Shown: positions 1 to 64,000 of the stretch, in pieces
Numbering within the stretch: the stretch's first letter is position 1
Layout: every line of letters starts with the position of its first letter
Assembly: GCA_949293315.1 (NCBI GenBank)
Contig: CASFCH010000055.1
Location: forward strand, 12,922-76,921
Source: an uncultured Oscillospiraceae bacterium
GTDB lineage: Bacteria > Bacillota > Clostridia > Oscillospirales > Acutalibacteraceae
Direction: 5' to 3'
Length of the DNA stretch: 64,000 nucleotides
The notes under the pieces: generated by a model
What the model saw: only the letters and a program-made list of their open reading frames with translations
Database searches by the model: none
Told to the model about the DNA's origin: nothing
Translations under genes and position numbers: made by a program

Positions 1-1167
1 GCCGAGATGATCTCCGCCGTGGCCTTCTTTGGCCAGACGGAATTTCACCTGGGGGGAGAACAGTTTGAGCGCGCCTATGAGAAGAAGCAGGACTCCGCAT
101 GGGGGCGGACGTATCTGGCGGTCGACGACGCGGGGAATGCCGTTTCCACGATCGCATGCAACGACTACACGGTGAATTTTGACGGCAATGATGTCCCCAT
201 GAGCGGGATCGGCAATGTGGCCACGTGTCCGCACCGCCGCCGTCAGGGCGGCGTGCGCGCCTGTTTTGCCCGGGCGCTGGCCGATATGGCGGAGCAGGGA
301 CAGTATCTGTCCGCCCTGCACCCCTTTTCCAATTCCTACTATCAAAAATTCGGGTACGCCTCTGTGTCCCCGGTCGTCAAATACAGGATGCCCACCCGCC
401 ATATGCCGGCGGTGGATGCGGGATCGTTCCATCTCTTTGAACGGGGGAGCGATCCGCAGGAGCTGCGTGCCGTGTGGAATCGGTTTGCGGCGCGCTATAA
501 TCTGATGAGCGTCCGGTCCGACGCGGAGATGAAGCAGTACCGCGAATACGATCCCTATCACTCGGACCGCCAGCTCTATATTTACTACGGTCCCGGCGGG
601 GAGCCAAAGGCGTATGCCGCCTTCAAAAAGACGGCGTACAACGGTCGCCCGTCCATTGAGATCCCGCCGGAGGATCTTGCCTTTGCGGACGCGCAGGGCC
701 TGCGCGGGATTTTGTCCATTGCGGGCCGGTTCAGCGCCACCTATGAGTATGTGACCTTTGAACTGCCGCAGGAGTTTCCGCTGGAGCTCTGCCTGCCGGA
801 GATCGTCCTCGACTACCCGGCCATGGAAAAGCGCTACTGCGGCATGGCGCGTGTGACGGCGGTGGAACCGATCCTGAAGATGGCCGCCTGCCGCGGGAGC
901 GGGCGTGCCGTTATCGAGATTGAGGATAAGATGCTCCCGCACAACAGCGGCCGTTTTGCGGTACGCTTTACAGACGGAAAGTGTATCGCTGTGGAGCGGA
1001 CGGAGCGGGAGCCTGACCTGTGCCTGAGTATCGGGGACTTTACCGCGCTGATTCTCGGCATGTACGATCTGGACGCCTATCTCGACGCGCGCGGACTGAC
1101 GGTAAAAAATAACGCTCTATACGGCGTTTTTTATCGCAAGGGATGCCTGCTGCGGGATTTCTTTTAA
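1..1167 (+). CDS. GNAT N-acetyltransferase, Eis-like (GNAT plus SCP2-like C-terminal region); N-terminus probably runs off the window
   Basis: ORF 7..1167 stays open in frame back to position 1. It carries the acetyl-CoA motif RRRQGGVRACFARAL, and its ~390 aa length and layout fit the Eis family. Confidence 0.6.
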   Translation, partial: AEMISAVAFFGQTEFHLGGEQFERAYEKKQDSAWGRTYLAVDDAGNAVSTIACNDYTVNFDGNDVPMSGIGNVATCPHRRRQGGVRACFARALADMAEQGQYLSALHPFSNSYYQKFGYASVSPVVKYRMPTRHMPAVDAGSFHLFERGSDPQELRAVWNRFAARYNLMSVRSDAEMKQYREYDPYHSDRQLYIYYGPGGEPKAYAAFKKTAYNGRPSIEIPPEDLAFADAQGLRGILSIAGRFSATYEYVTFELPQEFPLELCLPEIVLDYPAMEKRYCGMARVTAVEPILKMAACRGSGRAVIEIEDKMLPHNSGRFAVRFTDGKCIAVERTEREPDLCLSIGDFTALILGMYDLDAYLDARGLTVKNNALYGVFYRKGCLLRDFF

Positions 1168-1182
1168 GGGGAGGGATTTGCA

Positions 1183-2189
1183 TGAGCATGTTTGATGTGA
1201 AGGAGGTCTACCGCGCGGATGAAAGGCGGTATGACGGTATGGAGTACCGCCGCTGCGGCCGCTCCGGCGTGCTGCTGAGCGCTGTTGCGCTCGGGCTGTG
1301 GCACAACTTCGGCGGCTATGACGTCTATGATAACGCGCGCGATATTGTCCGCCGGGCGTTCGACCTCGGCGTGACGTATTTGGATCTGGCCAACAATTAC
1401 GGGCCGCCGTTCGGCAGTGCGGAGGAGACGTTCGGCCGGATTCTGCGTCAGGATTTTTTACCTTATCGCGATGAGCTATTTATCGCGACCAAGGCGGGTT
1501 ACACCATGCAGCCGGGGCCGTATGGGCGCGGCGGATCGCGCAAATATCTGCTCGCCAGTCTGGATGCAAGCCTCAAGCGGATGGGGCTCGACTATGTGGA
1601 TCTGTTCTATCACCACTGCATGGATCCGGACACCCCGCTTGAGGAATCCATGGGCGCGCTGGCACAGGCTGTCCACAGCGGCAAGGCGCTGTACGTCGGC
1701 CTCTCCAACTATTCCCCGGAGCAGGCCGAAAGGGCAGTGCAGATTCTCGATTCCATGGGCGTCCACTGCCTGATCGAGCAGTCGCGCTACAACATGGTGG
1801 CCCGTGAGCCGGAACATGGATTGTTGCCCGTTCTGCGGGAGAACGGTGTGGGATTTTCCGCCTTCAGCCCGCTGGCGCAGGGAATCCTGACCGGTAAGTA
1901 TAACGACGGTATTCCGGATGAATCCCGCCTGCACGGTAAATCCATCTATCTGACAGCGGAAAAGCTTGCGCCGGTAATCGAGCGGACGCGCCGGCTGGGG
2001 GCGTTGGCCGCGCAGTCCGGCATCCCGCTGACGGAGCTGGCCCTGCGCTGGGCCCTGCGCGATCCGGCCGTCACCACACTGATCGTCGGTGCGCGCACAC
2101 CGGAGCAGTTGGAGCAGAATGTCCGTGCCGCGGCGGCGGGTCCGCTGGACCCGGCGCTCTTGGGGCAGATCGACGCGATTCTCGCATAG
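1183..2189 (+). CDS. Aldo/keto reductase (YghZ / Kv-beta-like)
   Basis: ORF 1143..2189. An internal ATG at 1183 follows a GGGAGGG RBS. AKR hallmarks are present (LGLWHNFG, DLANNYGP, GLSNYSPEQ). Confidence 0.85.
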
Positions 2190-2272
2190 GCAGAGACTTG
2201 TGCGCCCCGGTACGGGGGACTGTGAAAATATGAAAGTGAAAGTACAGCAGGATAGACGCTGAAAGCCTTTTG

Positions 2273-2301
2273 TTGACAAAAAAATTAAATTTATATATAA
2301 T
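2273..2301 (+). promoter_or_regulatory. Consensus sigma-70 promoter, copy 1 (TTGACA-17-TATAAT)
   Basis: TTGACA lies at 2273-2278, followed by a 17-nt spacer and TATAAT at 2296-2301. Confidence 0.65.
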
Positions 2302-2307
2302 AAAGAT

Positions 2308-2396
2308 ACAAGGAGCCGCCGGATGAACGGCTGGTTCCCCGCTCGATTTGACTAATCGCCGCATCTTGCTAGGGACTGGGCGGTTAGTCTTTTTTT
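2308..2396 (+). ncRNA. Candidate small RNA, copy 1 (antitoxin-like, convergent with the small ORF)
   Basis: It begins just downstream of the consensus promoter. It ends in the hairpin gactaatcgcc...ggcggttagtc followed by a 7-T run at 2390-2396, which overlaps the stop codon of the minus-strand ORF. Confidence 0.45.
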
Positions 2397-2458
2397 ATTG
2401 CTACTATGTAGCCGGTTGCGAACAGCAAAATCAGTGCCGCTGCAAGCATCAGCTCCAC
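2384..2458 (-). CDS. 24-aa hydrophobic peptide VELMLAAALILLFATGYIVAIKKD, copy 1 (type I toxin-like)
   Basis: GTG start sits 8 nt after GGAAGGAGGGAGG. The peptide has a single TM-like core and a charged KKD tail. It is identical in copy 2 despite three nucleotide changes. Confidence 0.55.
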   Translation of the reverse strand: MELMLAAALILLFATGYIVAIKKD

Positions 2459-2466
2459 GGGCAACA

Positions 2467-2502
2467 CCTCCCTCCTTCCGCAGACCGCGGGGAAGAAAGA
2501 GG
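2467..2502 (-). promoter_or_regulatory. 5' UTR hairpin sequestering the Shine-Dalgarno of the small ORF, copy 1
   Basis: CCTCTTTCTTCC pairs (with G-U pairs) against GGAAGGAGGGAGG around an inner CCGC/GCGG stem. The same element lies at 2808-2843 in copy 2. Confidence 0.45.
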
Positions 2503-2548
2503 AACCAACCGCTCACCGTTTTTCGGCAAACGCCTTGTATCATGGAAT

Positions 2549-2578
2549 AGTATAATAAAATTTTACCTTCCTGTACAA
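2549..2578 (-). promoter_or_regulatory. Putative promoter of small-ORF mRNA, copy 1
   Basis: On the minus strand, TTGTAC (2573-2578) is separated by an 18-nt spacer from TATACT (2549-2554). Confidence 0.4.
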
Positions 2579-2613
2579 TGCCGGGAGCATGGTTTTAAAC
2601 AATTCGAATATCA

Positions 2614-2642
2614 TTGACAAAAAAGATAAATTTGCATATAAT
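2614..2642 (+). promoter_or_regulatory. Consensus sigma-70 promoter, copy 2 (TTGACA-17-TATAAT)
   Basis: TTGACA lies at 2614-2619 and TATAAT at 2637-2642. Confidence 0.65.
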
Positions 2643-2648
2643 GAAGAT

Positions 2649-2737
2649 ACAAGGAGCCGCCGGATGAACGGCTGGTTCTCCACGTAAGTTTAGACTAATC
2701 GTCTCGTCTTAGCGGAGAGGGCGGTTAGTCTTTTTTT
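2649..2737 (+). ncRNA. Candidate small RNA, copy 2
   Basis: Architecture matches copy 1. The terminator gactaatcgtctc...gagagggcggttagtc is followed by a T-run at 2731-2737. Confidence 0.45.
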
Positions 2738-2799
2738 ATCGCGACGATGTAGCCGGTTGCGAACAGCAAAATCAGTGCCGCTGCAAGCATCAGCTCCAC
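2725..2799 (-). CDS. 24-aa hydrophobic peptide, copy 2 (identical amino-acid sequence)
   Basis: It has the same RBS and GTG start as copy 1. Codons ATC/GTC/GCG replace ATA/GTA/GCA, all synonymous. Confidence 0.55.
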   Translation of the reverse strand: MELMLAAALILLFATGYIVAIKKD

Positions 2800-2889
2800 G
2801 GGCAACACCTCCCTCCTTCCGCAGACCGCGGGGAAGAAAGAGGAACCAACCGCTCACCGTTTCTCGGAAAACGCCTTGTATCACGGAAT

Positions 2890-2919
2890 AGTATAATAAA
2901 ATTTTACCTCCCTGTACAA
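2890..2919 (-). promoter_or_regulatory. Putative promoter of small-ORF mRNA, copy 2
   Basis: TTGTAC lies at 2914-2919 and TATACT at 2890-2895 on the minus strand. Confidence 0.4.
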
Positions 2920-3010
2920 TGCCGGGAGCATCATCGCGGCTGAGGGCAGGCGATGATGCCCGGCTTTGGCATGATCTGTGCTTCGAAAGAGGGGCTTTTC
3001 CCGGAAAAAC

Positions 3011-3040
3011 TTGACACTGCCACCAGATATCGTGTAAAAT
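3011..3040 (+). promoter_or_regulatory. Putative promoter of the topoisomerase operon
   Basis: TTGACA at 3011-3016 is followed by an 18-nt spacer and TAAAAT at 3035-3040. Confidence 0.4.
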
Positions 3041-3111
3041 TTAATGGAACATACAAGATCATCCTGCACCGGGCGGTATCGCTGACGGTGCTGTTTTATG
3101 GAGGTTATTCC

Positions 3112-5100
3112 ATGGCAAAAACCGGCAGGGAATACGGGAACAATACGATCAAAAGCCTCAAGGGAGCCGACCGTGTCCGGAAGCGTCCGGCAGTCATCTT
3201 CGGCTCGGATGGGCTGGAGGGGTGTGAGCACTCCGCGTTTGAGATCCTCTCGAACTCGATTGACGAGGCGCGCGAGGGCTACGGCAAGCGCATCGAGGTC
3301 ACCCGCTATTCGGACGCCTCCATCGAGGTGCGCGACCGGGGGCGCGGCATTCCCGTGGATTACAACGAGAATGAAAAGAAATACAACTGGGAGCTCGTCT
3401 TCTGTGAGCTCTACGCCGGCGGCAAGTACAATACAAACGACGCCTCCGGGATGTATGAGTTCTCCCTCGGGCTGAACGGCTTGGGCCTGTGCGCTACGCA
3501 GTACGCCTCCGAGTATATGGATGCGGAGATCCACCGCGACGGCTTCTGCTATAAGCTGCATTTTGAAAAGGGCGAGCCCGTCGGCAAGATGGAAAAGGTC
3601 CCCTATTCCGGCAAGGACACCGGCACCCGCATCCGCTGGAAGCCGGACATCGCCGTTTTTACGGATATCAATATCCCGCTCGAATATTTTCAGGAGACGC
3701 TCAAGCGCCAGTCCGTCGTCAACGCAGGGGTGGAATTTATCCTCAAGTACGAGGGCGACGGCGCGCCGCAGACTTTTACCTATTGCTATAAAAACGGTAT
3801 TGAGGACTATGTAAAGGAATACGTCGGGGAGGATGCCCTCACCTCCGTGCAGATCTGGTCCACACAGCGCGTCGGACGGGATCGGGCGGACAAGCCGGAT
3901 TATAAAGTGGTCATCAACAGCGCCCTGTGCTTCTCCAATAAAAAGACGCTCAAGGAGTACTATCACAACTCTAGCTGGCTGGAGTACGGCGGCGCGCCGG
4001 AAAAGGCCGTGCGCAGCGCCTTTGTCTCCCAGTTCGACGCCTATCTCAAGCAGAGCGGCAAATACCTCAAGAGCGATGGGAAGATCACCTTCCAGGATAT
4101 TGAGGACTGCCTCGTGCTCGTGGTGTCTTCCTTCTCCACACAGACGTCGTATGAGAACCAGACCAAAAAGGCGATCAACAATAAATTTATCCAGGAGGCC
4201 ATGACGGATTTCTTCCGCCATCAGCTGGAGATCTATTTCATCGAGAATAAGCTGGATGCCGACAAGGCCGCCGATCAGGTGCTCATCAATATGCGCTCCC
4301 GCGTGCGCGCGGAGAGCACGCGCCAGAACCTGAAAAAGACGCTCCAATCCTCCAACGATCTGGCCAACCGCGTTCAGAAGTTTGTCGACTGCCGCAGCAA
4401 GGATGTCACTCGGCGCGAGCTCTTCATCGTGGAGGGCGATTCCGCGCTCGGCGCGTGTAAGCAGGCGCGCGACTCGGAGTTCCAGGCGATCATCCCCCTG
4501 CGCGGCAAGATTCTCAACTGCTTAAAGAGCGAGTACGCAAAGATCTTTAAGAGCGACGTCATCACGGATCTGGTCAAGGTACTCGGCTGCGGGGTGGAGA
4601 CGGGCGGCAAGGCCAGCAAGGAACTGGCCACCTTCAGCCTGGCCAATCTCCGCTGGGACAAGGTCATCATCTGTACCGATGCGGACGTGGACGGCTTCCA
4701 GATCCGCACGCTGGTGCTCACCATGATCTACCGCCTGATGCCCACATTGATCGAGCAGGGGCGTGTTTTCATTGCGGAGACGCCGCTCTATGAGATCACC
4801 CACAAGGGGGAGACGTGGTTCTGCTACACGGAGAGTGAGAAGTCGGCAGTCCTCAAAGAGCTTGGGGAAAAGGCGCGGCCGACCATCCAGCGCTCCAAGG
4901 GACTTGGTGAAAACGATGCGGACATGATGTCCCTCACCACGATGAATCCGTCCACGCGCCGACTGATCAAGGTTACGCCCGATAACGCCGAGGAGATGGC
5001 CCGCGAATTTGAAATGCTGCTTGGGAACGATTTGAACGCCCGTAAGGAGCACATCGCCAGCGACGGCCATCTCTATCTCGATTTGATTGACGTGAGCTGA
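3112..5100 (+). CDS. Type IIA DNA topoisomerase subunit B (GyrB/ParE family, ParE-like)
   Basis: ATG at 3112 follows a GGAGG RBS. GHKL ATPase and TOPRIM motifs are present (EGDSA, PLRGKILN, DADVDG). The N-terminus RKRPAVIFG is divergent. Confidence 0.85.
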   Translation: MAKTGREYGNNTIKSLKGADRVRKRPAVIFGSDGLEGCEHSAFEILSNSIDEAREGYGKRIEVTRYSDASIEVRDRGRGIPVDYNENEKKYNWELVFCELYAGGKYNTNDASGMYEFSLGLNGLGLCATQYASEYMDAEIHRDGFCYKLHFEKGEPVGKMEKVPYSGKDTGTRIRWKPDIAVFTDINIPLEYFQETLKRQSVVNAGVEFILKYEGDGAPQTFTYCYKNGIEDYVKEYVGEDALTSVQIWSTQRVGRDRADKPDYKVVINSALCFSNKKTLKEYYHNSSWLEYGGAPEKAVRSAFVSQFDAYLKQSGKYLKSDGKITFQDIEDCLVLVVSSFSTQTSYENQTKKAINNKFIQEAMTDFFRHQLEIYFIENKLDADKAADQVLINMRSRVRAESTRQNLKKTLQSSNDLANRVQKFVDCRSKDVTRRELFIVEGDSALGACKQARDSEFQAIIPLRGKILNCLKSEYAKIFKSDVITDLVKVLGCGVETGGKASKELATFSLANLRWDKVIICTDADVDGFQIRTLVLTMIYRLMPTLIEQGRVFIAETPLYEITHKGETWFCYTESEKSAVLKELGEKARPTIQRSKGLGENDADMMSLTTMNPSTRRLIKVTPDNAEEMAREFEMLLGNDLNARKEHIASDGHLYLDLIDVS

Positions 5101-5113
5101 GGAGGGTAAGAAT

Positions 5114-7354
5114 ATGGCAAGAAAAAAACAGGACCCCCGTCCCGCCAGGCAGGAGACAAACCCGAACGCCCACATCCTCGGCGCGGGCACCGTCGTGGAG
5201 CAGAAGATCACCGAGACGCTCGAGGTCAACTACATGCCCTACGCGATGAGCGTCATTCTCTCCCGCGCGATCCCGGAGATCGACGGCTTCAAGCCCTCGC
5301 ACCGCAAGCTGCTCTACACGATGTATAAGATGGGGCTTCTGAACGGCGGTCGCACCAAGTCCGCCAATATTGTGGGCACCACCATGCGCCTGAATCCGCA
5401 CGGCGACGCCGCCATCTATGATACGATGGTCCGCCTGTCCATGGGGTACGAGGCGCTGCTCCACCCCTATGTGGATTCCAAGGGCAACTTCGGCAAGGCG
5501 TACTCCCGCGATATGCAGTGGGCCGCCTCCCGTTATACGGAGGCCAGGCTCGCCGCCATCTCGCAGGAGCTCTTTTCCGATATTGATAAAAACACCGTCG
5601 ACTTTGTCGATAACTACGACGCCACCATGAAGGAACCCACCCTTTTGCCGGTGACATTCCCCTCCATCCTCGTCAACGCGAACACGGGCATCGCCGTCGG
5701 CATGGCGAGCTCCATTTGTTCCTTTAACTTGGCGGAGGTGTGCCATACGGCCATCGCCCTGATGCGCAACCCCGACCACGACGTGACGGACACGCTCAAA
5801 GCGCCCGATTTCACCGTGGGGGCCACCGTGCTCTATGACCGGGACGCCATCCGGAATGTGTATGAGACGGGCCGCGGCAGCATCCGCGTGCGCGGGAAGT
5901 ATGCGTACGACAAGGCGAATAACTGCATCGATATCACCGAGATTCCGCCCACCACAACCGTGGAGGCCATTATTGATAAGATCATCGAGAAGGTCAAGGC
6001 CAACGTGATCCGCGAGATAAATGATGTCCGCGACGAGACGGATAAGAGCGGCCTGAAGATCACGATCGACCTCAAGCGCGGCGCCAACCCCGAAAAGCTG
6101 ATGCAGAAAATCTATAAGATGACGCCGCTGGAGGACTCCTTTGCCTGCAACTTCAATGTACTGATAAACGGCGTGCCCCGTGTGCTCGGCGTTCGGGAAC
6201 TGCTGGGGGAGTGGACCGCCTTCCGTATGGGATGCGTCCGCCGCCGGACCCGGTTTGATCTGGACAAGGCGTCCTCTCGCCTGCACCTGCTCAAGGGACT
6301 GTCCAAGATCCTGCTCGATATCGACAAGGCGATCCGGATCATCCGGGAGACGGACGAGGAGAGCGAGGTCGTCCCGAACCTGATGATCGGCTTCGGCATT
6401 GACGAGACGCAGGCGGAGTACGTGGCGGAGATCAAGCTGCGCCACCTCAACCGTGAGTATATCCTCAAGCGCACCGCCGATATGGAGAGCCTGAAAAAAC
6501 AGATTGCAGAGCTGAAAGGCATTCTGGGCGACGATGAGAAGATCAAGGAGATCATCATCGGCGAGCTGGAGGAGGTCGTGCGCAAGTACGGCCAGCCGCG
6601 CAAAACCGATATCTGCTATGATCTGAGCGGGATTGATTCCGCCGCGGAAGAGGAGGAGATCCCGGACTATCAGGTGGATCTCACCTTCACGCGTGACGGC
6701 TACCTGAAAAAGGTGCCGGAGCTGAACGCCCGCCGCTCCACAGAGAACAAGCTGAAGGAGGGGGACGCGGTTGTCTACCGCGAGGTTGTCCCCAATACCA
6801 CGCAGCTGCTGTTCTTCACCGATAGGCAGCAGGTGTACAAGGCGCGTCTGAGCGACTTTGCCGATACCAAGATGAGCAATTTGGGCGAATATATCCCATC
6901 CGCGCTCGGCTTTGACCCGGAGGAGAAGGTCTTTGCCATGATCCCGCTGCAGAAGTACGAGGGATATATCATCTTTGTCTTTGAAAACGGCAAGCTGGCC
7001 AAGATCCCGGCGAGCTCCTATGAGACCAAGACGAACCGTAAAAAACTCATGAATGCCTATTCCGGCGCGTCGCCGCTTGTCAGCTGCCTGTATATCCCGG
7101 AGGACTGCGACCTGCTGATCTCCTCCACGTCGGGCAAGTATCTGATTCTGAATACAGCGCTCGTGCTGCCTAAGGCCACGCGCGATACGATCGGCGTCAA
7201 CGTCATGACGCAAAAGCGCAGCTGCGTCGTCAGCGAGGCGAAGGTCTTCACTCCCGGTGAGCTCTCCATGGATTACCGCTACCGGGCGCGCAAGCTCCCC
7301 TCCGCCGGCGTCATGCTCGCGGACGGGGACAATTCTGCGCAGCTTCACCTGTAA
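5114..7354 (+). CDS. Type IIA DNA topoisomerase subunit A (GyrA/ParC family, ParC-like)
   Basis: The active-site region AASRYTEARL is present. The protein is 746 aa, and I could not find a GyrA-box (QRRGGKG) in the C-terminal domain. Confidence 0.85.
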   Translation: MARKKQDPRPARQETNPNAHILGAGTVVEQKITETLEVNYMPYAMSVILSRAIPEIDGFKPSHRKLLYTMYKMGLLNGGRTKSANIVGTTMRLNPHGDAAIYDTMVRLSMGYEALLHPYVDSKGNFGKAYSRDMQWAASRYTEARLAAISQELFSDIDKNTVDFVDNYDATMKEPTLLPVTFPSILVNANTGIAVGMASSICSFNLAEVCHTAIALMRNPDHDVTDTLKAPDFTVGATVLYDRDAIRNVYETGRGSIRVRGKYAYDKANNCIDITEIPPTTTVEAIIDKIIEKVKANVIREINDVRDETDKSGLKITIDLKRGANPEKLMQKIYKMTPLEDSFACNFNVLINGVPRVLGVRELLGEWTAFRMGCVRRRTRFDLDKASSRLHLLKGLSKILLDIDKAIRIIRETDEESEVVPNLMIGFGIDETQAEYVAEIKLRHLNREYILKRTADMESLKKQIAELKGILGDDEKIKEIIIGELEEVVRKYGQPRKTDICYDLSGIDSAAEEEEIPDYQVDLTFTRDGYLKKVPELNARRSTENKLKEGDAVVYREVVPNTTQLLFFTDRQQVYKARLSDFADTKMSNLGEYIPSALGFDPEEKVFAMIPLQKYEGYIIFVFENGKLAKIPASSYETKTNRKKLMNAYSGASPLVSCLYIPEDCDLLISSTSGKYLILNTALVLPKATRDTIGVNVMTQKRSCVVSEAKVFTPGELSMDYRYRARKLPSAGVMLADGDNSAQLHL

Positions 7355-7399
7355 AAGCGTGTAAATGTAAAAGGCCGCCGTTAAAAAGAAAGATGTGCA

Positions 7400-7436
7400 G
7401 GGCCTCCGGCAGGTAATCGGCCGGAGGCCCCCTTTC
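7400..7436 (+). terminator. Hairpin terminator after the topoisomerase operon
   Basis: GGGCCTCCGGC...GCCGGAGGCCC forms an 11-bp stem. The T-tract (CCTTTC) is weak. Confidence 0.5.
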
Positions 7437-7442
7437 ATGCGG

Positions 7443-7471
7443 TTGCATTTTAATGGAGGAATATGTATAAT
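7443..7471 (+). promoter_or_regulatory. Putative promoter of the ZIP transporter gene
   Basis: TTGCAT-17-TATAAT, followed by a ~110-nt leader. Confidence 0.5.
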
Positions 7472-7583
7472 GTGGGTGTCACGCGTCTAAAACAAACATA
7501 GCAGAGGAATGCCGTGGCCCTTGCGGCCAAAACAAGCGGCACGCCGATCAGGGGGACGCACGCCTGATAGAAATGGATGGGCT

Positions 7584-8375
7584 ATGGATATGATTCTCTG
7601 GGCCGCCGGCGGGACCAGTTTCACGTTTTTGATGACGGCGCTGGGCGCGGCCACGGTGCTCTTTTTCCGCCGGGGGATCTCCGGCGTTTTACAGCGGATT
7701 TTTCTGGGCTTTGCCGCCGGGGTGATGATCGCGGCCTCTGTCTGGTCGCTCATCATCCCCGCCGTGGAGGAGGCGCAGGCGCAGGGGAAGATCGGCTGGA
7801 TCCCCGCGGCGGGCGGCTTTGTGCTCGGCGTGTTGTTTTTACTGGGGCTCGATTACCTGCTTCCGCATCTCCACCCCGGTTCCAAAGAGCCGGAGGGGCC
7901 GCATTCTCATCTGAAGCGGAGTACGCTGCTCGTCTTTGCCGTCACGCTGCACAATATCCCGGAGGGGATGTCCGTGGGGCTCTCCTTTGCGCTGGCGGCC
8001 CAGAATGCGGAGGACCCCTCCGCGCTCACGGCTGCTATGGCGCTGGCGCTCGGCATGGGCATTCAGAATTTTCCCGAGGGCGCGGCCATCTCCCTGCCGC
8101 TGCGGCAGGAGGGGGTCAAACGCGGCAGGGCATTCCTCTACGGCGCGCTCTCCGGGATCGTGGAGCCCGTCTTCGGCATCCTGACCGTGCTGATCGCGGG
8201 GGGGATCGCGCCACTGATGCCGTGGCTGCTCTCCTTTGCCGCCGGGGCGATGATGTATGTCGTTGTGGAGGAACTGATCCCGGAGGCGCACCTCGGCGAG
8301 CACTCCAATACGGGTACGCTCGGCGTCATGGCCGGCTTTCTGGTGATGATGGTCCTTGACATTGCGCTCGGATAG
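7584..8375 (+). CDS. ZIP family metal (zinc) transporter, GufA/ZupT-like
   Basis: ORF 7509..8375, with a probable start at MDMILWAAGG. It contains the HNIPEGMSVG and GIQNFPEGAAIS motifs and is polytopic. Confidence 0.8.
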   Translation: MDMILWAAGGTSFTFLMTALGAATVLFFRRGISGVLQRIFLGFAAGVMIAASVWSLIIPAVEEAQAQGKIGWIPAAGGFVLGVLFLLGLDYLLPHLHPGSKEPEGPHSHLKRSTLLVFAVTLHNIPEGMSVGLSFALAAQNAEDPSALTAAMALALGMGIQNFPEGAAISLPLRQEGVKRGRAFLYGALSGIVEPVFGILTVLIAGGIAPLMPWLLSFAAGAMMYVVVEELIPEAHLGEHSNTGTLGVMAGFLVMMVLDIALG

Positions 8376-8412
8376 CGGGATACGGCCAGGTGCAAAATTT
8401 TTGAATTGGGTG

Positions 8413-9048
8413 ATGGAATTGATCATAAAACCATTGACCAGAAACGCGCCCGCGCCCAGCGGCTTTTGGGGCAGGCTGATGATCTGCAAGATGAATGTCG
8501 GCCACGCGAGGATGACGGCATGGGCGTTTGGGCAGATCGACCTGAAAACGGCGCGCACCGTTGTGGACATCGGCTGCGGCGGCGGGAAGGCCGTTAAACG
8601 ATTGGCGTCGCTGGCGCCGGAGGCTGTCGTATACGGTGTGGACCGTTCGCCGCTGTGCGTGGAGCGGGCCGTGCGGGAAAACAGGAAGTCTGTCGCCGCC
8701 GGGCGGGTGGTGATCCGCAGCGGAAGCGCCGGGGCGCTCCCCTTCCCGGACGGCTCGGTGGATGTGGCCACCGCGGTGGAGACAGTCTATTTCTGGGAGG
8801 ACTGGCAGGCGGCGTTCCGGGATGTCCGCCGGGTGTTAAAGCCGGGTGGAATCTTTGCCGTTGTATGCGATATGGTGGACGATGATGGCGCCGGGCCTGC
8901 GCATTACCGGGAGGTCACGCGCCTGATCGAGATGCGGATCCCGAACCCGGTTCAGTTGGAGCGTGAGCTGGCGGATGCCGGTTTTACCAGGGTGATCATT
9001 TATCGCCATCCGGAGGAAAAATGGCTGTGCGCTGTGGGAATGAAATGA
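8413..9048 (+). CDS. Class I SAM-dependent methyltransferase
   Basis: SAM motif VVDIGCGGGK is present, along with VLKPGGIF. The start was chosen after the ZIP stop codon and is uncertain. Confidence 0.7.
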   Translation: MELIIKPLTRNAPAPSGFWGRLMICKMNVGHARMTAWAFGQIDLKTARTVVDIGCGGGKAVKRLASLAPEAVVYGVDRSPLCVERAVRENRKSVAAGRVVIRSGSAGALPFPDGSVDVATAVETVYFWEDWQAAFRDVRRVLKPGGIFAVVCDMVDDDGAGPAHYREVTRLIEMRIPNPVQLERELADAGFTRVIIYRHPEEKWLCAVGMK

Positions 9049-9062
9049 TTTATAGAGAAACG

Positions 9063-9091
9063 GGGAGCCCTGCAAGGGGCTCCCTGTTTTT
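9063..9091 (+). terminator. Rho-independent terminator
   Basis: GGGAGCCC-tgcaag-GGGCTCCC hairpin followed by TGTTTTT. Confidence 0.65.
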
Positions 9092-9311
9092 GATATCAGT
9101 TTATGGAAACGAAAAAACGTGTGCAAACTCTCCTCCGGTGAGGATCGTGCTCGTGATCTGCTGCGAAGAGCCCGGTACATTCGCGCCGGAATCGATTTTT
9201 CCGCCGTCGGGGTGGGCTCAAAGGTGGTGAAGACCGAATTCAGCCCTGTATCCCATATCCGGTGAAGGGACCTCAGGATAAGCTGTACACAGCGATACCT
9301 CGAATCCCGGA

Positions 9312-10010
9312 TCAAGCTCCTTTGCATGCGGCGATGAATGCGTCGAACAGCGCCTGCTGCAGCGCGTCTTTTTGGCTCAAATGCTCTGGATGCCATTGGA
9401 CGGCCACCAGAAATCCGTAGTCGGGCTTTTCCAGCGCCTCGATAAAGCCGTCCGGGCTTTTGGCCGTGGGCACAAGGCCCTTGCCAATCGTCTTTACCGC
9501 CTGGTGATGGATACTGTTGACCGTTATTTGCGCGTTCTGAACGATCTCATACAGCTTGGACGTGCGGCTGATCTCTACGGGGTGGGTGCCGCGCGCGCGG
9601 TTCAAAAAGTCGGAGTGCCGGGACTGCTGGCGGTCCTTGATATCCTGAAACAGCGTACCGCCAAAGAACACGTTCACGATCTGGATACCGCGGCAGATCG
9701 CCAGTATGGGCTTGCCTGTTTTCATAAATTCGCGCAGGATGGCGGGCTCGGCTGCGTCGCGGAGCACGTTCGGCTTTCCGCACTTCTCCGAACGGTCTTC
9801 GCCGTAGAGTTCTGGGGCGACATCGGCCCCGCCCGGGAGCAGAAGTCCGTCGCACTCAGCCGCTTTGCGGGCTGCACCGGACGGATCCTCAAGCTCGATC
9901 CAACTGACCTCGCCGCCCGCCCGCGCAATACTCTGCACATATTTGCTTTTCATATACTTGCGAAAAAGACTGTTCCCCATCTGGGGCATTGCGATTACAG
10001 CTTTTCCCAT
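9312..10010 (-). CDS. Class I glutamine amidotransferase-like hydrolase (peptidase C26 / PuuD-like)
   Basis: ORF 9312..10079, with a probable start at MGKAVIAMPQ. It contains the LAICRGIQ nucleophile elbow and the HHQAV / WHPE motifs. Confidence 0.8.
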   Translation of the reverse strand: MGKAVIAMPQMGNSLFRKYMKSKYVQSIARAGGEVSWIELEDPSGAARKAAECDGLLLPGGADVAPELYGEDRSEKCGKPNVLRDAAEPAILREFMKTGKPILAICRGIQIVNVFFGGTLFQDIKDRQQSRHSDFLNRARGTHPVEISRTSKLYEIVQNAQITVNSIHHQAVKTIGKGLVPTAKSPDGFIEALEKPDYGFLVAVQWHPEHLSQKDALQQALFDAFIAACKGA

Positions 10011-10066
10011 AAAGAACCTCTTTCGTCTGATTGCACTGAATTGTACTATTATATTATCAAATTTTA

Positions 10067-10095
10067 TTGACCTTGTCAAATAATTGTGCTATGAT
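10067..10095 (+). promoter_or_regulatory. Putative promoter of the C-S lyase/permease operon
   Basis: TTGACC-17-TATGAT within an AT-rich divergent intergenic region. Confidence 0.4.
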
Positions 10096-10134
10096 CAATA
10101 ATAAAGTATTATATTGTATTTTATAGGGGGGTTG

Positions 10135-11916
10135 ATGATGAAATACGATTTTACAAGTGTTCCGGATCGTTCGAAGTGCGGATCAATGAAATGGGACAGC
10201 GCGCCCGGTGCGTCAACGGAGTATGTGCCGCTGTCCACGGCGGATATGGAGTTCCCAACTGCGCCGCCGATCGTAGAGGCCATCAAAAGCTGTGCCGAGA
10301 AACAAATCCTCGGGTACAGCCAGCCCACGGAGGAATATTATGATGCGGTGATCAGCTGGCAGAAGCGCAGGCACGGCTTTGACATCAAAAAGGAATGGAT
10401 CCTCACCACACCGGGGGTGGTCGACGCGCTGGCGGTCATCATCGACGCCGTCACCAAGCCGGCGGAATCGGTCATCATCCTCACCCCTGCTTACTACCCC
10501 TTTGATCTTGCCGTAACGGCGAAAAGCCGTAAAATCGTTTACAGTGAGCTGATCGACCATAACGGCCACTATGAGATCAATTTTAACGATCTGCGCGCCA
10601 AAGCCGCGCGAAAGGAGGTCACGGCGCTGCTCTTCTGCAATCCGCATAACCCCACAGGCCGGGTGTGGACGCGCGAGGAGCTCAAAAGGGTCGCCGACAT
10701 CTGCTGCGACAACGGCGTATTTATCATCGACGATGAGATTCACAACGATATCATCATGCCCGGATTTGAGCATACGGTGATGGCGACGGTCAGCAAAAGG
10801 GTCCTGAACAATATTGCCGTGTGCACGGCGCCGAGCAAGACATTCAATCTGGCGGGTTTGCAGTGCTCCAATATCATCATCCCCAATGACCTTGCAAGAA
10901 CGCGCACCATGGCGTGTTCGCTCATCAATATGACGATGCAGCTGAATGTTTTTGCGTATCCTGCGTGTATTGCGGCCTATACAAAATGCGATGAATGGCT
11001 TGAGGAGATGATCGCGGTCGTCCAGAGCAACGCCGATCTGGTAAAATCGTTTATGGCGGAGCATTTCCCCGCGGTGCGGGTAATAGAGCTGGAGGGTACA
11101 TATCTGCTATGGCTCGATGTGCGCGGGCTGGGGCTCACACATGTGGAAATGCGTCAGATGCTTGTGAAAAATCATCTCTATCTCGATAACGGAGAGATGT
11201 TCGGCCGGGCGGGCAGGGGCTACCAGCGGATCAATCTCGCCTGTGCGCGTGTAACGCTTGAAAAGGCGTTGAATCGTTTTAAAGATGGCATGGATGCCGT
11301 TTATGCCGAGTGGGAGAAAAACGGCCGGCCATATCATAAAACGCTCAAGGTCGGCGACCGGCTGGAGGGCTTTGTATATGATTTGCCAAACGGATCCGGC
11401 ACGGAGCTTCGACCGGGTCGCTCTACACTGATTATTTTCAGCCGCTATTACGGCTGCCAGATCTGCATGGCCACGCTTCAATTTGTCAAGGGGATCTATC
11501 CGCTCCTAAAAGCCGCAGGGGGCGACGTAAAATTTGTCATGCAGTCGGATATGCGCACACTTGCACCGGCTCAGAGTAAATATCCGTTTGAGTTGATCGC
11601 CGACCCGTTGTGCAAGCTGTATGACCGGTACAATGTGTTCGAGGCGGACAGCCCGTTTGGCATGATATTGGGCGATAAAATTATCAGTAAAATCATCGGA
11701 AAAGATGTCAAACGCATTCTTCATTCAGGGGCGTTTGAGGGGCTGGCCCAGTCCCTCCTCGGGGATTCGGATGATACCGATGGAGGACCGCGCGCCCTGC
11801 AGCTTCCTGCATTTATAACTGTTGATAAAAACCTGAAGGTGACCTATGCCTATTATTCGAAGACGATGGCAGACTTACCGAATATTAAAGAGATTTTGAG
11901 GGGGATAAAAGCGTAA
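10135..11916 (+). CDS. Fusion protein: MalY/PatB-type PLP C-S lyase (aminotransferase class I/II) plus a C-terminal peroxiredoxin-like (Prx_like2, thioredoxin-fold) domain
   Basis: The N-terminal ~390 aa (MKYDFTSVPDRSKCGSMKWD..., SKTFNLAGL) resemble PatB/MalY. The C-terminal ~200 aa carry FSRYYGCQIC, FELIADP and LPAFITVD, as in AhpC/TSA-like redoxins. Confidence 0.7.
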   Translation: MMKYDFTSVPDRSKCGSMKWDSAPGASTEYVPLSTADMEFPTAPPIVEAIKSCAEKQILGYSQPTEEYYDAVISWQKRRHGFDIKKEWILTTPGVVDALAVIIDAVTKPAESVIILTPAYYPFDLAVTAKSRKIVYSELIDHNGHYEINFNDLRAKAARKEVTALLFCNPHNPTGRVWTREELKRVADICCDNGVFIIDDEIHNDIIMPGFEHTVMATVSKRVLNNIAVCTAPSKTFNLAGLQCSNIIIPNDLARTRTMACSLINMTMQLNVFAYPACIAAYTKCDEWLEEMIAVVQSNADLVKSFMAEHFPAVRVIELEGTYLLWLDVRGLGLTHVEMRQMLVKNHLYLDNGEMFGRAGRGYQRINLACARVTLEKALNRFKDGMDAVYAEWEKNGRPYHKTLKVGDRLEGFVYDLPNGSGTELRPGRSTLIIFSRYYGCQICMATLQFVKGIYPLLKAAGGDVKFVMQSDMRTLAPAQSKYPFELIADPLCKLYDRYNVFEADSPFGMILGDKIISKIIGKDVKRILHSGAFEGLAQSLLGDSDDTDGGPRALQLPAFITVDKNLKVTYAYYSKTMADLPNIKEILRGIKA

Positions 11917-13310
11917 TGGCAGTCAAAACAGAGTCTCCTGCCAAGGAGAAAAAGAAGCTGGGCGTCCTGGGGATGGCGAGCTACGGCATCGGAAACAGTA
12001 TTGGCTCGGGAATTTTTGTGATGATTGGGTCGGCTATCGCCGCAACGGGGAAAAGCCTCCCGTTCGCCCTTGTACTGGCGTGTGTGGTCGTCTTTTTTGC
12101 GTATCTTTACAAAACATTTATGGCGGGCATGTTTGTAATGCCGGGCGGGCGTTACAGTCAGCAGGCGCTCTTACAGCCGCCGCTGCTGGTAGGCGTCTCC
12201 GCGATCTCCATGGTGTTCTCCGGCCTCGCCTTTGCCATGTATGGCCTGTCCATTGCGGAGTACGCGGCGGAGGTCTTCCCGGTGCTGGACAATTACCGCG
12301 AGCTGATCGCACTTGTCATTATCACGATTTTCTTTGCCACCACGCTGCTGGGCGGAAAGGTGATGGGCATATTAAACGTAATCATGGTGGGCGTTTTGAT
12401 TATTTCCCTGCTGATATACATCGCGGTGGGGCTGCCCAAGGTCGACTGGGCCTCCGTCAATCCCTTCTCCGAAGGGTATTTTGGGGGCGGCGTTACAGGC
12501 TTTATCTATGCGGTGGCTTTGCTCAGCTTTGCCTGTCAGGGTTCCACCATGCCCATTGACATGACCTCCGACGCGAAGGACCCCAAGCGGACGCTCCCCA
12601 AGGCGATTATACTCTCTTCGGTCGTGATCCTTGTCGTCTATGTTCTCATCGGGATTGTTTCGTCCGGCGTGCTGCCCGTTGAGGCGGTGGCTGACAAAAA
12701 TCTCGGCGTCGTGGCGCGAGAGATTTTCCCCTATTCCGTATTTCTGATCTTCATGATCGGCGGTGCGTGCTTTGCCATTGCCACCTCGCTCTACAGTGCG
12801 ATCGCCGGCATCCGCTATCCGCTGATGGCGACGGTGGAAGATGGATGGCTGCCGAAGTTCCTCGGAATCAAGACAAAAAAGCGTGAATATCCCTGGGTGA
12901 TGATGCTCCTTTTGTACCTGATTGCCGTCATCCCCATCTTTGTAGATTTTGGGCTGGATGAATTGGTTTCTGTCATGATGATTCCGATCATGGTGCTCAA
13001 TACGATCAATAATCTGTTCATGATCAAACTGGTCAAAAAATATCCGCAGGCCTGGAAGCACAGCTTTTTCCACATGCCCAAGCCGGCGTTTTACGCCTCC
13101 ATGATATTTGCGATGTTCTGCTCGCTGATTATCACGGTAAGCCTGTTCACGCAGCTCGGCGGCTGGAAAAAATATGCGATGATCGCGATGGTCATATTCC
13201 TGTTTGTCTACAGCTATTACAGGCTCAAGGCGGGTAAGGTGGATCTGCGTGAGATTGAAGAGGCCCATGCCGAGGCGGAAAGGGCGGCCGCCAGTGAAGA
13301 GGCAGAATAA
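11916..13310 (+). CDS. APC superfamily amino acid permease
   Basis: 464 aa with ~12 predicted TM segments. Its start overlaps the upstream stop (TAATG), suggesting translational coupling. Confidence 0.8.
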   Translation: MAVKTESPAKEKKKLGVLGMASYGIGNSIGSGIFVMIGSAIAATGKSLPFALVLACVVVFFAYLYKTFMAGMFVMPGGRYSQQALLQPPLLVGVSAISMVFSGLAFAMYGLSIAEYAAEVFPVLDNYRELIALVIITIFFATTLLGGKVMGILNVIMVGVLIISLLIYIAVGLPKVDWASVNPFSEGYFGGGVTGFIYAVALLSFACQGSTMPIDMTSDAKDPKRTLPKAIILSSVVILVVYVLIGIVSSGVLPVEAVADKNLGVVAREIFPYSVFLIFMIGGACFAIATSLYSAIAGIRYPLMATVEDGWLPKFLGIKTKKREYPWVMMLLLYLIAVIPIFVDFGLDELVSVMMIPIMVLNTINNLFMIKLVKKYPQAWKHSFFHMPKPAFYASMIFAMFCSLIITVSLFTQLGGWKKYAMIAMVIFLFVYSYYRLKAGKVDLREIEEAHAEAERAAASEEAE

Positions 13311-13339
13311 GCAGATAGAATAATAGAAAGACCCAGTAT

Positions 13340-13381
13340 AAAAGGGCGCGTTGCAGAATAGGCTCTGCAACGTGCCCCTTT
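13340..13381. terminator. Bidirectional terminator between convergent operons
   Basis: AAAGGGCGCGTTGCAG...CTGCAACGTGCCCCTTTT hairpin flanked by an A-run and a T-run. Confidence 0.6.
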
Positions 13382-13386
13382 TATCA

Positions 13387-13881
13387 TCATGCTGCCGTGA
13401 TGGACAAATTCCCGGAAAAGCTTTTCCCAGCAAGGACAATATAGTTATCCCCCTCGGAGAGGGTGATCGCATACGTACCTGTTTCGGTGTCCGCGGCGAT
13501 GGGATGGCGTGTTCCTTTCTCCAGCCAGTAGAGTGATGCGCTGCCGGCTGTGACCTCAAGGGTATAGGCAACGGTTAAGGATTGCCCACCGCCGCGCCGC
13601 AGTGAGGTGCCGCCGAAAAGGATTTCCTCTCCGCTAAAGTCTCGATAGTCCGCCGTGTAGTGACCGGTATAGGAGTCCTCGCCCAGTTCCCGTTCTCCGA
13701 CCAGCTTGGAGTCCCGCGTCAGTGCATAAGGGCTCACTGACTGTAAAAATTCGTTGAACCCGTTTAGAATTTTTTCCTTTGCGGTGTTAGCGCCATCCCG
13801 TACCACGGCAGTACAGCCCGCCGCCAGCAGCAGACAGACACCCAGCAATAGGATGGCCGTCCCGCGCTTGATCCGTCTCAT
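13387..13881 (-). CDS. Lipoprotein of unknown function (possible LanI-like immunity lipoprotein)
   Basis: Signal peptide with lipobox LLAAGC. It is the last gene of the LanFEG-type operon. Confidence 0.6.
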   Translation of the reverse strand: MRRIKRGTAILLLGVCLLLAAGCTAVVRDGANTAKEKILNGFNEFLQSVSPYALTRDSKLVGERELGEDSYTGHYTADYRDFSGEEILFGGTSLRRGGGQSLTVAYTLEVTAGSASLYWLEKGTRHPIAADTETGTYAITLSEGDNYIVLAGKSFSGNLSITAA

Positions 13882-13893
13882 GAAAATTCCCCC

Positions 13894-14178
13894 TTACGCC
13901 AGCGCGGAGTAAAGCGCCCATGCGCCAAGTACCAGTCCGCCGAAGGCGTACACGTCGTTGATGACCATGCAGATCTGCATCAGCTTGTTTTTAACGCCGC
14001 CCTTGGCATAGCATACGCTTGTAAAAATGCCGCTGAACACCATAAAGGCGATGTAGCAGCCGATCATAATTTCTGCAACGGGGGATTGAAGCGCCCAGTC
14101 GTGCATGCGGAACAGAAAAATGGTCCACGGAACGAACACCATCACCGAACTGACGGCAGTGAGTAATTTGTTTTTCAT
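13894..14178 (-). CDS. Small membrane protein with three TM segments (NukH/LanH-like by size and topology only)
   Basis: 94 aa with three hydrophobic segments. It lies immediately downstream of the permease genes. Confidence 0.55.
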   Translation of the reverse strand: MKNKLLTAVSSVMVFVPWTIFLFRMHDWALQSPVAEIMIGCYIAFMVFSGIFTSVCYAKGGVKNKLMQICMVINDVYAFGGLVLGAWALYSALA

Positions 14179-14184
14179 GATCGA

Positions 14185-14949
14185 TTATCTCCTTTCACTT
14201 TTTCCAAAGAGCAGGCATGCGCCTGTCAGGCAGACGATTGTGATGCCGATGGCCATCGGGAGCAGGGGAATCAGATCCAAGTGGGTGTCGCCGTTCGGCA
14301 GCCCATTCATCAGGATCATGATCCGGTAGAACGGATAGCACATCGGATAGGCAAACCACACCTTGGTGTTGATCGCCAGTACAGACGGAACGATGGATGC
14401 CAGTCCGATCCCCATGGAAAAGATCGGGGTGCGTACGCACACGGCAATCAGCCAGAAGACGGCCGCCATCGGGATACCGGACAGGTAGAAGATCCCGGCC
14501 TCCCGCAGGACAAACAGCGGGGAGAGAATCAGGTTGTAGTCGTTCAAATGCGAAACGATTGCTGCGCAGGGATAATAGCATACGGTCATCAATACAACCT
14601 GTACAGCCGCCAGCAGGAGCAGGACAGCGAATTTTGCCGCGCACAGTGCCGCAGGGGTGACGGGGAGGGCGAGCATTTTCAGGATGCCGCCGTGGCTGCG
14701 CTCCGTTTGGACGAGCAGTACCGTGCACACGACCATGGAGGCGGGGAACATGAACCACGCCAGCCCCATAAAGCTCTGAATAAAAAAGTTGTGCTCCGGG
14801 GAGAGCCCTTCGGTTGCGGGGTTCATGATAAAATCGTAATTGACGAGCGTCGGGATCCACAGCAGGATCACCGGGATGAGCAGGATCCAAAAGATATGCG
14901 AGCGGCGGATCTTTTGCAGTTCCACCCCGATCAGCTTAAAAAAGTTCAT
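14185..14949 (-). CDS. Lantibiotic-immunity-type ABC-2 permease (MutE/EpiE/MutG family)
   Basis: The true start MNFFKLIGVELQKIRRS lies inside ORF 14185..15213. The start overlaps the upstream gene (ATGA). Confidence 0.75.
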   Translation of the reverse strand: MNFFKLIGVELQKIRRSHIFWILLIPVILLWIPTLVNYDFIMNPATEGLSPEHNFFIQSFMGLAWFMFPASMVVCTVLLVQTERSHGGILKMLALPVTPAALCAAKFAVLLLLAAVQVVLMTVCYYPCAAIVSHLNDYNLILSPLFVLREAGIFYLSGIPMAAVFWLIAVCVRTPIFSMGIGLASIVPSVLAINTKVWFAYPMCYPFYRIMILMNGLPNGDTHLDLIPLLPMAIGITIVCLTGACLLFGKSERR

Positions 14950-15671
14950 GCATAACGCCTCCTCACTTTTAAGAGAATGGCCTCCGCCAGCACAGTCAGT
15001 ACGATCTCGGCGGCGCAGCCCGCCAGCGTGGCGAAAATCCAGGTGGAATCTTCCGCTCCCGCCAGTGTCTGGAAGGGGAGGGAGAATGGGAAAAATGAGA
15101 GAATCCGATTGTCGGTCGGCAGTACACTCACGGTAAAGATGCAGATCACACCGGCGCCCAGCGTAATCCACATATTCCGGCACAGGGAAGAGAAAATCAT
15201 CAGAATAATACATGGCGGGATCATCAGCGCAAAGGTATATTCTAAATTCTTGAACAGTGCGGTGAAAAGTCCGCTCTGTTCGGGGAACCAGTACAGCGCG
15301 CAGAACGCCAGCGCGATGTGCTCGATTACCAGTGCGGCGAGCAATGCGATCATCAGGATGACCGTTTTATCAAAAAAGAGTTTTCCGGCGCTGACCGGCA
15401 GGCTCTCCATCTTCTGAATAGCGTTGCCGGAGAACTCCGTGTGGTACAGTATACACGCGCCGATTGCCGCCAGGCAAAGGTTCAGCATAATGATCATTTG
15501 CCCGTTGGCGTTCATCAGAATATCCAGTGCCGGGAGCGGCTGCCCCGTAAACATCTCCGGCCGTGCCGCTGTGTTCAGCAGTGGGAAAAGCGCTGCGATT
15601 GCCCCGCCTCCCAGAATCGCCGGGAAGAATCCGGTCCGTTTGAGTTTTTTGAGTTCCAGCTGAAAGGTCAT
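14946..15671 (-). CDS. Lantibiotic-immunity-type ABC-2 permease (MutG/MutE family)
   Basis: Begins MTFQLELKKLKRTGFFP, has six TM-like segments, and overlaps the ATPase gene stop. Confidence 0.75.
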   Translation of the reverse strand: MTFQLELKKLKRTGFFPAILGGGAIAALFPLLNTAARPEMFTGQPLPALDILMNANGQMIIMLNLCLAAIGACILYHTEFSGNAIQKMESLPVSAGKLFFDKTVILMIALLAALVIEHIALAFCALYWFPEQSGLFTALFKNLEYTFALMIPPCIILMIFSSLCRNMWITLGAGVICIFTVSVLPTDNRILSFFPFSLPFQTLAGAEDSTWIFATLAGCAAEIVLTVLAEAILLKVRRRYA

Positions 15672-16423
15672 CGTGCGTCCCTCCGATTCCGGTTGTCCTC
15701 TTCAATCATCGCCAGGAAGGTATCCTCCAGATTGTCCACAGGCAGGCCCATTTGGGCGGCATGGTTTTTTAACTGGGGGATGGTCCCCTCAAACAGCAGA
15801 CGGCCATGATTGAGGATCCCTACATCGTCGGCCATCAGTTCGATTTCACTGAGCAGGTGGGAGGAGACGAGTACCGTACAGTCGTACCGTTGGGGCAACG
15901 AACGGATCAGGGTGCGGATCTCATGGATGCCTGCCGGGTCCAGGCCGTTGGTCGGTTCGTCGAGGATCAGGATCGGCGGCTGTCCGATCAGCGCCTCCGC
16001 CAGCCCCAGCCGTTGCTTCATGCCAAGGGAATATTTCTTGGTCAGCCTCCTGCGGTGTTCGGTCAGCCCTACGGTCTCCAGCGCCTCCGCAACACAAATT
16101 TTGGGCAGCCCCAGGATTTTTCGGATGATCTCCAAATTTTCCTCACCGCTCAAATTCCCGTAAAAGGCGGGCGATTCGATGAACGATCCCACCTGACGCA
16201 GGATCCGCATCCGGTCGCCGGGGTATGTCATGCCGTTCACGGTAAAACTGCCGGAGGTCGGGGCCGTCAGGCCGAGGAGCATTTTCATGGTGGTGGATTT
16301 CCCTGCGCCGTTCGGGCCGAGGAATCCATAGATGCGCCCCTTTTGAATGTGTAAATTCAAGTTGGATACAGCAGTAAAGTCCTTATACCGCTTGGTCAGG
16401 TTTTGTGTCTCGATCATGTTCAT
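15668..16423 (-). CDS. Lantibiotic protection ABC transporter ATP-binding subunit (LanF/MutF-like)
   Basis: Walker A GPNGAGKST, signature YSLGMKQR and Walker B ILILDEP are present. FIESPAFYGNLSGEENL is typical of the LanF class. Confidence 0.8.
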   Translation of the reverse strand: MNMIETQNLTKRYKDFTAVSNLNLHIQKGRIYGFLGPNGAGKSTTMKMLLGLTAPTSGSFTVNGMTYPGDRMRILRQVGSFIESPAFYGNLSGEENLEIIRKILGLPKICVAEALETVGLTEHRRRLTKKYSLGMKQRLGLAEALIGQPPILILDEPTNGLDPAGIHEIRTLIRSLPQRYDCTVLVSSHLLSEIELMADDVGILNHGRLLFEGTIPQLKNHAAQMGLPVDNLEDTFLAMIEEDNRNRRDAR

Positions 16424-16575
16424 ATGGTGCTTGCTCCTTTCGTTTCACTGGCACTATCATACCCGGCGCACCTTACGCCCTTTTTCCCGCCGCCTTACAA
16501 TAACCTTACATTTCAAAAAGCGCTCTTCCACAGCCGCTTTCCTGTGTTATACTGTATACAGTGAGGTGGCAGTTC

Positions 16576-17295
16576 ATGGAATTTGATACCCTGAAAAATA
16601 AAAAACTCCTGCTCGTGGATGACGAACAGGATCTGCTGGATATGGTTCAGTTGATTTTACAGACGGAGGGCTATACGCATTTAAAAACGGCCGGAACCGT
16701 TCGGGAGGCGCTTGCGGCTGTACGGGCGTGGAAACCCGACCTCGCCCTGCTGGATGTGATGCTCCCGGATGGGGATGGCTTTTCCCTGCTGGAGCAGATG
16801 CGGGCGGAGAGCGACATCCCGGTGCTCTTTCTCACCGCACGCGGCGAGGACGAGGATAAGTTCCGCGGCCTGGGGCTCGGGGCGGATGACTATATAGTCA
16901 AGCCCTTCCTGCCACGGGAGCTGATCCTGCGGGTGGGGGCGGTCCTGCGCCGGTGTTACCCTGCGGAGCGGGCGGATGGCGAGGGGAGCGTCCGGCTGGC
17001 CGCCTGTGCACTCGATTTCGATCGGGCGGAGGTCGTCCGAGGTGGGGAACGAATCCCGCTCACGGCCACGGAATTCAAACTCCTGCGCGCGCTGTGCCGC
17101 AATGCGGGGAAAATCGTCACGATTGATCTACTGTGTGAGGCGGTCTGGGGCGACAACCCCTATGGTTACGAGAATTCTCTGATGGCACACATCCGCCGCA
17201 TCCGGGAAAAAATAGAGGCCAACCCCTCCAAGCCGGTGTCCCTGATCACGGTCAAGGGCCTCGGGTATAAACTGATTACGGAGGGTGCAAAATGA
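16576..17295 (+). CDS. OmpR-family response regulator
   Basis: Receiver domain (LLLVDDEQ, ALLDVMLPDGDG) plus a winged-helix C-terminus. It is divergent from the ABC operon. Confidence 0.85.
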   Translation: MEFDTLKNKKLLLVDDEQDLLDMVQLILQTEGYTHLKTAGTVREALAAVRAWKPDLALLDVMLPDGDGFSLLEQMRAESDIPVLFLTARGEDEDKFRGLGLGADDYIVKPFLPRELILRVGAVLRRCYPAERADGEGSVRLAACALDFDRAEVVRGGERIPLTATEFKLLRALCRNAGKIVTIDLLCEAVWGDNPYGYENSLMAHIRRIREKIEANPSKPVSLITVKGLGYKLITEGAK

Positions 17296-18695
17296 GCAGT
17301 ATTTTTAAGCTGATCCGCCGGTTTGTCACGGTCCTCACCATGGCCACGCTGATTTTGCTTGTTTTAAACGTGGCGTTGCTGTTCGTCTTTGTGCGCAATC
17401 AGGTCGGCAACGGCAGCCCGTGGAAAACGGCCGAAGCGGTCTCCGCAGCCCTGACGCCGGAGGGGGAGACGTATATCCTCTCTGCCGAGGGGCAGCAGCT
17501 GCTGGAGCAGAGCGGTGCGTGGGCCATTCTGGTCGACGATGGGAGCGGGCAGGCGGTGTGGCACAGCGAAGGCCTGCCGGCGGAGGTGCCGCTCCGGTAC
17601 AGCATTGCCGACCTCTCCTGGGCGGTCCGCGGCTATGTCGCGGACTACCCCATCACCACGGCGGACCATGGGGACGACCTGCTTTTGATGGGGTATCCAA
17701 AGACCGCCCTCTGGAAATTGATGTGGAATACCTTTGACTTTCAACTGATTGCCAACGCGCCAAAGATGATGGTTGTTTTTTTCCTTGCCAATGTTGCCGC
17801 ATTGCTGGTGATTTATCTTGTCGTAGTATCCGGTATCCTGCGTCCGATCCGGCCGCTGATCCGCGGCATCCAGGCACTGCCTGAGGGAACGGAGGTGTAC
17901 GTCAAGGAGCGGGGGCTTTTCTCCTCGCTGGCCAAATCCGTCAACCGCGCGTCAGAGAAGCTGCGCACCCAGGAGTATGAACTGAAAAAGAAGGACGCCG
18001 CACGCGCAAACTGGATTGCCGGGATCTCCCACGATATCCGCACGCCCCTCTCCATGGTGATGGGATATGCCGGGCAGCTGGAGGAGGATTCTTCCATCCC
18101 GGCGGAGGGGCGCAAAAAGGCGGGGATCATCCGGTTACAGAGCCTGCGCATGAAAAATCTGGTCAACGATCTGAACCTGGCCTCCAAGCTGGAGTACAAT
18201 GTGCAGCCCCTGCACCGCCGGCCGGTAAATGCCGTGACGCTCGCGCGCGAGATCGCAGTGGATTTTTTGAATATGGATGCAGGGGGGCTGTATCCGATCG
18301 ACTGGGCCACGGATGAAAATCTTGCGGCGTGCATGGTGGACGGCGATCCCGACCTGCTCAAACGCGCGCTCTCCAATCTGATTTTAAATGCGCAGGTGCA
18401 CAATCCGGATGGATGTACGATCACGCTCGCCGTGGATCAGGCGGAAGGGATGTGCCGCATCACCGTGGCGGACAATGGCGTTGGCGTCACGGATTCGCAG
18501 CTTGAATCCCTGCGGAATACGCCGCACTACATGTTTCATGATTCAGGCGCCGGCGAACAGCGCCACGGCCTCGGCCTCCTGATCGTCCGGCAGATTGCGC
18601 AGGCACACGGCGGCAATGTGGCGTTCTCTCACGCCCCGCAGGGCGGTTTTATGGTGACTATGACGCTTCCCGCATTGCAGGGCGATCTCAACTGA
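17292..18695 (+). CDS. Sensor histidine kinase
   Basis: Two TM segments, the H-box ISHDIRTPL, and N and G boxes. Its start overlaps the response regulator stop (ATGA). Confidence 0.85.
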   Translation: MSSIFKLIRRFVTVLTMATLILLVLNVALLFVFVRNQVGNGSPWKTAEAVSAALTPEGETYILSAEGQQLLEQSGAWAILVDDGSGQAVWHSEGLPAEVPLRYSIADLSWAVRGYVADYPITTADHGDDLLLMGYPKTALWKLMWNTFDFQLIANAPKMMVVFFLANVAALLVIYLVVVSGILRPIRPLIRGIQALPEGTEVYVKERGLFSSLAKSVNRASEKLRTQEYELKKKDAARANWIAGISHDIRTPLSMVMGYAGQLEEDSSIPAEGRKKAGIIRLQSLRMKNLVNDLNLASKLEYNVQPLHRRPVNAVTLAREIAVDFLNMDAGGLYPIDWATDENLAACMVDGDPDLLKRALSNLILNAQVHNPDGCTITLAVDQAEGMCRITVADNGVGVTDSQLESLRNTPHYMFHDSGAGEQRHGLGLLIVRQIAQAHGGNVAFSHAPQGGFMVTMTLPALQGDLN

Positions 18696-18744
18696 ATTTT
18701 TCTGCTGATTCTGCTGGGTATTGGCGGGAGGGAAAGCAGAAAAC

Positions 18745-18782
18745 CAGCCCCCGGAAGTCTGCTTCCGGGGGCTGAAGTTTTT
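18745..18782. terminator. Bidirectional terminator
   Basis: CAGCCCCCGGAAG...CTTCCGGGGGCTG hairpin followed by AAGTTTTT. Confidence 0.65.
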
Positions 18783-18798
18783 GTTGATCTGCTGTGTT

Positions 18799-21348
18799 TT
18801 ATGCCTGGCAGCTATACGCTTCCAAAATCTTTTCCGCGGCGGATTTCAGGTTCAGCGGAACGGGGACGGCGGGGTATTCGTTCTCATCCAGAACCCAGCG
18901 CCACTCCATGGGGAACCAGTCGATCTCCCGGTGCGGCGCGCCGGTGAGTTCCTCACGCGCCGCGTTCAGATAGGCTGCCCATCTGGCCTTATAGAAGTCC
19001 TTCGTCAGGCCGGACCACTGGCGGTTGGCGTAGTCCTTGAGCTGGCCGTCGTTTGCCTGTTTGCGGGCGCCCCAGGTGGTGATCAGTGCGCGGGCATTGA
19101 AGGGGTACAGATATTTGCGCAGGTCGTCCGTATTGGCGGCAAGATCTTTCGCCTTTTGAATCCACGTACCTACCATGGTCTCCGGACGGGAGGCGGAGAC
19201 GGCGTCCACCCAGTCGGCGGCGCCCAGCAGCTTCTGGGCGTACTTGTCAAATGCAGCGGCGTCTTTAGCACGTAGGGCTGCATCAATCTTGCGTGTGTAC
19301 TCCTGAATGGAGTTGGCGAGTACCTGGCGCAGCACGTCCGCCAAGTCGCAGCAGTAGGTGTCGGACTTGCTCAGGAGCTCATAGTCCTCTGCGAGCATCC
19401 GCGCCGCCTGCTCAAAGAGGATCTTATCATAGCGGATATCGGTGTTGCTCCATGTGGAGGCCTTCTTCACGTCCTGACAGGGGCGGGCGTTGAGCAGGCT
19501 GTCCGGCGAGCCCTCGGAAGTGCCGCACGTGTTCACGCCGTAGGCGGTGTTTTTCAGGATATTCAGGGCGCGGCAGGCGTTGTCGCTCTCGCCGTAGCGG
19601 CGGCGGGCGTAGTGCTCCAGCCACTGATCAAACGTCAGATCCGTGCCCCACATGATATCAAACAGCAGGTCGGCGAAGATCGGGTTGATGCCGGATGCCT
19701 CGGGTGTGATGCCGACTCCCCTGAAATACTTGGCGTTTGCCATGGCGTCCTGCAGATCGTCAAACACGGTTTGCAGCGGGCCGTTCACGCCCATCCGCCC
19801 GCCAAAGTTGACGAGTACGCAGTACACCCACGGGCGCTTTTTGAACGCGGGACGCAGTTTCCACATCGGGCGCTTCTCCGCGTACAGATCCAGGATCAGG
19901 CAGTGCTCGCGGTATTTGCGCAGGCCGCGGAGCATGGCGGGGCGCGGATTCAATCCCCACCCCTGAATGATCCAGCAGGCGTCGGGGCGGTAGTCGAGCA
20001 GCTGATCCATCACCACCTGCGTCGCCTTGCTGACGGACATCACACCGGAATTTCCGCCCTCATGAAACAGATCTCCGGCAAAATAGCGCGTCACATCGCC
20101 GTATACCTCGCGCTGGCATTCGTAAAACAGGCGCGCCAGCTCAATGTAGCACGGATGCGTCGTCTTGAGCACCGCCGGACGGGGGAATCCGTTCCACAGG
20201 CCCTGGCTGGGCATGAGCTTGACGGTCGGGCGTTTTTCCTCAATATCGGCCGGGACCATTCCGTTGTATACTTCCAAAATGGGGGACATCCCGAGCGTGC
20301 GCATGATCCGCTGATTTTTGCGCGCTAGCTCCGTCCGCTCCTCAAACCAGGAGTCGTGGATCGGGCCGCCGAATCCGGAGATATTCGCCATGTACTGCCA
20401 GGCGTAATAGGCGGGGCCCGTCAGGAAATTCTTGACCTCAAAGCGGCGGTAGCCGAGCCTGGTCAAAAAGCGCCGCCAGACCTCCTCCATGCCGGTCAGG
20501 TCGAGCACGGCGTTCACACCGTTCAAAGCCAGATAGTCCAGCTCGTCCCGCCACTCCTTTTCCCCCCAGAAGGGCATCGTGTAGGAGTGTGTGCAGTAGT
20601 TGTAGGCGTAGCGCACCTTCGCGCGCGTCGTTTTATGGATGGGAGAGGGGACAGGCACGGGCTCAAACGGCATCTCCGTATTGCGCGACTGCTGGGAGAT
20701 GCACACGTTACAGTAATATTTCAGGTAGTAGTTTACACCAGCCGCCAGATCGACGCCCGCTGCAGCCGTCACCTGGATCTGGGAGCCGGACTCCTCAACG
20801 GTGAATCCCTGGGCCTGCGGATCAAGCACTAATTTAAACCAGTCGCGGTACTCCGGGCCGAGCACGCGCCCGATGATGCCGTACACCTCGCGGATGGTAT
20901 CCTCCGGCGTGATGGGCGCGGCATAGGGTGTATCGTCAAAGTCGGGGACCGCGATCTCCGGCACGGCGGGGACAGGCTCACCGGTGGGCGTACCGAAGAC
21001 CTGAATCCGCTCGATCACGGCGTTCACACTCTCTGAGCAGTACTCAATGTAGACCATCAGGCAGGCGGCTTTGCCGCTCAGGCGGATCGTCTCCCCCTCG
21101 GCGGGGCACTTGGCCGAATCGGCCTTGTGATAGGCGAGGGAATAGTCACGGCCGTTTGCGCTGGTGTAAATCCGGTATCGGGTAAAGCCCTTTTTCGGCG
21201 TTTTTATCACGATTTGCTCCAGCTCGTACAGCTGATCAAAGTTCAGGACCGCGTAGGCGGGGTACTGACCACCCTGCCAGAACAAATTGTTCCTGTTCAG
21301 GACAATGCCGGAACTCACATCGGCCGTAAAGGTGAGGGGTTGGGACAT
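18799..21348 (-). CDS. Alpha-N-acetylglucosaminidase (GH89, NAGLU family) with an N-terminal F5/8 type C (CBM32-like) domain
   Basis: Start MSQPLTFT follows a GGAGG RBS inside ORF 18799..21384. NAGLU-like blocks are present (YAYNYCTHSYTMPFWG, LALNGVN, EGGNSG). Confidence 0.75.
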   Translation of the reverse strand: MSQPLTFTADVSSGIVLNRNNLFWQGGQYPAYAVLNFDQLYELEQIVIKTPKKGFTRYRIYTSANGRDYSLAYHKADSAKCPAEGETIRLSGKAACLMVYIEYCSESVNAVIERIQVFGTPTGEPVPAVPEIAVPDFDDTPYAAPITPEDTIREVYGIIGRVLGPEYRDWFKLVLDPQAQGFTVEESGSQIQVTAAAGVDLAAGVNYYLKYYCNVCISQQSRNTEMPFEPVPVPSPIHKTTRAKVRYAYNYCTHSYTMPFWGEKEWRDELDYLALNGVNAVLDLTGMEEVWRRFLTRLGYRRFEVKNFLTGPAYYAWQYMANISGFGGPIHDSWFEERTELARKNQRIMRTLGMSPILEVYNGMVPADIEEKRPTVKLMPSQGLWNGFPRPAVLKTTHPCYIELARLFYECQREVYGDVTRYFAGDLFHEGGNSGVMSVSKATQVVMDQLLDYRPDACWIIQGWGLNPRPAMLRGLRKYREHCLILDLYAEKRPMWKLRPAFKKRPWVYCVLVNFGGRMGVNGPLQTVFDDLQDAMANAKYFRGVGITPEASGINPIFADLLFDIMWGTDLTFDQWLEHYARRRYGESDNACRALNILKNTAYGVNTCGTSEGSPDSLLNARPCQDVKKASTWSNTDIRYDKILFEQAARMLAEDYELLSKSDTYCCDLADVLRQVLANSIQEYTRKIDAALRAKDAAAFDKYAQKLLGAADWVDAVSASRPETMVGTWIQKAKDLAANTDDLRKYLYPFNARALITTWGARKQANDGQLKDYANRQWSGLTKDFYKARWAAYLNAAREELTGAPHREIDWFPMEWRWVLDENEYPAVPVPLNLKSAAEKILEAYSCQA

Positions 21349-21565
21349 ACAAAAAACCTCCTGTAGGCATGTTCGGAAAACCATTCTACCAAGAATTATA
21401 AGGGTATTTTTGATTCTGTCAAGAGAGGTGCGCGCAAATTACCGGAAATTTGTGCAACCGTACAGTTAGCAAAAACTAACAATAGTTTTTTTACAAATTT
21501 CTATTGATTTTTACGGAATTAGTGTTACAATTCTAAGTAGAATGAACGAGAAGGAGGTACATACC

Positions 21566-21736
21566 ATGGCTTATCATATTTCTGACGACTGCATTTCCTG
21601 CGGCGCGTGCGAGGCGGAGTGCCCTGTATCCGCTATTTCCGAGGGCGACGGCAAGTATGTCATCGACGCGGACCAGTGCATTGAGTGCGGCGCCTGTGCC
21701 GATACCTGCCCGGTGGGCGCCCCCCAGCAGGCATAA
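21566..21736 (+). CDS. 2x[4Fe-4S] ferredoxin
   Basis: MAYHISDDCISCGACEAECP and CIECGACADTCP motifs. The start follows an AAGGAGG RBS. Confidence 0.9.
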   Translation: MAYHISDDCISCGACEAECPVSAISEGDGKYVIDADQCIECGACADTCPVGAPQQA

Positions 21737-21757
21737 GGACAGAAAAACAGACAGTCT

Positions 21758-21792
21758 GAAAGCGGGAGGAAGGTTCCTTTCTCCCGCTTTTT
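21758..21792 (+). terminator. Rho-independent terminator after the ferredoxin gene
   Basis: AAAGCGGGAG...CTCCCGCTTT hairpin plus a T-run. Confidence 0.7.
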
Positions 21793-21869
21793 CTGTGCCC
21801 GTTTGCTGGTATTGGCGGAAGTTTTATGGTATGATAAAGGCGTGATCTTGAAACGGGTGTGGTGGATGC

Positions 21870-22595
21870 ATGGATTTGGAATTTCATCGGGAGCAGCTCG
21901 GCGGCGGGATCTCGGTGTACACCGCTGCGCCGCATACCTTTAATGAGGATTCTCTGCTCCTCGCCGCGTTTTCCCGGGCGGAACGGGCCGAACGCGCCTG
22001 TGACTTCGGCGCCGGCTGCGGGATTATCCCGCTGATGTGGTGCCGCGGGGAGCAGCCGGAGTCGATCACAGCGGTTGATCTCTCGGATCGGGCGTGTGCA
22101 CTCGCACGGTACGGCGTGGCGCAGAGCGGCCTGACGGATCGGATCGAGGTCATCTGTGCCGATATCCGGGATTTTTGGCGCACGGTGCGCGTGCGGTATG
22201 ACCTGGTCACGATGAATCCGCCCTATTACCGCGCCGGGAGCGGCCGCCGCAATCAGAACGGGGAGAAAGCCCTCGCGCGGCAGGACGGCGCAGCGGAGAT
22301 CGGCGAGGTGTGCGTCTGCGCCGCCCGCGTACTCCGCCAGGGCGGACGGCTGTGCATCTGCTTCCCGGCCGAACGGCTGTGCGATGCCCTGTGCGCCATG
22401 CGGTCGTCGCATATCGAGCCCAAGCGGCTGCGGCCCGTATCGTCCCGGCCCGGGCAGGCGGCGCGCCTTTATCTGCTCGAGGGCGTGCTCGGCGGGCGGC
22501 CCGGCATGCGGATAGAGCCGGAGCTCATCTCCTGTGATAATTCCGGCACACGCACCGCCCAGATGGAAGAATTTTTAAACGGAGGCGTTTTATGA
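21870..22595 (+). CDS. N6-adenine methyltransferase, tRNA1(Val) m6A37 TrmN6/YabB-like
   Basis: Contains the NPPY motif (MNPPYY) and the SAM motif DFGAGCG. It sits directly upstream of rsmI, as yabB-yabC does in Bacillus. Confidence 0.7.
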   Translation: MDLEFHREQLGGGISVYTAAPHTFNEDSLLLAAFSRAERAERACDFGAGCGIIPLMWCRGEQPESITAVDLSDRACALARYGVAQSGLTDRIEVICADIRDFWRTVRVRYDLVTMNPPYYRAGSGRRNQNGEKALARQDGAAEIGEVCVCAARVLRQGGRLCICFPAERLCDALCAMRSSHIEPKRLRPVSSRPGQAARLYLLEGVLGGRPGMRIEPELISCDNSGTRTAQMEEFLNGGVL

Positions 22596-23422
22596 GCGGA
22601 GAACTCTATGTGGTCGGCACACCGATCGGAAATCTGGGGGATCTGTCCCCCCGTGCGGTGGAGACGCTGAACCGGTGCGACTTTATCGCCGCGGAGGATA
22701 CGCGCGTCACGCTCAAGCTCCTCAACCACTTTGGCATCAAAAAGCCGATGGTCAGCTACTTTGAGCACAACAAGCGCGAGCGCGGTGTGATGATCACGGA
22801 CCGGATCCTGGCCGGCGAGAGCTGCGCGATCGTCACGGATGCGGGCATGCCCGCCATCTCGGACCCGGGGGAGGATCTGGTGGCCCTCTGCCATGAGCGC
22901 GGAATCAAAGTCAACGCCGTCCCCGGGCCGTCGGCACTGATCGCGGCGCTGGCGCTCTCCGGGATGCACACGGGCCGGTTTACGTTTGAAGGGTTTTTGA
23001 GCGTCAATAAAAAGAGCCGCCGCGACCATCTGGCGAGCCTGAAAGATGAAAAGCGCACCATGATCTTTTATGAAGCCCCGCACAAGCTCGCCAACACGCT
23101 GCGGGATCTGTACGACACCTTCGGCGATCGGGCGGTCACCATCGTCCGCGAGCTGACCAAGATCCACGAGCAGGTGATCCGCACCACGCTGGAGGCGGCC
23201 GTCCGGGAATATGGGGACGGACACCTCAAGGGGGAGATCGTACTGATCCTCGCCGGCGCGCCGGAGGAGGAGCGGGCGGCCATGACACTTGAGGAGGCCG
23301 TACAGGCCGCGCGGGAGTGGATGCTCGGCGGCGATCCGCCCAGTCTGGCGGCCAAGAAGGCGGCCAAAGCGGGTGGCTTTACAAAAGGGGAAATCTATAA
23401 ACTGCTTCAGGAGGAAGAATGA
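22592..23422 (+). CDS. rsmI: 16S rRNA (cytidine1402-2'-O)-methyltransferase
   Basis: LYVVGTPIGNLGDLSPRA and TDAGMPAISDPG motifs; 276 aa. Confidence 0.9.
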   Translation: MSGELYVVGTPIGNLGDLSPRAVETLNRCDFIAAEDTRVTLKLLNHFGIKKPMVSYFEHNKRERGVMITDRILAGESCAIVTDAGMPAISDPGEDLVALCHERGIKVNAVPGPSALIAALALSGMHTGRFTFEGFLSVNKKSRRDHLASLKDEKRTMIFYEAPHKLANTLRDLYDTFGDRAVTIVRELTKIHEQVIRTTLEAAVREYGDGHLKGEIVLILAGAPEEERAAMTLEEAVQAAREWMLGGDPPSLAAKKAAKAGGFTKGEIYKLLQEEE

Positions 23423-24039
23423 TGGAGATCTTGATCGAATACTGGTACCTGTGGCTGATCCTGATCGCGATGATCGTGGGCGTGGTGTTCCTGTGGAAAA
23501 AGGCCCTTGAGCGCAGCCGGAAGATGCGGGAGGCCCATAAAAAGGAGATGGAATTTATCGAGAACGCCCAGCGCCTGCGCGGGGAGGACAACCGGATGAG
23601 CGCGGAGAAGATCCGCGCCTCCGGGGATGCGGGCCTCTTTCAGGGCGTGGCGGCCAATATCCAGGTCAGTCTGCAAAAGACGGGCACGCCGGACGCGAGC
23701 TTCCGGGACTATCCGGAGGCGGCGCGCAACGTATACGCGCTCTGGTTCCTGACGGACGATGTGGGCAAGGGCAAGCTGAGCGACTTTTTCCGCCAGAGCA
23801 CCCAGCCCCTCACGGGCCAGTTGGTGGAGGCAGTGCGGGCCGTCGGCGCAGAAAAGGCCTATTTGCTTGTCAAGCAGGAGTTCGATATGTTTGACGAGGA
23901 CAACGAGGGCGTCTCTCTTGACTACAAGCTCGTCATGGCGTGCGATGAAAAATTCGCCCATTTGACGGAGAAGCATCCGCTTGAGCCCCTGATCCTCGCG
24001 TATATCCGGGAGCATGCGGACGAGCTCGCGGATATTTGA
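23419..24039 (+). CDS. Hypothetical membrane-anchored protein
   Basis: N-terminal TM segment (YLWLILIAMIVGVVFLW). Its start overlaps the rsmI stop. I do not recognise a confident family. Confidence 0.5.
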   Translation: MMEILIEYWYLWLILIAMIVGVVFLWKKALERSRKMREAHKKEMEFIENAQRLRGEDNRMSAEKIRASGDAGLFQGVAANIQVSLQKTGTPDASFRDYPEAARNVYALWFLTDDVGKGKLSDFFRQSTQPLTGQLVEAVRAVGAEKAYLLVKQEFDMFDEDNEGVSLDYKLVMACDEKFAHLTEKHPLEPLILAYIREHADELADI

Positions 24040-24069
24040 GTCCAAAGAAAAAGGAGAGGCGGCATTGAA

Positions 24070-25659
24070 ATGAAGAGGATAAAACTGTGGCAGAAGATCA
24101 TTCTCAGCGTGGTGAGCGTGCTGCTGATCGCGGCGATCGTCACCCTGTGCGTGCTGTTTGTGCCGGTGCGTATCGGCGCAGGCAGCGGGGTGTTTAAAAA
24201 GGGCTGGGCCACGGACAACAACGGCTACGCGAAGGACGGCCCCGACGTGGAGCGCCTGATCTCCGTCCTGCCGACAGAGCTGCAGGTTCGGTACAGCGAT
24301 ATGGGGTACTACTCCTTTATCCACTACGGCATGAACACCTTTACCGACAGCGAGTGGGGGACCGGCGACGAGGACCCCGCCCAGTTCTGCCCCACTACGG
24401 TGGACACGGACCAGTGGGTGCGCGTGCTCAAGGAGTCGGGCAGCAAGGGCGTGATCTTCACCGTCAAGCATCACGACGGCTTCTGCCTGTGGCCGAGCGC
24501 CTACACGGAGCACAGTATTAAAAACAGCCCCTACATGGACGGAAAGGGCGATATCGTCAAGCAGGTGTCCGACAGCTGTAAAAAGTACGATATGAAATTC
24601 GGCATCTACCTCTCCCCGTGGGATATGCACGAGGAGACATACGGCACGGAGGCGTATAACGACTTTTTCGTCAACCAGCTCACGGAGCTGTGCACCAACT
24701 ACGGCGAACTCTTCACCATCTGGTTCGACGGCGCCAAGGGGGAGGACGCCCCCGATTTCGAGTACGATTTGGACCGTTACTTTGCCGTGATCCGTGAGCT
24801 CCAGCCTAACTGCGTGATCGCCAATCAGGGGCCGGATGTCCGCTGGATCGGGAATGAGGCCGCCGATACGCGTGAGAGCGAGTGGAGTGTGATCTCCCGC
24901 GGCAGCGAGAGTGCGGAGGCTATTGAAGCTCGCTCCCAGCAGGGGGAGGACGATACGGAAAAGCTGCAGGCTGTTGCCTCTGATGCCAAGGATGTCGGCA
25001 GCCGCGATATTGTTTTACAGTATAAGACGCTGGCCTTTAAACCGGCGGAGGCAGATGTCTCCATCCGTCAGGGGTGGTTTTACCACGCATCGGAGGACAA
25101 CACCGTCAAGAGCGCGGACACGCTCACCGATATGTATTACAGGACGGTGGGCGGCAATGCCTTCTTTTTGCTGAACGTCCCGCCGAATAGGGACGGCGTG
25201 ATCGCAGAGCCGGATCTTCAGGCGCTGAAGGAATTTGGGCAGCAGATCGCCTTTGATTTCTCCAAACCGGTGGAGGGTTGTACCGTGACGGTGGGGAACA
25301 GTGCCGGCATGCACGCGGACACGCAGGCCGATACGCTCCTCACGGCGGACGGCAGCTATATGTTCGGGGATGACGAATACATCCTCGATATCGACTTTGA
25401 GGGCGAGCGGGAGATCTCCCGCGTGGTCCTCAAGGAGGATATCTCCTACAGCCAGCGGATCGAGGCGTTTGACGTCTATGCCAAGGTGAACGGGAAATAT
25501 CAGAAGCTCGAATCTTCCACGACGATCGGCTCCGGAAGGATCTGCCGCCTGGACCGGAATCTGAAAAATCCCGCCAACGCGCAGGGGATCCGGATCGTGA
25601 TCCGTCAGTCGCGCAGCAATCCCGTTTTGCGCAGCGTTCAGCTGTATGAAAACCCCTGA
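24070..25659 (+). CDS. Alpha-L-fucosidase (GH29) with an N-terminal signal-anchor and a C-terminal F5/8 type C-like domain
   Basis: HYGMNTFTDSEWG and KHHDGFCLWPS blocks are typical of GH29. An N-terminal TM segment is present. Confidence 0.8.
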   Translation: MKRIKLWQKIILSVVSVLLIAAIVTLCVLFVPVRIGAGSGVFKKGWATDNNGYAKDGPDVERLISVLPTELQVRYSDMGYYSFIHYGMNTFTDSEWGTGDEDPAQFCPTTVDTDQWVRVLKESGSKGVIFTVKHHDGFCLWPSAYTEHSIKNSPYMDGKGDIVKQVSDSCKKYDMKFGIYLSPWDMHEETYGTEAYNDFFVNQLTELCTNYGELFTIWFDGAKGEDAPDFEYDLDRYFAVIRELQPNCVIANQGPDVRWIGNEAADTRESEWSVISRGSESAEAIEARSQQGEDDTEKLQAVASDAKDVGSRDIVLQYKTLAFKPAEADVSIRQGWFYHASEDNTVKSADTLTDMYYRTVGGNAFFLLNVPPNRDGVIAEPDLQALKEFGQQIAFDFSKPVEGCTVTVGNSAGMHADTQADTLLTADGSYMFGDDEYILDIDFEGEREISRVVLKEDISYSQRIEAFDVYAKVNGKYQKLESSTTIGSGRICRLDRNLKNPANAQGIRIVIRQSRSNPVLRSVQLYENP

Positions 25660-25676
25660 GGAATAATTGGAACACG

Positions 25677-25703
25677 GCCCCCGGTACATCCAGGGGGCTT
25701 TTT
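25677..25703 (+). terminator. Rho-independent terminator
   Basis: GCCCCCGG...CAGGGGGC hairpin followed by TTTTT. Confidence 0.65.
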
Positions 25704-25828
25704 GCGTAAAATGCGCCCCAAAATGATACTTGCAACCGCCGGTTGCGGCAGTTTCCAAGTTGGATTGCTTGCTTTACAGGCGTGTTTTCGGTATGCTGAG
25801 GATACCCTAAAACAGAGGAGGAGAGAAA

Positions 25829-26356
25829 ATGACCTTTGGCGAAAAAGTTTTTAAGCTGCGCACCGGACGCGGACTCTCGCAGGATCGGCTCGCGGAGCTG
25901 CTGGAGGTGTCGCGCCAGTCCGTCTCCAAGTGGGAGCGGGATGAGGCTATGCCGGATACGGACAAGATCGTCGGCCTGAGCCGAATCTTCGGCGTGACGA
26001 CGGACGGCCTGCTGACGGGGGAGGAGCTGCCCATACCTGCAGAGCCGGAGACACCCCACGGTGAACGCTTCCGTCAGGTGGAGCGCGGCACATTGGCGGA
26101 CTTCTTGGGCGAGATGGCTCGTTTTTTACAGCGGCGGGGCTGGATCTTCGGCCTGTTCCTGATCGTGGTGGAGGTATTCCAGCTGGTTCTGTCCGGCATC
26201 ATGGCCGGGAACTTTAAGGATATTCAGACCATTGCGGACGTGCTGCACAACACGCTGGCACTTGGAATGCAGTATGTCGTGGGCCTTGCGGCGGGCGTGC
26301 TGATCGTCGTGCTCGGGCTGATCTGGCGCAGAAAGGGGGAGGCGGATCATGACTAA
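25829..26356 (+). CDS. XRE-family HTH regulator with a C-terminal transmembrane region
   Basis: HTH region LSQDRLAELLEVSRQSVSKWE, followed by two hydrophobic segments. Confidence 0.8.
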   Translation: MTFGEKVFKLRTGRGLSQDRLAELLEVSRQSVSKWERDEAMPDTDKIVGLSRIFGVTTDGLLTGEELPIPAEPETPHGERFRQVERGTLADFLGEMARFLQRRGWIFGLFLIVVEVFQLVLSGIMAGNFKDIQTIADVLHNTLALGMQYVVGLAAGVLIVVLGLIWRRKGEADHD

Positions 26357-26951
26357 AATCTTTGCGGGGTTGTTTTTCTTTATCCTGTCGTTCTCAATCA
26401 ATATCGGCGGCCTGAACATCTGTCTGACGCCGCCGTTTATCGGATGGATCCTCATTGCCTCCGGACTGGGGGATCTCTCCAAGGCGATCCCCATGATGCG
26501 CCATGCGGTGCCGGCGGCCCGTGTGCTGGCCGTGTATGATCTGTTTCTGTTTGTGGTGGGCACGCTGTGGGGTGACCGATTTTTCAGCGACGTCCACGCA
26601 TGGCTTCTTACGGCGGGGCAGGTCTGCGGAATCTATATCTTCTATGTGATTGCGGAGGGCCTGATCTGGTATGAGCAGGAGCGGCAGGTCTCCCTGAACG
26701 CTGCGGCGCTGCGCCGCTGGTGGAAGACGCTCGCGGTGTGGAATATCCCGTCGGCACTGTTCCTCTCCTTTTCCGAGCAGCTGTGGACGGTGCAGCAGAT
26801 GCCGGAGGAGACGCAGGGGATCTACCTGGTGCTCTGCATGGTTCCCATTCTGCTCTACGGCCTGTGCACGATGATCGTTCATATCGGGTACCTGTGCGCG
26901 TTCAGCGACACGCGCCGGCTGTACCGCGCGCTGGATGCCGCGCGGCAGTGA
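26349..26951 (+). CDS. Polytopic membrane protein, unknown function
   Basis: 200 aa with 5-6 TM-like segments. Its start overlaps the stop of the XRE gene. Confidence 0.6.
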   Translation: MTKIFAGLFFFILSFSINIGGLNICLTPPFIGWILIASGLGDLSKAIPMMRHAVPAARVLAVYDLFLFVVGTLWGDRFFSDVHAWLLTAGQVCGIYIFYVIAEGLIWYEQERQVSLNAAALRRWWKTLAVWNIPSALFLSFSEQLWTVQQMPEETQGIYLVLCMVPILLYGLCTMIVHIGYLCAFSDTRRLYRALDAARQ

Positions 26952-27088
26952 CGGACCGGATTTTACAGGCGGAACGCTGAAGGATCAGCAATCCCTACGA
27001 AAGTGCATACAGATTCCGATCGGCGTGTGTTCAGATCCGGCTTTTGCGCAGGGGGATTTTTGCGGCGCATGCTTCCTTTTTGCACCAT

Positions 27089-27125
27089 CCCCGTAGGGAA
27101 CGCTGCCCTCAGCGTTCCGTCCGGC
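27089..27125. repeat. REP-like GC-rich palindromic element
   Basis: GGAACGCTG-ccct-CAGCGTTCC is a perfect 9-bp hairpin within a ~200-nt non-coding stretch. Confidence 0.5.
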
Positions 27126-27147
27126 GTGAGCCGCATCAAAACGTCCC

Positions 27148-27180
27148 GCCTTTCACCGGCGAGGGCGTTTTTTTACAACT
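27148..27180 (+). terminator. Rho-independent terminator ~200 nt past the nearest + strand gene
   Basis: CGCCTT...AGGGCG stem followed by TTTTTTT. Confidence 0.5.
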
Positions 27181-27263
27181 TGTACCGCATCCGATCGGTA
27201 TGAAGGGGAAAATAAAAAACGGAACCGGGCCTCCCGTTCCGGGGGACACGGCTCCGCTTGCTG

Positions 27264-28832
27264 TTATTCTGTTTTTTCAAAAATGGGGAGCACGGAGAGC
27301 GGCGCCTCCACGGTGACTTGCCGCCCGCCGGGATAGATCGTACCGGTGGGCAGGTACTTCCAGTTTCCCTCTGGCAGGCGAAGCGTTTTTTGCCGCGCCC
27401 CCTTTTTGACCACGGGCGCAACTAAAACGGAATCCCCCAGGAAGAACAGATCCTTGACCGCCTCATACCCTTCATGGGGATATTGATATTCCGCACTGCG
27501 GATGATCGGCTCCCCGGTCACGCTCGCCTGCTTGGCCAGGGCGATGATCCGGTCCGCATATGCCGCATGCAGCTTCGCGGCGCTGAGGCAGGCGTTTCGG
27601 GCGGTCTCATCCTTTAAATTCCACAGGGCAAAGCTGTACTGCATCATGGGCATGAGCGCGCTGCACTGGCACCAACGGGTGAGCAGCTCCGTATCGAACT
27701 GATCCTCTCGCTTGTCCCGGTCAAAGACCTCGCCCGTCTTTTCCTTAAAGCTGCTGATCTCGCCGCCGCCGATCATATCGGGGCAGGAGTAGGGGTAGCC
27801 GCACAGGCCCTGGAGCAGCGCATTTGGGATCAGGGTATTCAGGCCGTTCCGGTCCCAGCTGTGGGTTTTGTCGGCCAGACGCTGCGTCACCCCCCAGCCG
27901 CCGCCCTTAAAGCAGGCGCGCAGCTCGTTGAAGCGGTATTTCCGCGCGGTCTCCGCCCACAGGAGGGACTGCCCGTTGGCGTCCACGCCGGGGCGGAACG
28001 TGCGGTCGCTGTCCTTGTAAAAGTAGGCGTCGCCGGCGTCCTGCTTAAAGCCGTCCACGCCGTAATCCGCCATCAGACGGGCCGTGAGGTCCTCAAACCA
28101 TTTTACGGACCGGGGATTGGAAAAGTCAAGCAGGGGGTGCTTCCCGTTCCACCAGACGCGGGAGGCCACCTTGCCCCGGCGGTCGCGCACCAGCATATTC
28201 TCCCGAACCATCCGCTCATAGTCCGGCGCCTCCGGCGCGACAAAGGGGCAGATCCATAAAATAACTTTAAAGCCCATCGCGTGCAGCGCGCGGATCATGG
28301 CCCTGGGATCCGTGAATTTATCCGGGTGAAAATCCCAGTGGCCGAAAGTGGTCTGCCAGCCGTCGTCGATGATCAGCTCTCCGGGCGGCATGCCCGCCGC
28401 CAGAATGCTTTCAGCAAACTTCAAAATATCGTCCTGCCGCTGCTGGGTCGCCAGATGGATCCAGGTGCAGTACTGCGGCGCGCGGAACATCATCTCATCA
28501 GGGATTTTTCCGTCAAAGGGAAAATGCCTCCCGGCGGCGGCCAGATAGGCCCCGCGCAGCGTTTCAAAGCCGTCATACAGCCGGATCTCCGCCTTTTTGG
28601 AGAGGCAGATCGCCTTGCCCCTCTTCCATTTTACCAGATACCCCTCCTCGCTCCACAGGTAGCGCCCCTTCGAGCTCAGCCACAGGGGGGAGGCCTGATT
28701 ATAGCTGCTGATATAGCGGGTGTCCGTTTTGGTTTTGCTCTTCTCGGTGATCGGCAGCTTCCAGCCGTCGTTGATATTCGCCCCATACCACGCCTCACCG
28801 GGCAGCAGGGTGAATTTTAATCGATAGCGCAC
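27264..28832 (-). CDS. Glycoside hydrolase family 31
   Basis: GH31-like blocks IIDDGWQ and FKQDAGDAYF are present. A GTG start at 28832 follows GGAGGAGGA, with an alternative ATG at 28859. Confidence 0.7.
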   Translation of the reverse strand: MRYRLKFTLLPGEAWYGANINDGWKLPITEKSKTKTDTRYISSYNQASPLWLSSKGRYLWSEEGYLVKWKRGKAICLSKKAEIRLYDGFETLRGAYLAAAGRHFPFDGKIPDEMMFRAPQYCTWIHLATQQRQDDILKFAESILAAGMPPGELIIDDGWQTTFGHWDFHPDKFTDPRAMIRALHAMGFKVILWICPFVAPEAPDYERMVRENMLVRDRRGKVASRVWWNGKHPLLDFSNPRSVKWFEDLTARLMADYGVDGFKQDAGDAYFYKDSDRTFRPGVDANGQSLLWAETARKYRFNELRACFKGGGWGVTQRLADKTHSWDRNGLNTLIPNALLQGLCGYPYSCPDMIGGGEISSFKEKTGEVFDRDKREDQFDTELLTRWCQCSALMPMMQYSFALWNLKDETARNACLSAAKLHAAYADRIIALAKQASVTGEPIIRSAEYQYPHEGYEAVKDLFFLGDSVLVAPVVKKGARQKTLRLPEGNWKYLPTGTIYPGGRQVTVEAPLSVLPIFEKTE

Positions 28833-28960
28833 AGATGATCCTCCTCCAATTAAGGTCATTTTCCATTTTATCAGATCAGGCGGAGCGTTGTAAAGAGGAA
28901 CGCCGGCCGTAAAAAAGCAGATGCGGAGCGATTGCTCCGCACCTGCCCGTACAGGGAGTA

Positions 28961-29836
28961 TCAATAATTCATCGTATAGTTTTCTGTGATTCTCAGGGAG
29001 ACGGCAAAATGATCCAGTGGGATAACCAGTGTTCCGGTCAAATAGATTTTAAAGTTCAGAATGTGGGTGGCACTCTTCATCTTTCCGGTCGCCTTATCGA
29101 TCACGGCGGTGATGGTGCAGTCGTCATACACCTGATCGCATCCGGTCAGCGTACCGACAGCCTCCGCGCCCGCCTTCAGATCCGCAGTGGAGTTGATTGC
29201 CATCCCGCGCCCGACCGGAGTGGTGGAATAATCCGCCAGATCCGTGGGGATCTCGGACTTTTTAATCGTCATTGCGATCGTATAGGTATCGCCGTTGTCT
29301 TTGCAGGAGATCGACTTCAGATCATTCAGCGTCAGTTTACTGGCCCAGCTCTCCCCGATCGGCGGGAACCAGTCCGTGTAATCTGTCCCGGCCGGGAAGT
29401 TCAGATCGTCATCCTTCGGAATGACGCCGGTCTTATTGACCAGTTCGGCCAGCCACTCACTGGGATTATCAAACCCGATGAATTCCGTCCCGCGCTCCTT
29501 ATGTAAGGCGGGTTTATCCGTCTTCACGCTGTTCGCCGCGTTGTTGTACAGCGTGAGCGCAGTCTGATTATCCGTAACGGGGGACTTTGGAGTGCTCGGT
29601 GTATCTGTACCTCCTCCGTTCTGTGTGGCAGGTTCCTGACCGGAGACGGGCTCTGTCTGGCTTTCGGCCTCAACGCCGGAGGGCGTCTCCGTCTCATCGG
29701 GAGCGACCCCAGCGCTTTCGACGAGGGCGGGATCGGTCGAGCCGGCCGCCGGTTCCTCGCCGCCGCAGGCGGAAAAGGCCAGCAGCATGGAGGCCGTGAT
29801 CGCCAGTGCAGTCAGTTGAAACCAGATTTTTTTCAT
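28961..29836 (-). CDS. Secreted lipoprotein, unknown function
   Basis: Starts MKKIWFQLTALAITASMLLAFSACGG (lipobox), followed by a Thr/Pro/Glu-rich linker. Confidence 0.6.
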   Translation of the reverse strand: MKKIWFQLTALAITASMLLAFSACGGEEPAAGSTDPALVESAGVAPDETETPSGVEAESQTEPVSGQEPATQNGGGTDTPSTPKSPVTDNQTALTLYNNAANSVKTDKPALHKERGTEFIGFDNPSEWLAELVNKTGVIPKDDDLNFPAGTDYTDWFPPIGESWASKLTLNDLKSISCKDNGDTYTIAMTIKKSEIPTDLADYSTTPVGRGMAINSTADLKAGAEAVGTLTGCDQVYDDCTITAVIDKATGKMKSATHILNFKIYLTGTLVIPLDHFAVSLRITENYTMNY

Positions 29837-30064
29837 ATGCTTTTTCCTCCTCTTGACATGCATGAACTTCTGAAATGCCCGTGGCATCGAATCAATCTAT
29901 GATTTCTCATTATATCTCTTTTTTCGCTAATTCTTCAAGGGAAGGTAAAATTGTTAAGAAAAATTTAATATATTTACGAAAAATTAGTGATAGGCCCCAG
30001 ACGTATATGCAGTTTTACGGACCTTTGTCCGGATGTAAAAATGACGCGTGGGCAGCGAGGCGCT

Positions 30065-30517
30065 TTAACGGAATTTCTGTGATTCCCGCACGGCCATGGC
30101 GTCGCACCGCTCGTTCTCCGGGTGGCCGGCGTGGCCCTTGATCCAGTGGAAGCGGACCTCGTGCTGCTCGAGCAGCTCCAGCAGCTCCTCCCAGAGCTCC
30201 GGGTTGAGCGCAGGCTTTTTATCCTTTTTGCGCCAGCCGTTGGCCTGCCAACTGCGCGCCCATCCCTTTGTAATGCCGTCCACCACGTATTTGGAGTCCG
30301 TGTAGATCTCCACACGGCAGGGCCTTTTCAGCGCCTTCAGGCCGCGGATGACAGCCGTCAGTTCCATGCGGTTATTGGTCGTCTCCGCCGCGCCGCCGCA
30401 CAGCTCCTGCTCCTTTCCGCGGCAGCGCAGGATGGTCCCCCATCCGCCCGGCCCCGGATTGCCGGAGCAGGCGCCGTCCGTGTACATGTCGACCTTATCG
30501 CGTGGCTGTGTTTCCAT
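30065..30517 (-). CDS. rnhA: Ribonuclease HI
   Basis: [20 protein letters not shown] and [11 protein letters not shown] motifs. Confidence 0.9.
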
Positions 30518-30642
30518 AGGCTCCTCCTTGTATCAACTGAAAAAATTTTATCATGATTTCGCTGTTTTCACAAGGGGAGGCGGTTAAAAAAACAGCTCCC
30601 GGTCAATAATAATCCGGTAAATTGATTGGGAGGGGATCTGCA

Positions 30643-33006
30643 ATGAAAGCAGTCATTATGGCCGGAGGCGAGGGCACGCGCCTGCGGCCGCTGACCTGCG
30701 ACACGCCAAAGCCCATGATGCCGCTGTGCGGGCGGCCGATCCTGGAGTACATTCTGGATCTGCTCGCGCGCTGCGGGGTGACGGAGGCGGCCGTCACGCT
30801 CAAATACCTGCCCGATGAAATCCGGATGAATTTCCCGGGCGATACGTACCGTGGGATCCGGCTGAACTTTATCGTGGAGGAGGAGGCGCTCGGCACGGCC
30901 GGAAGTGTGAAAAACGCGGCGCGCGATTTCAAAGAGCCGTTTCTCGTCATCAGCGGGGACGCCATGTGCGACTATGAGCTGGACAAAATGATGAAGTACC
31001 ACACCGCCGCCGGCGGGGCGGCCACGATCGCCGTCGCCCGCGTGGACGATCCGCGCGAGTACGGGCTGGTGCGCTTTGACCGGGAGAACCGGGTGGAGAC
31101 ATTCATCGAAAAGCCGGGCTGGGGTCAGGCGGTGTGCAATACCGCCAATACGGGGATCTATATCCTGGACCCCGCCTGTCTGGAGCTAATCCCGGACGGT
31201 GTGAGCTTCGATTTTGCCAAGGATCTCTTTCCCCGTATGATGGATCAGGGGCAGACGCTGTTCACCTATCTGGCCACCGGCTACTGGTGCGATATCGGGG
31301 ATATCACCTCCTATATCCGCTGCCAGCGCGATCTGCTCAGCGGGCGCATTCACTGCAAGCTGCCGCCGCAGCTGTCCCAGGGGATCTACTGTGCCGGCGA
31401 TCTGCCGCCGGGGGACTACGGCATCGAGCCGCCGGTCTATATCGGCGACGGCGTTCAGATCGGCGAGGGGGCCGTTATCGGCGCCTATACGGCCGTGGGC
31501 GACGGCTGCCGGATCGGCGAGGGGGCCAAGGTGCGCGGCAGTGTCCTGATGCGCGGGTCCTGCGTTGCGGAGCACGGCGCCGCGGTGGACGCAGTCCTTG
31601 CGGCGGGCGCCTCCATCGGCCGGGGAGCGAGTGTGTTTGAGGGCGGCGTGATCGGGGCCTCCGCCCTGGTGCGGGAAAACGCCCGTGTGAGCCAGAACGT
31701 CCTGGTCTGGCCCAAAAAAATCGTGGAGCCCGGGGCCGTCCTGACGGAAAACTGCAAGTACGGCGGCGGGACGTTGCATGTCTTTGCGGATAACGGTATC
31801 AGCCCGGAGCTCTCCTTTTCTCCGGAGGTGTGCGTGCGTCTGGGCGAGGCGCTGGCAAGCTCTCCGGCGGGCCGCCGCGTCGGGATCGCCTGTGAGGGCA
31901 GCCGGGCCTCCCGGGCGCGCAAGCTGGCCGTCACGGCCGGACTGATGATGTGCGGCAGCCATGTCTGGGACTTTGGGGACTGCTTTGAGGCGCAGCTGAT
32001 GTTTTTTACCGCGTTTTGCAATCTGTCCTCCGGCGCATTTCTCACCGATGCGCGCGGCGGCGGGATGCACCTGTTTGCAGCAGGCGGCTTCCCCCTCCAC
32101 CGGAACACGGAGCGGGATATTGAAAATCGCCTGCGCAAGGCGGACTACTCCCAGTGCTCGGAGGAGCGCTGCCGGGATGTGTCGGATATGAGCAGCGTGC
32201 GTATGATGTACCGGCAGGAGCTCTGCCGGCAGGCGCCGGACGGCTTTCACCATGTGAGCGCGCGGATCGGCAGCCCTGGGAATCATGTGCGCCGCGTCAT
32301 GGAGGACTGTATGGCCCGACTGGGGTGCACGCCCGGCGCCGGGCCGCGTTTTGAGATCGATGCCTCCGGCACAGCGGTCACCGCGCGGGATGAGACGGGT
32401 GCACATCTTCCGTGGGAGACGCTGCTGGCCGTCTGCTGTAAGGATCAGTGGGAGTCCGGCGGGGAGGTCTCTCTCCCGTACGGCGCGCCGGGCTATCTGG
32501 ATGATCTTGCCGCCGCCTGCGGCAAGCGTGCGCACCGCTATCTGGAATCCCCGGTCGGGGAGGAGGACGGTCCGGCCCGTGAGAGCGGGAAAAAGCAGCA
32601 GTGGGTGCGGGACGCCCTGTTCCTGACAGTGCGCCTGCTGAGCATCATGGACCGGCGGCACTGTACGCTGTGGGCGCTGGTGCAGGAGCTGCCCCATGTC
32701 GAAATCTATCGCAGCGAGGTGGGGGGTGGACTGTCCCCCTCCGGGCTCTATGAGCTGTTTGGCTCCGCGGCGGAGACGCCGTCCTCCCCCGGGGAGGGAA
32801 TCGTCCTGCGGCGGGGCGGCGGACGGGTGCTGATCACGCCGTCCCGGACGGGGAGCAAATTCCGCATCCTCGCAGAGTCGGCCGATATGGAGGCGGCCCG
32901 GGAGATCTGTCTGGATGTGTGCGCGCGCATGCGGTCCGCGGGGGCGGGGGAGGCCTCCGGGGCTCACGCGCTTGACAGCGGTACGGAATCAGAGTACAAT
33001 AAATAG
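30643..33006 (+). CDS. Sugar-phosphate nucleotidyltransferase, left-handed beta-helix and phosphohexomutase-like fusion protein
   Basis: Begins MKAVIMAGGEGTRLRPLT. Hexapeptide repeats span ~aa 270-360. The C-terminal ~400 aa align by eye to the PGM/PMM fold, but its motifs are degenerate. Confidence 0.7.
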   Translation: MKAVIMAGGEGTRLRPLTCDTPKPMMPLCGRPILEYILDLLARCGVTEAAVTLKYLPDEIRMNFPGDTYRGIRLNFIVEEEALGTAGSVKNAARDFKEPFLVISGDAMCDYELDKMMKYHTAAGGAATIAVARVDDPREYGLVRFDRENRVETFIEKPGWGQAVCNTANTGIYILDPACLELIPDGVSFDFAKDLFPRMMDQGQTLFTYLATGYWCDIGDITSYIRCQRDLLSGRIHCKLPPQLSQGIYCAGDLPPGDYGIEPPVYIGDGVQIGEGAVIGAYTAVGDGCRIGEGAKVRGSVLMRGSCVAEHGAAVDAVLAAGASIGRGASVFEGGVIGASALVRENARVSQNVLVWPKKIVEPGAVLTENCKYGGGTLHVFADNGISPELSFSPEVCVRLGEALASSPAGRRVGIACEGSRASRARKLAVTAGLMMCGSHVWDFGDCFEAQLMFFTAFCNLSSGAFLTDARGGGMHLFAAGGFPLHRNTERDIENRLRKADYSQCSEERCRDVSDMSSVRMMYRQELCRQAPDGFHHVSARIGSPGNHVRRVMEDCMARLGCTPGAGPRFEIDASGTAVTARDETGAHLPWETLLAVCCKDQWESGGEVSLPYGAPGYLDDLAAACGKRAHRYLESPVGEEDGPARESGKKQQWVRDALFLTVRLLSIMDRRHCTLWALVQELPHVEIYRSEVGGGLSPSGLYELFGSAAETPSSPGEGIVLRRGGGRVLITPSRTGSKFRILAESADMEAAREICLDVCARMRSAGAGEASGAHALDSGTESEYNK

Positions 33007-33248
33007 GAATGATTTCCGTCAGGCCGCGTACCGCGCGGCCGGGCTTTAGGATGTTTTGGCGGCGGGCTGTGTGCCACGTCCCCGCCTGATGATAGGTGCG
33101 CTCTGGCGCAGGCCGCTCCGGCGGCGAACATAAAAACATTGGCCGGGCGCCGTGCGGTTCCCGGCGGATCTGTGAAATCGAACTCGCGGCGGAGGTGCCG
33201 ACGGGTTGTTCAAGTGTGATAACTTTACTTTTATAAGGAGAATTTTGA

Positions 33249-35195
33249 ATGGAAAAAAATAAAATAGCAGGTGCTTCCGTACCGGAGATCATCGATGCGG
33301 CGCCGCGCGGAAAAAAGCAGCTTGACACGCTGCCGGCATGGCGCGGCGCGGGGAAAAAGGCCGCGTCACAGGCGCCTTCCCGCCCCGCGCGCAGAACGCC
33401 CCAGCCCAAGGCTGAGGCGCCCGCTCCGGCCCGCACCCGGAAGCCGCCGGTCAAGCAGGCCAAAGCGCCTGCCCGTGAGACCGCTCCGAAAGGGGCCCTC
33501 ACGCGCGGGAGACGGCCGGTCCGCAGGGATGGCGCCATGACGCCGGTGCGGATCGCGTTCCTCGGCGGCATCAATGAAATCGGGAAGAACATGACCCTGT
33601 TCGAGTGCGGAAACGATATGATCATTGTCGACTGCGGCCTCTCTTTCCCGGATGCCGACATGCCGGGCGTCGATCTGGTGATCCCGGACTTTACGTATGT
33701 CGAGCGCAACGCGGATAAGATCCGCGGAATCTTCATCACGCACGGGCATGAGGACCACATCGGTTCGCTGGCCTATCTGCTGAAAAAGGTCAATATCCCG
33801 GTCTATGGTACGCGCCTGACGATCGGGCTCATTCAGGGCAAGCTGCGCGAGCACAATCTGCTCGGGCGCGCCAAGCTGCACGTCGTCAATCCCGGCGACC
33901 GCGTCCGGAAGGGGAATTTTGTCGTGGAGATGATCCATGTCAACCATTCGATCCCGGATGCGCTGGCCCTTGCCATCCACACGCCCATCGGCGTGATCGT
34001 CCACACGGGCGACTTCAAGATCGACCCCACGCCGATCGACGGCGGGATGACCGATCTGGCCCGTCTGGCCCAGCTGGGGCGGGAGGGCGTGCTCTGCCTG
34101 ATGTGCGAGTCCACCAACGCGGAGCGGCCCGGCCTCTCCGCCAGCGAAAAGAAGGTGGGCGAGTCGTTTGAGACGCTGTTCCGCAAGGCGCGGGACCGCA
34201 GGATCATCGTGGCGACCTTTGCCTCCAATATCCACCGCGTACAGCAGATCATCGATATCGCCGGCAGCCTGGGGCGCAAGGTGGCGCTCTCGGGCCGCAG
34301 TCTGGAAAATGTTGTGTCGATCGGCGCGGAGCTCGGATACCTCCACATCCCCGATGGGATCCTGATCAATATCGACATGATCAACCGCTATCCGAACGAT
34401 AAGATCGTCCTGATCACCACGGGCAGTCAGGGGGAGCCCATGAGTGCGCTGACGCGCATGGCGATGACGGACCACCGCAAGGTCGTCATCACCCCCAACG
34501 ACTACGTCATCATTTCCGCCACGCCGATCCCCGGCAACGAGAAGGCCGTGAGCAACGTGGTCAACGAGCTGATCAAGCTCGGCGCAGAGGTGATCTATGA
34601 GCGCATGTATGACGTGCATGTCTCCGGCCATGCGTGCCAGGAGGAGCTCAAGCTGATGATGGGCCTTGTCAAGCCAAAGTTTTTCATCCCCGTGCACGGG
34701 GAGCAGAAGCACATGCTCAAAAACAGAATGCTCGCGGAGAGCATGGGAATCGACCGGAAAAATATGATCACTCCGGACAACGGCGTGGTCGTCGAGCTGA
34801 CGCCCGACTCCATGAAGGCCGTCTCCACCGTCCCGGCCGGGAAGGTGTTTGTCGACGGATACGGCGTCGGGGATGTGGGCAGCGTCGTGCTCAGGGACCG
34901 CAAGCATCTGGCAGAGGACGGCCTGATCGTCGTCGTCGCCACCATCGACGCCTCCAGCGGCGAGGTCGTCGCCGGGCCGGATGTGGTCTCCCGCGGATTC
35001 GTCTATGTCCGCGAGGCGGAGGATTTGATTGAGGACGCCAGGCGCGTGGCCGTTCGGGCGCTGGAGGACTGCCGCGTGCACCATGTGCGGGAGTGGGGCA
35101 GTATCAAAACCCGCCTGCGTGACGACGTCTCCCGCCTGATGTATGAGCGCACCAAGCGCAGCCCGATGATTTTGCCTGTCCTGATGGAAGTGTGA
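33249..35195 (+). CDS. rnj: Ribonuclease J with a ~95-aa basic low-complexity N-terminal extension
   Basis: HGHEDHIG metallo-beta-lactamase motif and beta-CASP region. A strong AAGGAG RBS precedes position 33249. Confidence 0.85.
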   Translation: MEKNKIAGASVPEIIDAAPRGKKQLDTLPAWRGAGKKAASQAPSRPARRTPQPKAEAPAPARTRKPPVKQAKAPARETAPKGALTRGRRPVRRDGAMTPVRIAFLGGINEIGKNMTLFECGNDMIIVDCGLSFPDADMPGVDLVIPDFTYVERNADKIRGIFITHGHEDHIGSLAYLLKKVNIPVYGTRLTIGLIQGKLREHNLLGRAKLHVVNPGDRVRKGNFVVEMIHVNHSIPDALALAIHTPIGVIVHTGDFKIDPTPIDGGMTDLARLAQLGREGVLCLMCESTNAERPGLSASEKKVGESFETLFRKARDRRIIVATFASNIHRVQQIIDIAGSLGRKVALSGRSLENVVSIGAELGYLHIPDGILINIDMINRYPNDKIVLITTGSQGEPMSALTRMAMTDHRKVVITPNDYVIISATPIPGNEKAVSNVVNELIKLGAEVIYERMYDVHVSGHACQEELKLMMGLVKPKFFIPVHGEQKHMLKNRMLAESMGIDRKNMITPDNGVVVELTPDSMKAVSTVPAGKVFVDGYGVGDVGSVVLRDRKHLAEDGLIVVVATIDASSGEVVAGPDVVSRGFVYVREAEDLIEDARRVAVRALEDCRVHHVREWGSIKTRLRDDVSRLMYERTKRSPMILPVLMEV

Positions 35196-35202
35196 GGGTA
35201 TC

Positions 35203-37203
35203 ATGAAAAAATTCCGTACCGAACTCCTGATCTGTGCGCTGACCGCAGCGGCGGCGGCCATCTTCATCCTGATCACTTTTCTGGTCGGGGAGTGGCAGCT
35301 TGCCCTTGCGGAGCTGGCCGCGGCGCTGATCGTGGCGGCTGTTTCCACCGTGCTTGCCCGCCGGCTCAGGAGCCGGGTGAACAGCTCTGTCAAGCGCCTG
35401 AACAACGCCTTTGACCTGACGCGCAGGGAGTCGGTCGAGCGCTTCCCGCTGCCAGTCCTCACCGCGGACGCCGCTGGAAAGATCGTCTGGTACAATGATC
35501 TGTTCCGCGCCCGTGTGCTGGGAGATGAGGAGCTCGAGGACGAGGAGGTGCGCACCTTCATCGGGGATGTGACGCTTCAGGAGCTGGCCGATATCGGCAG
35601 CACGCCATCCGTCTACGGCGACCGGATGTATACGGTCTATGCCGGGATGCTCGGGCGCAGCCGGGCGGGCGGCGTCCCCGTTTATGTGCTCATTTTCGTG
35701 GACGACACCACCCTGAAGCGCGCGGCGGAGGAATATGAGGGCATGCATCCGGCGGTGATGTACATTTCCGCCGACAACCTGCCGGAGGCCACCCAGAATC
35801 TGCGCGACTCCGAACGCGCCGCGGTCACGGGCGGCGTGGAAAAGATCATTGAAAACTGGATGTCCGAATTCCCGTCCTTTATGTGCCGGCTGGGGGATGC
35901 GCGCTTTGTCGCCGTGACGGAGGACCGCCAGCTGGGCCGGATGATCGAGGATAAATTCAGCGTCCTCTCAAAGATGCGGCGCTTTTCCTACGCCGGGGTC
36001 AGGGGGCTGACGCTCTCGATCGGCGTGGGGCGCGGCGACACGGTCCGGGAGAGCGGCGAAAAGGCCAAGCAGGCGCTCGACATGGCGCTCGGGCGCGGCG
36101 GCGATCAGGCCGCCATCAAGCAGCGGGACGCCTATGAATTTTTCGGTGGCGTGTCCATGGGCGTTGAAAAGGGGACCAAGGTACATACACGTATCACGGC
36201 CACCGCGATTGAGGAACTGATCGAGGGGAGCGACAATGTCCTGATCATGGGGCACCGGTTTGCCGATCTGGACGCCCTGGGCGCTGCGATCGGCGTGTAC
36301 AGCGAGGCGCTCGCCCAGAAAAAAGAGGCGCACATCGTCATGTCCCGCCACAAGACGCTCGCCATGCCGCTTGTCAAGCGGATGGATGAGCAGGGGCGCG
36401 GGGGCATGATCATCGAGCCGGAGCGGGCGATGGAGATCCTGACTAAAAAGAGCCTGCTCATTATCGTGGACACCCACCGCCCGGACTTTGTAGAGTCGCC
36501 GGAGCTGTACCGCGCGGCCAGGGCGGTCATCGTCATCGACCACCACCGCAAGGTTGTCGACCATATTCAGAATGCGCTCATTTTCTTCCATGAGCCGGGG
36601 GCCTCTTCGGCGTCCGAGATGGTGACAGAGCTGCTCCAGTACATGGGTCAGCGCGGCAACAAGCCCGTCGTCGGCAAGTTCGAGGCGGAGGCGCTGCTGG
36701 CGGGTATCATGCTTGATACGCGCAACTTTATCATGCGCACCGGGGTGCGCACCTTTGAGGCGGCCGCCTATCTGAAAAGCTGCGGTGCGGACATCATCAG
36801 CGTCAAGCAGCTCTTTACAGATGACATTGAAGATTATAAAATGAGAAATACGATCGTCTCCGGCGCGGATGTCTACCGCGAGTGTGCGATCGCCATCGCG
36901 GACGTGGTGGATAACGATATCCGCGTGATCTCCTCCCAGGCGGCGGATGAAATGCTCAATATCACCGGCGTGAAGGCCTCCTTCGTCCTCTATGCGGCGG
37001 ACGGCCGGGTGAATATCTCCGCCCGCAGCATGGGGAAGATCAACGTGCAGCTGATCATGGAGGCGCTTGGCGGCGGCGGCCACCAGACGATGGCGGCCGC
37101 CCAGCTCGAGGATATCAGCCTGACGGACGCCAAGGTGCGTCTGCTCTCTGAGATCGATAAATATTATGCGTCCCTGGGGGACGTTCAAACGGAGGATGAA
37201 TGA
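35203..37203 (+). CDS. gdpP: Cyclic-di-AMP phosphodiesterase GdpP (DHH/DHHA1 family)
   Basis: Two N-terminal TM segments, DHH motifs (DHHRK, GGGGH), and the conserved gdpP-rplI-dnaB synteny. Confidence 0.85.
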
Positions 37204-37646
37204 TGAAAGTAATTCTTTCCCAGGATGTCAAGGGGCTCGGGAAGCGCGGCGAGCTTGTCAATACGACGGACGGGTATGCCCGCAACTTCCTGTTCCCGCG
37301 CAAGCTGGCCGTGGAGGCGAACGCCCAGGCCATGAGCGAGCTGCGGGGCCGCGAGGCCGCCGAGCAGCACCGGATCGAGGTCGAGACCAAACAGGCGCAG
37401 GCCTTTGCCAAAAAAATCGACGGCCAGACGATCCGAATCACGGCCAAGGCGGGGACGAACGGGCGGCTGTTCGGATCCGTCACCGCCAAGGATATCGCGG
37501 CGCGCCTTGCGTCCGATTACAGCGTAAAGGCCGATAAGCGCAAGGTGGAGGTCGAGGAGATCAAAAATTTCGGCACGTATCAGGCCACGGTCAAATTTGG
37601 ATACGGGGTCACCGCCTCGGTCTATGTCGCGGTCAGTGAGGAGTAA
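37200..37646 (+). CDS. rplI: 50S ribosomal protein L9
   Basis: [19 protein letters not shown]... is a typical L9 N-terminus. Confidence 0.95.
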
Positions 37647-37654
37647 TTTTTTCC

Positions 37655-39040
37655 ATGGAGAATTTGCCGTTTGCACAAGTGAATGAGGCGGATCTGCCGC
37701 ACAGCGTGGAATCGGAGCAGGCGGTGCTCGGCTGTATCCTGAAGGATCCGGAGTGCATGACGCAGGTCATGCTCATCCTCAAGCCGGAGTATTTCTTCCT
37801 GCCCCGCCATCAGGCGATTTTTTCCGCGATGGTCAGTATCGACGCCACGGGGAACAAGGTCGACCCGCTGGTGCTGCTCGACATGCTGCGGCGGGATAAT
37901 ATCTTCCGCGACGAGGAGGGCAAGGAGTACCTCTTTCGCCTGCTGGATGCGTTCCCCACGACGGCCAACGTGGAGGCCTACGCCCGCACGGTGCGCGATA
38001 AGTATTACATCCGGTCTCTGATCGAGGCCTCGCGCGATATCATCAACACGGCCATGGAGCAGCAGGACTCCCCAGATATCCTGCTGGACGCCGCAGAGCA
38101 GCGGATCTACGACATCCGCCGCGGCCGGACGACGAACGGCCCCGCGCAGGTCGGCGATATCATCGTCAACGAGGTCTACGACCACCTGCACAAGATTACC
38201 TCGGAAAACAAAGAGGAATATCTGGGCACGCCCACCGGCTTTTCCGCTCTGGACAAGGTGACCTCCGGCCTGAACAAGTCCGATCTGGTTATCGTCGGCG
38301 CGCGCCCGGCCATGGGTAAGACGAGCTTCGCGCTGAATATGGCGCTCAACGTCGCGCTCAAGGCCCATAAAAAGGTGCTCTTCTTCTCTCTGGAGATGAA
38401 CAGAGAGCAGCTCGCACAGCGCGTGCTGTCCATGCAGTCCCGCGTGCAGAGCGTGAAGATGCGCAACGGCGAGCTCGATCCGGACGACTGGGTCCGCCTT
38501 GGCGAGGCGACCATCCAGCTGAGTGACTGCCCGCTCTATTTTGACGACACCTCCACCATCACCGCGCCGGAGATGAAGGCGCGCGTGCGGCGGATGAAGG
38601 ATGTGGACTGCATCTTTATCGACTACCTCCAGCTGATGAAATCCGGCACCCGCACGGACAACCGCGTGCAGGAGGTCTCCGAGATCACGCGGAACCTGAA
38701 ACTGATGGCGAAGGATCTGAACATCCCGGTCGTCACGCTGGCGCAGCTCTCCCGTGTGACGGAGGGGCGCGGCAAATCGCACCGCCCCCAGATGTCGGAC
38801 CTGCGCGAGTCCGGCTCGATCGAGCAGGACGCGGACATCATCATGATGCTCTATCGGGACGATTATTATGACGACGACGGCAAGGAAGGCGATCAGATCC
38901 CCAATATGCCCAAGCCGACGAGCAGCGTGATCGAGGTGATCGTGGCCAAAAACCGCCACGGCCCGACGGAGACGGTCCGGCTTGGCTGGAATTCCGAATT
39001 TACACTTTTTACAACGCTTGCGGAAAACTTTGGGGAATGA
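37655..39040 (+). CDS. dnaB: Replicative DNA helicase
   Basis: Walker A GARPAMGKTSFALN and the DnaB N-terminal domain; 461 aa. Confidence 0.95.
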   Translation: MENLPFAQVNEADLPHSVESEQAVLGCILKDPECMTQVMLILKPEYFFLPRHQAIFSAMVSIDATGNKVDPLVLLDMLRRDNIFRDEEGKEYLFRLLDAFPTTANVEAYARTVRDKYYIRSLIEASRDIINTAMEQQDSPDILLDAAEQRIYDIRRGRTTNGPAQVGDIIVNEVYDHLHKITSENKEEYLGTPTGFSALDKVTSGLNKSDLVIVGARPAMGKTSFALNMALNVALKAHKKVLFFSLEMNREQLAQRVLSMQSRVQSVKMRNGELDPDDWVRLGEATIQLSDCPLYFDDTSTITAPEMKARVRRMKDVDCIFIDYLQLMKSGTRTDNRVQEVSEITRNLKLMAKDLNIPVVTLAQLSRVTEGRGKSHRPQMSDLRESGSIEQDADIIMMLYRDDYYDDDGKEGDQIPNMPKPTSSVIEVIVAKNRHGPTETVRLGWNSEFTLFTTLAENFGE

Positions 39041-40377
39041 GTATGGACAGGAGTCTGGAACGGCAGGCCATGGATACGGTGGAGCGTTATGGAATGCTCG
39101 TCCCCGGGGAGCGCGTGATCGTGGCGCTCTCCGGCGGCGCGGATTCCATGGCGCTCCTGCATTTTTTTACGGTCCTGCGCGGCTGCATGAGCCTGGAACT
39201 GGATGCCGCCCATGTCAATCACCTGCTGCGCGGGGCGGAGTCCGAGGCGGACGAGCGCTTTGTGCGGCAGGTGTGCGCCGACTGGTCGGTGCCGCTGCAT
39301 GTGCTGCGCGCCGATGTGCGCGCGCTGGCCCGGGAGCGCGGGCAGGGGATCGAGGCGTGCGGACGCGTGGTACGGTACGACTATTTTAAATCCCTGGGGG
39401 GGAAGACGGCCACCGCCCACACGCTGACCGACAGCATGGAGACGGTCCTCTATCATCTGACACGCGGGTGCGGCCTGCGCGGCGCGTGCGGTATTCCGCC
39501 CGTGCGCGGCAGCGTGATCCGCCCCCTGATCGCGTGCACACGGGCACAGGTGGAATCTTACTGTGCGGCGCATGCGATCGAATATCGGCGTGACTCCACC
39601 AATGCCAGCCGGGAATACGCGCGCAACAGAATCCGGCTGGACGTTCTCCCGCAGCTGCGCGGGATCAATCCCGCGGCGGAGGAGGCGTTCGGCCGATTTC
39701 TGGAGGATGCCCGTGAGGACGAGGCATATCTGGAGGCGCTTGCGGAAGAGGCCCGGCGTGATGCGCAGCGTGCGGAAGGTTACGACGTCCGGATGCTGGC
39801 CGATTTGCCGCAGCCGGTACGGCGGCGGGCGCTGTACCGCATCCTGTATGAGCGCGGCGGGGTGATGCCGGAGCGCAGGCATCTGATCCGCCTGGAGCAG
39901 ATGCTGGAGCAAGGGGGGCGCGCCTCGCTCAACGGCGGGGTGGATGCCGCCGTTTCCGGCGGCCGTCTCACCTTTCTGTCTGCGGAAAAAGAGCAGTGTC
40001 CTTTCTCTGTTCCGCTTCTGCCGGGCCGGTATCCGATCCCCGGCGGGGAGGCTGAAATTACACTGCAATCCTCAGGACACAAAAAGTTTAAAAATGAAGT
40101 CTTGGATATCGCGATTGATTGTGATAAAATAAACAGCAAAGCAGTTTTGCGCGCCCGGATGCCCGGGGATTGCCTGCGCCTTCCCGGCCGCCCGTGCAAA
40201 AGCCTGAAAAAACTGTTTAACGAGGCGCACGTCCCGCCGCAGGAGCGCGGCGCCCGCGTGATCGCCGCCGATGCGGCCGGCGTCCTGTGGGCGGAGGGCT
40301 TTGGTCCGGATGTGCGCGCGCGTGTGCAAACGGGCACCAGACATTTTTATCTGATCCGAATTTGGAGGAACATATGA
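39037..40377 (+). CDS. tilS: tRNA(Ile)-lysidine synthetase
   Basis: PP-loop SGGADSMAL. Its start overlaps the dnaB stop. Confidence 0.9.
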   Translation: MSMDRSLERQAMDTVERYGMLVPGERVIVALSGGADSMALLHFFTVLRGCMSLELDAAHVNHLLRGAESEADERFVRQVCADWSVPLHVLRADVRALARERGQGIEACGRVVRYDYFKSLGGKTATAHTLTDSMETVLYHLTRGCGLRGACGIPPVRGSVIRPLIACTRAQVESYCAAHAIEYRRDSTNASREYARNRIRLDVLPQLRGINPAAEEAFGRFLEDAREDEAYLEALAEEARRDAQRAEGYDVRMLADLPQPVRRRALYRILYERGGVMPERRHLIRLEQMLEQGGRASLNGGVDAAVSGGRLTFLSAEKEQCPFSVPLLPGRYPIPGGEAEITLQSSGHKKFKNEVLDIAIDCDKINSKAVLRARMPGDCLRLPGRPCKSLKKLFNEAHVPPQERGARVIAADAAGVLWAEGFGPDVRARVQTGTRHFYLIRIWRNI

Positions 40378-40913
40378 GGGAAGATATTAAGAGGATCCTG
40401 CTCAGCGAGGAGCAGATTCAGTCCATCGTCTCCGACCTTGGGCGGCGTATCAGCGCAGACTATGCGGGGAAAAATCTTTTGATGGTCAGTGTGCTCAAGG
40501 GCTCTGTCGTCTTTATGGCGGACCTGATGCGCGCGATCGACATCCCCTGCCGCATTGATTTCATGGCGGTGTCCAGCTACGGCTCCGGGGTCAAAACCTC
40601 CGGCGTTGTCAAGATCGTCAAGGATCTGGACATCAACCTGGCGGGGTACGACCTGCTGATTGTGGAGGATATTCTCGACAGCGGCGTGACCCTCAGCTAT
40701 CTGAAAAAAATGCTGATGGACCGCGGCCCTGCGAGCGTGCGGATCTGCACGTTCCTCGACAAGCCGGAGCGCCGCCGGGCGGATATCGTTCCCGACTACG
40801 TTGGGGCGAGCGTTCCGGATGAGTTTGTGGTGGGCTACGGTCTGGACTACGATGAAAAATACAGGAATTTGCCCTATCTCGGAGTACTGAAGGAAGCGGT
40901 TTACTCCAAATAG
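40374..40913 (+). CDS. hpt: Hypoxanthine phosphoribosyltransferase
   Basis: ATG at 40374 follows GGAGGA. The PRPP motif LLIVEDILDSGVT is present, as is tilS-hpt-ftsH synteny. Confidence 0.9.
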   Translation: MREDIKRILLSEEQIQSIVSDLGRRISADYAGKNLLMVSVLKGSVVFMADLMRAIDIPCRIDFMAVSSYGSGVKTSGVVKIVKDLDINLAGYDLLIVEDILDSGVTLSYLKKMLMDRGPASVRICTFLDKPERRRADIVPDYVGASVPDEFVVGYGLDYDEKYRNLPYLGVLKEAVYSK

Positions 40914-40933
40914 TCTGTTACAGGAGTTGATTT

Positions 40934-43042
40934 TTGTTGGATAAAAAGAACGGCGGCCATTCCGCGAAAAAGTGGCTGATGTACCTGCCGTATGTGCTGA
41001 TCCCGGCGCTTTTGATCGCAGGGATCGCCTACTTCTCGTTCCACCAGCAGCCCAGAGAGGAGAAGACGGAGTATTATCAGATCGTCAGTCTGTTTGACCA
41101 GAACAAGGTCACGGAATACTCCCTGAACATGAGCAGCGGAACGCTGGAGTACAAAACGACGGACTCCGGGGAGGAGACGCTGGAGTACACCGTGCCCAAT
41201 GTCAGCCTTTTTATTCAGGATGTCCATGAGCATGTGATGGAATATAATCAGCAGCATCCCGATGCCCCGGTCAAGGCGGAATACGTCCCCGGATCCGGGG
41301 ATTCCTGGTGGGTCTCCATGATCCCCACGCTCATCCTGATGGGCGTGCTGCTGCTCGTCATCCTCTACGTCACGCGCAAGATGAGCCAGACCATGACGAA
41401 TGAGACCAACCGCACCCTCTCCTTCGGCAAGGCACGGGTCAAGCAGGCCAAGGATGAAAAGCGAAAGACCACCTTTGACGACGTCGCGGGTGCGGATGAG
41501 GAGAAGGAGGAGCTCAGCGAAATCGTCGAGTTCCTGAAGGATCCGCTCCGGTTTAACGATTTGGGCGCGCGCATTCCCAAGGGCGTGCTGCTTGTCGGCC
41601 CGCCCGGTACCGGTAAAACGCTGTTGGCCCGTGCCGTAGCGGGCGAGGCGAATGTCCCGTTCTTCTCCATCTCCGGTTCGGACTTTGTGGAGATGTACGT
41701 CGGCGTCGGCGCCTCCCGCGTGCGTGATCTGTTCTCCGAGGCCAAAAAGAATTCCCCGGCGATTATCTTTATTGATGAGATCGACGCCGTGGGCCGCCAC
41801 CGCGGCGCCGGGATGGGCGGCGGACACGACGAGCGCGAGCAGACGCTCAACCAGCTGCTCGTCGAGATGGATGGCTTTGGCGCGAATGAGGGAATTATTA
41901 TCATCGCCGCAACCAACCGCCCGGATATTCTGGATCCGGCGCTGCTGCGCCCCGGGCGTTTTGACCGTCAGGTAACGGTCGGATATCCGGATATCAACGG
42001 CCGCGAGGCCATCTTGAAGGTCCACGCTAAAAATAAACCGCTGGCCCCCGATGTGGATCTGGGCGTGATCGCGCGCTCTACGGCCGGTTTTACGGGCGCG
42101 GATCTGGAAAACCTGCTCAACGAGGCAGCGTTGCTCGCCGCGCGCAGGGGATATAAGTCCATCACCATGAAGGAGATCGAAGAGGCCACGATCAAGGTTG
42201 TCGTCGGCACGGAGAAGCGCTCGCACAAGATGAGCGATAAGGAGAAAAAGCTCACCGCGTATCACGAGTCCGGCCACGCGATTGCCACCTATTGCCTGCC
42301 CAGCCAGGATCCGGTACACGAGATCTCCATTGTCCCGCGCGGGATGGCGGGCGGTTATACCATGTCCATGCCCAAGGAGGATAAGAGCTATACCACCAAG
42401 ACCGACATGCTCGACAGCATCGTCGTTCTGCTCGGCGGCCGTGTGGCGGAGTCCCTGACCATGGGCGATATCTCTACCGGCGCCTCCAACGATATTGAGC
42501 GCGCCACGGATATCGCGCGTAAGATGGTCACCAAGTACGGCATGAGCGATAAGCTTGGCCCAATCGCATTTGGCAAGGACAACGACGAGGTCTTCCTCGG
42601 CAAGGATTACAACCACATGCGCAACTACTCTGAGGAGGTCGCGTCCGAGATCGACGAGGAGATCAACAAGATCATTCTCGACGCCTACCGTCGCTGCCGC
42701 GAAATCCTGGAGAGCCACATGGAGGAGATGTCCCGCGTGGCGGAATACCTCATCACGCATGAGAAGTGCAGCGGCGCGGTGTTCGACAAGCTGATGAAGA
42801 ACGAGCCTATCGACCCGGAGCCGCCGGAGATTGTCCCCAACGCTCCGACGGCAACTCCGCAGAGCGATGATTCCTCCGACAGTGAGGATGCATCTCAGGA
42901 CGTACTCCCGCCGACGGATACCCCGGCATCTGCGCCGGAGACAACAGAGCCGCCGGAAGAAGGGGTTCAGCAGGATCCTGCTGACGAACAGCAGGAGAAT
43001 CTCCCGGATGTGGAACGGCCGGGCGCGGATGAAAAGGAATAA
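40934..43042 (+). CDS. ftsH: ATP-dependent zinc metalloprotease FtsH
   Basis: TTG start after a CAGGAG RBS. AAA+ motif [11 protein letters not shown] and zinc motif HESGHA are present, followed by an acidic Pro-rich C-terminal tail. Confidence 0.95.
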
Positions 43043-43055
43043 TCATGTACTCGGA

Positions 43056-43091
43056 CAGCCGCAAACGCTTAGCGCTTGCGGCTGATTTTTC
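43056..43091 (+). terminator. Rho-independent terminator after ftsH
   Basis: CAGCCGCAAACGC-tta-GCGCTTGCGGCTG hairpin followed by ATTTTT. Confidence 0.8.
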
Positions 43092-43099
43092 TTTGAACA

Positions 43100-43400
43100 A
43101 AACAGACTGGAAATTGATGCAATCCCAGTCCTCTGTGTAAGGGGAGACGGATTGCCTGTGCAGGTTTTTACTGCCTTCCCCTTGAGAAAGCTCCTCTATC
43201 AGGGGAATTGTCCGCGTACGGACAAAAGAGTGCCTGTCTGCTCAGAAGAAAGGGGACTGCCTGCAGTGGATGAGGTGTCTCCTGAGAACAGAACAAGTTT
43301 CTGAAAAAACGGGATTTCCACCTCATCAGTCTCGCTCCGCTCAACAGCTTCCCCTCAAGGGGAAGCCGATACTGAATCTGTACAAATTTTTTAATATCTG
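43100..43400. repeat. Cluster of REP-like palindromic elements
   Basis: Hairpins CTTCCCC-tcaa-GGGGAAG, TTGTCCG-cgta-CGGACAA and AAGGGGA...TCCCCTT, plus the inverted repeat GATGAGGTG / CACCTCATC. Confidence 0.45.
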
Positions 43401-43459
43401 CCTCAGAAGGATTTTCAAAAAATGAAACTCCTTTCCTCGGGAACATGTTCAGACGACAC

Positions 43460-44365
43460 CTATTTTTCAAATTTCCCGGGGAACGCAACTTTAATGGTGA
43501 ACAGCCCATCCTGAAGCGCTGCGGTGATTGCCCCGCCCATCCGTTCCGTCAGCCCCTTTGCAATGGAGAGGCCGAGGCCGGTGGAGGTGTGTGTCCGGGC
43601 GGAGTCCGCCTTGTAAAATCGCGTGAACACCTGATCCATATCGATCTCCCCCGCATGTTCCACGTCGTTGGCGCAGGTGAAAACGGCACGCCCCTCCTGA
43701 CGCTCCAAACGGATGAAGAGCTGGTTCTGTCCGTGCTCCAGGGCATTTTTCAGGATGTTTTCCAGCACCCGCCGGACGGCCTCCCCGTTGGCCCGAATCC
43801 AGACCCGTTCTTCACACAGGGCAATATTGGGGGTGATGCCGCGCCGGTTTAATTCCTCATAAAAGGAGAATAAGGCGTCCGTCACGCATTTGCTCAGATC
43901 GACCCGTTCCAGTGACAGCTCGTAATTCTCATTTTGCAGCTTCGCATAGGTGAACAGCTCCTCGAGCATCTCATTCAGGCTGGCGATACGGCCCTGAATA
44001 ATCGCGATATACCGCCTGCGCTCCTCCTCGGACTCGCTCTGTGCCAATAGCTGGAAGTACCCGTCCAGAGAGGTGAGCGGCGTGCGGATGTCATGGGACA
44101 GGCTGGTGATTGTCTCCCGCAGCTTCCGGTCGCTGCTGCTCACTGCGCGCTCGATCTCCCGAGAGCGGTCCAATATCTCATTGATCCCATCATTCAGTTC
44201 GTTCAGTTCCGGGAAGGGGAACCCCGCGGCCAACCGCAGATTGGTTTGATGTTTTTTTAAGAACGCCAACTGGCGGCAGGTCGATTGGACCTGTCGCCGG
44301 TAGAGGAGCAGGAGCACGAATAGCACTCCTGCCAGAATTGTCGCAATTACCGCCCAGACAACCAT
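43460..44365 (-). CDS. Sensor histidine kinase (single N-terminal TM, intramembrane-sensing type)
   Basis: H-box LSHDIRTPL and the HATPase_c region GLGLSIAKG. No sizeable extracellular domain is apparent. Confidence 0.85.
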   Translation of the reverse strand: MVVWAVIATILAGVLFVLLLLYRRQVQSTCRQLAFLKKHQTNLRLAAGFPFPELNELNDGINEILDRSREIERAVSSSDRKLRETITSLSHDIRTPLTSLDGYFQLLAQSESEEERRRYIAIIQGRIASLNEMLEELFTYAKLQNENYELSLERVDLSKCVTDALFSFYEELNRRGITPNIALCEERVWIRANGEAVRRVLENILKNALEHGQNQLFIRLERQEGRAVFTCANDVEHAGEIDMDQVFTRFYKADSARTHTSTGLGLSIAKGLTERMGGAITAALQDGLFTIKVAFPGKFEK

Positions 44366-44374
44366 TGTATCCCC

Positions 44375-45229
44375 CTATTTGATATCGCGCCTTTGCATCA
44401 CCAGTGCGGAGAATCCCACTGCCAGCACGGCGAAGATACAGGCCACAAGCACCGCGCGGAATACATCGCTTGATGCGGAAGCTCCGCTGATGGCGTAGAC
44501 GTTTGTGTCCAGCATATATCGGCCAAAGTCAAAATTGACACCGCTGTGGATTTTTTGGACAACCCAGTTGATCCCGCTATATAACAGGCTTGTCAGCCCG
44601 CTGCAGCCTAGGATCCCTGCGCCCATACCGAAAGCGGTGCTCCCCGTGAACATACACAGGAACATGATCAGGGCACTGAATCCCAGATGAAGCAGGTACT
44701 GTGTCCCGAGCATCTTGAACAGCCCGGAAACGGAGCCGAGTGTGAATTGCTCCCCAAAGAAAATATACCCGGACGCAATACAGAACACCGCGTAAATTGC
44801 AAACATCAGCAGCACTTCGACTGCGATGGCGATGAATTTTGACAGCGCCAGCTGCCCGCGATAGGGGAGCTGGCCGGCAATGTTTTTGAGGTATCCGCTG
44901 TGGTGTTCCGCCCCCACAAAGAGGGAGACGAAGACCGCGCAGAAAATCATCAGAATACCACTGTTGAGCAGCAGGCCGAGCATCTGACTGGCCGGGACGT
45001 CCCCGTGGATCCACTCCGGATCCGTATCCATTACGATGCCGTACACCACTTCATCCTCAGCCGTGGAAGTTGCCTGTTCGGTATAGACGGGGTCCTCCGC
45101 CATGGCGTTCAGATCGGCGTGCGTTGCCCCGACGCAGACCACCGCAATCAGGACCATGATGCCCATCATCACCCAGGTGGAAACGGCGTGCAGCAGCCGG
45201 TAGACGTCCATCTTAATCAGATTAAACAT
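44375..45229 (-). CDS. ABC-2 type transporter permease
   Basis: 284 aa with ~6 TM segments. Its start overlaps the ATPase gene stop. Confidence 0.7.
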   Translation of the reverse strand: MFNLIKMDVYRLLHAVSTWVMMGIMVLIAVVCVGATHADLNAMAEDPVYTEQATSTAEDEVVYGIVMDTDPEWIHGDVPASQMLGLLLNSGILMIFCAVFVSLFVGAEHHSGYLKNIAGQLPYRGQLALSKFIAIAVEVLLMFAIYAVFCIASGYIFFGEQFTLGSVSGLFKMLGTQYLLHLGFSALIMFLCMFTGSTAFGMGAGILGCSGLTSLLYSGINWVVQKIHSGVNFDFGRYMLDTNVYAISGASASSDVFRAVLVACIFAVLAVGFSALVMQRRDIK

Positions 45230-46136
45230 TTATGGCACCCCCCGTCAGATTCAGGTAGTAATCCTCCAGCGCTTCGTTTTTCACGGTGATACCCATGGTT
45301 TTCACACCGTTTTCGGCCAGCTTCATGGTGATCTCGCCGCCATCGTTCAGCCGCTCAAAGATCTGGATCGTTCCGGCGTCAATGACTTTATAATCGCGGA
45401 TCCCCATCTCCTCCAGGACGACGCAGGCGCGGCGCGGATCATCCGTTTTCAGCTCGATCCGCTCGCTGCACCGGGCGAGCAGCTCCTCCTGTGTCAGCTC
45501 CTGGAGCAGGACGCCGTTGTGGATAATACCGTAATCCGTCGCAATTTTAGAGAGCTCCTCCAGAATATGGCTGGAGATCATCAGCGTGATGTTCCGATCC
45601 CGGTTTAGTCGGGAGAGGGTCTCGCGTACCTCCGCAATCCCCTGTGGGTCGAGCCCGTTGATCGGTTCGTCGAGTACGAGCAGGTCCGGGCCCCCGACCA
45701 GTGCCAGCGCGATTCCCAGCCGCTGCTTCATCCCAAGGGAAAAATTTCGGACCCGCTTGCGTCCAACGCCGCTTAGCCCCACAGCGTCCAGCAGCTCATC
45801 GATATACCCTTTTTTACGCACGCCAAGCGCCAGACATTTCAGTTTGAGGTTTTCCGCAGCGGACATGTTCGGATAAAGGCCCGGGGCCTCGATCAGCGTC
45901 CCGATGCGGGAGGTCATATACAGGGCCTTTTTGCCCGTCTCACCAAAGAGGGAGATTTCCCCTTCCGTGGGGGATGCCAGCCCTGCGATCATGCGCAGGA
46001 TCGTCGTCTTTCCCGCGCCGTTGCGCCCGATCAATCCGTAAATCGCCCCCTGACGGATGTGGAGATTTACGTGATCGACCGCGTTTTTGTGGCCGTACCG
46101 CTTGGTCAGGCCGTTTGTACGCAGTAGATATTCCAT
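45222..46136 (-). CDS. ABC transporter ATP-binding protein (BcrA/antimicrobial-peptide-resistance type)
   Basis: Start at MEYLLRTNGL. Walker A GRNGAGKTT, signature FSLGMKQR and Walker B LLVLDEP are present. Confidence 0.8.
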   Translation of the reverse strand: MEYLLRTNGLTKRYGHKNAVDHVNLHIRQGAIYGLIGRNGAGKTTILRMIAGLASPTEGEISLFGETGKKALYMTSRIGTLIEAPGLYPNMSAAENLKLKCLALGVRKKGYIDELLDAVGLSGVGRKRVRNFSLGMKQRLGIALALVGGPDLLVLDEPINGLDPQGIAEVRETLSRLNRDRNITLMISSHILEELSKIATDYGIIHNGVLLQELTQEELLARCSERIELKTDDPRRACVVLEEMGIRDYKVIDAGTIQIFERLNDGGEITMKLAENGVKTMGITVKNEALEDYYLNLTGGAINV

Positions 46137-46224
46137 CTGATAACTTGCCTCCTTTGCTTTACGATCCCTATTGTACAGCCCGAGTGCCAATAAATCGCAA
46201 AGCAAAGTTTAAGAAAAGTTAAAG

Positions 46225-46899
46225 CTATTTGGCCAGCTTAAACCCGATCCCCCACACGGTCTCGATGTATTCGCGGTCCGTGACAGCTTTCAGCTTTTTG
46301 CGGATATTGCTGATGTGTACGTTGATCGTCTTATCCTCGCCGATGTACAGATCGTCCCATGCGTAGTCGTAGATATCCTGCTTGGAAAAGACCTGGTCGG
46401 GGTGGGAGAGCAGCAGCTCCAAAATCTTAAATTCCTGCCGGGTGAGGGAGAGCTCCGTACCATCAACTGCGGCCGTGTAGGTGGATTCATTCAGTACCAG
46501 ATCGTGATGGCGGAGCGTTTTGGGGCGCGATTCCATCCCGCCGGTACGCCGCAGCTGTACGCCCACCCGCGCCAGGAACTCCTGCACCTCAAAGGGCTTG
46601 GTGATGTAGTCGTCCGCACCGGCAGTGAGCAGCTCCACCTTGCTGTCCAGGCTGTCCCTAGCCGAGACGACGATCACCGGCGCCGTCTGTTCCTTCCGGA
46701 TCTGCGGCAGCGCAGCCTCCCCGTCCAGCCCCGGCAGCATCAGGTCCAGAATAATCAGGTCAAACGGTTCGTGCTGCGCGTGCAGCAGCCCCTCTGTGCC
46801 GGAAAAGGCCTGCGTGCAGCCGTACCCCGCCTTACGCAGGCACTCCGCCATCAGGTTGTTGATATCGGTATCGTCCTCGATGATTAAAATCTTTTTCAA
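46225..46899 (-). CDS. OmpR-family response regulator
   Basis: TTG start (LKKILIIEDD) after an AGAGGA RBS. Receiver and winged-helix domains are present. Confidence 0.8.
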   Translation of the reverse strand: MKKILIIEDDTDINNLMAECLRKAGYGCTQAFSGTEGLLHAQHEPFDLIILDLMLPGLDGEAALPQIRKEQTAPVIVVSARDSLDSKVELLTAGADDYITKPFEVQEFLARVGVQLRRTGGMESRPKTLRHHDLVLNESTYTAAVDGTELSLTRQEFKILELLLSHPDQVFSKQDIYDYAWDDLYIGEDKTINVHISNIRKKLKAVTDREYIETVWGIGFKLAK

Positions 46900-47266
46900 G
46901 GGATCATCCTCTTTGCACGAAAATTTCTGAGCAATATTATAGTGGAATTTCCCGATAAAGTCTACCTCTCCCATTTTGATAAAAGAGCGGCCGCCTTTAT
47001 CAGGGCGCTGGGGGAGTGGGGGTACCAAAAGGAGCGCGAAGAAAGATTAGAATCCTATAAATGCGGGAAGGTCTGCTGTGCCCCGTTTCATTTGGGGTAC
47101 ATCAGGATTTGCTATGCCGGAGTTCTGGTGAAACGTTTTATTTTAAGGGTGGTTCATAAAGCGTATCAGAAAATCGAAGAGGTTCAGAAAAAGATCGATC
47201 ATGTAGAAAGCGCATGGCGTGATTCGGATGCTGCTGAGGGAGAGAGATAACGTTTTCCCTTATAGC

Positions 47267-47309
47267 GAGAGGCGGAGGAACGGTTGTCCTCCGCCTCTTA
47301 ATTGTTTTT
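47267..47309 (+). terminator. Rho-independent terminator with no assigned upstream gene
   Basis: GAGAGGCGGAGGA...TCCTCCGCCTCT hairpin followed by TAATTGTTTTT. Confidence 0.6.
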
Positions 47310-47454
47310 GTCCCAATATTGTGCTATAATATCGCATGTTACGGCTAATTTGAAAGTATTTGTAAACAGCGGTTCACAGGCTCGGCGTCCGGCTTTTCCG
47401 GCCGTGCTCCCATTGACCGGCCTTTCACCGTTGATATACTTCGGGAGGATCAAC

Positions 47455-49029
47455 ATGCAAAAGCTCGTCGGGCTGTTTAACCGGGTATTTGTCTTTGTGC
47501 CTTTGGGGCTTGCTTCTTTTTTGGCCATTGTGTATTTGTGCGGCGGCTGGGGCGTAGTGCTGAACGGTTTTGGGCTGGAGCATTTTGCTCTGCCGCAGCT
47601 GGATCATTGGGGCTTTGCCGTGCTGTCGGTTGCGTGCCTGTTTTTGTTTATCTGCGTCCTGCTGCAGGGAACGGACAGGATGTGGAAGTCGCTTGAAAAC
47701 CGGTATGTCCGCGCTGGTGCAGCCGCCTTTCTGATTTTTCTCCTGACGGCGGCGCTTCGCTTCGCCTTTGTATATTTGTTTCGGGACGAAATCACCCTGT
47801 ACAGCGATTTTCAAAGGTCCTGGGAAATGGCGCAGGGACATTTGGACGGCAATCTGGAGTATTATACGCTGTTCCCGTCCTATCTGAACTTTTCAGTTTA
47901 TGAAAGGCTGGTATCCCGGCTGTTTGGGGCGTCTTATATCCATGTGCTGGAGCTGAACGCTTTTTGGAGCGGCGTTACGGCAGCGGCGCTCTTCGGGGTG
48001 GCGCTGCTGACGACGCGCAGCCACACCGTTTCAGCGCTTGCGGGATTTTTATATGCCGTTTATCCGACGAATATCGTATATACGGCATCGGGAACGCCGG
48101 AATTTTTGACGGTTGCTTTTAACACCTTGGGGCTTCTCGGCCTTGTCTGGTTCCTGCGCGCGCAGGGGGTCAAAAAATATTTCGGTATTTTCACTGCGGG
48201 CGTTTTGCTCGGAATCGGAACGTCCTATAAATCCTTTGCCGTTATTATCCTCATTGCCTTTGGCATGACGGTGCTTGTTAAAGAAATCCTTGAAAAGCGG
48301 CAAGACCTCAAAAAGCGTGTCAGGGCATGGCTGCTTGTGGGGCTGAGCCTTGTGTTGCTGTTCGGCGGCTATAAGCTGGCCGGCGACGCCATTTTACACC
48401 ATACGGAAAAGGTATACAATCAGGAGCTTTCCACCGCGGCCTCCATGCCGCATTTCCTGCTGGTGGGGCTCAACACACAGGGAGAGGGGCAGATTCACTA
48501 TGGCACGCTTTCCAGGGCGTATTATCAGGAATATCTGCAAAACGGCTGCAATTTTGAAGAAGCAAAAGAACACGCCTTTGCCTTATTGAAGCAGGACTGG
48601 TCTGAAAATAAGTCGGATATTGTGCCGCTCTTTTTAAAAAAGCTGGTTTGGGCATGGCAGGATGATTTCCGGCCGATATTGTATTTCAATCAGCATGAGG
48701 GGATTCAGGCCGATTCCCTGCTGGAGAGCGCCGTTTACAACTATTCCAACAACATTTTGCCGGCCGTTTCGCAAATCTGCTATTTCCTGATGCTTGTTTT
48801 TGCTTTAGCAGGCAGTGTGCGGTATATACGGGAAAAATCCATTCGCTATCCGATGGAGCTTTGCTTCCTGATCGTGTTTGGCTATTTTTGCCTGATGCTG
48901 CTTTCCGAAGCACAAAGCCGCTATAAATGCCTGATTTTGCCAAATCTATGCCTGCTTGCAGCAATCGGCATGGATGCGGCACGGCAGTCGTTTTGTAAAC
49001 AAAAAATCCGGAAAGAAAATGCGCGGTAA
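47455..49029 (+). CDS. GT-C fold membrane glycosyltransferase (ArnT/PMT, GT39/GT83-like)
   Basis: ATG at 47455 follows GGGAGGA. The protein has ~12 TM segments and a DE motif in the first loop (FRDEITLYSDF). Confidence 0.65.
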   Translation: MQKLVGLFNRVFVFVPLGLASFLAIVYLCGGWGVVLNGFGLEHFALPQLDHWGFAVLSVACLFLFICVLLQGTDRMWKSLENRYVRAGAAAFLIFLLTAALRFAFVYLFRDEITLYSDFQRSWEMAQGHLDGNLEYYTLFPSYLNFSVYERLVSRLFGASYIHVLELNAFWSGVTAAALFGVALLTTRSHTVSALAGFLYAVYPTNIVYTASGTPEFLTVAFNTLGLLGLVWFLRAQGVKKYFGIFTAGVLLGIGTSYKSFAVIILIAFGMTVLVKEILEKRQDLKKRVRAWLLVGLSLVLLFGGYKLAGDAILHHTEKVYNQELSTAASMPHFLLVGLNTQGEGQIHYGTLSRAYYQEYLQNGCNFEEAKEHAFALLKQDWSENKSDIVPLFLKKLVWAWQDDFRPILYFNQHEGIQADSLLESAVYNYSNNILPAVSQICYFLMLVFALAGSVRYIREKSIRYPMELCFLIVFGYFCLMLLSEAQSRYKCLILPNLCLLAAIGMDAARQSFCKQKIRKENAR

Positions 49030-49092
49030 TTCGGCTTCCGGCGTTCTGCCCTGCAGTTCGAATTGAAAGTCCCGCGCACAGGAGAGGTTTAT

Positions 49093-49797
49093 ATGGACAC
49101 ATTGTTTTTAGTTATGCCCGCCTATAATGAGGCGGAGAACATTCGAGGCGTTGTAGAGGCGTGGTATCCGCTTCTGGCGGGGAAAAGCGAGGCCTCCCGG
49201 TTGGTCATTGCCGACAGCGGCAGCACGGACGGGACGCATCAGATTTTAGAAGAGCTTCAGAAAAAATGTCCCAAGCTGGAAATTCTGTCTGACACCGGAA
49301 AGCAGCACGGGCCGAAGGTCATTGCACTGTACGCGTATGCCATTCGCCGCGGGGCAGACTATATCTTTCAGACGGATTCGGACGGGCAGACAAATCCGGC
49401 GGAGTTCGCGGCTTTTTGGGAACAGCGGGCGGCGTATGAAGCGGTTATCGGAAACCGCAGCGTAAGAGGGGACGGCCAGTCGCGGGCGTTTGTGGAACAG
49501 GTCGTCTGTATGCTCCTTCGGCTGTACTTTAAGGTCAGCGTTCCGGACGCCAACGCACCGTTTCGGCTGATGCGGGCGGATTTGGTACAAAAATATTTGG
49601 ACAGGCTCCCGTCCGACTACAATCTGCCGAACATCATGCTGACAGCGTACTTCGTGCATGACCGGCATAGGGTTCGCTTTGAAGAAATCACATTCCGGCC
49701 GAGAACCGCGGGCGTCAATTCGGTGAACATTCCGAAAATCGTGAAAATCGGCTGGAAGGCGCTGGGCGATTTCCGCCGGCTGAAAAAAACGATGTAG
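49093..49797 (+). CDS. GT2 family glycosyltransferase (polyprenyl-phosphate glycosyltransferase, GtrB/ArnC/DPM1-like)
   Basis: Begins MDTLFLVMPAYNEAENI and carries a DSDGQ (DXD) motif. Confidence 0.75.
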   Translation: MDTLFLVMPAYNEAENIRGVVEAWYPLLAGKSEASRLVIADSGSTDGTHQILEELQKKCPKLEILSDTGKQHGPKVIALYAYAIRRGADYIFQTDSDGQTNPAEFAAFWEQRAAYEAVIGNRSVRGDGQSRAFVEQVVCMLLRLYFKVSVPDANAPFRLMRADLVQKYLDRLPSDYNLPNIMLTAYFVHDRHRVRFEEITFRPRTAGVNSVNIPKIVKIGWKALGDFRRLKKTM

Positions 49798-50063
49798 CTT
49801 TTTTTTAGCGGGAGAATCGCAGTACGATTTCTTTGGCAGACGGGAAAGACATGAGCGTTTATGGGCGCGGCTTTTCAGCGCGCTCGCAACGCAGCAGTGG
49901 GAGTTATCCCGAAGCTGGAAGGGGCCTTCTGAAAGCCGACGCAGGGACCGGCGCAAAACCGTCCCCGGCCTCTCCTCAAAATTGCACCGTCTGATGAAAT
50001 GTTCAATCACACGTGAGAAACTCCGGCGGATTTCCGCCAGAGTTTCTTTCTGGTGTAAAAGGG

Positions 50064-50645
50064 TCAAATATGTTCGGTAAAGGAACCGTATTTTTCCGCG
50101 TAGCCCGCATAGGTCGAAATACCGGGCGCAAAGTCCAGCTGATACATCCGGAACGTGACCGGGAGATCCTTTGGCTGCCACTGCTCATGGTAGGAGTAGC
50201 GGTACGTCATGCCGAGCTTTTGCATCACCGCGCCGCTGCGCGGGTTGTTTACATCGTGCGTCGCCGTGATATAGGGGAGGCCATAGGTTCTTATTTGCTC
50301 CAGTGCCGTCCGGCATGCCTCAGTCACGATCCCGCGGCGCCAAAATTCATGGCGCAGTCCATATCCGAAATCATAGGGCGCGGTCAGGTCCAGGTGGAGG
50401 TACCCGATCGGGCGGTTATCCGGCTTCAGGCAGATGGCCCAGTGGCATCCGGTTCCCTGTGCGGCCGGCTCCAGCCAGCGTTCGTTCAGATGTTCTTCCG
50501 CCGCCGCGCGCGTCTGTACCGGAAACCACGGGAGGAATGTGTTGGTCTCCGGGTCGCTGAGGATTTGAAGCACGGCGTCAATATCATCGCGTGTAAACGG
50601 GCGCAGGATCAGGCGGCCAGTCTCAACGATTTTACGTGTATGCAT
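50064..50645 (-). CDS. GNAT N-acetyltransferase (RimJ/RimL-like)
   Basis: LILRPFTRDDIDAV and WRRGIVTEA motifs. Confidence 0.8.
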   Translation of the reverse strand: MHTRKIVETGRLILRPFTRDDIDAVLQILSDPETNTFLPWFPVQTRAAAEEHLNERWLEPAAQGTGCHWAICLKPDNRPIGYLHLDLTAPYDFGYGLRHEFWRRGIVTEACRTALEQIRTYGLPYITATHDVNNPRSGAVMQKLGMTYRYSYHEQWQPKDLPVTFRMYQLDFAPGISTYAGYAEKYGSFTEHI

Positions 50646-50660
50646 CGGTTCTCTCGTCCA

Positions 50661-50996
50661 TCACATCAGGTTGTCCACCGCATCGCGAATGGTATCCAAA
50701 AAATTTTCCTCGCCCCAGGTGTTGATCTTGAAGAACAGCCCCTGACTGCCGCCGGAGGTGATAGCTGTCAGTTGATAGTCGCCGTCCGTCCCCGCCAGCA
50801 CGAGTGCCATACTCACCCGGTTCCCGCCGGAATAGCTGTACCGCTCATACACGCGTACCGCGCAGCGGAAAGTTCCGTTTTCATAGTCGCTTCCGTCCTC
50901 GCAGGAGGCGGACATGCTCCCATTCATCACGGCTTTTTCCAGCGTGTCCAAGATGGAATCGAAATCTCCGTGTATGGTCTCCTCAATCTTCGCCAT
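50661..50996 (-). CDS. Hypothetical small cytoplasmic protein
   Basis: Start MAKIEETIHGDF follows GGAGGG. I cannot assign a family with confidence. Confidence 0.5.
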   Translation of the reverse strand: MAKIEETIHGDFDSILDTLEKAVMNGSMSASCEDGSDYENGTFRCAVRVYERYSYSGGNRVSMALVLAGTDGDYQLTAITSGGSQGLFFKINTWGEENFLDTIRDAVDNLM

Positions 50997-51151
50997 AAAA
51001 AATCCCTCCGTTCCCTTTGATAGCCCCATTGTACCATGATTGCGGCCGGAATGGAAGCAGAATTTCGCCCCTGCAAATCATGAAACGCAGACCGGGAGCG
51101 TAAGGATGAACACGATCCGAAATTTTGGGGGTGTCAGGAGTGAATCAAAGG

Positions 51152-51802
51152 ATGATCCGCCCGGCTGCCGCACTTTTATCGGGGCTCTTTCTGCTCCCTC
51201 TTGCCGCATGCGGGAGAGGGGATCAGCCGGCAATGGGCACGCCCGCCTCGCCGGAAGCGTGGGTTGAGCGCTATAATGCGGCGTGTAGGTTGCAATGCGT
51301 GTATGCCGAACAGCACCTCACATCGGGGGTGCTCCGGGCAGGCGGCGCCATATCCATCGACCTGCTGTCTAAGGATGCATTGCGGGCTGTGGCCGAGCGG
51401 GAGGAGGATCGGGGGGCTTCGCTTCCGAAACTCGAAAGTTCGGACGTGGAGACGGTGCATCAGGAGGGGGCGTCCGTCACGTTCCGGCTGAAGGAGATCA
51501 CGCTCTCCGCCCGGGACACCGGGCAGGGACGGGGCGGGTATGTCAATATCATCGACCGTGACCGCGCTGCGGCAATCATTGACGGAGCAAAGGAATACTT
51601 TCATCTTTCCAATGCGAATGTCCAACTGAAATCCGTGACATATACGCTCACGGACGGAGAAGTGACCGCCGTATTTGACAGCGGACTGACAAGGCTCGAA
51701 TCCGTGCGCTTTACGGCCAATCAGCGCGCCTTGGCGGAGCTCTTCTATGTGCTTCCCGTTCAGGCCGATCTGACCTATGCGTTACGGTCGGAATACCGGT
51801 GA
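51152..51802 (+). CDS. Lipoprotein, unknown function
   Basis: Signal peptide with lipobox LPLAACG. Confidence 0.55.
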   Translation: MIRPAAALLSGLFLLPLAACGRGDQPAMGTPASPEAWVERYNAACRLQCVYAEQHLTSGVLRAGGAISIDLLSKDALRAVAEREEDRGASLPKLESSDVETVHQEGASVTFRLKEITLSARDTGQGRGGYVNIIDRDRAAAIIDGAKEYFHLSNANVQLKSVTYTLTDGEVTAVFDSGLTRLESVRFTANQRALAELFYVLPVQADLTYALRSEYR

Positions 51803-51858
51803 TCAAAGGCGCAAAAAATCCCAGACGAAGAATTCCGTCCGGGATACAGCGCGGGTTC

Positions 51859-53757
51859 TTATTCCAGTTCGAATGCGCCGGTGTAGAGCTGATAGTACTT
51901 GCCCTTTTCCTCGAGCAGCTGTTCGTGCGTGCCGCGCTCGATGATGCGGCCCTGCTCGAGCACCATGATCACATCCGCATTCTTGACCGTGGACAGGCGG
52001 TGCGCGATGACGAACACCGTGCGGCCCTTCATCAGGGCGTCCATGCCGCGCTGGACGATGGCCTCCGTGCGGGTGTCGATGGAGCTGGTCGCCTCATCCA
52101 GGATCATCACGGGCGGATCGGCCACAGCTGCGCGCGCGATCGTGAGCAGCTGGCACTGCCCCTGGGACAAGGAGGAGCCATTGGCCGCGATCTGCGTGTC
52201 ATAGCCGTTGGGCAGGCGGGTGATAAAGTCGTCCGCACCGGCCAGCTTGGCGGCGGCGATGCACTCCTCATCGGTCGCATCCAGCTTGCCGTAACGGATG
52301 TTTTCCATCACCGTGCCGGAGAACAGATTGGAGTCCTGAAGCACGATGCCCATGCTGCGCCGCAGGTCCGCCTTTTTGATCTTGTTGATGTTGATGCCGT
52401 CGTAGCGGATCTTGCCGTCCGCAATATCGTAAAAGCGGTTGATCAGGTTTGTGATCGTCGTCTTGCCGGCGCCCGTGGCTCCGACGAAGGCGACCTTCTG
52501 CCCGGCCTCCGCGTAGAGGGTGATGTCGTGCAGCACGGTCTTCTCCGGCGTGTAGCCGAAGTCCACATGGTTGAGCCGCACATCGCCGCGCAGGCGGGTA
52601 TAGGTGACGGAGCCGTCCGCGCTGTGCGGATGCTTCCACGCCCAGATTCCGGTGTGCTCCTTACACTCGACAAGCCGGCCGTCTTCCTCGCGGGCGTTGA
52701 CCAGCGTGACATAGCCCTCATCGGTCTCCGGCTCCTGATCCATCAGCTCGAAAATACGCTCCGCCCCCGCGAGACCCATCACAACGGGATTGATCTGCTG
52801 GGAGACCTGGCCGATATTTCCGGCGAACTGCTTGGTCATATTGAGGAACGGCACCACGATGCTGATGCTGAACGCCAGGCCGGAGATACTGAAATTTTTG
52901 GCGCCGAAGAGGAGAAACATACCGCCCGCCAGGGCCACGACCACATACAGCACGTTGCCGATGTTGTTCAGGATCGGGCCGAGCGTGTTGGCGTACTTGT
53001 TCGCCTTTTCCATGTTGCGGAAGAGCTCGTCGTTGATGCGGTCGAAGTCGGCCTTGCTGGCCTCCTCGTGGCAGAAGACCTTGACCACCTTCTGGCCGTT
53101 CATGATCTCCTCCACATATCCCTCCACTGCGCCGAGAGATTTCTGCTGCCGGATAAAGAATCGGGCGGAGCCGCCGCCGATCTTTTTGGTGATCAGCAGC
53201 ATCACGATCACGCCCAGAACCACCACCAGCGTCATCCAGATGCTGAAATAGAGCATAATGGAGAACACGGTGAGCACCGTGATCCCGGCGATCAGCAGCT
53301 GCGGCAGGCTCTGTGAGACGATCTGGCGCAGGGTATCGATATCGTTGGTGTAATAGCTCATGATATCGCCGTGGTTGTTGGTGTCAAAGTAGCGCAGCGG
53401 CAGCTTCTGCATGCCGCCGAACATCTGCACGCGCAGCTTCTTCAAAAAGCCCTGTGTGATCACAGCCATCATCCGGGTGAAGGCAAAGGCCGAGGCCAGA
53501 GAGAGCACATAGAAGATCACAAGGATCCCGACCAGCTTCAGGATTTGAGCGGAGACGGCGTTCCAGTCGCCGGCCTGCCAGCTCGATTCGACCAGCGCGA
53601 TGATGTTCTGCATGAAGAGGGAGGGGACCGAACTGACAATGGCGCTGAAGATGATTAAGAATACGACCAGCGGCATCATCACCGGATAAAATCGGAAGAG
53701 CAGCTTAAACAGGCGCAGCAGGGTGTGGGATTTTTTGGCTTTTTTGTTCTTATGCAT
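51859..53757 (-). CDS. ABC exporter fused TMD-NBD subunit (canonical Walker B, degenerate signature)
   Basis: Start at MHKNKKAKK. Walker A GATGAGKTT, signature LSQGQCQL and Walker B VMILDEATS are present. Confidence 0.85.
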   Translation of the reverse strand: MHKNKKAKKSHTLLRLFKLLFRFYPVMMPLVVFLIIFSAIVSSVPSLFMQNIIALVESSWQAGDWNAVSAQILKLVGILVIFYVLSLASAFAFTRMMAVITQGFLKKLRVQMFGGMQKLPLRYFDTNNHGDIMSYYTNDIDTLRQIVSQSLPQLLIAGITVLTVFSIMLYFSIWMTLVVVLGVIVMLLITKKIGGGSARFFIRQQKSLGAVEGYVEEIMNGQKVVKVFCHEEASKADFDRINDELFRNMEKANKYANTLGPILNNIGNVLYVVVALAGGMFLLFGAKNFSISGLAFSISIVVPFLNMTKQFAGNIGQVSQQINPVVMGLAGAERIFELMDQEPETDEGYVTLVNAREEDGRLVECKEHTGIWAWKHPHSADGSVTYTRLRGDVRLNHVDFGYTPEKTVLHDITLYAEAGQKVAFVGATGAGKTTITNLINRFYDIADGKIRYDGININKIKKADLRRSMGIVLQDSNLFSGTVMENIRYGKLDATDEECIAAAKLAGADDFITRLPNGYDTQIAANGSSLSQGQCQLLTIARAAVADPPVMILDEATSSIDTRTEAIVQRGMDALMKGRTVFVIAHRLSTVKNADVIMVLEQGRIIERGTHEQLLEEKGKYYQLYTGAFELE

Positions 53758-55492
53758 CCTGATCACCCGCCTTGTTCTGGGAAGTGTACACTTCACGGTA
53801 GATGTCATTATTTTTGAGCAGCTCCGCATGCGTGCCCACGGCATCGATGCGGCCCTTGTTCATCACAATGATGCGGTCCGCATCCTCCACGGAGGAGGTG
53901 CGCTGGGCGATGATGATTTTGGTCGTCTCCGGGATATATTCGCGGAACGCCTTGCGGATCAGCGCGTCGGTTTTGGTATCGACCGCGCTCGTCGAATCGT
54001 CCAAAATGAGGATCTTCGGCTTTTTCAGCAGGGCGCGGGCGATGCACAGGCGCTGCTTCTGGCCGCCGGATACGTTCGTACCGCCCTGCTCGATGTAAGT
54101 GTCATACTTCTTGGGGAATTTCTGCACAAACTCGTCCGCCTGGGAGAGCCTGCACGCCTCCTCGATCTCCTCGTCCGTGGCGTTGGGATTGCCCCAGCGC
54201 AGGTTTTCCTTGATCGTACCGGAGAAAAGGACGTTTTTCTGAAGGACGACGGCCACCTGATCGCGCAGCGCTTCCAGATCGTAATTGCGTACATCCACGC
54301 CGCCTACCTTGACGTCGCCCTCGGTGGCGTCATACAGACGGGGGATCAGCTGGATCAGGGAGGACTTGGCGGAGCCTGTTCCGCCGATGATGCCGATCAG
54401 CTCGCCGGACCGGATATGCAGGTCGATATCGCTGAGCACCATTTTGTTGGCGCGGGAGGCGTATTTGAAGTTCACATGGTCAAAGTCGACGGAGCCGTCC
54501 TTGACTTCGGTCACCGCATTCTCCGGGCTGGTGATAGCCGGTTTCTCCTGGAGGACCTCCACGATACGGTGAACGGACTCGTTTGCCATCGTGATCATTA
54601 CGAACACCATGGAGACCATCATCAGGCTGCTCAGGATCTGGAAGCTGTATGTCAGCAGGGAGGAAAACTGCCCCACGTCCAGCGACAGGCCGCGGGAGCT
54701 GATGATTGTATACGAGCCGAAAGAGAGCACGAACACCATCACTGCGTACAGGCAAAACTGCATGAGCGGATTGTTGATGGCGAGGATCTTCTCCGCGCGG
54801 GTGAAGTCCCGGCACACATCCTCCGCCGCCGTGTTGAATTTTTCCGTCTCATAGTCCTCCCGGACAAAGGATTTGACCACGCGCATGCCACGTACGTTCT
54901 CCTGAATGGAGTTGTTCAGCGCGTCGTACTTGCGGAACACCTTGCGGAACAGCGGCATCGTCTTCCACACGACGAGCCCGAGCCCTACGCCCAGAATCGG
55001 CGCGACGATCAGAAAGATCGAGGCCATCTTGCCGCCCATGACAAATGCCATCACAAATGCGAAGATCAGCATCAGCGGGCAGCGAACCGCGATGCGGATG
55101 ATCATCATATATGCCATCTGGACGTTGGTGATATCGGTCGTCATCCGGGTGACAAGGGACGGGGTGGAGAACTTGTCGATGTTTTCAAACGAGTAGTTCT
55201 GGACCTTGTAAAAGATATCCTTGCGCAGGTTGCGGGCAAAGCCGCTCGAAGCGGTGGCCGCCGCTGATCCCGCCAGTACGCCGCCCGCCAGCGAGATCCC
55301 CGCCATGACGATGAGGATGCATCCGTATTTGACGATCACGTCGATGCTGCATCCGGCCTTGATCTGATTGACCAGCTTAGCCACGTAGAAGGGGATGATA
55401 CACTCCATCAGAACTTCTATGGTGACAAAGATGGGAGACAGGATCGAGGGCTTTTTAAATTCGCGGATCGATTTCATTAACTCTCTGTACAT
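53750..55492 (-). CDS. ABC exporter fused TMD-NBD subunit (degenerate catalytic site)
   Basis: Walker A GGTGSAKSS, signature VSGGQKQR, and Walker B ILILDDSTS with Asp in place of the catalytic Glu. Confidence 0.85.
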   Translation of the reverse strand: MYRELMKSIREFKKPSILSPIFVTIEVLMECIIPFYVAKLVNQIKAGCSIDVIVKYGCILIVMAGISLAGGVLAGSAAATASSGFARNLRKDIFYKVQNYSFENIDKFSTPSLVTRMTTDITNVQMAYMMIIRIAVRCPLMLIFAFVMAFVMGGKMASIFLIVAPILGVGLGLVVWKTMPLFRKVFRKYDALNNSIQENVRGMRVVKSFVREDYETEKFNTAAEDVCRDFTRAEKILAINNPLMQFCLYAVMVFVLSFGSYTIISSRGLSLDVGQFSSLLTYSFQILSSLMMVSMVFVMITMANESVHRIVEVLQEKPAITSPENAVTEVKDGSVDFDHVNFKYASRANKMVLSDIDLHIRSGELIGIIGGTGSAKSSLIQLIPRLYDATEGDVKVGGVDVRNYDLEALRDQVAVVLQKNVLFSGTIKENLRWGNPNATDEEIEEACRLSQADEFVQKFPKKYDTYIEQGGTNVSGGQKQRLCIARALLKKPKILILDDSTSAVDTKTDALIRKAFREYIPETTKIIIAQRTSSVEDADRIIVMNKGRIDAVGTHAELLKNNDIYREVYTSQNKAGDQDA

Positions 55493-55524
55493 AGAGCGTC
55501 TCCTTTCATCAGTGATTTTGACAG

Positions 55525-55560
55525 AAAAAAGAGCATAAGTCCGGCAGGGCGAACTTACGC
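55525..55560 (-). terminator. Terminator-like hairpin inside the 5' leader of the ABC exporter operon (possible attenuator)
   Basis: On the minus strand, GCGTAAGT...ACTTATGC is followed by TCTTTTTT. It lies between the promoter and the RBS. Confidence 0.45.
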
Positions 55561-55578
55561 AGGAGCTATTGCCTATCT

Positions 55579-55607
55579 ATTTTAAGGAATTATTTTCATT
55601 TTGTCAA
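55579..55607 (-). promoter_or_regulatory. Putative promoter of the ABC exporter operon
   Basis: TTGACA-17-TAAAAT on the minus strand. Confidence 0.5.
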
Positions 55608-55646
55608 ATCGTAGTTTTTCGGGAAAAGGCCGGGCTTGAAGAGAAG

Positions 55647-55672
55647 CGGCCCGGGGGAAAACCCGGGCCGCA
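55647..55672 (-). terminator. Hairpin terminator after the 584-aa membrane protein gene
   Basis: GCGGCCCGGG...CCCGGGCCGC perfect stem. The U-tract is weak. Confidence 0.45.
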
Positions 55673-55684
55673 GGCAGGGACTGT

Positions 55685-57439
55685 TTATCTGCGCACCAGG
55701 AGATAGGTGCCGCTGTTCCGGGCGTTCTGCGGGATTGCGCTCAGATTGAACACATCCCAGGAAAGGTTATCGTTAAACAGCTCTCCGTTTTCCAGCACGG
55801 TATATTCGTTTTCGAGTTTGGCCTTCAGCTCGGGATATTTGTCGATGCCGAACCAGTCGGAATAGACGATGTATTTGCCCGTGTACCGCATCAGCTTTTC
55901 GTACTCCTCCTCTTGGCAGGCCCAGTCGTCCCCGGGCTGCCAGCGCTGCATGGGCAGATTAAAGAAATAGCGGCTGTAGGATGGGGCGTCGGCGTAAAAG
56001 GCGGCATAGCCGCAGTCTAAAAACAGGACGGGCTCATCCGCGAAGTCCTCGGGGAAGGCCTGACTGTTGATGGCAACGCTCTCCCGCTCGATCGCCGTGA
56101 TGTTGCGGAAATACGGTGCGATAAACGACGCGTAGTTCATCCAGAAGAACAGGCTGACGGTGAGCGTGAGCGCCCCCAAAGCCTTTTTGAGCGCCGGATT
56201 CCTTCCGGCGGCGCCGATCAGTACGGCCAGCAGGATCAGATGGAGGAGGACGAGCAGTACCGTGGAGCGGTTGATGATCCCAAACTGTTCAAGGCCGTCG
56301 AGCATGAGGCGGCAGAACAGCGTGGCGGCAAAGGCGACACCGGCGCACAGGAGAATACCCGGGGAGCACTGCCGGATTTCAAGGGAAAACAGCAAAATGC
56401 TGACGATGCCGGGCAGCATCAGCAAAAAGTAGTGGTACGGGAAATAGGTGTTGGATACGATAATGATGTCCATTGAGAGGATCCACAGCAGTACAAGGGA
56501 GGCGAACGCCGCCCACTGCCTGCCCTTGAGCATTTTGACCAGCGTTCCCACGGCCGCAAGGATACCCAGCGTTAAAAAGGGGATATTGACGGCGCCGGTG
56601 ATGAACTCCGTGCAGAATCTGTCCGCCATCTCCCGGAGGCTGACGGAGGATCCCGCCGACAGGAGTGTGGACTGATAGTTGGACGCGTACCCCATATCCC
56701 TGAATTCCTGGGGGTAAATCAGGGCCAGCAGCGCTGCGAACACCAGCTCAAACGCGATCAGGGAGAGGATCGGAATTCCATAATTTTTGGGCCGGATGCG
56801 CCGTTTTGCAGCCAGATCAAACAGGATCGCGCACAGGATCGCCGAAATAAAGAGCAGGATGAAGACGGATTTAAAAAAGAAGAGCAGCGATCCGACGAGC
56901 CCGGACAAAACAAGGCTCCAGCTTTTTCCATGCAGGATGCACGCGGCGGACAAAAGGCAGAGGACCACACCCGTCATCTCCGCCTGAAGCTGGATGATGG
57001 AGGTAACGGTAAAAACAGATAAAAATGCGACAAAGAATGCGACGCAGCGCTGCTTCCCGGAAAGGGGCAGCAGATAGGCGGAAAGAGCCAAAAGCAGCAG
57101 GATAAAGAGACTGTAAAAGGCCTTGGCCGTAAATTCAAAGGCGACTTTGTGCTCGAAGCCGGCGATCCAGTCGGCCGGCAGATAGATCAGGTACATCAGC
57201 AGCCGGTTGGCGATCCCCTTGAGCTCCCAGGCGTCAAGGACGGCAAGCAGACCGGAGGAGGGCTGATACTTTACCTGATTGGCGGCGGCGAAAAACACCT
57301 TGATATCTCCGGTGAACGGCGTGGCAATAAAAGAATACAGCGCGACCGCGCCCATGCATGCCAGCAGCGCCCAGCAGCAGGCGGCGAGCTTCCTGTTTTG
57401 CGCCAGTGCGGAAATTTTCCCGATCCATTTTTCCTTCAT
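55685..57439 (-). CDS. Large polytopic membrane protein with a C-terminal soluble domain (possibly GT-C-like)
   Basis: Start MKEKWIGKI follows GGGGGA. It has ~13 TM segments and then a ~150-aa hydrophilic tail. Confidence 0.5.
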   Translation of the reverse strand: MKEKWIGKISALAQNRKLAACCWALLACMGAVALYSFIATPFTGDIKVFFAAANQVKYQPSSGLLAVLDAWELKGIANRLLMYLIYLPADWIAGFEHKVAFEFTAKAFYSLFILLLLALSAYLLPLSGKQRCVAFFVAFLSVFTVTSIIQLQAEMTGVVLCLLSAACILHGKSWSLVLSGLVGSLLFFFKSVFILLFISAILCAILFDLAAKRRIRPKNYGIPILSLIAFELVFAALLALIYPQEFRDMGYASNYQSTLLSAGSSVSLREMADRFCTEFITGAVNIPFLTLGILAAVGTLVKMLKGRQWAAFASLVLLWILSMDIIIVSNTYFPYHYFLLMLPGIVSILLFSLEIRQCSPGILLCAGVAFAATLFCRLMLDGLEQFGIINRSTVLLVLLHLILLAVLIGAAGRNPALKKALGALTLTVSLFFWMNYASFIAPYFRNITAIERESVAINSQAFPEDFADEPVLFLDCGYAAFYADAPSYSRYFFNLPMQRWQPGDDWACQEEEYEKLMRYTGKYIVYSDWFGIDKYPELKAKLENEYTVLENGELFNDNLSWDVFNLSAIPQNARNSGTYLLVRR

Positions 57440-57661
57440 TTCGCTTCCCCCTACATCTATCAGGCGAACCGCATGTTGCCGGGCTTTTGCCCTTCGCGGC
57501 GCGCTCCTTTTGCCTGTATACTGCCCAGCGCCCATCTCGTACTTTATCATAATGGATCGAATACCGGGTGTCAAGAGCGCGGCGGGATAGAATCCGGAAT
57601 ATCGGCTGCGGGATCCATGTAAGAAAACCGCCCGCCGCGGGGCCCGGGCGGGCGTACTCTG

Positions 57662-58972
57662 TTATTTCCTGTGATCCGCGCTGTCTCCCGGAGGGGGTTC
57701 GGCTGCGGAAGTCTCCGTTTTCCCTCTGCCCGTAAAGCGGGAAAAGAGATGGCCCTCCCGTTTTTTAAGCGGGCGATTGAGTGCGGATTCCTCCTGCTGC
57801 TCCAGAGATACACCGGCGGCGTTGACCACCTCGTCGGTGATGTCGCGGTCCCGCAGGTTTTTATTCACGGCCTGGCGGATCAGACAGTAGAGGATAGAGG
57901 CGACCGGAACGCTGATGAGCATGCCGGTGATCCCGCCCACATCTCCGCCGACCAGCACCGCGAGCATGACCCACAGACTCGGCAGACCGACGGAGGAACC
58001 CACCACGCGCGGGTAGATGAAATCCCCCTCAAACTGCTGCATGATGATGATATACAGTACAAACCACACGGCCTTCATAGGGCTGTCCATCAGGATGATC
58101 AGTGCGCCTACCGCCGTGCCGATCAGCGCGCCGAAGATTGGGATCAGCGCCGTGAACCCGATCAGCGCGCTGATCATGGGCGCGTAGGGGATCCGCAGGA
58201 CTGTCATCCCCGCAAAGCAGAGGATCCCGATGATGACGGCCTCTGTCAGCTGACCGGTGACAAAGCGGTAGAACATCCGACTGGTCAGCTTGCCGATGGA
58301 GATCAGGTATTCGGCCGCCCTTTCCGGAAGAAAGGCGAGGGTGAGCTTTTTGGTCTGAAGGCAGAGCTTTTCCTTCTGCATCAGGATATATCCGGCAAAG
58401 ACGACCCCCAGTACAAAGGAGAAGATCCCGGACGCGACGGAGACCGTTGTCCCGATCGCGGACTGGAGCATATCGGGGGCGTTCTCCTGAAGCCAGGCGG
58501 TCAGCTTGTCAAGCAGAGAACGCCACTCGAAGCTGCGCAGAATATCGGAACTGATGTCGAACCGGGACAGGAAGCTGTCATACCAGGTCTGGAGCTGTTC
58601 CAGATATGCCGGCATGGAGCCGATGAGCAGCTTGATGGACGCGACGAGCTGTGGGATGATCAGGAAGAGGATCAGCGCAATGATTCCCGCCACAAACAGA
58701 TAGGTCAGCAAGACGGCCACGGGCCGGCGCATCCGTTTCCAGAGCCGCCAGTTTTTCCGATCGATCGGGCGGAACAGGTGCTCCTCAATGACGCGCATAA
58801 AGACATTCAGGATAAAGGCGATGCAGATCCCGGCGATGAACGGGGACAGGATCTGGAACCCCTTGCCGAGAAAGGAGAGAATCAGATTTATGTTTTTCAG
58901 CGCGAGATAAAAGACGATGGATGCGGCCACAATCAGAAAAATGCGCTTGACGTTCTTTTTGTTCAGTTCCAT
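57662..58972 (-). CDS. AI-2E family transporter (PerM/YhhT-like)
   Basis: 436 aa with 8 TM-like segments, matching the AI-2E family pattern. Confidence 0.75.
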   Translation of the reverse strand: MELNKKNVKRIFLIVAASIVFYLALKNINLILSFLGKGFQILSPFIAGICIAFILNVFMRVIEEHLFRPIDRKNWRLWKRMRRPVAVLLTYLFVAGIIALILFLIIPQLVASIKLLIGSMPAYLEQLQTWYDSFLSRFDISSDILRSFEWRSLLDKLTAWLQENAPDMLQSAIGTTVSVASGIFSFVLGVVFAGYILMQKEKLCLQTKKLTLAFLPERAAEYLISIGKLTSRMFYRFVTGQLTEAVIIGILCFAGMTVLRIPYAPMISALIGFTALIPIFGALIGTAVGALIILMDSPMKAVWFVLYIIIMQQFEGDFIYPRVVGSSVGLPSLWVMLAVLVGGDVGGITGMLISVPVASILYCLIRQAVNKNLRDRDITDEVVNAAGVSLEQQEESALNRPLKKREGHLFSRFTGRGKTETSAAEPPPGDSADHRK

Positions 58973-59148
58973 GCGTTCCTCCTTTTCCGGCGTGGTTGTG
59001 TAACTGTTTTGATTCTATTCAGGGAAATGGGCGATTTTGATATTTCCTTTCCCATCCGTTTCAGGTATAATAGAGAAGAGAGGCGTCCCCTGCCGTGATT
59101 GTTGGCAGCTGGATGCCGGAATAATCGAAAACACCGGAGGGATTTTCA

Positions 59149-59892
59149 GTGGGATTGTTCTCATTTCGGGAGCCCCGATACGGGCTCATACCCCGCCCCC
59201 GCGGGAAGACGAGCGCCGTGATCGTGGCGGCGGGCTCCTCCACGCGGATGAAGAGCGTCAATAAGCAGTTTTTAGAGCTCGGCGGCATGCCGGTGCTCGC
59301 GCGGACGATCCGGGCGTTTGAGTTTACTGATATCATAAGTGAAATCGTTGTCTGTGTCAAGCGGGAGGACCTTGGCCGCACAAGGGAGCTGGTTGAAAGA
59401 TACCGGTTTAAAAAGGTTCGCGATATCGCGCTGGGCGGAGATACCCGTCAGGACAGCGTGCTTCATGCGCTGGAGCTGGTTTCCCCGGACGCGCAGTGGG
59501 TTGCCATCCACGACGGGGCGCGCCCCTTTGTCACGCCGGATGAGATCACACGCTGCGCCCTCGCGTGCGAGGCGTACGGGGCCGCGTCCCTGGCCGTCCC
59601 GGTCAAGGACACGATCAAGGTCGTGGACGACCGGGGATTCGTCACCGCTACGCCGGAGCGCGATACGCTGCGCGCCGTGCAGACGCCGCAGGTGTTCGGG
59701 CTGGAGGCGTATCGGGCGGCTGTGGCGAAGCTGGGCGATGCGGTCCGCTCCTTTACGGACGACTGCCGTCTGATGGAGGAGATCGGCACCCCCGTGTTTC
59801 TGGTGGACGGCAGCTATGAGAATATCAAGATCACCACGCCGGAGGATATTCCCGCGGCGGAGGCGATCCTCAGAAGCAGAGGGGAGGAGTAG
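59149..59892 (+). CDS. ispD: 2-C-methyl-D-erythritol 4-phosphate cytidylyltransferase
   Basis: GTG start after GGAGGG. Contains [11 protein letters not shown] and [10 protein letters not shown]. Confidence 0.9.
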
Positions 59893-59894
59893 CC

Positions 59895-60374
59895 GTGCGG
59901 ATCGGTCATGGGTATGATGTCCATCGCCTGACGGAAAACAGGGATTTGATCGTCGGTGGGGTAAAGATTGCGTATGAGCTGGGCCTGCTCGGGCACTCGG
60001 ATGCGGACGTGCTGCTGCACGCGGTGGCGGATGCGCTGCTGGGCGCCGCGGCCCTGGGCGATATCGGCGGCATGTTTCCGGACACGGACGAGCGCTTTCG
60101 GGGGGCGGACAGCCGTATGCTGCTGCGTCAGGTGGTCTCCGCCGTGCGGGAGCGGGGCTATACGGTCGGCAATATCGATGCCACGATCATCGCCCAGCGC
60201 CCGAAGATGAAGCCCTACATCGCGCAGATGGCGCAGAACATCGCGGATGACTGCGGCGTGGATGTCTCCTGCGTCAATGTCAAGGCCACCACGGAGGAGG
60301 GGCTGGGCTTTACCGGGACGGGTGAGGGCATCTCCGCCCACGCAGTCTGCCTGCTGGCGGAGGTGCGGCCGTGA
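59895..60374 (+). CDS. ispF: 2-C-methyl-D-erythritol 2,4-cyclodiphosphate synthase
   Basis: [11 protein letters not shown] and [10 protein letters not shown] motifs. Confidence 0.95.
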
Positions 60375-60522
60375 CAGAAAGGAAACGAAACGGCCGGATC
60401 TATTATGTTGTCCGGGGAACTATCGTTGTCCCGTCGACTGTCCGATGGCCGCGGCGGTGTCCGCCGGTCTGATCCTGTACTTTTTGACTGAAGTGAAAAA
60501 ATAGCCGGACTTTAGACCGGCA

Positions 60523-60557
60523 GGGGAGGGGAACGCATCCGCGCGCCCCTCCCTTTT
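60523..60557 (+). terminator. Rho-independent terminator after ispDF
   Basis: GGGGAGGGG...CCCCTCCC hairpin followed by TTTT. Confidence 0.65.
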
Positions 60558-60624
60558 CGATTTCGGCCGGAACGGCAGTGCGCGCCGGGCATAAACTGGT
60601 TAGTATAAAAGAGGTGATACAGCG

Positions 60625-60843
60625 ATGGAATATTCCACTTTAAAAATAAAAACAATCACACAGGCTGAACGCGGCAGGGAACTGCTGCTCGCCCGGGGAT
60701 ACCGGGCCCGCATCCGGCGCAGTGCCGTTACGGCCGACACGGAGGGGTGCGGCTACAGCATTCAGGTCAACTGCGGCTATGACACGGCCGCCGGTATTTT
60801 AAGCCGGGAGGGGATCCATGTGCTGGGGCGTGGTGAGCCTTGA
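60625..60843 (+). CDS. DUF3343-like small protein (putative S/Se carrier-like)
   Basis: 72 aa. It is adjacent to, and translationally overlapping, a class V aminotransferase gene, which is the usual context for this family. Confidence 0.6.
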   Translation: MEYSTLKIKTITQAERGRELLLARGYRARIRRSAVTADTEGCGYSIQVNCGYDTAAGILSREGIHVLGRGEP

Positions 60844-61991
60844 TCTATTTTGACAACGCGGCCACCACCTACCCGAAGCCGCGCAGTGTGCCGAACGCGG
60901 TCTATGCGGCTTTTCGCAGATATGGAGCCAATCCGGGACGTGCGGGCCACAATCTCTCGCTCGCCACGGCGGGGCAGGTTTACCGCTGCCGGAAGGCGCT
61001 GGCGGAGCTGTTCGGCGCGCCGGATGAGGAGCACGTCGCCTTTACGCTCAACTGCACCCATGCGCTGAATATGGCGATCAAGGGGCTTCTCTCTCCGGGC
61101 GACCACGTGGTGACCTCGGATCTGGAGCACAACGCCGTGATGCGTCCGCTGGAGGAACTGCGCCGCCGCGGGGAGATCACGTATACGGCGGCGCATGTGC
61201 ATATGGGGAACCCCGCCGCCACACTGGCGGAGTTCGAGCGGGCGATCGGGCCCCGGACGCGCCTGATCGTCTGCACGCATGTCTCCAACGTGTTCGGGGT
61301 GATCCTCCCGATCGAGCAGATCGGGGCGCTGGCGGCGCGGCGCGGTCTGTGCTTTGTGGTGGACTGTGCGCAGTCGGCGGGCGTTCTGCCGGTGGATCTG
61401 AAAAGATGCCATGCCGACTGCCTGTGCATGCCGGGGCACAAGGGACTGTACGGTCCTATGGGCACAGGGGCCCTGATCTGCGGCGGAGCGCGGACCATGC
61501 GCACGATCATCGAGGGCGGCACGGGCAGCCTGTCCAAGAGCTTGGAACAGCCTGAACTGCTCCCCGACCGGTTTGAATCAGGCACGATCAACGTCCCGGG
61601 AATTGCCGGGCTGTACGCCGGGACGCTCTTCGTCCGCTCCGCGGGGATTGAGACGATCCGCCGCCACGAGGAGAGCGTAGCCGGTGAGATCCACGGCGCG
61701 CTCACGGAGATCCGGGGCGTGCGCCTGTACACGCCCGCCCCGCGCGCCGGCGTCCTCGCACCGGTGCTCTCCTTTAACATCGACGGCCTTGGGAGCGAAC
61801 AGACGGCGGCGCTGCTCAATGAGGCGGGGATCGCCGTGCGGGCCGGGCTGCACTGTGCGCCGGCGGCCCACCGGACGTTTGGAACACTGGGGACGGGGAC
61901 CGTCCGCGTCTCCCCCGGGGCGTTCAACACCCGGCGGGACGGAATGCGGCTGATAAAATCTGTATTTCAAATTGCAAAATCACGTAAATGA
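60840..61991 (+). CDS. Cysteine desulfurase family protein (aminotransferase class V)
   Basis: TTG start giving IYFDNAATTYPKP. Contains the GHKGLYGP PLP-lysine region. Confidence 0.85.
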   Translation: MIYFDNAATTYPKPRSVPNAVYAAFRRYGANPGRAGHNLSLATAGQVYRCRKALAELFGAPDEEHVAFTLNCTHALNMAIKGLLSPGDHVVTSDLEHNAVMRPLEELRRRGEITYTAAHVHMGNPAATLAEFERAIGPRTRLIVCTHVSNVFGVILPIEQIGALAARRGLCFVVDCAQSAGVLPVDLKRCHADCLCMPGHKGLYGPMGTGALICGGARTMRTIIEGGTGSLSKSLEQPELLPDRFESGTINVPGIAGLYAGTLFVRSAGIETIRRHEESVAGEIHGALTEIRGVRLYTPAPRAGVLAPVLSFNIDGLGSEQTAALLNEAGIAVRAGLHCAPAAHRTFGTLGTGTVRVSPGAFNTRRDGMRLIKSVFQIAKSRK

Positions 61992-62104
61992 TGATAAACT
62001 ATTTATAATAGGCCGTTTTATATCATGCGGATTTAGTGAAAAGATCGGGGCCGCCGGATGGCGGCGGCCCCGGATGGAATCTGGTCATACAGGGAAGGGT
62101 GCAT

Positions 62105-63031
62105 ATGGCGAATTTGGCGTTATTGAGCATTGCCGATACATTCCGGTCCACCGTGGGGGATTTTTTCAGCCAGCTGTGGCTGGCCATACAGGGATTCGGC
62201 TTTTCGGATTTTCTGGACATCCTGCTGGTCGCCTTTATCGTCTACGGGGCGATCAAGCTTATCCGCGAGACGCGCGCCGTCCAGCTGATGAAGGGGATTT
62301 TTATCCTGGTGCTCGTCTACCTGCTCGTCACCTGGTTCAAGATGGAGGCGATGAGCTATATCCTCAGCAAGCTATTCGATATCGCGCTGATTGCCGTTAT
62401 CGTCCTCTTTCAGCCGGAGATCCGCCATGCGCTTGAAAGCGTAGGGCGCAAGAACCTCTCACGCCTGGGGATCTTTGGCCTGCGGGGCGATCAGCAGCTC
62501 CGGGATATTGAGCGCGCCCGCGGGGCGATCATCGCCGTCTCCCGCGCCTGCGCCGATATGAGCGCCAAAAAGGTCGGCGCCCTGATCGTCTTTGAGAAGG
62601 AGACGCTTCTGGGTGAGATCATCAAAACCGGGACAGGCGTGAATGCGGATGTGACCGAGGAGCTTGTGGGCAACATCTTTTATAAGGGAGCGCCGCTGCA
62701 CGACGGGGCGATGGTCATACGGGACGGACGGATCTGTGCGGCGGGCTGCATCCTGCCGCTGACGAGCAACAATTCCATCTCCTCCGCGCTGGGGACCCGT
62801 CACCGTGCCGCGCTGGGAGTGAGCGAGCAGTGCGACGCGATGGTGGTCGTCGTCTCCGAGGAGACGGGGGCGATCTCCATCGCCTGCAGGGGCATTCTGA
62901 TGCGCTCGATCACCAGCGCCCAGCTGCGCCAGAAGCTGACGGAGCATATCCTCGGCGATGCGGAAAAGCTGTATGAGCAGAGCTTCTTTGACCGCATGAA
63001 GGACAGCCTGAAAGGGAGGGGCAAAAAATGA
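62105..63031 (+). CDS. cdaA: Diadenylate cyclase CdaA
   Basis: Three N-terminal TM segments and the DGA (LHDGAMVI) and RHR (GTRHRAALG) motifs. Confidence 0.9.
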   Translation: MANLALLSIADTFRSTVGDFFSQLWLAIQGFGFSDFLDILLVAFIVYGAIKLIRETRAVQLMKGIFILVLVYLLVTWFKMEAMSYILSKLFDIALIAVIVLFQPEIRHALESVGRKNLSRLGIFGLRGDQQLRDIERARGAIIAVSRACADMSAKKVGALIVFEKETLLGEIIKTGTGVNADVTEELVGNIFYKGAPLHDGAMVIRDGRICAAGCILPLTSNNSISSALGTRHRAALGVSEQCDAMVVVVSEETGAISIACRGILMRSITSAQLRQKLTEHILGDAEKLYEQSFFDRMKDSLKGRGKK

Positions 63032-64000
63032 GCCGAAAAACAGCGGATCGGAAACTGAGCCTCCACAATTTGTTTTACAATAATAAATTTGTCCTGTTCT
63101 TTTCCCTGTTGGCCGCCATTGCGATCTGGGCCGTGGTCACGGTGACGCAGGCCCCCGTGGTGGAGCAGGTGATCTCCAACGTTGCGGTTACCATTGATAT
63201 GGGGGATAATTCCCAGCCCGCGCGGCTCGGCCTCCAGCCCTTCGGGGTGACGGATATGCGTGTCAATGTGCGGGTCAGCGGAAAGCGATATGAGATCCGC
63301 GCGCTCAGTGCGGACGATATCCTTGTCACGGCGGATACCAGCGGCGTCGGCGCGGCCGGCACGCACACACTGCAGCTGCGGGCCGAGTGTGAAAATGAGG
63401 ACGTCGATATCGTCTCCATTTCGCAGCAGTCCGTGGACGTCTATTTTGACGCCTATAAAGAGCAGACCTACACGCTTGTTCCGGAGATCGACGCGCCAAA
63501 CGGCGTGGTGCCGGAGGGGTACACCTATACGCAGTCCGATCTCTCCACGCAGAGCATCGTCATCAGCGGCCCGGCCACGGAGCTGAATACGATCGACCGC
63601 GTCGTGGCCACAGTCAAGATCGATACGCCGCTGACGGCGACGCCCTCCGCTCCGCTGGTGGCGTCTGTCACGCCGGAGACTGCGTCCGGGGAGATGCCCC
63701 GATACGTCACGATCAAGGACAGCGGTGATGTCACCCTGAATATTCAGGTGCTCAAGGTGCGCACCCTGCCCACGGCGGTGACCTTCGCGGGCGCGCCGAG
63801 CGCCTATGCCGCCGCGCCGCTGCCCTATGAGGTGAGTCCCGCGTCGGTCACGGTGGCCGGTGCGCCCGACACGATCGATTCCCTCACCTCCTTTATTGTG
63901 GGGACGGTGGATTTCAGCCGGATCGGCGAGGGCGGCGGCACCTACTACTTTAAGGCGGCGGATATCAGCGGATTTAAAGTGATGGACGATGTGGATACGT
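63028..64000 (+). CDS. cdaR: CdaA regulatory protein CdaR (YbbR-domain protein), 3' end beyond the window
   Basis: ATG overlaps the cdaA stop and the frame stays open to position 64000. It has an N-terminal TM segment and repeated YbbR-like beta-rich modules. It is absent from the ORF track because no stop codon falls in the window. Confidence 0.8.
   Translation, partial: MSRKTADRKLSLHNLFYNNKFVLFFSLLAAIAIWAVVTVTQAPVVEQVISNVAVTIDMGDNSQPARLGLQPFGVTDMRVNVRVSGKRYEIRALSADDILVTADTSGVGAAGTHTLQLRAECENEDVDIVSISQQSVDVYFDAYKEQTYTLVPEIDAPNGVVPEGYTYTQSDLSTQSIVISGPATELNTIDRVVATVKIDTPLTATPSAPLVASVTPETASGEMPRYVTIKDSGDVTLNIQVLKVRTLPTAVTFAGAPSAYAAAPLPYEVSPASVTVAGAPDTIDSLTSFIVGTVDFSRIGEGGGTYYFKAADISGFKVMDDVDT

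Follow-up and report, generated by a model that had tools for sequence, protein, structure and literature searches.

A tandemly duplicated, type I toxin-antitoxin-like cassette of probable 3'-overlap class, with relatives in Oscillospirales

Organization of the repeated locus

The locus lies within the 64-kb stretch of DNA that was analysed as a whole (hereafter the window), and consists of two direct repeats whose starts are 341 nt apart, copy 1 at 2273-2590 and copy 2 at 2614-2931. An earlier note on this DNA had claimed two 318-bp direct repeats with this period, and those coordinates are borne out. No third copy of the repeat was found within the 64-kb window. The genes flanking the locus code for an aldo/keto reductase and a GyrB-like protein, neither of which had an exact-sequence match on record. 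When the two copies are aligned over the unit 2273-2595, 34 columns differ (two 2-nt indels included), 30 of which fall within 2273-2590, corresponding to about 90% identity between the copies; 17 of the 34 differences are concentrated in the 38 nt of the putative recognition segment (2341-2378, facing 2682-2716 in copy 2). Read from the sequence, the tandem duplication comprises two cassettes with identical peptides and a diverged, putative RNA recognition region.

The plus-strand promoter and small RNA

On the plus strand, both copies carry a promoter TTGACA-17-TATAAT (2273..2301 in copy 1 and 2614..2642 in copy 2) matching the consensus at 12 of 12 positions, in agreement with the perfect promoters that had been claimed there. 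The region as a whole contains five promoter-like sites, compared with 0.9 expected from shuffled sequences. The predicted product is a putative antitoxin RNA of about 89 nt, with predicted ends at ~2308-2396 in copy 1 and ~2649-2737 in copy 2. The copy 1 RNA is made up of a 5' hairpin (2312-2338), a single-stranded linker, a terminator hairpin (2350-2389) and a run of seven T (2390-2396), and copy 2 has the same two hairpins and T7, with a linker and an upper terminator stem and loop that are strongly unlike those of copy 1. The predicted folds have dG values of -39.2 (copy 1) and -36.3 (copy 2) and a z-score of about -4 (-3.8 to -4.0 for copy 1). The stem-loop and T7 terminator previously noticed downstream of the promoter is present in both. 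This terminator had also been said to overlap the end of the peptide ORF on the other strand, and the stop codon and two Lys codons do lie inside its 3' arm and T-run. The small RNA is fully complementary to the 3' UTR of the peptide mRNA and to the last four codons, and because of this complementarity to the 3' UTR its 5' half mimics the sequence of the mRNA leader.

The minus-strand transcript and its peptide

The promoter scan placed a minus-strand promoter TGTACA-17-TATACT, matching the consensus at 9 of 12 positions, at 2577-2549 in copy 1 (predicted transcription start ~2542) and at 2918-2890 in copy 2. It is identical to the TTGTAC/TATACT site of the earlier note, offset by 1 nt, and is weaker than the plus-strand promoter (9/12 against 12/12). 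From this moderate promoter an mRNA of about 240 nt is predicted, with a leader of ~84 nt (~85 nt had been given) and, as had likewise been noticed, a strong Shine-Dalgarno (SD) sequence, GGAAGGAGGGAGG, at 2479-2467 in copy 1 and 2820-2808 in copy 2, 8 nt upstream of a GTG at 2458 and 2799, respectively. In copy 1 the ORF (2458..2384) has 24 codons, opens with GTG, closes with TAA and encodes (V/M)ELMLAAALILLFATGYIVAIKKD, a peptide with an acidic N-terminus, one hydrophobic helix of ~18 residues and a KKD tail. The copy 2 ORF (2799..2725) encodes an identical peptide, with three synonymous third-position differences. An alternative GTG upstream, at 2467, would give 27 aa and is the start used in the program-made ORF list. 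Three homologues (L010, L011 and L065) carry an ATG aligned with the second GTG (2458), which favours the 24-aa start over the 27-aa one and agrees with the 24-aa, GTG-initiated ORF proposed before.

Predicted folding of the mRNA

Two structures are predicted in the mRNA, one local and one closing the molecule end to end. In the local one the SD pairs with a CU-rich anti-SD (2502-2487) in a hairpin spanning 2467..2502 in copy 1, with a dG of -18.7 kcal/mol, and 2808..2843 in copy 2. A hairpin of this kind is predicted in all clades of the family described below, with -10 to -19 kcal/mol and compensatory changes (alignment columns 52-56/77-81). The hairpin of the window is very stable, and translation from it may be extremely rare.

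In the second structure the first ~40 nt of the mRNA are predicted to pair with the last ~36 nt. The 5' arm of this closing helix is the leader (2501..2541 in copy 1, 2842..2882 in copy 2), and the 3' arm is the end of the 3' UTR (2305..2340 and 2646..2681), which also holds a local terminator-like hairpin (2332-2314 in copy 1, followed by a U-rich tract, and 2673-2655 in copy 2). Duplex calculations give 35 bp, a dG of -56.3 and a z-score of -9.0 for copy 1, and 34 bp, -46.8 and -6.7 for copy 2. Every member of the family can form such a 5'-3' helix, of 26-35 bp, and each of the 13 full-length mRNAs has it in its minimum-free-energy fold. Across the family the duplex dG ranges from -35 to -62 kcal/mol (z -5 to -9 relative to shuffled sequences). 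MAFFT/RNAalifold did not align the helix across clades in its outer half, for which the support comes from these per-sequence duplex calculations rather than from column-wise covariation. In the core of 15 pairs, 96% of positions are paired, compared with 36-50% when the arms are slid against each other, six pairs are altered on both sides, and the covariation score is higher than that of all 500 shuffles. A 3' UTR pseudo-SD (GGGAG/GGGGC) that would capture the anti-SD and turn on translation finds no support, as the closing helix and the SD hairpin coexist in the minimum-free-energy folds.

Homologous loci and database searches

About ten homologous loci were found by degenerate-pattern scans, in Anaerotruncus colihominis, in Acutalibacteraceae and Oscillospiraceae genomes and in animal-gut metagenomes. 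The matches to relaxed patterns were mostly noise (five of the seven viral ones, about 43 of the 53 from genomes, plus L064), which was removed by hydrophobicity, by the ORF end and then by nhmmer. The homologous loci are non-syntenic and keep the sequence-level elements described in the earlier note, all of which were found in the window. Their peptides are 23-25 aa long and all end in (A/L)TGY(I/L)xxIKK(D/E), part of this C-terminal conservation being imposed by the search pattern, which consisted of the peptide codons only. The intact homologues keep the convergent antisense promoter, the terminator over the stop codon and the SD/anti-SD hairpin. In the intact loci with enough flank, the antisense promoter has 10-12 of 12 matches and lies 69-94 nt from the stop codon (the contig of L009 ends before the -35 box). 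The small RNA has the two-hairpin and U7 architecture in 12 of the 12 homologues folded, and the AAAAAA of the Lys codons doubles as the T-run of the terminator. One further locus, L036, is a decayed remnant of the cassette.

While the RNA sequences of the homologues have diverged, the peptide motif is near-invariant. The variable columns split 15/8/19 over the three codon positions, and the synonymous to nonsynonymous codon differences in close pairs are 3:0 (the two window copies), 2:0 and 4:1; by these patterns of substitution, the peptide ORF shows coding-type conservation. Flanking genes are not common to the homologous loci, from which it follows that the cassette is the conserved unit. 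The A. colihominis copies lie in prophage (in the cultivable strain DSM 17241 the cassette is in NZ_CP102255.1, at ~7560-7790 of locus L024), and L008 lies within a phage tail-gene region, while several members are found among housekeeping genes rather than in mobile elements, and many are single-copy.

Searches of Pfam, NCBIfam and PHROGs with five family peptides returned no family and only weak transmembrane-like noise, the sensitivity of profile searches being limited for peptides so short; this agrees with the earlier note, in which the sequence was not recognised as any named family. Rfam gave only chance-level matches (sX8, ar7, mir-278 and Twister-sister, at most 16 bits) for the region at E<=10 and for the whole window at gathering thresholds, and the cassette had no blastn match among the plasmids of PLSDB or the phages of INPHARED. 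Two of the ten peptide variants tested are present among 15 billion predicted proteins, both unnamed, and one mis-called ORF represents the family among 1.84 billion cluster representatives.

Proposed function and alternative readings

Each repeat probably makes up a complete cassette resembling type I toxin-antitoxin systems, of the 3'-overlap class known from Gram-positive bacteria. Three features of type I systems are found here. A short ORF, equipped with an SD and a start codon, encodes a hydrophobic peptide with a single helix; sequence signals for an antisense promoter, an RNA of two hairpins and an intrinsic terminator are present opposite the ORF end and 3' UTR; and the predicted mRNA fold sequesters the SD in a local hairpin and joins the ends by a covarying helix of 26-35 bp. 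The homologues would then form a family that is new in sequence but of a known kind, 3'-overlap type I toxin-antitoxin, an assignment we consider likely and for which we infer transcription, toxicity and neutralisation by the RNA. A location in prophage (A. colihominis, L008) and tandem repeats are typical of type I loci.

In the mechanism that we envisage, the mRNA would be closed end to end by the 5'-3' helix, with its strong SD locked in the anti-SD hairpin. An abundant small RNA would pair with the mRNA 3' region, probably starting from the terminator loop or the linker, giving a long duplex that could serve as an RNase III substrate, and the same pairing would displace the 5' arm of the closing helix. 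With the mRNA in a duplex for RNase III and its 5' arm displaced, no peptide would therefore be made for as long as the antisense RNA is produced. Should the antisense supply stop (e.g. through loss of the locus or stress), the structured and presumably longer-lived mRNA might be translated, and the peptide could insert into the membrane and cause growth arrest.

Several observations count against this reading. At 23-25 aa the peptides are shorter than the Gram-positive type I toxins in the literature, and conservation as strong as that of the C-terminal motif is unusual in a peptide that damages membranes generically. The very stable SD hairpin of the window, the lack of G·U strand asymmetry in clade C and the position of several members among housekeeping genes weigh on the same side. 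Length and motif bear on the most serious alternative, which we regard as unlikely although deserving of attention, namely that the peptide is a non-toxic small membrane protein, perhaps belonging to a membrane complex or modulating one, and that a cis-antisense RNA adjusts its synthesis; the architecture would be unchanged, with no toxin-antitoxin biology behind it. The persistence of (A/L)TGY(I/L)xxIKK(D/E) next to diverged RNA suggests a specific interaction, and the short length and the many single-copy members among housekeeping genes would fit such a role as well. However, the cassette is non-syntenic and patchy, being found in prophage beside an endolysin and in a phage tail-gene region, and its tandem duplication in the window and the decayed remnant L036 are selfish or accessory traits rather than those of a core subunit. 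Moreover, no partner gene is conserved nearby, and toxic products are characteristically encoded by mRNAs with doubly locked translation, opposite an antisense promoter of consensus sequence.

A variant that we hold to be rather doubtful is that the family is not a generic membrane poison. The motif would mark a specific membrane target, and the small RNA would act beyond a simple decay trigger, as a leader-mimic switch which strand-displaces the closing helix and sets the mRNA open or closed; the diverged tandem copies might then reflect selection for two orthogonal switches of one peptide.

In both A. colihominis genomes the ORF is located upstream of a GH25 endolysin gene, in the same orientation, as would be expected of a holin- or antiholin-like component of a phage lysis cassette, the chromosomal copies being prophage relics. 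This is very improbable, since the peptides have 23-25 aa and one short helix, and known holins are far larger; the strong convergent promoter and terminator lie between the ORF and the endolysin gene; other members follow a major tail protein gene (L008) or lie among housekeeping genes with no lysin nearby; and no PHROG lysis family was matched.

The occurrence of the cassette at unrelated genomic sites, with imperfect inverted repeats of 26-35 bp near both ends, could also point to a DNA feature in place of an RNA helix, for example a palindrome bound by a protein or the terminal repeats of a small mobile element (MITE). Conserved sequence, including both -35 boxes, reaches beyond the inverted repeats, which are therefore not terminal, and neither a transposase nor a target-site duplication was seen. 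Three of the four clades have mismatches that read as G·U on the mRNA strand and as C·A on the other strand (4-8 G·U pairs on the mRNA strand against 0-3), clade C (L009 and L048) having no such asymmetry; because of this distribution of mismatches the helix is more stable on the mRNA strand, by 1-20 kcal/mol in all members. With an ORF showing coding-type conservation in addition, the chances of a DNA feature are even slimmer than those of a lysis component. The least credible reading, in which the plus-strand RNA is the mRNA or leader of a micro-ORF (MNGWFPARFD/MNGWFST, with an SD-like AAGGAG 7 nt from an ATG at 2324, and AAGGAG and ATG in both window copies) or a trans-acting sRNA to which the minus-strand ORF is incidental, was dropped as the micro-ORF is not conserved: it differs in length and sequence between the window copies, has GTA in place of its ATG in L010 and L011 and is missing from the other clades, its AAGGAG lies within the 5' hairpin stem, and the conserved coding element is the minus-strand ORF.

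Significance

Taken as a type I system, the family adds a compact, sequence-unrelated representative from gut commensals of the Oscillospirales (Anaerotruncus, Acutalibacteraceae and Oscillospiraceae), a prophage-borne copy among them. It is practically invisible to annotation, and the peptide is nearly absent from protein databases. The surprise is moderate, as the kind of system is well known. An independent repetition of the bsrG-type design (closing helix, sequestered SD and 3' antisense) would support it as a general solution for Firmicute type I systems, and the roughly 13 natural variants form a small set for its study. If the assignment is true, a 24-aa toxin with an antitoxin of ~89 nt would make a very compact module for counter-selection or RNA devices in gut anaerobes that are hard to engineer.

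Comparison with known type I systems

The fst/RNAII pair (par locus of pAD1) likewise combines convergent RNAs with a small single-helix toxin peptide in Firmicutes. The 5' ends of the par RNAs are complementary through direct repeats, and a bidirectional terminator is common to both. They interact outside the overlap, at these 5' ends, whereas the interaction here would be via the 3' overlap, the two RNAs resembling each other at their 5' ends rather than being complementary there; this and the lack of a Pfam match set the family apart from the Fst/Ldr superfamily. In hok/Sok (fold-back inhibition) and in aapA1/IsoA1 of Helicobacter the full-length mRNA is also closed by 5'-3' pairing, with the SD sequestered, but in these Gram-negative families the antisense RNA lies over the 5' region or the ORF, within the mRNA, while the one predicted here lies over the closing helix at its 3' arm; activation of hok moreover needs 3' processing. 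With txpA/RatA (B. subtilis skin element and Enterococcus), where the mechanism described is degradation of the toxin mRNA, the 3'-convergent overlap is shared. TxpA has 59 aa. No Rfam family, RatA included, was matched at E<=10, nor any peptide family.

The C. difficile modules (CD2517.1-RCd8, CD0956.2-RCd10 and others) resemble the cassette in a hydrophobic N-terminal part, a charged C-terminus containing Lys and frequent prophage locations. According to their description, their toxins are set apart by length (34-59 aa) and by longer Lys-rich tails, compared with 24 aa and KKD here (PMC6563280), and CRISPR arrays or c-di-GMP riboswitches often accompany the modules, neither of which is found here. 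Type I toxins of B. subtilis have 28-60 aa (PMC6563280). In T1TAdb, SD/anti-SD sequestration and long-distance 5'-3' interactions are key descriptors of type I mRNAs, and antisense RNAs on the 3' side are the Gram-positive arrangement (PMC8594479).

The closest likeness is to bsrG/SR4 of the B. subtilis SPbeta prophage, as the earlier note had suggested from the arrangement of the genes. Helix P1 of the bsrG mRNA joins nt 1-35 to nt 232-262, and a stem holds the SD; when SR4 binds at the 3' end, nt 1-33 are released, the SD stem becomes tighter and decay by RNase III follows (PMC3834814). The closing helix and sequestered SD predicted here agree with this probed structure. There are also differences: neither the peptide (24 aa here, 38 aa in BsrG) nor the RNA has a detectable sequence relationship, with Pfam and NCBIfam at E<=10 giving only chance-level transmembrane matches to the peptide and Rfam only chance-level matches of at most 16 bits to the region, with no homology to RatA or SR4 detected; the antisense RNA has ~89 nt compared with ~180 nt; the mRNA 3' end itself provides the 3' arm of the predicted closing helix and overlaps a terminator-like hairpin, while in bsrG a distinct terminator, SL4, follows P1; and the hosts belong to the Oscillospirales, not to the Bacilli. 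What is shared is the design, with convergent genes, an antisense RNA whose complementarity to the toxin mRNA covers its 3' part and the end of the ORF, an antitoxin promoter stronger than that of the toxin, a long helix that closes the mRNA by pairing its first ~35 nt with the 3' region, the SD in a local stem, an antitoxin whose binding would necessarily displace the 5' arm, and some members borne by prophages. In its 3'-convergent overlap, P1-like 5'-3' helix and stem-bound SD, the predicted architecture is thus that of the TxpA/BsrG type.

Organisation of the repeat region

As the earlier note had proposed, two 318-bp direct repeats with a spacing of 341 nt occupy positions 2273-2590 (copy 1) and 2614-2931 (copy 2), in the intergenic region between an aldo/keto reductase gene (Pfam PF00248, 1143-2189) and a GyrB/ParE-like gene (3112-5100). 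The copies are ~90% identical, with 30 differing alignment columns including two 2-nt indels, and neither a 42-nt probe nor an nhmmer profile detected a third one in the 64-kb window. The GC content is ~46-54% in the cassette region and ~58-63% in the flanks. Exact-sequence look-ups gave no record of either flanking protein, and the window contains no rRNA or tRNA marker. Each repeat carries a + strand promoter (TTGACA-17-TATAAT, 2273-2301 and 2614-2642) which matches the consensus at 12 of 12 positions in a promoter scan, and the repeat region holds 5 promoter-like sites where 0.9 would be expected. The RNA predicted downstream is ~89 nt long; in both copies a short single-stranded linker joins its 5' hairpin to a terminator hairpin, after which comes T7 (dG -39.2 kcal/mol for copy 1 and -36.3 kcal/mol for copy 2, z about -4). 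On the - strand, a promoter with 9 of 12 matches (TGTACA-17-TATACT) and a ~84-nt leader precede, in each repeat, the Shine-Dalgarno (SD) sequence GGAAGGAGGGAGG, located 8 nt upstream of the GTG start of a 24-codon ORF (2458..2384 in copy 1, 2799..2725 in copy 2) encoding (M)ELMLAAALILLFATGYIVAIKKD. A mechanical ORF list places the start three codons earlier, at another GTG, while homologues have an ATG aligned exactly with the GTG chosen before. The TAA stop of the ORF and its AAA AAA Lys codons are complementary to the 3' arm and T-run of the + strand terminator. All sequence features described previously are recovered, namely the promoters, the terminator about 90 nt downstream of the + strand promoter, the ~85-nt leader, the SD, the GTG-initiated peptide and the terminator overlap.

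Directly upstream of the copy 2 peptide promoter lies an inverted repeat (GCCGGGAGCATCATCGC...GCGATGATGCCCGGC, 2921-2964; + strand dG -32 kcal/mol, - strand dG -29 kcal/mol, z between about -4 and -5), the left arm of which is the last 11 nt common to both repeats, while the right arm is absent from copy 1. It is followed by no T-run on either strand, and could insulate the GyrB-like gene from the cassette or act as a terminator between the two. The GyrB/ParE-like gene has its own 11/12 promoter ~70 nt upstream (TTGACA-18-TAAAAT, 3011-3040), and a GyrA/ParC-like gene (5114-7354) comes next; the topoisomerase operon is therefore independent of the cassette.

Homologous loci

Relatives were sought in public collections using degenerate codon patterns for the C-terminal half of the peptide. 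Relaxed patterns returned mostly noise, which was cleared with an ORF filter, a hydrophobicity filter and an nhmmer profile; since the scans were exact, the census is a lower bound. Loci were found in a prophage of Anaerotruncus colihominis DSM 17241 and strain JM4-15 (L001, L002, L024 and L014; MDYGWV(I/T)LVLILATGYIIAIKKD), in Acutalibacteraceae and Oscillospiraceae MAGs (L018, L054, L037 and L050; MEYIIGA..(V/I)VATGY(I/L)(I/L)(A/T)IKKEK), in an Oscillospiraceae MAG (L011) and an owl-gut contig (L010), both encoding MELIAMMAILLLFATGYIVAIKKD, in a Eubacteriales MAG (L048), and in pocket-mouse-gut and other metagenome contigs (L009, L008). Among 1.84 billion cluster representatives, phmmer gave a single match, a 71-aa mis-called ORF ending in MELLIAMAIILLFATGYIVAIKKD, which led to a further locus (L065). 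Two of ten peptide variants are present in a 15-billion-protein collection, both unnamed. No family in Pfam, NCBIfam, PHROG or Rfam matches the peptide or the RNA, in agreement with the earlier note, which recognised no named family in the peptide, and neither the motif nor type I toxins in these taxa were found in the literature searched.

Two loci depart from the common form. L036 (7042-7185, in a MAG labelled uncultured Bacteroides sp.) is a truncated 3' remnant in which the small-RNA region and the 3' half of the ORF (..GYIIAIKKD) survive; unrelated sequence stands in place of the leader, SD and start codon, and good promoters are absent, the antisense one having degenerated to TTAACA/TAATAT. 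The locus represents either a copy in decay or Firmicute DNA that was binned wrongly. In L008 (3040-3075), one extra A past the KK codons (GAAATAGCC compared with GATTAGCC) moves the stop codon and lengthens the peptide by seven residues (..IKKEIAAGLAS). At the ~3.7x coverage of this contig, the change could be genuine or result from a sequencing error.

The substitution pattern indicates that the ORF behaves as coding: there are 15/8/19 variable columns at the three codon positions, three synonymous changes and no replacements between the two window copies, and synonymous to nonsynonymous ratios of 2:0 (L010 and L011) and 4:1 (L037 and L050).

Genomic context

The window cassette shares 77% identity with its two closest relatives, the cassettes of L010 and L011. 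No similarity extends into the flanks, and the cassette is therefore the unit of inheritance. In both A. colihominis genomes (L001 9226-10331; L014 1113-2610) it lies directly upstream of a prophage GH25 endolysin gene, which shares the orientation of the peptide ORF, and in L008 it comes after a phage major tail protein gene. A holin-like role of the peptide is very improbable. DUF6809 small proteins adjoin the cassette in L010 (1271-1561) and L011 (4505-4798 and 5121-5615), the latter also with an XRE-type HTH regulator, a pair which may mark a mobile element. The cassettes of the window, L018, L048 and L050 are located among housekeeping genes. Such neighbourhoods, together with the strongly conserved peptide motif (conservation which the search patterns partly impose at the C-terminus), would suit a non-toxic small membrane protein under antisense control. 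We consider this unlikely, as the distribution is patchy, non-syntenic and prophage-associated, with copies duplicated or decayed.

Conserved RNA structures

Although the search pattern fixed peptide codons only, a common RNA architecture recurs at every intact locus. The antisense promoter is of consensus type (10-12 of 12 matches) and is located 69-94 nt past the stop codon, and the predicted antisense RNA measures 87-101 nt, forms two hairpins and ends in U7. The stop codon is overlapped by a terminator hairpin, and the SD is paired with an upstream CU-rich anti-SD in a hairpin (-10 to -19 kcal/mol) with compensatory changes.

When the - strand transcripts of 13 sequences were folded, each taken from the predicted start as far as the antisense -10 box, a 5'-3' closing helix emerged which the earlier note did not include. 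All 13 predicted folds share one topology: the initial ~40 nt are paired with the terminal ~36 nt, in duplexes of 26-35 bp (dG -35 to -62 kcal/mol, z -5 to -9 compared with shuffles). Across the 15 pairs of the alignable core, pairing stands at 96%, against 36-50% with the partners slid; six pairs have changed on both sides, a number reached in 2 of 500 shuffles, and the covariation score exceeds all 500. In the outer half the sequence is clade-specific and complementarity is kept (GAUACAAGG/CCUUGUAUC in the window, GAUGCAAGG/CCUUGCAUC in L065, CAAGGAGUUAUUC/GAAUAACUCCUUG in L018). Predicted folds and comparison together show both the RNA structures and their conservation. The mRNA strand forms the more stable version of the helix in all members. 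G·U pairs number 4-8 on that strand against 0-3 on the opposite one in three of four clades, the asymmetry being absent from clade C (L009, L048). This argues for selection on RNA and against a DNA palindrome, so that an inverted-repeat element acting at the DNA level has only a slight chance of being correct. Least probable is a functional + strand micro-ORF or a trans-acting sRNA; the micro-ORF considered (MNGWF...) is not conserved and was dropped.

The closing helix implies that the peptide mRNA must run through the whole small-RNA gene, in which a terminator-like hairpin and U-rich tract lie at the predicted mRNA end. A further consequence is that the small RNA mimics the mRNA leader in the sequence of its 5' half, and the two compete for the same 3' UTR. 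In the Acutalibacteraceae clade (L018 ~2150-2195, and likewise L054, L037 and L050), the post-stop hairpin also has a U-run after it on the sense strand (..GGCGAUUAUUUUUUAUU) and could be a bidirectional terminator, which would give a short mRNA isoform without the 3' arm of the closing helix and a read-through isoform with it.

Divergence of the two copies

Among the family loci, two copies are found in the window only. Half of their differences (17 of 34, including two 2-nt indels) fall within 38 nt (2341-2378 and 2682-2716), corresponding to the small-RNA linker and upper terminator stem/loop and, in the mRNA, to the first hairpin of the 3' UTR. The peptide, the SD region with its hairpin and the terminator 3' arm (base) do not differ. 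Relaxed constraint is the simplest account, because the same segment is the most variable across the family. Antisense recognition usually starts in such a linker/terminator-loop segment, and the copies may be partly orthogonal, with antisense RNAs diverged in specificity.

Proposed mechanism and comparison with known systems

Structure probing of the B. subtilis bsrG mRNA showed that nt 1-35 pair with nt 232-262 (helix P1) and that the SD is in a stem; SR4, complementary to the mRNA 3' end and expressed from the stronger promoter, renders nt 1-33 single-stranded, extends the SD stem from 4 to 8 bp and promotes RNase III-dependent decay (PMC3834814). According to the T1TAdb paper, the key descriptors of type I toxin mRNAs are sequestration of the SD by an anti-SD and long-distance 5'-3' interactions, and antisense RNAs on the 3' side belong to Gram-positive families (PMC8594479). 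By analogy, we infer that both strands of the cassette are transcribed and that the peptide is toxic and neutralised through mRNA decay. The target of the abundant ~89-nt RNA would be an mRNA of ~240 nt whose translation is locked; pairing with its 3' region would open the closing helix, the long duplex would be an RNase III substrate, and the 24-aa membrane peptide would be produced only upon failure of the antisense supply.

The BsrG/SR4-like arrangement suggested earlier holds in the folds and comparison, as 3' overlap, closing helix and SD hairpin are all found, and by analogy of function and architecture the cassette matches the TxpA/BsrG-type 3'-overlap class. By sequence it belongs to neither the TxpA/BsrG nor the Fst family, with no homology of peptide or RNA. 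SR4 is twice as long as the antisense RNA described here, and, unlike in bsrG/SR4, it is the 3' end of the mRNA itself that forms the 3' arm of the closing helix. The 24-aa peptide is also shorter than the reviewed toxins of B. subtilis (28-60 aa) and C. difficile (34-59 aa) (PMC6563280), the latter being compared through their description. Judged on sequence, the cassette is a new family of an already known kind, a putative type I system.

What the first reader, a model, noticed from the sequence alone, without database searches (positions are those of the whole stretch)
2384..2799. The two small-ORF copies differ only by three synonymous third-position substitutions spaced exactly 3 nt apart
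Copy 1 reads ...TAC ATA GTA GCA ATA AAA... and copy 2 reads ...TAC ATC GTC GCG ATA AAA.... Ile, Val and Ala are all preserved, and the remaining 66 nt are identical. In the frame of the track ORFs 2352..2543 and 2690..2884, the same changes are non-synonymous (HSSNKK versus HRRDKK). A three-periodic, purely synonymous pattern is direct sequence evidence that the 24-aa frame is the one under protein-level selection. With only three sites, the statistical weight is limited.
Basis: seen in the sequence. Interest (0 to 1): 0.6.

Follow-up and report, generated by a model that had tools for sequence, protein, structure and literature searches.

The report
Tandem small toxin genes, truly coding
The two 24-codon reading frames are real genes for a tiny membrane peptide. 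Each sits in a duplicated toxin/antisense-RNA cassette of a known kind (like bsrG/SR4 of Bacillus subtilis) that is common but unannotated in this group of gut bacteria.

Summary
The two minus-strand 24-codon ORFs (2384-2458 and 2725-2799) differ at exactly three sites (2399/2740, 2402/2743, 2405/2746). All three are third codon positions and synonymous.

Taken alone this is weak evidence. The chance of three random synonymous hits is about 0.017, and the sites are clustered at the edge of a hyper-divergent zone.

Relatives settle the question:
- The genome holds 10 copies of the cassette, and related genomes hold many more.
- Length differences between peptide classes are in frame.
- Pooled pN/pS is 0.22-0.44.
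- The closest pairs show 7 synonymous and 0 non-synonymous changes.
- An (F/V)ATGYIxxIKK motif is kept across genera while its codons vary. None of 5000 column shuffles matched this.
- The overlapping 63/64-aa ORF frame behaves as non-coding.

Each cassette has a leader hairpin that sequesters the Shine-Dalgarno sequence. It also has a roughly 40-bp helix joining the two ends of the mRNA, and a convergent ~90-nt antisense RNA. The terminator of that RNA contains the peptide's Lys-Lys codons and stop codon. [quoted passage not shown]

Longer peptides in the same RNA-defined family pass Pfam Hol_Tox. The window's peptides do not. Expression and toxicity are untested.

Verdict: a new member of a known kind, of moderate interest.

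The parts
2384..2458 (-). Copy 1 small ORF: GTG start at 2458, 24 aa (M)ELMLAAALILLFATGYIVAIKKD, TAA stop at 2384-2386. Predicted type I toxin peptide.
   Evidence: Coding tests.
2725..2799 (-). Copy 2 small ORF encoding the same peptide. It differs from copy 1 only at 2740, 2743 and 2746 (third codon positions of Ala20, Val19 and Ile18).
2399..2405 (-). The three synonymous sites in copy 1 (2399, 2402, 2405). They lie 3-9 nt beyond the antisense RNA's U-tract, so outside the predicted sRNA. In copy 1 they are rare A-ending codons; in copy 2 they are the genome's preferred codons.
2467..2502 (-). Copy 1 Shine-Dalgarno sequence (GGAAGGAGGGAGG, 2467-2479) paired with the upstream CCUCUUUCUUCC in a hairpin. 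The copy 2 equivalent is at 2808-2843.
   Evidence: Fold. Alignment fold, with compensatory changes at columns 55-57 / 65-67.
2303..2542 (-). Predicted copy 1 toxin mRNA of about 240 nt. Its 5' ~45 nt pair with its 3' ~45 nt to form a panhandle like helix P1 of bsrG. The copy 2 equivalent is about 2644-2883.
   Evidence: MFE -110.2 kcal/mol, z -6.1; cognate versus non-cognate duplex energies. The transcript ends are inferred, not measured.
2549..2577 (-). Copy 1 toxin promoter-like site, TGTACA-17-TATACT. The copy 2 equivalent is at 2890-2918.
2273..2301 (+). Copy 1 antisense RNA promoter, TTGACA-17-TATAAT (12/12 match). The copy 2 equivalent is at 2614-2642.
   Evidence: A convergent near-consensus promoter lies 80-99 nt after the stop in 43 of 49 family modules.
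2308..2398 (+). Predicted copy 1 antisense sRNA of about 90 nt (candidate antitoxin). It has a 5' hairpin (about 2312-2338), a variable spacer, a terminator hairpin (2350-2389) and a U-tract (2390-2396). The U-tract is the complement of the Lys-Lys codons, and the stem contains the Asp codon and the stop codon.
   Evidence: z -4.8. (9 of 16 pairs with compensatory changes).
2649..2739 (+). Predicted copy 2 antisense sRNA. It has the same two hairpins, but the upper terminator stem/loop and the spacer differ from copy 1 (10/20 and 7/13 columns).
2352..2543 (-). 63-aa ORF in the +2 frame, with its partner at 2690-2884 (64 aa). A chance open frame, not a gene.
   Evidence: No Pfam or NCBIfam hit.

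Best explanation
Each 341-nt unit is a type I toxin-antitoxin cassette built like bsrG/SR4 and txpA/RatA.

The minus strand gives an mRNA of about 240 nt for a 24-aa single-helix membrane peptide with a Lys-Lys-Asp tail. Translation is probably kept low in three ways: a GTG start, a hairpin that buries the Shine-Dalgarno sequence, and a roughly 40-bp helix between the mRNA's 5' and 3' ends.

The plus strand gives a convergent sRNA of about 90 nt from a perfect sigma-70 promoter. This sRNA is fully complementary to the toxin mRNA's 3' UTR, including the 3' arm of that long helix.

By analogy with SR4, pairing of the sRNA would create an RNase III substrate and free the 5' arm, so the toxin message is destroyed or further silenced.

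The three differences between the copies are synonymous because the peptide sequence is under purifying selection. They sit in the only stretch of the divergent central zone that is constrained by coding alone. The next 21 nt (Ile-Lys-Lys-Asp-stop-CCGCCC) are also fixed by the sRNA terminator.

Shown in silico: the coding constraint, the RNA structures with covariation, the promoters, and the copy number and distribution. Inferred: transcription, toxicity, and neutralisation by the sRNA.
For: Coding:
- Searches give the codon-position bias, pN/pS of 0.22-0.44, and 7 synonymous against 0 non-synonymous changes in the closest pairs.
- Between the peptide classes the length difference is an in-frame 9-nt indel.
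- No column shuffle out of 5000 matches the cross-genus signal.
- The stop codon varies only among TAA, TAG and TGA, while the opposite arm of the terminator stem compensates.

RNA layout:
- The Shine-Dalgarno hairpin shows covariation.
- The full-length mRNA folds to -110 kcal/mol with z -6.1, closed by a 5'-3' helix.
- Leader/3'UTR duplexes average -48.9 kcal/mol for cognate pairs, -32.3 for non-cognate pairs and -20.9 for shuffled sequences. The cognate partner is the best of 41 in 25 modules.
- The sRNA has a 12/12 promoter and two hairpins with 9 of 16 covarying pairs.
- A convergent promoter is found in 43 of 49 modules.

Family:
- There are 10 copies in this genome, mostly in tandem arrays.
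- Leader covariance models hit 22 of 401 genomes in the family and 59 of 401 genomes (40 of 179 genera) in the order.
- Longer peptides in the same RNA-defined family pass Pfam Hol_Tox: 35.2 and 27.4 bits against a gathering threshold of 23.3.

Literature:
- bsrG mRNA has the same 5'-3' helix P1, a sequestered Shine-Dalgarno sequence, and an antitoxin that pairs at the 3' end (PMC3834814).
- Tandem duplication and presence/absence variation are typical of type I loci (PMC2887945).
- The orthologous site holds 0, 1 or 2 modules in three species of the genus.
Against: - There is no expression data.
- Nothing tests toxicity or antitoxin action.
- The window's own peptides give no Hol_Tox hit.
- YhzE-2, a comparable small peptide in B. 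subtilis, was not toxic when overproduced (PMC2887945), so 'toxin' is not guaranteed.
- The minus-strand transcript end is inferred. The central hairpin lacks a U-tract on that strand.
- The genome is a metagenome-assembled genome (MAG), so the tandem copies could in principle be an assembly artefact.
- My ORF extraction in distant genomes filtered for hydrophobic peptides with a basic tail, which biases the family-level peptide list.
Confidence: 0.8

Rival explanations
1. The peptide is a genuine small membrane protein regulated by an antisense RNA, but it is not a toxin. It could be, for example, a membrane modulator or a stress peptide. The cassette then looks like a type I TA without killing or stasis activity.
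For: All the coding and RNA evidence fits this reading equally well. YhzE-2 of B. subtilis has an antisense RNA but showed no toxicity (PMC2887945). The window peptides do not reach any toxin family model.
Against: Longer members of the same RNA-defined family pass Pfam Hol_Tox. Four features are the signature of toxin control: heavy translational silencing (GTG start, sequestered Shine-Dalgarno sequence, 5'-3' helix), multi-copy tandem arrays, and presence/absence variation.
Confidence: 0.12
2. The three-site pattern is one multi-nucleotide event, such as a templated repair patch or a gene-conversion tract end, or a by-product of GC-biased change. It is not three independent neutral hits. On this reading the pair by itself says little about selection.
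For: The sites lie within 7 nt, in three consecutive codons (P about 0.012 if independent). All three are A-to-G/C changes from rare to preferred codons. They border a hyper-divergent zone, while the preceding 59 nt are identical, which suggests mosaic homogenisation.
Against: No donor carrying ATCGTCGCGAT exists elsewhere in the genome. The same codons vary synonymously and independently in other copies: GCG in C17:10847 and GTT in the owl-gut contig. Even a single event that lands only on wobble positions and survives is what coding constraint predicts. This rival concerns only the weight of the pair, not the coding conclusion, which rests.
Confidence: 0.35
3. The conservation is at RNA level only. 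The region would be a structured non-coding RNA or a miniature inverted-repeat mobile element whose arms are the two roughly 45-nt ends, and the small ORF would be incidental.
For: The unit is flanked by imperfect inverted repeats, since the leader resembles the sRNA 5' domain. It is multi-copy and shows an empty site in a sister species.
Against: Variation is three-periodic, with the second codon position least variable. The Shine-Dalgarno sequence and start are at fixed spacing, indels are in frame, and the stop is always a stop although its stem partner covaries. The ATGY motif is kept through synonymous codon turnover. The copy 1 mini-hairpin over codons 16-20 is broken in copy 2. No target-site duplication is visible at the filled versus empty site.
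Confidence: 0.04
4. The annotated 63/64-aa ORFs (2352-2543 and 2690-2884) are the real genes, and the 24-aa frame is an overlapping accident.
For: Both are open and have ATG or GTG starts. The +2 frame has no stop inside the small-ORF region in any genus copy.
Against: In this frame there are 10 synonymous against 137 non-synonymous codon differences, with BLOSUM sums of -145 (genus) and -855 (across genera). The start position and length vary from 0 to 111 aa. There is no start at all in G002 or the owl-gut contig, and a 1-nt leader indel shifts the upstream part in the C60 and C17 copies. There is no family hit.
Confidence: 0.01

Closest known systems
bsrG/SR4 of Bacillus subtilis (TxpA/BsrG family type I toxin-antitoxin)
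   Same: The toxin mRNA and antisense RNA converge and overlap at their 3' ends. The mRNA's 5' ~35-45 nt pair with its 3' region in a long helix (P1), and the 3' strand of that helix is complementary to the antitoxin. The Shine-Dalgarno sequence is sequestered in a short helix. The stop codon lies in the stem that is complementary to the antitoxin terminator (PMC3834814).
   Different: The toxin here is 21-24 aa against 38 aa for BsrG. The sRNA is about 90 nt against 183 nt. The locus is chromosomal and intergenic with no prophage context seen, and it occurs in tandem arrays. The window peptide has no detectable sequence similarity to the family model. No experimental data exist.
Pfam Hol_Tox PF16935 (putative holin-like toxins; TxpA-like peptides)
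   Same: Members are single-helix peptides with a Lys-rich tail. Peptides of 26-32 aa (MVTYxxLFxF...ITKKK) that sit behind the same conserved leader in related genomes score 35.2, 27.4 and 23.2 bits against a gathering threshold of 23.3.
   Different: The window's ATGY-class and the 21-aa MEY...AIKKD-class peptides give no hit even at E<=10. They are 4-10 residues shorter and lack the N-terminal MVTY..LF.F segment.
ibs/sib and ldr/rdl of Escherichia coli (multi-copy, tandem type I loci)
   Same: These loci also have very short hydrophobic toxins (Ibs is about 19 aa, from my own knowledge) and tandemly repeated cassettes in one intergenic region (PMC2887945). Their paralogous antisense RNAs differ mainly in a variable segment.
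   Different: They belong to a different phylum, and their sRNA geometry differs: Sib covers the whole ibs ORF. There is no sequence or RNA-model similarity, and Rfam gave no hit.

Membership tests
Type I toxin-antitoxin system (general) | Small (<60 aa) hydrophobic peptide with one membrane-spanning stretch and a charged end | tested here: met
   The peptide (M)ELMLAAALILLFATGYIVAIKKD has about 20 apolar residues followed by KKD. This is read from the sequence; no transmembrane predictor was run.
Type I toxin-antitoxin system (general) | The peptide frame is really coding (under purifying selection) | tested here: met
   pN/pS 0.22-0.44, no shuffle out of 5000 matching the signal, and an in-frame indel between the peptide classes.
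Type I toxin-antitoxin system (general) | Antisense sRNA with its own promoter and terminator that overlaps the toxin mRNA | tested here: inconclusive
   Met in silico: 12/12 promoter, terminator fold with z -4.8, covariation in 9 of 16 pairs, and conservation in 43 of 49 modules.
Type I toxin-antitoxin system (general) | Toxicity on overexpression, and neutralisation by the sRNA | not testable with these tools
   This needs induction in a laboratory strain with and without the sRNA.
TxpA/BsrG family (Pfam Hol_Tox PF16935) | Peptide scores at or above the Pfam gathering threshold (23.3 bits) | tested here: not met
   The window peptides give no Hol_Tox hit at E<=10. Relatives sharing the leader RNA do pass, at 35.2 and 27.4 bits.
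TxpA/BsrG family (bsrG/SR4 RNA layout) | 3'-end overlap with the antitoxin, a 5'-3' helix P1, and a sequestered Shine-Dalgarno sequence | tested here: met
   Searches compared with PMC3834814. These are predictions with covariation support, not structure probing.
TxpA/BsrG family | RNase III-dependent decay of the toxin mRNA/sRNA duplex | not testable with these tools
   Not tested.
Any Rfam RNA family | Covariance-model score at or above the gathering threshold | tested here: not met
   The best hits were 13.8-17 bits against thresholds of 34-175.
Miniature inverted-repeat transposable element | Terminal inverted repeats plus target-site duplication, with no conserved coding capacity | tested here: not met
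   Inverted arms exist. However, no duplication is seen at the filled versus empty site, and a conserved ORF, Shine-Dalgarno sequence and two promoters are present.

The most novel reading that the evidence does not exclude
The window belongs to a so far undescribed, order-wide RNA-defined family of bsrG-like cassettes. The family was found in about 15% of sampled genomes and 22% of sampled genera, with no Rfam model. Its toxins have shrunk to 17-24 aa in two classes, ATGY and MEY...AIKKD, which would place them among the shortest Gram-positive type I toxins. In this family the antitoxin's terminator doubles as the toxin's Lys-Lys-(Asp/Lys)-stop coding sequence. The hypervariable terminator loop and spacer would act as the address that keeps up to ten paralogous sRNAs specific for their own mRNA.
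Probability: 0.45. Interest if true: 0.45.

Novelty: new member of a known kind. Interest (0 to 1): 0.33.

Why it matters
Gene callers and protein databases miss genes this small. None of the peptides is in a collection of 15 billion proteins, and the window's peptides match no Pfam or NCBIfam model above threshold. An overlapping spurious 63-aa ORF is listed in the same place.

Showing that the 24-aa frame is the selected one corrects the annotation. It also exposes a large hidden set of type I toxin-antitoxin-like cassettes in Oscillospirales, which are dominant and hard-to-culture gut anaerobes. A 2019 review, citing the 2010 search, says homologues of known type I toxins could not be found in most clostridial species (PMC6563280).

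The family also gives a clean natural example of one DNA stretch serving two roles: it codes the peptide tail and stop on one strand, and it is the terminator of the regulator on the other. The biology itself is the known bsrG/SR4 kind, so the surprise for a specialist is modest.

Tried and rejected
- Rfam scan of 2100-3150 at E<=10 found only sub-threshold noise.
- Pfam and NCBIfam scans of the window peptides and the 63-aa ORF gave only weak hits typical of generic transmembrane segments, such as prepilin, NPXTG and a mycobacteriophage TM protein.
- An exact-pattern scan of genome contigs and metagenome contigs with a leader motif found the genus (Candidatus Onthovicinus), one owl-gut contig, and chance hits.
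- blastn of the module against the phage and plasmid collections found no match.
- An exact look-up of seven peptides and ORFs in the protein collection found none present.
- Pairwise dN/dS pooled across both peptide classes was uninformative (0.54) because the N-terminal halves do not align between classes. It was replaced by within-class and motif-anchored tests.
- The first covariance model (R1) hit several distant loci on the wrong strand. This was resolved by inspecting both strands.
- I considered an RNA-structure explanation for the three sites. In copy 1, GCUAC-AUA-GUAGC forms a 5-bp hairpin, but copy 2 breaks it, so this was rejected.
- I considered a micro-ORF in the sRNA (MNGWF...). 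Its ATG is absent in G002, in the owl contig and in other genera, so this was rejected.
Full report
**1. Observation**

The intergenic region lies between an aldo/keto-reductase-like gene (1143-2189) and a type IIA topoisomerase B-subunit gene (from about 3112). It holds a 341-nt direct duplication.

On the minus strand each unit carries a small ORF: copy 1 at 2384-2458 and copy 2 at 2725-2799. Each runs from a GTG that aligns with ATG in the paralogues to a TAA stop. Both encode (M)ELMLAAALILLFATGYIVAIKKD.

The two 75-nt ORFs differ at exactly three columns:
- + strand 2399 T vs 2740 C (GCA/GCG, Ala20)
- + strand 2402 T vs 2743 G (GTA/GTC, Val19)
- + strand 2405 T vs 2746 G (ATA/ATC, Ile18)

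All are third positions, all are synonymous, and they are spaced 3 nt apart. In the +2 frame of the 63/64-aa ORFs (2352-2543, 2690-2884) the same changes are non-synonymous.

**2. Weight of the pair alone**

About 17.7 of the 69 interior sites are synonymous. Three independent hits would all be synonymous with P about 0.017.

The hits are clustered in three consecutive codons (P about 0.012 if scattered at random). A segment-by-segment count gives differing columns as follows:

| Segment | Differing columns |
|---|---|
| Spacer, start and codons 1-17 | 0/59 |
| Codons 18-20 | 3/9 |
| Codon 21 through stop and CCGCCC | 0/21 |
| Upper terminator stem and loop | 10/20 |
| 3' stem arm | 0/8 |
| Spacer between the two sRNA hairpins | 7/13 |
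| sRNA 5' hairpin | 1/35 |

So the three sites form the 5' edge of a roughly 70-nt hyper-divergent centre, flanked by nearly identical DNA. Within that centre, change is seen only where nothing but wobble positions, loop or spacer is at stake. That is what coding constraint plus RNA-structure constraint predicts. It also means the three hits may not be independent.

All three changes go from A to G or C. They convert codons that are rare in this genome (ATA 12%, GTA 13%, GCA 12%) into preferred ones (ATC 65%, GTC 38%, GCG 38%). No other place in the genome carries ATCGTCGCGAT, so no conversion donor is visible.

**3. Paralogues and orthologues**

The window's genome (G000) has ten copies of the unit. 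There are two in the window, two on C60, two on C17, three on C27, and one frameshifted copy on C27. Two sister species hold three copies and one copy, and an owl-gut contig holds one. Record titles place the genus as Candidatus Onthovicinus, Oscillospiraceae.

Thirteen intact genes fall into a 24-aa class (...LLFATGYIVAIKKD) and a 21-aa class (MEYIIAFMVILLLLVIAIKKD and variants). The classes are related by an in-frame 9-nt indel. Start (ATG or GTG) and stop (TAA or TGA) are always in the same place.

| Measure | 24-aa class | 21-aa class |
|---|---|---|
| Variable columns by codon position 1/2/3 | 7/3/11 of 23 | 6/2/7 of 20 |
| Pooled pN/pS | 0.44 | 0.22 |
| Shuffles (of 20000) reaching the replacement (BLOSUM62) score | 7 | 417 |
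| Shuffles (of 20000) reaching the synonymous count with no stop | 88 | 88 |

The four nearest-neighbour pairs differ only synonymously (3:0, 1:0, 2:0, 1:0). The column shuffles keep phylogeny and column composition.

**4. Wider family**

A covariance model of the toxin leader (A2/R1) hit 22 of 401 genomes in the same family. A second model built from diverse leaders (A3/R2) hit 59 of 401 genomes and 40 of 179 genera in the order. Hits were often multi-copy and tandem.

Behind the leader there is again a short hydrophobic ORF. The peptides fall into three groups:
- **ATGY class**, 23-24 aa: for example MEHYVFIILILIFATGYIATVKKK and MEYYFLLVLILIVATGYITSIKK.
- **21-aa class**: for example MEYIVVILIMTLLLVVAIKKD.
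- **26-32-aa class**: for example MVTYETLFLFGSLVVAIIALVIDITKKK.

I took 13 distinct ATGY-class genes and compared the 19 codons anchored on the motif:
- Mean pairwise differences per site are 0.33, 0.14 and 0.47 for codon positions 1, 2 and 3.
- A-T-G-Y is invariant while Ala uses 3 codons, Thr uses 4 and Gly uses 3.
- None of 5000 column shuffles reached the observed synonymous count or BLOSUM sum.
- Only 9 of 5000 shuffles were free of stops.

The +2 frame scores as non-coding: 70 synonymous against 779 non-synonymous differences, with a BLOSUM sum of -855. Within the genus its start and length vary from 0 to 111 aa, and a 1-nt leader indel shifts its upstream part.

Caveat: my ORF picking in distant genomes required a hydrophobic peptide with a basic tail. 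Two loci (L077, L080) have the frame disturbed at the poly-A run.

**5. What the unit is**

*Plus strand.* A perfect TTGACA-17-TATAAT promoter (2273-2301; 2614-2642) is followed about 90 nt later by a terminator. The ~90-nt RNA folds into a 5' hairpin and a terminator hairpin (z -4.8 and -4.3). In a 19-sequence alignment, 9 of 16 predicted pairs show compensatory double changes.

The terminator's U-tract is the complement of the peptide's Lys-Lys codons. Its stem contains the last sense codon and the stop codon. Where the stop is TAG or TGA, or the last codon is GAT or AAA, the opposite arm changes to match, but the triplet is always a stop. A convergent near-consensus promoter lies 80-99 nt after the stop in 43 of 49 distinct modules.

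*Minus strand.* A weaker promoter (TGTACA-17-TATACT) precedes a conserved leader. In the leader, CCUCUUUCUUCC pairs with the Shine-Dalgarno sequence GGAAGGAGGGAGG. Compensatory changes support the inner stem.

The predicted full-length mRNA (2542 to 2303) folds to -110 kcal/mol (z -6.1). Its first ~45 nt pair with its last ~45 nt.

Across 41 modules, leader/3'UTR duplexes average:
- -48.9 kcal/mol for cognate pairs
- -32.3 kcal/mol for non-cognate pairs
- -20.9 ± 4.7 kcal/mol for shuffled partners

The cognate partner is the best of 41 in 25 cases and within the top 7 in all. The helix therefore covaries between genera. Put another way, the toxin leader resembles the 5' domain of the sRNA, and both are complementary to the toxin 3' UTR.

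**6. Comparison with known systems**

This is the published layout of B. subtilis bsrG/SR4 (PMC3834814):
- bsrG nt 1-35 pair with nt 232-262 in helix P1.
- The Shine-Dalgarno sequence sits in a short helix.
- The stop codon lies in the stem-loop complementary to the SR4 terminator.
- SR4 pairs at the 3' end, frees the 5' arm, extends the Shine-Dalgarno helix and triggers RNase III decay.

TxpA-like toxins are the 'holin-like toxins', and tandem duplication is typical of type I loci (PMC2887945).

Two peptides from the RNA-defined family pass Pfam Hol_Tox (35.2 and 27.4 bits against a threshold of 23.3), and one sits at 23.2. The window's peptides and the other short classes do not hit it at all. 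There is no Rfam hit.

I therefore say the cassette works like bsrG/SR4 and is linked to that family through its RNA. I do not file the 24-aa peptide as a Hol_Tox member by sequence.

**7. Locus dynamics**

The same site between the reductase gene and the topoisomerase gene differs among three species of the genus:
- It is empty in G002, with a 61-nt spacer.
- It holds one 21-aa-class module in G001.
- It holds two 24-aa-class modules here.

I saw no target-site duplication. There is no match in the phage or plasmid collections.

**8. Limits**

There is no transcription, translation or toxicity evidence. The genome is a MAG, so the tandem pair could not be verified with reads, although three other tandem arrays with similar spacing exist in the same genome. 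E-values from the covariance models are rough.

**9. Verdict**

The pair alone is weak evidence, but the family makes the coding call secure (about 0.95). The type I toxin-antitoxin reading is well supported in silico (about 0.8) but untested. It is a new, very short member of a known kind. It is of moderate interest, mainly because the family is widespread, unannotated and absent from Rfam.

Noticed in passing
G000 C27:91100-91193 and downstream (locus L037); G001 C21:173900-173993 (L021): A tenth copy has lost one A in the poly-A run, so the frame runs on to an 82-aa ORF (MMYIIAFMVILLPLIIAIKEMKRPAQRF...). The same frameshifted copy, with the same extended ORF, is present at the matching place in the sister species G001. 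It lacks the antisense promoter.
   Followed up: partly
Its ATG is missing in G002, in the owl-gut contig and in all other genera (CAGTAAACGG, GATAGACGG). Its conserved bases are the 3' arm of the sRNA's 5' hairpin.
   Followed up: partly
window 2190-3010 versus L100 (G002 C2) and L101 (G001 C22): The orthologous intergenic site holds 0, 1 or 2 modules in three species of the genus. The single G001 module is of the 21-aa class, not the 24-aa class found here. Its antisense promoter has a weakened -10 (TATAGA) and a shortened sRNA 5' end.
   Followed up: partly
loci L080 (G151) and L077 (G633): In two distant genomes the toxin frame is disturbed exactly at the poly-A (Lys) run, by one extra A or one missing base. 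The cause could be decay, sequencing error or slippage at the homopolymer.
   Followed up: no
window 2396-2407 and paralogues: Ile18 is ATA in 11 of 13 ATGY-class genes across genera, although ATA is a rare codon here (12%). The A-rich run upstream of the terminator hairpin may itself be under some nucleotide-level constraint. Copy 2 is the exception.
   Followed up: no
window 2458 and 2799; G000 C27:43217: Three of the ten copies in this genome, including both in the window, start with GTG where the others have ATG. This is possibly another layer of low translation.
   Followed up: no
G044 C7:73629-77733; G437 C17 and C22; G455; G653 C1: Some Oscillospirales genomes carry 5-9 leader hits, several of them in tandem arrays spaced 300-350 nt apart. 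This suggests array expansion is a general habit of this family.
   Followed up: no

Follow-up and report, generated by a model that had tools for sequence, protein, structure and literature searches.

A Bacterial C-S Lyase Fused to a Thioredoxin-fold Domain and Its Possible Place in a Three-gene Module for Cysteine-derived Compounds

A single uninterrupted gene in the 64,000-nucleotide stretch of DNA analyzed here (the window), which derives from an uncultured Oscillospiraceae bacterium, encodes a PatB/cystalysin-type C-S lyase followed in the same frame by a thioredoxin-fold domain. Together with a coupled APC permease gene and a divergent gene for a C26 hydrolase, it may form a three-gene accessory module with which gut Clostridia scavenge a cysteine-derived compound carrying a γ-glutamyl group, a disulfide, or both, a reading for which we judge the chances to be evenly balanced. 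Family membership and linkage favor γ-glutamyl-cyst(e)ine and cystine as candidate substrates.

RESULTS

Organization of the Locus

The features of the locus are collected in Table 1. The reading frame of the fusion gene (10114/10135..11916, plus strand) is open for 593–600 residues and contains neither a stop codon nor a frameshift. Homologues begin with the residues MKYDF, which makes the second ATG the probable start, and 7 nt upstream of the fusion-gene start there is an AGGGGGG ribosome-binding site. The stop codon overlaps the permease start in the sequence TAATG at 11914–11918, and the fusion and permease genes are read as a two-gene operon closed by a strong terminator-like hairpin. 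The coupled APC permease of the original prediction is thereby borne out, with the overlap indicating translational coupling as read from the sequence. The block had also been described as clearly AT-richer than its surroundings; its GC content is indeed lower (0.531 against a mean of 0.581 and a standard deviation of 0.03 for the 64 kb), but the difference is modest, with 5% of equal-sized windows being as low.

Table 1. Features at the fusion locus, with positions counted from the first nucleotide of the window
Feature	Position	Strand	Basis or remark
Peptidase_C26 / class-I glutamine-amidotransferase-type γ-glutamyl hydrolase, 232 aa, divergent	9312..10010	-	PF07722
Back-to-back promoter-like sites around shared palindrome TTGACCTTGTCAA (10067-10079)	10051..10095	.	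Promoter scan
PatB/cystalysin-type C-S lyase + thioredoxin-fold fusion gene	10135..11916	+	593 aa from 10135; 592 aa from likelier start 10138
PLP-dependent C-S lyase domain, residues 6-384	10150..11286	+	TIGR04350
Thioredoxin-fold (Prx_like2 / SelL-related) domain, residues ~403-593	11341..11913	+	Profiles, fold search, model
APC-superfamily amino-acid permease, 464 aa, TAATG-coupled to fusion gene	11916..13310	+	PF13520
Intrinsic-terminator-like hairpin, end of two-gene operon	13344..13377	+	14-bp stem, 9 G-C pairs, T-rich tail

The intergenic region between the C26 and fusion genes is 124 nt long with a GC content of 0.274. A promoter scan of this region returned TTGACC-17-TATGAT with a TG on the plus strand and TTGACA-17-TAATAT on the minus strand, and the palindrome that the two sites share is a possible operator. 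The element TTGAC-N3-GTCAA was present in 23 of 27 intergenic regions from loci of the type studied here (group A), in which the flanks of the element could not be aligned. An Rfam E-value scan of positions 7000–15000 returned no riboswitch, T-box, or leader.

The Lyase Domain

Cystalysin is a cysteine/cystine Cβ-Sγ lyase. Known PatB/MalY/cystalysin enzymes are ∼390 residues long and, to our knowledge, those that have been characterized are all single-domain proteins, whereas the fusion protein adds a thioredoxin-fold domain of 190 residues. The TIGR04350 (PatB) model matched the lyase domain with 378.5 bits, above its cut-off of 340 (380 bits in the genome search), and there was no other PatB above the cut-off in the genome, which is 97% complete. 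The domain was inspected for the PLP lysine within the motif S-x-S-K-T-F-N, together with the Tyr-Tyr, Asn, Asp, and Arg residues as in cystalysin. The motif A-P-S-K235-T-F-N was present, with Lys235 encoded at 10837–10839, and Tyr120, Tyr121, Asn172, Asp200, His203, Ser234, Lys235, and Arg365 were invariant in all 78 sequences compared. These residues were matched by alignment to what we take to be the cystalysin active site. The catalytic site is intact, and the lyase domain would be expected to catalyze α,β-elimination.

The closest solved enzyme was cystalysin of Treponema denticola (1C7N; E 1.5e-101), on which the lyase domain superimposed in Foldseek with a TM score of 0.96, normalized to the target, and 40% identity in the alignment. 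The fold and all catalytic residues are common to the N-terminal 390 residues of the fusion protein, cystalysin, Bacillus subtilis PatB (6QP3), and the Clostridioides difficile protein 4DGT. Unlike cystalysin, the fusion proteins carry three extra invariant cysteines (Cys190, Cys230, and Cys370). The AlphaFold model of the full-length fusion protein had a pLDDT of 86 and a pTM of 0.84.

The Thioredoxin-fold Domain

When the C-terminal 181 residues of the fusion protein were searched against Pfam, the matches were subthreshold (Redoxin, E 0.015; AhpC-TSA, E 0.018–0.18; 12–15 bits against cut-offs of ∼26), and PF00578 scored 12.2–15.4 bits on the fusion protein, below its gathering threshold of 26 bits. 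Family-level scans and a fold search were therefore used. The NF040769 (SelL_rel_redox) model matched the domain with 43.2 bits (E 3e-11) over model positions 20–171 of 173, below its cut-off of 120. Across 22 homologous domains, NF040769 matched every one (best 8e-19), PF00578 matched 21 at E ≤ 0.01 (best 2.9e-15), and PF13911 matched 15, such that the assignment to the thioredoxin fold is secure at the family level as judged from these profiles. An AlphaFold model of the domain alone (pLDDT 80.5) recovered Bcp, PrxQ, Prx6, 1-Cys Prx, ResA, and PRXL2B (9USA) structures at TM scores of 0.7–0.8, normalized to the target, and E 4e-9 (Foldseek), with sequence identities to the Prx structures of 10–18%. 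A single-sequence search of the Protein Data Bank gave one weak match (5ENU, E 0.2).

The domain contains the motif C441-Q-I-C444, encoded at 11455–11466. In the model, Cys441 lies between a strand (430–435) and a helix (442–460), at the N terminus of helix α1, which is the canonical thioredoxin active-site position, and residues ∼505–550 form a helical insert of ∼40 residues modeled with low confidence. The family profile aligned its C-E-I-C onto the C-E-P-C of ResA, which places Cys441 opposite the first cysteine of the ResA motif. Cys441 was kept in 74 of 77 sequences and was missing from the other three members; at the second position Cys, Thr, Ala, or Ser was found, with Cys444 retained in 29 of 34 group A sequences. 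A conserved first cysteine combined with a variable second one is typical of an N-terminal nucleophile. Five polar residues (Asp490, Glu503, Gln556, Tyr574, and Asp580) were more conserved than the cysteines of the domain, and this may point to a function in binding or one unrelated to redox chemistry. Loss of the N-terminal Cys15 showed no clean pattern of correlation with loss of Cys444 among the family sequences.

The peroxiredoxin motif PxxxT/SxxC was absent: the sequence reads FSRYYGCQIC, with no Pro at −7 and no Thr or Ser at −3 of either cysteine. The C-terminal domain, which has a Prx/ResA-like fold, belongs to the SelL-related redox CxxC family as one of its diverged branches. It has in common with the SelL-related/Prx_like2 proteins (PF13911; PRXL2A and PRXL2B) and with ResA/TlpA the thioredoxin/Prx fold and the CxxC at the N terminus of helix α1. 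The HGxYEGxELQLPA signature that marks the canonical standalone family is, however, no longer present in the fusion-type domain, the second cysteine of which is often Thr or Ala, whereas the CxxC of the standalone family is strictly invariant. An AhpC/TSA Prx_like2 domain, as originally proposed, thus holds at the level of fold and superfamily but not as a catalytic peroxiredoxin. Of the two domains for which a profile check had been suggested, the lyase scored above its cut-off and the thioredoxin fold was confirmed at the family level, but the C-terminal domain's own sequence stayed below the Pfam thresholds.

Distribution of the Fusion

The domain was carried by 143 database clusters, nearly all of fusion length (580–618 residues), and PatB and the redox domain shared one frame at all 80 loci inspected, from 80 species-level genomes. 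With an open reading frame that passes TIGR04350, the fusion of a PatB/MalY lyase to a redox domain claimed in the original prediction is confirmed, and the search for a frameshift or stop separating two genes found none. The description of the architecture as unusual did not survive, given that at least 106 species-level genomes contain it. MAG hosts include sheep, yak, buffalo, deer, rabbit, mouse, and Hadza humans. In the domain tree, the fusion-type domains formed a clade of their own with 100/100 support, every member of which was fused.

A second type of locus (group B), which accounts for ∼44 of the 80, has neither the C26 gene nor the APC permease gene and is instead flanked by glycoside hydrolases and MFS_2 transporters, so the C26/APC module is not the only setting of the fusion family. 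Group B contexts include GH30, DUF4838, GH42, and MFS_2. The fusion genes are currently annotated as “PatB family C-S lyase” only, which leaves the second domain and the module invisible in the annotation. A full-text literature search returned no paper on a PatB-thioredoxin-fold fusion or on a bacterial module of a C26 protein and a C-S lyase.

Neighboring Genes and the Canonical Redox Family

APC permeases usually transport single amino acids, and import of a γ-glutamyl dipeptide by the present one is putative. It matched PF13520 with 123.9 bits (cut-off 27) and PF00324 with 69 bits, and reached no substrate-specific NCBIfam equivalog. An APC permease adjoins the fusion at 36 of the 80 loci. 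At 33 of the 80, from several families and including the present locus, the C26, fusion, and APC permease genes are linked; at one of the loci (L004), the C26 gene and the fusion share a strand, with the C26 gene 30 nt upstream.

The C26 gene, which did not figure in the original prediction, is the most informative neighbor of the fusion. Its product matched PF07722 with 194 bits (cut-off 20.5). The PuuD model NF008471 gave 106 bits, below its cut-off of 266, and the annotation therefore does not make γ-Glu-GABA the substrate. The best solved relatives were Lin1909 (3FIJ, 3e-43) and PuuD (6VTV, 1.6e-27). It is the strongest C26 match in the genome, in which two others were weak partial matches of 26–35 bits within longer open reading frames, and GGT is absent from the genome.

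Canonical, standalone-type members of the redox family were found next to or fused with PatB at 26 of 78 metagenome loci, five of which are PatB-APC-redox operons. Across the canonical family there were 11 loci with a fusion to PatB and 14 with adjacent genes; the APC permease present at 10 canonical-family loci is more distant (29–37% identity). On the domain tree, fusion status changes at least four times. Chance adjacency to a gene present at one or two copies per genome would be expected in ∼1% of cases, and the recurrence of PatB, redox domain, and APC permease, both fused and split, argues independently for a partnership. The general idea of import, C-S cleavage, and thiol chemistry put forward in the original prediction gains support from this comparison. 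Among 399 genomes of the same class, a single standalone-type redox protein was found, encoded between a PepC-type aminopeptidase gene and a flavodiiron-like gene, a setting that offers no clue to its function.

DISCUSSION

In the proposed scavenging module, the APC permease would import the compound, and the cytoplasmic C26 hydrolase, to judge from its family and linkage, would strip the γ-glutamyl group. The cystalysin-like PLP domain would then carry out α,β-elimination to pyruvate, ammonia, and a sulfur leaving group. Cys441, acting as the nucleophile, might either open a substrate disulfide before cleavage or attack a cysteine-persulfide product after it, and Cys444 would resolve the mixed disulfide to release H2S or a thiol. 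The resulting disulfide would be re-reduced by the thioredoxin system of the cell (the genome encodes a thioredoxin reductase), and in the CxxT and CxxA relatives an external thiol would perform the resolving step. Set against such a module are the group B loci without C26 and APC genes, the three members without Cys441, and the polar residues that outrank the cysteines in conservation. A further proposal, that the fused domain serves as a dedicated reductase of persulfides and disulfides (or sulfenates) fed directly from the PLP site, and that PatB, this Prx-fold CxxC family, and an APC permease make up a widespread and unrecognized pathway of gut and rumen Clostridia, is tentative and on balance doubtful.

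The lyase could instead act like an alliinase on S-alk(en)yl-cysteine sulfoxides from the diet (SMCSO of brassicas, alliin-type compounds, and their γ-glutamyl precursors), with Cys441 capturing the reactive sulfenic acid as a mixed disulfide and Cys444 freeing the thiol, without formation of antimicrobial thiosulfinates. The MAG hosts are herbivores and omnivores, a Prx-like fold is built for sulfenate chemistry, and, according to the entry titles, PatB enzymes bind L-alliin in the solved complexes 9KAU and 9JWC. The C26 partner would be in keeping with the storage by plants of γ-glutamyl S-alk(en)yl cysteines (PMC6966203). The γ-glutamyl forms are, however, mostly non-oxidized thioethers, the cleavage of which would yield plain thiols and require no redox partner. 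The closest solved relative of the lyase is, moreover, a cysteine/cystine lyase rather than an alliinase, and we consider this explanation unlikely.

A redox sensor, or a regulatory or structural module that gates the lyase or binds proteins (compare MalY-MalT), would leave the thioredoxin-fold domain with no action on substrate or product. Such a role would suit the members without Cys441, the many without Cys444, the invariance of non-Cys polar residues, and the low-confidence helical insert; the sugar-utilization contexts of group B also recall E. coli malXY, in which MalY is a PatB homologue (1D2F). It accords poorly with the strictly invariant CxxC of the standalone family and with the prevalence of CxxC in group A. 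The standalone family is also repeatedly linked, as separate genes, to PatB and a permease, which makes a purely structural appendage hard to explain. We regard this role as decidedly improbable.

Given that γ-glutamyl-Se-methylselenocysteine is a plant storage form, a selenium route can be envisaged in which Se-methylselenocysteine, selenocystine, or their γ-glutamyl forms are imported and cleaved, the selenol or selenide then being captured by the CxxC domain. C-S lyases also cleave C-Se bonds (PMC7070735), and the best NCBIfam match of the domain is to a SelL-related family. However, the 97%-complete genome lacks selD and would have no use for selenide, none of the members carries an in-frame TGA where the cysteines are encoded, and selenium compounds are much less abundant than the corresponding sulfur compounds. 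The selenium-containing substrate offered as an alternative in the original prediction is weakened accordingly, and we think it highly unlikely.

Even less credence is given to a genuine peroxiredoxin or thiol peroxidase that shields an oxygen- or peroxide-sensitive lyase. Bcp, PrxQ, and 1-Cys Prx structures headed the Foldseek matches and many homologues score on PF00578, but the identity to Prx structures is low, and a canonical peroxiredoxin is ruled out on the motif, the conserved residue being the N-terminal cysteine of CxxC/CxxT/CxxA, as in thioredoxin and ResA. A sequencing or assembly artifact joining two genes has a negligible probability and is ruled out by the 80 in-frame loci and the 143 clusters of nearly uniform length, with the confident full-length model (pTM 0.84) also against it.

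In the gut and rumen, microbial C-S lyases are a main source of reactive sulfur species, among them H2S and methanethiol. These compounds act on the epithelium and influence methane output as well as what becomes of dietary organosulfur compounds. If the proposal of a dedicated reductase is correct, the PatB/redox/APC pathway would decide whether H2S, a persulfide, or a thiol is released from cyst(e)ine-derived compounds, and through the C26 partner it would also take in γ-glutamyl cysteine compounds of host or plant origin. The built-in redox domain and the split-gene versions point to a step for which current schemes invoke no more than chance chemistry: a disulfide substrate would be reduced, or a persulfide or sulfenate product captured.

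A catalytic domain can carry its own thioredoxin-like reductant by fusion, as in the Neisseria Trx-MsrA-MsrB protein PilB; SufS-SufE and CsdA-CsdE are pairs of a cysteine desulfurase and a sulfur acceptor, and C-DES is a cystine lyase. These systems belong to other catalytic families, and no homology is claimed; by analogy only, they share the logic of a sulfur enzyme that is tied, through covalent fusion or a common operon, to a Cys-based partner serving as acceptor or reductant for its product. The link to C26 suggests that bacteria may have a counterpart to the GGP1-SUR1 route by which plants process γ-glutamyl cysteine conjugates. GGP1 (Peptidase C26) and SUR1 (a C-S lyase) are reported to serve glucosinolate and camalexin synthesis (for example PMC11449216 and PMC7180059). 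The plant pair turns a γ-glutamyl-cysteine conjugate into a thiol, and it shares with the present locus the pairing of a C26 γ-glutamyl peptidase with a C-S lyase of class-I-aminotransferase fold. The plant route is biosynthetic and has no clustering, fusion, or redox domain, whereas the module described here is bacterial, presumably catabolic, and accompanied by a permease.

The Fusion Gene and Its Two Domains

Inspection of the locus reveals no frameshift or stop that would split the fusion into two genes. The true start is probably the second ATG, at 10138, yielding a protein of 592 aa: MKYDF is the N-terminus of the homologues, and this codon is preceded at a distance of 7 nt by an AGGGGGG ribosome-binding site.

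Features of the fusion locus and its surroundings in the window
Feature	Position	Strand	Remarks
ZupT-type zinc transporter gene	7509-8375		20-nt overlap with the TTG start of the next gene
SAM-methyltransferase gene	8356-9048		best matches DVU_1556 family and arsenite-methyltransferase-like models, every one below cut-off
Peptidase_C26/class-I amidotransferase-type gamma-glutamyl hydrolase gene (C26)	9312..10010	-	232 aa; upstream of fusion, divergent; PF07722, 194 bits
Palindrome TTGAC-N3-GTCAA	10067-10079
Two back-to-back promoter-like sites			C26-fusion intergenic region; -35 hexamers form the palindrome TTGACCTTGTCAA
Fusion gene	10114 (TTG) or 10135 (ATG) to stop 11914-11916	+	one uninterrupted ORF
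APC-superfamily amino-acid permease gene	11916..13310	+	464 aa; PF13520, 124 bits
Terminator	13344-13377		14-bp stem; 3' of the permease gene

Residues 6-384 passed the curated PatB C-S lyase model (378.5 bits versus a cut-off of 340), and the closest solved protein by sequence was cystalysin from Treponema denticola (1C7N, E 1.5e-101). Comparison of an AlphaFold model of the fusion (pLDDT 86, pTM 0.84) with 1C7N gave a TM score of 0.96 at 40% identity. The cystalysin-type PLP site is intact, with the PLP lysine K235 (in APSKTFN), Y120, Y121, N172, D200, H203, S234 and R365 invariant across 78 full-length family members. No second true PatB was found in the window's own genome.

The C-terminal 190 residues scored weakly in Pfam (12-15 bits) and reached 43 bits (E 3e-11) against the NCBIfam "SelL-related redox protein" model, under its cut-off of 120. 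At the family level, this model matched 22 of 22 homologous C-terminal domains, AhpC-TSA matched 21 and AhpC-TSA_2 (Prx_like2) matched 15, clear support for the lyase-thioredoxin-fold fusion first proposed. A profile of the domain family retrieved ResA from the PDB, with the family C-E-I-C falling on C-E-P-C of ResA. A domain-only model (pLDDT 80.5) superposed on Bcp/PrxQ, 1-Cys Prx, ResA and PRXL2B (TM 0.7-0.8). In the full-length AlphaFold model, Cys441, the first Cys of a CxxC, follows strand 430-435 and precedes helix 442-460, where thioredoxins classically have their active site. The original prediction of a peroxiredoxin-like domain thus holds for the fold but not for the motif, which is thioredoxin/ResA-like; the signature PxxxT/SxxC is absent from the domain.

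Cys441 is kept in 74 of 77 relatives and is replaced by Gly in three members of group B, the fusion loci lacking neighboring C26 and permease genes. Position 444 is occupied by C (29), A (4) or T (1) in the 34 sequences of group A, in which both neighbors are present, and by T (21), C (15), A (6) or S (1) in the 43 of group B. Thioredoxin-fold nucleophiles derived from CxxC show this pattern, in which the N-terminal Cys is conserved and the resolving position varies. Unlike cystalysin, which has no Cys at the aligned positions, the lyase domain contains C15, C190, C230 and C370. The latter three are invariant; 31 of the 34 group A sequences have C15, within the motif R-S-x-C-G-S-x-K-W. The N-terminal segment of PatB-type enzymes forms part of the active-site entrance; because C15 lies in this segment, it could serve as a relay partner to Cys441.

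Distribution and Neighborhoods of the Fusion

When the search was confined to the C-terminal region, it recovered 143 clusters, almost all of them 580-618 aa long with PF00155 and a redoxin-type match; the few NCBI-named clusters among them carry just "PatB family C-S lyase." Scanning one genome per species placed relatives in 106 genomes; 80 loci were kept, and each has the PatB and redox domains in a single frame. Host MAGs belong to Acutalibacteraceae, Oscillospiraceae, Ruminococcaceae, Lachnospiraceae and "Ca. Fimenecus" and come from the guts of mouse, sheep, yak, buffalo, deer, rabbit and human. Two loci, L071 and L079 (a long branch within group B), lie in MAGs labelled Bacteroidaceae, which may reflect binning contamination or lateral transfer; all remaining loci are from Bacillota. 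The fusion is patchy within the window's own family (3 of 81 genomes, 2 of 80 genera). The AT-richness noted earlier is real but mild (GC 0.531 versus 0.581 in the surroundings, 5th percentile among equal-sized windows); it fits an accessory, laterally moving module and is not striking by itself.

The fusion is translationally coupled to the permease, as proposed, through a TAATG overlap of stop and start codons, and linkage to C26 is conserved. As assessed by tblastn with the window's own proteins (E 1e-6), C26 and the permease both adjoin the fusion in 33 of 80 loci, including the window (group A). C26 is usually divergent from the fusion; in L004 the two genes share a strand, with C26 30 nt upstream, and it is the permease that is divergent. 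No case of C26 without the permease was observed among the 80 loci. The window permease reached no substrate-specific NCBIfam model. The best solved relatives of the window C26 are Lin1909 (3FIJ) and PuuD (6VTV), and its score fell below the PuuD equivalog cut-off.

About 44 of the 80 loci (group B) lack both neighbors and occur in two contexts, one comprising a DtxR-like repressor, GH30, the fusion, an MFS_2 transporter, an OYE-type flavoenzyme, an SDR and a FAD_binding_2-type flavoprotein, and the other an unassigned 352-aa gene ending at the fusion start, with DUF4838, GH42, TrpB-like and M23 genes close by. Two sets of loci show one or other context (L035, L043, L046, L050, L052, L055, L062, L064, L066 and L070; L037, L041, L042, L044, L048, L053, L057, L077 and L085). 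These contexts recall MalY of the E. coli mal system and may denote a different substrate or a regulatory role.

The C26-fusion intergenic region of the window spans 124 nt at 27% GC. TTGAC-N3-GTCAA, which supplies the -35 hexamers of both divergent promoter-like sites, is kept in 23 of 27 group A C26-fusion intergenic regions (L006-L082) despite non-alignable flanks, and could be an operator for some regulator or simply face-to-face promoters. In nine group A loci (L006, L007, L013, L014, L019, L023, L031, L047 and L069), the 5' leader between promoter and fusion start has an additional G+C-rich hairpin with a T-run after it, resembling a leader terminator or attenuator. This hairpin is absent from the window, in which no Rfam match was found at positions 7000-15000.

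Independent Linkage in Canonical Relatives

A domain profile search of 1.84 billion representatives yielded 1159 relatives, many of which are standalone, about 180 aa long, and share the invariant signature FLRYYGCxxC...HGxYEGxELQLPA. Of 78 metagenome loci with a gene for the canonical form, 11 have it fused to a PatB that is more distant (33-45% identity with the lyase of the window). A separate same-strand PatB gene was present in 14, including five with PatB directly upstream and five PatB-APC permease-redox operons, and a divergent PatB in one. These counts are a floor because "lone" loci are often on short contigs. None of the 78 contained C26.

In a maximum-likelihood domain tree, groups A and B, which make up the window's family and are fused throughout, formed a single clade with 100/100 support, and fused, PatB-adjacent and lone forms were interleaved in the canonical clade. 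Given the well-supported branches, fusion state must have changed four times or more. Repeated fusion and fission with one partner, together with recurrent recruitment of an APC permease, argues strongly that redox domain, PatB and permease serve a shared pathway.

The sole standalone canonical redox protein found among 399 genomes of the class (L086, G284:C26) has as neighbors, judged by eye from translations, a PepC/bleomycin-hydrolase-like aminopeptidase and a metallo-beta-lactamase/flavodoxin (flavodiiron-like) gene. In another genus of the window's family, a 573-aa open frame (G074:C49:22878-23318) has a weak match to the redox profile (E 1.4e-21). It is possibly a canonical-type PatB fusion, in which case this one bacterial family might harbor two fusion lineages.

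Proposed Function

The sequence evidence gives about an even chance to the complete reading that the module handles a cysteine-derived compound. Here, the permease would import a cysteine-derived amino acid, C26 would remove a gamma-glutamyl group, the lyase domain would catalyze beta-elimination and Cys441 would perform thiol-disulfide chemistry. Cys441 might supply the lyase by reducing a disulfide (cystine or gamma-glutamylcystine) used as substrate, or might attack the cysteine persulfide arising from cystine cleavage. Cys444 would resolve the Cys441 intermediate, and the thioredoxin system would recycle the domain. Thioredoxin reductase is present in the window's own genome, in which no GGT was found.

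The main alternative, that the Cys441 domain captures sulfenic acids from dietary cysteine sulfoxides, invokes the same chemistry with another leaving group; PatB-alliin complexes in the PDB support it, and we consider this proposal unlikely overall. The invariant polar residues D490, E503, Q556, Y574 and D580 of the redox domain point to a defined surface for a ligand or partner and leave room for a non-redox role, a sensor or structural function being quite improbable. Minor readings are a peroxidase, the selenium route of the original prediction (no selD was found in the window's own genome) and a sequencing or assembly artefact, the last rejected on the conserved, in-frame family.

Every domain and neighbor falls in a known superfamily. 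No description of the fusion, its diverged SelL-related clade or the C26-lyase/redox-permease module was found in searchable literature or annotation. The module offers gut sulfur metabolism a concrete and testable extension rather than a new principle, and its nearest conceptual parallel is the plant pair of GGP1 (C26) and SUR1 (C-S lyase).
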